Below are positions 1 through 7,592 of a stretch of 7,592 nt of DNA, one piece after another. The stretch covers positions 1-7,592 of the forward strand of contig DAOVER010000091.1 in assembly GCA_030668875.1 (NCBI GenBank), in the 5' to 3' direction. The stretch's first letter is position 1; each line of letters starts with the position of its first letter. The position numbers were made by a program, and so were the translations under genes. The notes below the pieces were generated by a model. It made no database searches and was not told where the DNA came from. It saw only the letters and a list, made by a program, of their open reading frames with translations. The stretch comes from Candidatus Heimdallarchaeota archaeon. GTDB taxonomy: Archaea > Asgardarchaeota > Heimdallarchaeia > Heimdallarchaeales > Heimdallarchaeaceae.

Positions 1-513
1 CGAGACTACTGTCCGAGAAGGGAGAGAGATAATAATATGCACTTTGCGGAAAAGTTTGGAAGTCTTCTTCAGTTGTCCTTTTGCCCACTTAAGGTAGCGC
101 CAGAGGTTACCTGTAGTGATTTTAAACCCCGAACTGTCTACCGCACACTCCGCGTCTTCCCCTTTTACAGCAGTATTGTAGCCCATAGTCCTAACCCAAC
201 TCTCTAACGATCCTACACTTATATCTTGCCATACTCTGTGAAAAGTGCTTTTTGAAGGTATAACCCTAAGGTACCCTTCTCTTCTCAGAAATTCACACAA
301 GGACAGCTTTAGAGGCAGTGTTCTCCATGGTACTCCTTCTATCCTCCCAATCACACAGAGTAAGACTATTACCCACCTTTCACCTACTCTTGGTGCTCCT
401 CCCTTCCTCCGGTCTACTGTTCCTTTCTCTGGGAATTTCCTTCTAACCAAATCTTTATTTATTTCAATAAACTGCTTAACTACTTGAGGGTCGAATTTTT
501 GTAGTATTAGCAT
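1..513 (-). CDS. IS5-like (DDE_Tnp_1-type) transposase, N-terminal 171 aa, runs off the window start
   Basis: Manual translation from ATG at 513: MLILQKFDPQVVKQFIEINKDLVRRKFPEKG...IPSKSTFHRVW...ECAVDSSGFKITTGNLWRYLKW...LFRKVHIIISLPSRTVVS, with no stop. PSxSTxHR precedes 'AVDSSGF' (first catalytic Asp, codon 136-138) and 'RKVH', matching the DSTG...KLH pattern of IS5-family transposases. Absent from the ORF track because it is open at the edge. Confidence 0.85.
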   Translation of the reverse strand, partial: MLILQKFDPQVVKQFIEINKDLVRRKFPEKGTVDRRKGGAPRVGERWVIVLLCVIGRIEGVPWRTLPLKLSLCEFLRREGYLRVIPSKSTFHRVWQDISVGSLESWVRTMGYNTAVKGEDAECAVDSSGFKITTGNLWRYLKWAKGQLKKTSKLFRKVHIIISLPSRTVVS

Positions 514-640
514 ATTTCAAGATTTGACCCTCATTACTTAGACTCTTCGGTCTTTGCTTTTTTCCCCCTTTTCTCCGCTAAAACGCTCTTTTTCCCTTAG
601 AGAAGCTCTAGTCTAGGCAGACTAGTTTTGGGACATGCTT
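1..640 (-). mobile_element. Left portion of an IS5-like insertion sequence
   Basis: Transposase ORF plus a ~125 bp non-coding end. GC is about 43-48% in sampled lines versus about 32% just after 660. Candidate terminal sequence on the minus strand is AAGCATGTCCCAAAACTAG (640->622). The partner end and target duplication are outside the window, so the boundary is approximate. Confidence 0.7.
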
Positions 641-644
641 GAAG

Positions 645-1784
645 ATGAGTAAAATTAAATTGTTGAGTTTCGCTCTTTCTTTTATCTTTATAACAATGAA
701 CACTCTTTCAGCTTTCACAATACAGATACCATCTGTTGTTGTTGTTAAAATGGATGATGATACATCGATTGATAGGAGCATTACCACATTAAAAAAGAAT
801 ATTCCTAATGTTGTTGTAGTTGAATACCAATCCTTTGAATTTGCATTGAAAATAGGACGTACCCCTAATCCAGTAATATGGGTTGGTCATGGAGATACTT
901 CTGGTATCAACACATATAAGAAAATGCTTTCGTGGGAAGAATTAGCAAAGAAACTCCTCATAACTCCAGCAACAGACATTATACTTTCTTGTTATTCAAG
1001 CACTATATTAGAAAAAGATTTAGTGGAAGATGATAGTGTTTTCACATTCAAAACTGATATCGATTGTGTTTTAGGCGCTCAAATTGTATCCTATATCTAT
1101 AATCCTTCAGATAGATTAGCAGAAGTTTTAATTGGACGATACTTATCTTTGAAATCTGGTAAAATTAAAAGTAATCCTTTAATTATTCCAGGTCCAATTG
1201 TCTTAGATCCTGGTGACGGGGGAGGAATAACACCTCCAAGCGAGGAGTTTGATCCAAATGATTTTGCTATAAACCTATCATATGATGATCTTAAAGATGA
1301 ACCTAATTATGCTGTTTATTATTTTTCCTGGATTGAATTGGTTTATGCATTAGTAACATTTGTTTACCTTGTAATCGATCTTGCATTAGCGACGAATGTA
1401 AAAGCAATGGGGTGGAGTTTCATGAAGAGCGCATTTGTTTCTTTCATGGCTTTTGGACACGTTGTCCTAATCATGACTTGGATTTATGATTACATGCATT
1501 GGATTTCTATTGGTGAAGTAATTGCAAATATAGTCGGTATTTTTTGGTTAGTTGGGGAATTGCTTGTAGAAGCTATAAGCGGAGCTTCAATAGTAGAAAT
1601 CTTGGCTTTCGTTGCATTAGTTGTTATTCAATTGGGGATTCAGCTTTTGATACATGCAATCCTTGATATTTTAACAGCAGGGCAAATTTGTGCTCTTAGA
1701 CTTGTAATATCAACAGTGTTGATAACAGCTTGGCTGTTGAATACAATTGGAGATTTCTTAGATCAAGATTCAATAGCGGGGTGA
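645..1784 (+). CDS. Secreted/membrane protein: signal peptide + putative clan CD (caspase/gingipain-like) cysteine peptidase domain + Pro/Gly linker + ~5 hydrophobic helices
   Basis: ATG at 645 (track uses TTG 639). MSKIKLLSFALSFIFITMNTLSA is signal-peptide-like. VIWVGHG (His codon 888-890) and IILSCYS (Cys codon 990-992) each follow a hydrophobic beta-strand, as in clan CD dyads. Linker PGPIVLDPGDGGGITPP, then a strongly hydrophobic region from ~1314. Confidence 0.65.
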   Translation: MSKIKLLSFALSFIFITMNTLSAFTIQIPSVVVVKMDDDTSIDRSITTLKKNIPNVVVVEYQSFEFALKIGRTPNPVIWVGHGDTSGINTYKKMLSWEELAKKLLITPATDIILSCYSSTILEKDLVEDDSVFTFKTDIDCVLGAQIVSYIYNPSDRLAEVLIGRYLSLKSGKIKSNPLIIPGPIVLDPGDGGGITPPSEEFDPNDFAINLSYDDLKDEPNYAVYYFSWIELVYALVTFVYLVIDLALATNVKAMGWSFMKSAFVSFMAFGHVVLIMTWIYDYMHWISIGEVIANIVGIFWLVGELLVEAISGASIVEILAFVALVVIQLGIQLLIHAILDILTAGQICALRLVISTVLITAWLLNTIGDFLDQDSIAG

Positions 1785-1810
1785 AAATCTCCGTTCCCCT
1801 TCTTTTTCCT
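1776..1810 (+). terminator. Possible terminator: small hairpin overlapping the stop codon plus pyrimidine/T tract
   Basis: GCGGGGT-GAAA-ATCTCCGT can fold with G-U pairs and a bulge, followed by TCCCCTTCTTTTTCCT. Confidence 0.35.
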
Positions 1811-1838
1811 ACAAAAAATGGAAAGATTGCAATAATCA

Positions 1839-1846
1839 TTTATATT
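1839..1846 (+). promoter_or_regulatory. TATA-box-like motif upstream of the membrane-protein gene
   Basis: TTTATATT at 1839-1846, about 40-50 bp before the start codons at 1885/1894. The region is AT-rich, so this could be chance. Confidence 0.3.
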
Positions 1847-1893
1847 AATGGAATAATTAAGTTTTGTAAAACAAATGGATTAATGTGTTGTTA

Positions 1894-2724
1894 ATGGATC
1901 TTAAGAGGACTAGAACTATATTAAAGAGTAATCGGGAATTAAGACGACGTATAAATAGTTTAAAACAATCTATCTTTTTATCAGGGATATTAGTTTCTAT
2001 TGTATTAGGAATTATAATTGGATACTTTAATTACTATTTTTTCTTTTTTATAATCTCGAAAATTTTAATTGGAGTATTTGTAACTTTCGGTTTTGTTTAC
2101 CTTCTGATAGATGATTCCTCTAACTTAACTTCATGGAATAATTATAACGAAAGAAAATCTTTCCTAATTGAAAAGGGGTTATTAGCTATGTTACAAACCG
2201 TTATTCTATTTGCCATAACTTTTTTTATATTTCTAATCTCAAGATTAAGTGGCTTTACCAAAGTAACCGAAGAGAGATTTCTTTCACAATTCCCTGACTT
2301 CATTTATCCAAAAGATTACTCTCCAGAGCCAATTCAGATATTTCTAATAATCCTTGTAATCATGTTATCTATTCTTTCAAATTTTTCCTCCTTTATTTGG
2401 TTTGTTGGCCGTTTTATTCATTTTAGAGGCTTTAGTACAAAAATAAGACTACTAAAGGTAGATGTAAAGCGTTTCTTTTTGGGTTGGACAATAATGATGA
2501 TGATTTGGTTTGTTCTTTTTCCCGCATTTTTGGATCGTATTTTTATTGATTCTGTTACAGGAAACCCATATGAAAGATGGTCTCTTTTTAGTAGTATCTT
2601 AGCTAGTAATCCTAATTATCTCCTTTTATTTCAAATAGGTATCTTAGTGGTGATAAATTGTATATTCTTTTTTGATGGGATTCGTTTGTTGAAATCTAGA
2701 ACATACTATACAAACAATAGTTAA
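1894..2724 (+). CDS. Hypothetical polytopic membrane protein (~6 TM helices)
   Basis: Long ORF (ATG 1894, or GTG 1885). Basic N-terminus then six hydrophobic segments, e.g. IFLSGILVSIVLGIIIGYF, IQIFLIILVIMLSIL, FFLGWTIMMMIWFVLFPAFL. No family recognised. Confidence 0.8.
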   Translation: MDLKRTRTILKSNRELRRRINSLKQSIFLSGILVSIVLGIIIGYFNYYFFFFIISKILIGVFVTFGFVYLLIDDSSNLTSWNNYNERKSFLIEKGLLAMLQTVILFAITFFIFLISRLSGFTKVTEERFLSQFPDFIYPKDYSPEPIQIFLIILVIMLSILSNFSSFIWFVGRFIHFRGFSTKIRLLKVDVKRFFLGWTIMMMIWFVLFPAFLDRIFIDSVTGNPYERWSLFSSILASNPNYLLLFQIGILVVINCIFFFDGIRLLKSRTYYTNNS

Positions 2725-2955
2725 CCTTTGTATAGCTATTGCATAATGCCCCCTGATATTAAATTTGTTCAATATTTTTTTGGTACGATTTTATGATTTT
2801 GACAATTAAAAAAAAGAATTTAAGAGTAAAAACCATTAATTATAGTTTAAATTGATCTAGCATCGAATGTTCTTGTAAAGTTGATAGATTCATACATTAA
2901 TGCAGAATTCCTTTAATAGAGGTTCTTCCTTTTGAATCTATAAGAATTCAAGATT

Positions 2956-3948
2956 GTGTTAGGTTTGAATGTAAAATCAGTAATAGAATTCCTACTAAAT
3001 TTTAATGAACCAGTAGTTCGACTGAAGACGTATTTACGTCTCTTGGATCATGATTATGATACTTCAGAAGTAAAAAAACTAACTGCAAATTTGAAGAAAG
3101 AATCACCACTCATATCTAGTTTATTTTCTTATCTACCGAAAGATGAAACTAGTAAAATTTCTCATGTATATACAAAATGGTGAGGTGTTCACTGGATTTT
3201 ATCGCAGTTAGCAGACATAGGTTATCCATCTGGTGATAATGATTTATTACCAAGTATAAATAGAGAAATGGAATGGCTACTAGATGGTAAACGCTGGGAA
3301 TCTAAGCCCTTGATAAATGGCAGAAGACGTTTTTGTGCCTCCCAAGAGAGTAATGGTCTCTATGCTGCTCTTTCTCTGGGTTTTTTTGATGAAAGATGTA
3401 AGCTATTAGCTGATAGGTTAATTCAACATCAATGGAGTGATGGTGGTTGGAACTGTGATAGAAAAGCTTCTGCAAGTAAATCTTCTTATCACGAGAGTCT
3501 CATACCTTTGAGAGCTCTTAATCGTTATTTAAGTGTAGAAAAATCCCCTCAATTAATAAGCGCAATAGATAGAGCAGCAGAGCTATTTCATAAAAGGAAT
3601 CTCTACAAACGAATCAGCGATGGAGAGATTATCAACAAAAGATGGTTGTCACTTCATTATCCTCCTTATTGGCATTATGATATTCTCTCAGCTTTGAAGG
3701 TACTAGCAGAAGCCAACAAACTTCAAGATAAACGATGTCACGATGCACTAGATTTACTAGAATCTAAGAGATTAGCTAATGATGGATTTCCAAAAGAAGA
3801 AAAATATTGTCAATCATCAAACCCGAAAACCAGATATTTTACTCCAGCTGATTGGAGGCCAATTAATAAGAAAAAGATGAATGAATGGGTGACTATAGAT
3901 GCTCTTTTCATCCTTAAGAATGCAACTAGAATGGATATCGACTATTAA
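2956..3948 (+). pseudogene. Alpha/alpha-toroid (prenyltransferase/terpene-cyclase repeat-like) protein split by an in-frame TGA at 3181-3183
   Basis: Track ORFs 2956-3183 and 3268-3948 are in the same frame (offset 312). Reading through gives ...HVYTKW*GVHWILSQLADIGYPSGDNDLLPSINREMEWLL..., which is continuous protein-like sequence. QWSDGGWNC is QW-repeat-like; YPPYWHYDIL and LDLLESKR match a conserved hypothetical family as I recall it (not verified by search). Confidence 0.75.
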
Positions 3949-4064
3949 CTCATTAACACAAATTAATGAATATATTATTTCCTGTCTATTTTACGGAATT
4001 TTTGAATTGGTTTGGAATACTTGAAGTAATTTGTCTTTTTGCTTACTATTCCACACTAGTATTT

Positions 4065-4493
4065 TCATTCTTTCATTTTTCTTCGAATGATACTCATTAG
4101 TTCTTTCTCTAATGTTCCAAAATCTGATAGTTTAGATTTGATAATGTCATAAGCTAGTTCTTCATCCAATCTTCCATAACGATGAACCAAAATATTTCTA
4201 AATCCTCTCATCCCTTTTATTTTTTCTACCATTTCTAAATTCAATATTTCTCGTTTCTGTAATTGCTCTAATACATCTATTGTTCCATTTGGTATTCCTA
4301 GTTTCAAATCCGCATTAATCATTGCAACTACATCAATTATTAATTCTACACTGTACTCATATCTCTTATATATACCATCCTTGACCAATCCAAGTTTCAT
4401 AAAATCCTCAAGGTTGTCAGTTAGATTCTCCTGAATTAATTGAACATTTTCTTTTATTCGATCAAATTTTGCTATATAGAGATCAATCCTCAA
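4065..4493 (-). CDS. hepT: HEPN (DUF86) RNase toxin of a type VII toxin-antitoxin system
   Basis: RNILVHRY matches the HEPN RX4H catalytic motif with the trailing HXY Tyr; 142 aa; TTG start overlaps the upstream MNT stop by 11 nt. Confidence 0.9.
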   Translation of the reverse strand: MRIDLYIAKFDRIKENVQLIQENLTDNLEDFMKLGLVKDGIYKRYEYSVELIIDVVAMINADLKLGIPNGTIDVLEQLQKREILNLEMVEKIKGMRGFRNILVHRYGRLDEELAYDIIKSKLSDFGTLEKELMSIIRRKMKE

Positions 4494-4878
4494 TCATCAC
4501 ACCTTCTATGTATTGAATTCTGTATTTCTCAAAATCTTCATACTCACGAATTATATTATAAGCAATGTCATAAAGTTGTCTAGTTTCGTACACAACCCTT
4601 CCCGCTAGAACTTCTTTTTGTACTGCTAATGGTAGTAAATTCAGTGCTTGAAAGTCGAATACATCATGAAATTCTCCTGAATACTCTATTCTTTTGGAAT
4701 ATATTTCTGATTTTTCTAAGAATTGCTCAAAAGCTAATGCTATATCAACATCTTGAAAATTATCCTCATTAAGGAACGAACCATATATGATAACACCTAA
4801 AACCTTCTCATCACTTTCTGCTTTGCTTTTTATCCTTAAAATAATTTCTTCAATTTGTGATTTTTCCAGTTCAAGCAC
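4483..4878 (-). CDS. mntA: Minimal nucleotidyltransferase (MNT) antitoxin
   Basis: GVIIYGSFLNEDNFQDVDIA matches the GSX10DXD motif; 131 aa; directly upstream of and overlapping the HEPN gene. Confidence 0.9.
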   Translation of the reverse strand: MLELEKSQIEEIILRIKSKAESDEKVLGVIIYGSFLNEDNFQDVDIALAFEQFLEKSEIYSKRIEYSGEFHDVFDFQALNLLPLAVQKEVLAGRVVYETRQLYDIAYNIIREYEDFEKYRIQYIEGVMIED

Positions 4879-4916
4879 CTACTATTCATTTCCAAGTATT
4901 TAGGTACCAGACATAT

Positions 4917-4928
4917 TCTTTAAGCTTT
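4917..4928 (-). promoter_or_regulatory. BRE/TATA-like promoter candidate for mntA-hepT
   Basis: Minus strand reads AAAGCTTAAAGA about 40 bp upstream of the GTG start at 4878. Confidence 0.3.
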
Positions 4929-4945
4929 GGTATTTATTACTTCAG

Positions 4946-7339
4946 TCAGCATTGATTTTTGGCTAATCCTTTTCTTACCTCTTCTATTGCCTCTTCTGGT
5001 TGGTTTATCATAATGACAAATTCACTTTTTGATGTCTGATAGGGTTCAGTTTCCATCATTGACAATAAGATATTTATCAACAGAACTTGACCATCAAATA
5101 TTGTACTAGAACCAAAAAATCCTAGTGCAGACATAAAGGAAAGAGAAACTTCATCTTTTTCGACCCTTACCCATACCTCCTCCATATTTGCTTGATTTAT
5201 GAATGGTTTTTGAACTCTGTTTCTAATCCAATTCTTCATTCCTCCAGGTACTCGAATCACATTGTCACTTGTTTCACCTTTGAGCGCAATATCAGCAATC
5301 ATGGCAACTATCGTATTAACCTTTCTGGGTGTTTCATTCACATTTTCAATTTTAATTCGAATTATGTTTGAATCTGGGAGAGTTAAATATGAAATAGAGT
5401 ATTTTTGCCCTTTCAATCTTTCAGATTTTTCATTGATCCATGTAGTTTTAACTCCTACCCAATCTCCTTCTGATACTTCTTCTGTTTCAGTGTTCTCTAG
5501 TTCAGCAAAAGGATTATCCTCTGAAGTATGGAACATTGCCGGTTGGATTCCACCCAAATAGCTTTCCATGAAAAATTTTGGACCAACTTTAGGAAAACTA
5601 TCTAGAAGGAAAGAATTACCTTCAGAATCTTCAAGTTGAATTAGATCTCCACCTATTTTTTTTGGAACCTTAAATCTCAGATTTCCATTTTCAACCATCA
5701 ATACTTCCTGTTCCTCTGTCTTTTCTTCTTGGATTCTAATTTCTGAACCTCCCTTCAACATAACCGCCATATCAAAATCCATTTCAAATTCCCCGCTAAA
5801 ATGTAATCTAACTATATCACTTGATTTTAAAGTATCGTCAGGTATTGTGAGTTCAATTTCAATTGGAGTTTTACTATTTGGTACAAGCTCAGGCATTTCT
5901 ATTTGCTGTTGTTTACCCTCTGGTGTAACAAAAAAGCCATTCCATTTATCAGGCAAGATAAGAGATAATTTACCTGGAAGCGGATAAGGAGTTACTGATA
6001 ACATTTCTATGGTTTTTTGTGTTATTGTCCCTTTTGTTAGGATGTTGTTATCTTTTAGAGTAGCAGTTATTGGAGCAGTAGTTTGAACACCATATAATGA
6101 TTCTTCAAATGACATTTCTTTTTGCCCAATTAATTGATTCCACCTAGTTCTCACCTCTCTCAAAGAACTGTATGAATGAGCATACCAGAAATGAACTACT
6201 GAAACTTTTTCTCCTAGCTTCAATGATGTTTGTTTACTTTCTAGATCAGATAGGAATCCTTGATTTATCTTTATCTTCTCAATATTTTCAGGATTCCATA
6301 TAAGAGCTGAAATATTAACCTCTCCCATAAGTTCTCCAGCAGTCCAAGACTCATTCCAATCTTCTGGTTTATCCGAAACAAGATTTTGAGTCATAACAGG
6401 AAATGTAGGATCACATTCAATGTATTTGTTGAATATAGGGGTGTACACTTTTGCAAAATTCCCAATCGGATTAACATTGAGTCCTCCACCTCTTGTTGTA
6501 TTCACTCTTCCTCCCGTGGTAATTGATCCTTGATGTTCAATGTTTTCCAATTCTATCCAATGTTCTACTTCTTTAACTCCTGGTACAACACGTATATTTT
6601 TGATAATTCTTAATCCTTTTACTTGAATGCTATTTCCTTTAAGAATTAGAGTCAATTCATTTCCATCTTTCTTAACTCCGTAATCAAATTTCAGTGTTCT
6701 ATCCAAATCAAAACCATATGGAGGACCAATTTCAAAAGAGGATCTGATTTTAGTATCTTCTACATACCTTCTTGAAAAGAATATATTTGCTCTCTCTAAT
6801 TGTATTCTTATTGCCCAATAATCTGTAATCAAAGTAATCTTATCTTCATCTGGTCCTTGGATAACTTCTGCCATACCAGATATATTTGCAACCAAAGGTA
6901 AGTTAAATTTAGGCAGTGAAAATTCATTTTCTTTTATTTTTACAATTGGTGTTGCATGTAAAGTGAAAATAGATTGCTTTGTATCCTTTGGAATTGCTAA
7001 AGGAATTTCTATACCAGTTATTTCGCCTGGTTCAATAGAGAAATCTATTTCTTCTTCTTTCACTTTAATACCATCTACATGAATGAGAATCTTACCTGAA
7101 AGATGTTCGTTTGTATAATTCTTCAGATCGAGATACACTTTCTTCTCTATACCTAATGGTGTATTGATATATTCTGTCGAGCTCAGTAATTCAATAGCTG
7201 GATGGATTCTACCACCAGTTGTTAATTTAATCTCATATGACTTAAATGAGAAAATCGCTTCAATTACTTCAGAAGATCTTTGAGAAGATTTGTGTTTTCT
7301 AGATGTGCTATCTATAATGAAACTACTACTAACTGTAAC
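4946..7339 (-). pseudogene. C-terminal ~800 aa of a large beta-rich protein (Ig-like and galactose-mutarotase-like supersandwich segments), 5'-interrupted by an insertion
   Basis: Track ORF 4946-7138 continues in frame for 73 codons to TAA at 7358-7360 with no ATG/GTG/TTG. The extension reads ...VTVSSSFIIDSTSRKHKSSQRSSEVIEAIFSFKSYEIKLTTGGRIHPAIELLSSTEYINTPLGIEKKVYLDLK. VLMVENGNLRFKVPKKIGGDLIQL resembles the start of mutarotase-like domains. Confidence 0.65.
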
Positions 7340-7592
7340 GCACGTTATGAAACTTGGTTAAACTTGCCAGAGGCGGTTTAACCGTCGTTTAAGTGGGTCC
7401 CCTCACGTGCGTTGAGGGGAAGAATCATGAGGTTCATGATTGGGGAAGGAAGGAAGGGAGTGCGCATTTACTCCGCCAACATTCCTGCCATTGCGCTTCG
7501 TGCTGTATGGTTCAAGCTTTATTAACTGAGGGACAAGTGTTCAAACACTTGCGAACCATAAATATGGCGAGTTTTCGCCAAGCACTACCCAT
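7337..7592. ncRNA. Highly structured non-coding segment, probable end of a mobile element (omega-RNA/bridge-RNA/intron-like); runs off the window
   Basis: GC 104/212 (~49%) over 7381-7592 versus 37/120 (~31%) over 7201-7320. Perfect stems: 7356-7363/7376-7383, 7398-7404/7414-7420, 7423-7430/7434-7441, 7457-7461/7470-7474, 7506-7513/7553-7560, 7534-7540/7545-7551, 7565-7570/7575-7580, 7500-7504/7581-7585. No convincing ORF. Confidence 0.6.

Follow-up and report, generated by a model that had tools for sequence, protein, structure and literature searches.

What interrupts the reading frame of a host gene in this Heimdall-group Asgard archaeon, and why does a hairpin loop beside the interruption mirror the break point itself? 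Within the window, which is the whole stretch of 7,592 nucleotides analyzed here, the stem TCCCCTC (7398–7404)/GAGGGGA (7414–7420) presents the loop ACGTGCGTT (7405–7413), the exact reverse complement of AACGCACGT at 7337–7345. The loop 9-mer has only these two sites in the window, 7337–7345 and the inverted site at 7405–7413, and in 200 dinucleotide-preserving shuffles it matched 0.01 times on average and never twice. The hairpin, its complementarity to the junction, and a second stem at 7356–7383 had all been reported in a preliminary description of the locus and are present. That description also placed the break of the host frame at 7337–7345, and the break point does lie in this interval, at 7337/7338: the minus-strand host frame is open to 7336/7337 and closes inside the inserted element at 7358–7360. 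The further claim that the whole 9-nt loop is used did not hold, and the conserved pairing consists of 7 bp, 7339–7345 with 7405–7411. The pair 7412–7338 is unconserved (A-U in 45 and U.U in 15 of 64 copies). The pair 7413–7337 takes in a flank base, the element end being 7338; only about half of the 25 source-genome copies have A at 7337, and this ninth pair with the flank is coincidental.

The insertion that disrupts the host gene is a miniature IS607 derivative without genes. The element is a repeat of ~398 nt without an ORF, of which the source genome has ~20 copies (25 right ends and 24 left ends); the rest of the window copy is at C85:29914–30051 and includes a TATA-like box as well as the left end. 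The host gene is split between two contigs, C85 and C65, and the missing N-terminal part was located by tblastn at C85:29386–29913, abutting the left end of the element. Orthologues of the host gene in three sister genomes are uninterrupted. The empty site can be rebuilt in frame as ACC-GT-TACAG with the GT duplicated, and one GT must come from the host for the frame and length of the gene to equal those of the three orthologues. The crossover dinucleotide GT is thus present at both junctions without a long target duplication, in keeping with IS607. Each of the 24 left ends begins with GT, and the left flanks read ACC|GT in 23 of 24. A second site (C29/C83) fits by length and has GT at the left end and AT at the right; the C29 site could be recovered only in combination with the C83 flank. 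For the copy on C95, no uninterrupted orthologous site was found. If the loop nucleotide tracked the recombination core, right ends in ...GCAT would go with left ends in AT; among the tnpB-only copies compared for this, the left end was unrecognizable except in one, which starts with GT. In the contigs of four runs covering 6900–7592, one contig (6987–7364, 0 differences) confirms the host/element junction, and none carries the empty allele.

Full-length relatives connect the right end of this element to tnpB. In full-length IS607 copies, the last 86 nt of the element (7338–7423) start directly after the stop codon of a gene that encodes a 638-aa TnpB-like protein, and a serine-recombinase TnpA is encoded upstream of tnpB. 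The 86-nt module follows the tnpB stop at ~40 loci in more than 20 genomes, at the right end and in the sense direction of tnpB, which is the position and strand of an omega RNA. The window copy has no tnpB, and its 86-nt module is 97–100% identical to the shared module. The TnpA of the full-length copy on C48 matches NF033518 (3.1e-48) and the Pfam Resolvase and MerR families, and it has the N-terminal MerR-type HTH of IS607 serine recombinases. The TnpB-like protein matches known TnpB/Cas12f proteins only in its C-terminal TNB and RuvC-III part (PDB 8hr5, 5.7e-7 with a profile; Pfam PF07282, 2.5e-5, below the cut-off of that family). Residues D436, E535, and H620 do not vary among 11 homologues; because His replaces the third RuvC Asp, the nuclease activity of this TnpB is uncertain. 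Of the genes that the preliminary description had suggested looking for, tnpB was therefore found directly before the module and a serine recombinase was found in the full-length copies, supporting its proposal of a minus-strand omega-like RNA with a pseudoknot at the element end; an IS110 DEDD recombinase was not found in these copies.

The last result bears on the idea of an IS110/IS1111-type bridge RNA, in which the loop would pair with donor/target junction DNA for a DEDD recombinase. The loop is indeed complementary to the element/host junction in the window copy. However, what the full-length copies encode is a serine recombinase plus a TnpB-like protein, with no linked DEDD recombinase, and the pairing partner lies inside the element, the single flank base being coincidental. 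Moreover, the loop is constant and the flanks are variable in every copy, and the probability of a bridge RNA is negligible. An alignment of copies had been proposed as the means of telling an internal pseudoknot from a programmable loop. In this alignment, the loop and the element end co-vary, and the flanks differ in all 25 source-genome copies and across 76 copies overall. Since the flanks vary and the loop is constant, the loop does not track the target.

The pairing first noticed in a single copy is conserved in others. In an alignment of 64 distinct copies from 23 genomes, the pseudoknot 7339–7345/7405–7411 is paired in 97.3% of cells, with compensatory double changes in five of its seven pairs and C.A mismatches in a few copies. 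The observed values were reached by 0 of 500 shuffles, and slid registers of the pairing showed no covariation. The stem at 7398–7420 is paired in 97% of cells and nearly invariant, and eight pairs of the second stem-loop have double changes. The feature is real and under selection. The preliminary description had allowed for pairing on either strand, of which the minus strand is retained and the plus strand is not. When read in the minus orientation, wobbles across the 64 copies comprise 98 G.U against 22 A.C overall, 82 against 11 in the second stem-loop, and 10 against 6 in the pseudoknot alone; the upstream domain has 14 against 3. This excess of G.U over A.C identifies it as a minus-strand RNA.

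Two other readings have to be weighed against these patterns. The region might be a structured RNA of the plus strand (an antisense sRNA or terminator-like) or decaying repeat DNA with no RNA function. The folding energy is slightly better for the plus strand (−34 vs. −27 kcal/mol; z of −3.4 vs. −3.0), and single changes in the C99 and C83 copies are G.U if read from it. This is nevertheless very unlikely, given that the wobbles favor the minus strand 98 to 22, that the module directly follows the tnpB stop with the same orientation as the gene, and that compensatory changes argue against neutral decay. The second reading is that the inverted 7–9-mer represents DNA-level TnpA half-sites or a cruciform at the right end, with no RNA pairing involved. 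The right end shares a 20-nt subterminal inverted repeat with the left end, short inverted motifs that TnpA requires occur at the ends of IS607 elements (bioRxiv 10.1101/2023.11.20.567912), and the pairing takes in the G of the crossover dinucleotide. However, the motif ACGTGCG/CGCACGT was not found at the left end, and five positions have changed on both sides with complementarity kept. The compensatory intermediates are also mostly G.U in one orientation (10 vs. 6 in the pseudoknot; 98 vs. 22 overall), a bias that a protein site in duplex DNA would not yield. Explanation by DNA sites alone is thus quite unlikely; part of the conservation of the right end could be selected at the DNA level, given the putative TnpA site.

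Upstream of the shared module (in RNA orientation), the gene-less elements have a structured domain of their own. In its three-way junction, 12 pairs have compensatory changes (18 copies, 9 genomes). A copy of the tnpA–tnpB intergenic region has been retained in the gene-less element, and a nearly invariant TTTATATA lies ~25 nt upstream of the structured domain in the gene-less elements. A blastn comparison of the internal 165 nt with tnpB returned nothing beyond the CCUUCC tract, which is common to the gene-less element and the tnpB 3′ end, and the tnpA–tnpB intergenic promoter segment. With the tnpB 3′ region unmatched upstream of the 86-nt module, recognition of the gene-less RNA by TnpB is not assured. 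Rfam returned no family at E ≤ 1 for the window or at E ≤ 5 for four complete copies, omega-type families such as HEARO and RAGATH-18 included, and ARAGORN found no tRNA or tmRNA. By Rfam, this is a new sequence family, which has no bearing on how it works. An alternative 3′-end partner, GCGC, suggested by RNAalifold (alignment A2, columns 175–178), has 4 bp with no double changes; it is missing from the tnpB-linked copies and was hence rejected.

A dense, covarying structure of ~400 nt, often inserted inside coding genes, could also be an RNA that splices or otherwise processes itself, for instance a group I or II intron without an ORF or something akin to an IStron; IStrons that join a group I intron with IS607/TnpB exist (bioRxiv 10.1101/2023.11.20.567912). 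The pairing between loop and end would then be a tertiary contact or a splice-site pairing, and the spliced junction would read ...GAAACCGT/TACAGTT. This reading is extremely unlikely. Neither a catalytic core nor a preference for sense insertion was found: Rfam searches of complete copies matched neither group I or II introns nor ribozymes at E ≤ 5, and the insertions that abut open frames are antisense in ~7–8 cases and sense in 3–4, so that the group I core or IStron considered in the preliminary description is not borne out. Furthermore, as judged by reading the sequence, the boundaries cannot be placed so as to have both a U ahead of the 5′ junction and a terminal G, and the identical 86-nt end follows tnpB in full-length elements. 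Readings of sister copies as a group II intron, an RNase P-like RNA, or a bridge RNA were rejected on the grounds given for the rival readings.

The minus strand of 7338–7592 is very probably the 3′ two-thirds of a TnpB-type omega RNA (reRNA) scaffold, with a TnpB that would target the empty allele in trans. Transcription would begin at an internal TATA-type promoter, copied from that of tnpB, with a predicted start near GUAGUGCU, ~25 nt past TTTATATA. The loop of the stem 7398–7420 pairs with the last seven nucleotides of the scaffold and thereby closes it before the guide, a guide-adjoining pseudoknot with an upstream apical loop as in omega RNAs. The guide would be transcribed from the adjoining host DNA, from 7337 downwards. 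A flank-derived guide on the minus strand had been proposed before at 7336 to 7317; its origin and strand stand, but its start should be at 7337, one base off. The predicted guide, the reverse complement of 7337 to ~7318, would differ in each copy with the right flank, and it matches the rebuilt empty site ACC-GT-TACAGTT. There, the conserved left-end motif ACC|GT joins the right flank, and, as read from the sequence, ACCGT is the likely TAM. Because the window copy is without tnpB, TnpB would have to act in trans, and the RNA may be bound by the 638-aa TnpB of full-length copies such as C48. Guided binding and cleavage of the empty allele, in which ACC-GT precedes the guide match, with homing of the element, would counter excision by the serine recombinase TnpA. 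The features of the window are listed in the table below.

Features of the interrupted host gene and of the element in the window (strand of the feature; RNA features in RNA orientation)
Feature	Position	Strand	Remarks
Interrupted host gene, distal part	4946..7337	-	N-terminal half on contig C85
Predicted omega RNA guide UACAGUUAGUAGUAGUUUCA	7318..7337	-	Flank 3′ of element end (RNA orientation); length of 20 nt assumed by analogy with other systems
Right-end crossover dinucleotide GT (AC on plus)	7338..7339	-	Left-end copy at C85:29914-29915
Pseudoknot 3′ strand ACGUGCG (RNA orientation)	7339..7345	-	Covariation
Second scaffold stem-loop	7350..7390	-	Outer 4-bp helix 7350-7353/7387-7390 and inner stem 7356-7383
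Right arm of subterminal inverted repeat (I1), putative TnpA binding site	7350-7369		Partner at left end; 20 nt, 75% complementary
Stem-loop presenting the pseudoknot loop, 'nexus'-like	7398..7420	-	7405-7411 is the pseudoknot 5′ strand
Small hairpin AAUCAUGA/UCAUGAUU (inverted repeat I4)	7424..7441	-	Gene-less family only
Hairpin GGAGU/ACUCC	7457..7474	-	Adjoins the CCUUCC tract on its 3′ side (RNA orientation); stem by sequence reading, covariation not part of its basis
Three-way junction domain, closing helix GUGCU/AGCAC and two internal hairpins	7500..7585	-	
Element right-end-proximal 255 nt (element positions 144-398)	7338..7592	-	

The proposed RNA is of a kind that is already well described. 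Published omega RNAs and reRNAs have a pseudoknot between guide-flanking nucleotides and an apical loop (PMC10711439; bioRxiv 10.1101/2023.11.20.567912; PMC11061315), and gene-less elements with omega RNAs have also been published; no new mechanism is revealed. Pseudoknots of the same sort are on record for ISXfa1, ISFba1, CboIStron, and ISDra2. The IS607 element ISXfa1 of Xylella fastidiosa, in which disrupting and restoring mutations have demonstrated that the pseudoknot is essential (Yoon et al., NAR 2023, PMC10711439), likewise has a serine-recombinase TnpA together with TnpB, a guide RNA at the right end, and a pseudoknot between guide flank and apical loop. It also has a nucleotide of the recombination core in the scaffold, as does the present element, in which the G of GT pairs in the pseudoknot. 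However, the crossover core here is GT (in ACC|GT), whereas studied IS607 elements have GG, and the pseudoknot is 7 bp rather than ~5. The present element further differs in its 638-aa TnpB with His at RuvC-III, its Asgard host, and a window copy without tnpB, and the scaffolds of the two have no sequence or Rfam similarity.

The CboIStron/IS607 omega RNA of Clostridium botulinum (Zedaveinyte et al., bioRxiv 10.1101/2023.11.20.567912) has a 'nexus' stem-loop that pseudoknots with the 3′ end of the scaffold, and its TAM is composed of the left-end flank and the core dinucleotide, as would be the case here. In that system, excision by TnpA regenerates a donor joint that matches the guide (bioRxiv 10.1101/2023.11.20.567912). 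Non-matching left and right core dinucleotides, seen here in C29/C83 (GT left, AT right), were reported there as well. In contrast to CboIStron, which has a TGGG target motif, the present element has no group I intron and no bias toward sense orientation. ISFba1 also has a scaffold closed by a pseudoknot that adjoins the guide (PMC11061315), and disruption of this pseudoknot (PK1) in its reRNA abolishes cleavage (Ren et al., Cell Res 2024, PMC11061315); its RNA is RAGATH-18-derived, which is unmatched here. For ISDra2 (Sasnauskas et al., Nakagawa et al., Nature 2023; via PMC10711439), the scaffold is likewise closed by a pseudoknot beside the guide, in an IS200/IS605 element with a Y1 transposase. 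Unlike the TnpB found here, those of ISDra2 and ISFba1 are ~400 aa long with a canonical D-E-D site. Finally, PATE-like IS200/IS605 elements (Meers et al., bioRxiv 10.1101/2023.03.14.532601; Nature 2023) are similarly minimal, gene-less, and non-autonomous, with both ends and an omega RNA for which they depend on a trans-acting TnpB from another locus. The present elements differ in their archaeal host and IS607 (serine recombinase) parent; in addition, they have both a tnpB promoter-region copy and a structured domain (~165 nt) of their own.

The combination, in each element, of a tnpB promoter copy, a ~165-nt structured domain of its own, and a pseudoknotted right end that is shared leads to a tentative and rather doubtful extension, namely that the ~398-nt elements are self-promoted, guide-only satellites. 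The ~20 flank guides would then serve one enlarged, His-type TnpB in trans as a dispersed multi-guide system. If true, the pseudoknot would be tied to the crossover nucleotide, and the RNA scaffold and the recombination site would need to co-evolve. At the genome level, copies of the element explain ~20 assembly breaks and many seemingly truncated genes. IS607 elements, like IS605, yield gene-less derivatives that keep the guide RNA, in this case together with a promoter. For the little-studied Asgard lineage of enlarged (638 aa) TnpBs with His at RuvC-III, carried by IS607 elements, these findings provide a secondary-structure anchor of the guide RNA that is backed by covariation. The pseudoknot, the RNA strand, the scaffold end, the predicted guide start at 7337, and the likely TAM ACCGT are the parts that this anchor offers for reconstitution.

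The segment at 7338-7592 forms one end of a repeat, which has over 30 matches across this genome (99 contigs, 3.23 Mb). Many of these matches sit at contig ends, so the assembly breaks are caused by the repeat; the window is itself one entire contig (C65). The repeat starts at 7338 (ACGCACGTTATG...), and its flanks differ in 25 of 25 copies. Complete gene-less copies are 395-398 nt long, lack an ORF, and form two subfamilies with about 80% identity between them. The first 86 nt from 7338 share 91-100% identity with longer elements.

The host gene is uninterrupted in three sister genomes. In the window, its minus-strand frame is open to 7336/7337 and closes within the foreign segment at 7358-7360, so the frame break noticed in the preliminary description is real, and the host/element junction was confirmed in DNA contigs from public sequencing runs. 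The missing N-terminal half of the gene lies on another contig, C85, where it ends with ...GGTGAAACC and is followed directly by the element left end GTTAGCAAC... Element positions 1-138 are on C85 and 144-398 are in the window, so these contigs represent opposite sides of a single complete insertion. Joined through a single GT, the flanks read GGT GAA ACC GTT ACA GTT (G E T V T V); the frame is kept, and the length equals that of the orthologues, which read G E T K T V. GT is thus the crossover dinucleotide, and it is found at both junctions, as a serine recombinase would give. In contrast, the IS607 elements studied so far have a GG crossover dinucleotide (PMC10711439; bioRxiv 10.1101/2023.11.20.567912), whereas a GT core in an ACC context is found here. 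The length of a second site also fits when the left flank of a copy on C29 is joined to the right flank of a copy on C83; this combined site has GT at the left end and AT at the right end. Because the C29 left flank continues in the C83 right flank (orthologues in four genomes compared), either these contigs were wrongly joined at the repeat or recombination occurred between the copies.

ACC precedes 23 of the 24 left ends in the genome, which gives ACCGT as a candidate target or TAM-like motif. At the right end, the sequence before the predicted guide is TGCGT, in contrast to ACCGT at the left end. Read as the reverse complement, this guide would run from 7337 to approximately 7318. The guide proposed previously (7336 to 7317) also lay in the flank beside the element end, but one base to the left of this.

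The parentage of the repeat is indicated by a 2,725-bp element on C48, which encodes an IS607-type serine-recombinase TnpA (NF033518, 3.1e-48; Pfam Resolvase and MerR) and a 638-aa protein with a C-terminus that matches the TnpB/Cas12f TNB and RuvC-III region. A profile of 11 homologues of the latter matches PDB 8hr5 (5.7e-7). D436, E535, and H620 are invariant among these homologues, with His (H620) replacing the third catalytic Asp of TnpB. His at this position also occurs in other TnpB branches and is considered compatible with activity (PMC10691335). Across about 40 loci in more than 20 genomes, tnpB is oriented toward the 86-nt module, with its stop codon immediately before it. The module is therefore an IS607-family right end, and a guide RNA, if there is one, would come from the minus strand of the window. 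Both a tnpB-like gene and a serine recombinase, which had been suggested as genes to look for nearby, are present in the full-length copy on C48.

The preliminary description had reported a stem (7398-7404/7414-7420) presenting the loop ACGTGCGTT (7405-7413), and AACGCACGT at 7337-7345 as its exact reverse complement. Both are present, and the second stem at 7356-7383 is likewise predicted. The 9-mer occurs only at these two sites in the window (mean of 0.01 matches in shuffles). Of 23 genomes of the genus, 20 contain the 86-nt module, as do both genomes of a sister genus. In an alignment of 64 distinct copies, 7405-7411 and 7339-7345 form standard pairs in 97.3% of cells. In five of the seven pairs, both bases have changed (C-G to U-A, G-C to A-U, C-G to U-A, A-U to U-A, and G-C to A-U), nearly all in tnpB-linked copies; because these are at different positions, at least five separate compensatory events occurred. 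None of 500 shuffles reached the observed values, and slid pairing registers had no double changes. Although the complementarity is exact over the whole 9-nt loop in the window, conservation does not extend to pair 7412-7338, which is A-U in 45 of the 64 copies, and 7337, the partner of 7413, is a flank base outside the element; therefore, the real pairing is 7 bp.

One-sided changes are mainly G.U when read in the minus orientation (98 G.U versus 22 A.C cells over all helices; 82 versus 11 in stem 7356-7383). If the motif were instead a DNA-level site for TnpA, such strand bias would not be expected, and the motif is not found at the left end; this explanation is disfavoured. Judging from the substitution patterns, the 7-bp pairing is under selection, as an RNA pairing on the minus strand. 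The covariation, the G.U bias, and the tnpB directly beside the module all agree with the omega-RNA-like pairing with the element end proposed initially. Furthermore, loop and end covary among copies, and the loop is constant while flanks and targets differ. A bridge RNA is excluded by this constancy and by the gene content of the full-length copies (serine recombinase and TnpB-like protein).

In the gene-less element (see table), TTTATATA is nearly invariant within the intergenic-segment copy and precedes the structured part by about 25 nt. The internal domain has a three-way junction (7500-7585) and hairpins, with compensatory changes in 12 pairs and 14 G.U versus 3 A.C wobbles on the minus strand (18 copies, 9 genomes). 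Given this promoter copy, covarying domain, and right end, the element resembles a self-contained unit for transcribing a scaffold and a flank-derived guide. About two-thirds of the copies abut long open frames, in both orientations. Such antisense insertions, like the lack of an Rfam intron core, argue against an intron or IStron.

Features of the gene-less element, its variants, and neighbouring loci (unprefixed positions, window; C-numbers, other contigs of the same genome)
Feature	Location	Size	Strand	Remarks
Left end	C85			20-nt subterminal repeat inverted at 7350-7369 (75% complementary), putative TnpA site
Copy of tnpA-tnpB intergenic segment				77.5% identity over 40 nt
Internal domain		~165 nt		No match to tnpB
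Shared right end	7338-7423	86 nt	minus	
Copies at recombined or mis-joined site	C29:51578-51972; C83:33626-34021			
tnpA-only variant (L014)	C15:30715-31483	769 bp		No tnpB; TnpA 85% identical to that of C48; left end and 86-nt module same as in other copies
Mini-element	C88:71838-71922	~85 nt		~44 nt of right end joined to ~51 nt of left end
Partial copy (L018/L002)	C91:28222-28528	~305 nt		Right-end-proximal part only, left end missing; continues directly into coding sequence resembling solute-binding protein, signal-peptide-like start on opposite side
Split tnpB (L013)	C87:373-2286			Stop between residues 147 and 148, probably a pseudogene; tnpB on C48 and C37 open across full length
Repeat of another family	1-640			90% identical to C2:12286-12926, 99% to C83 end; G+C ~44% versus ~32% nearby; open frame 1-513 (minus) without Pfam match
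HepT-like RNase (PF01934, 2.3e-22) and Pol-beta-type nucleotidyltransferase (PF18765, 3.3e-10)	4065-4878		minus	Overlapping pair just downstream of disrupted host gene; together a HepT/MNT-type toxin-antitoxin module

Many tnpB copies in sister genomes (L129-L133; G007, G023, G008, and G016) carry the right-end module and a TTTAAATA box that is promoter-like, with no tnpA or recognisable left end.

A pseudoknot that joins guide-flanking nucleotides to an apical loop has been described as a conserved feature of TnpB and Fanzor2 guide RNAs and as essential in the IS607 element ISXfa1 (PMC10711439); it is functionally required in ISFba1 (PMC11061315), and described as universal among IS605/IS607 omega RNAs and Cas12 guides (bioRxiv 10.1101/2023.11.20.567912). 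In addition, gene-less IS605 elements encode omega RNAs used in trans (bioRxiv 10.1101/2023.03.14.532601). The present system differs from published ones in its Asgard host and 638-aa His-type TnpB, in a 7-bp pseudoknot involving the crossover-core G, and in a miniature element that retains a promoter. The scaffold has no Rfam match in the window or the complete copies. We propose that the internal promoter of the element would drive transcription of the RNA, in which the pseudoknot would close the folded scaffold. TnpB from a full-length copy may then bind this RNA in trans, and the resulting complex would identify the empty site through ACCGT and a guide match. Such recognition would help the element to be retained once TnpA has excised it, as has been shown for IS605 and IS607 systems (bioRxiv 10.1101/2023.03.14.532601; 10.1101/2023.11.20.567912).
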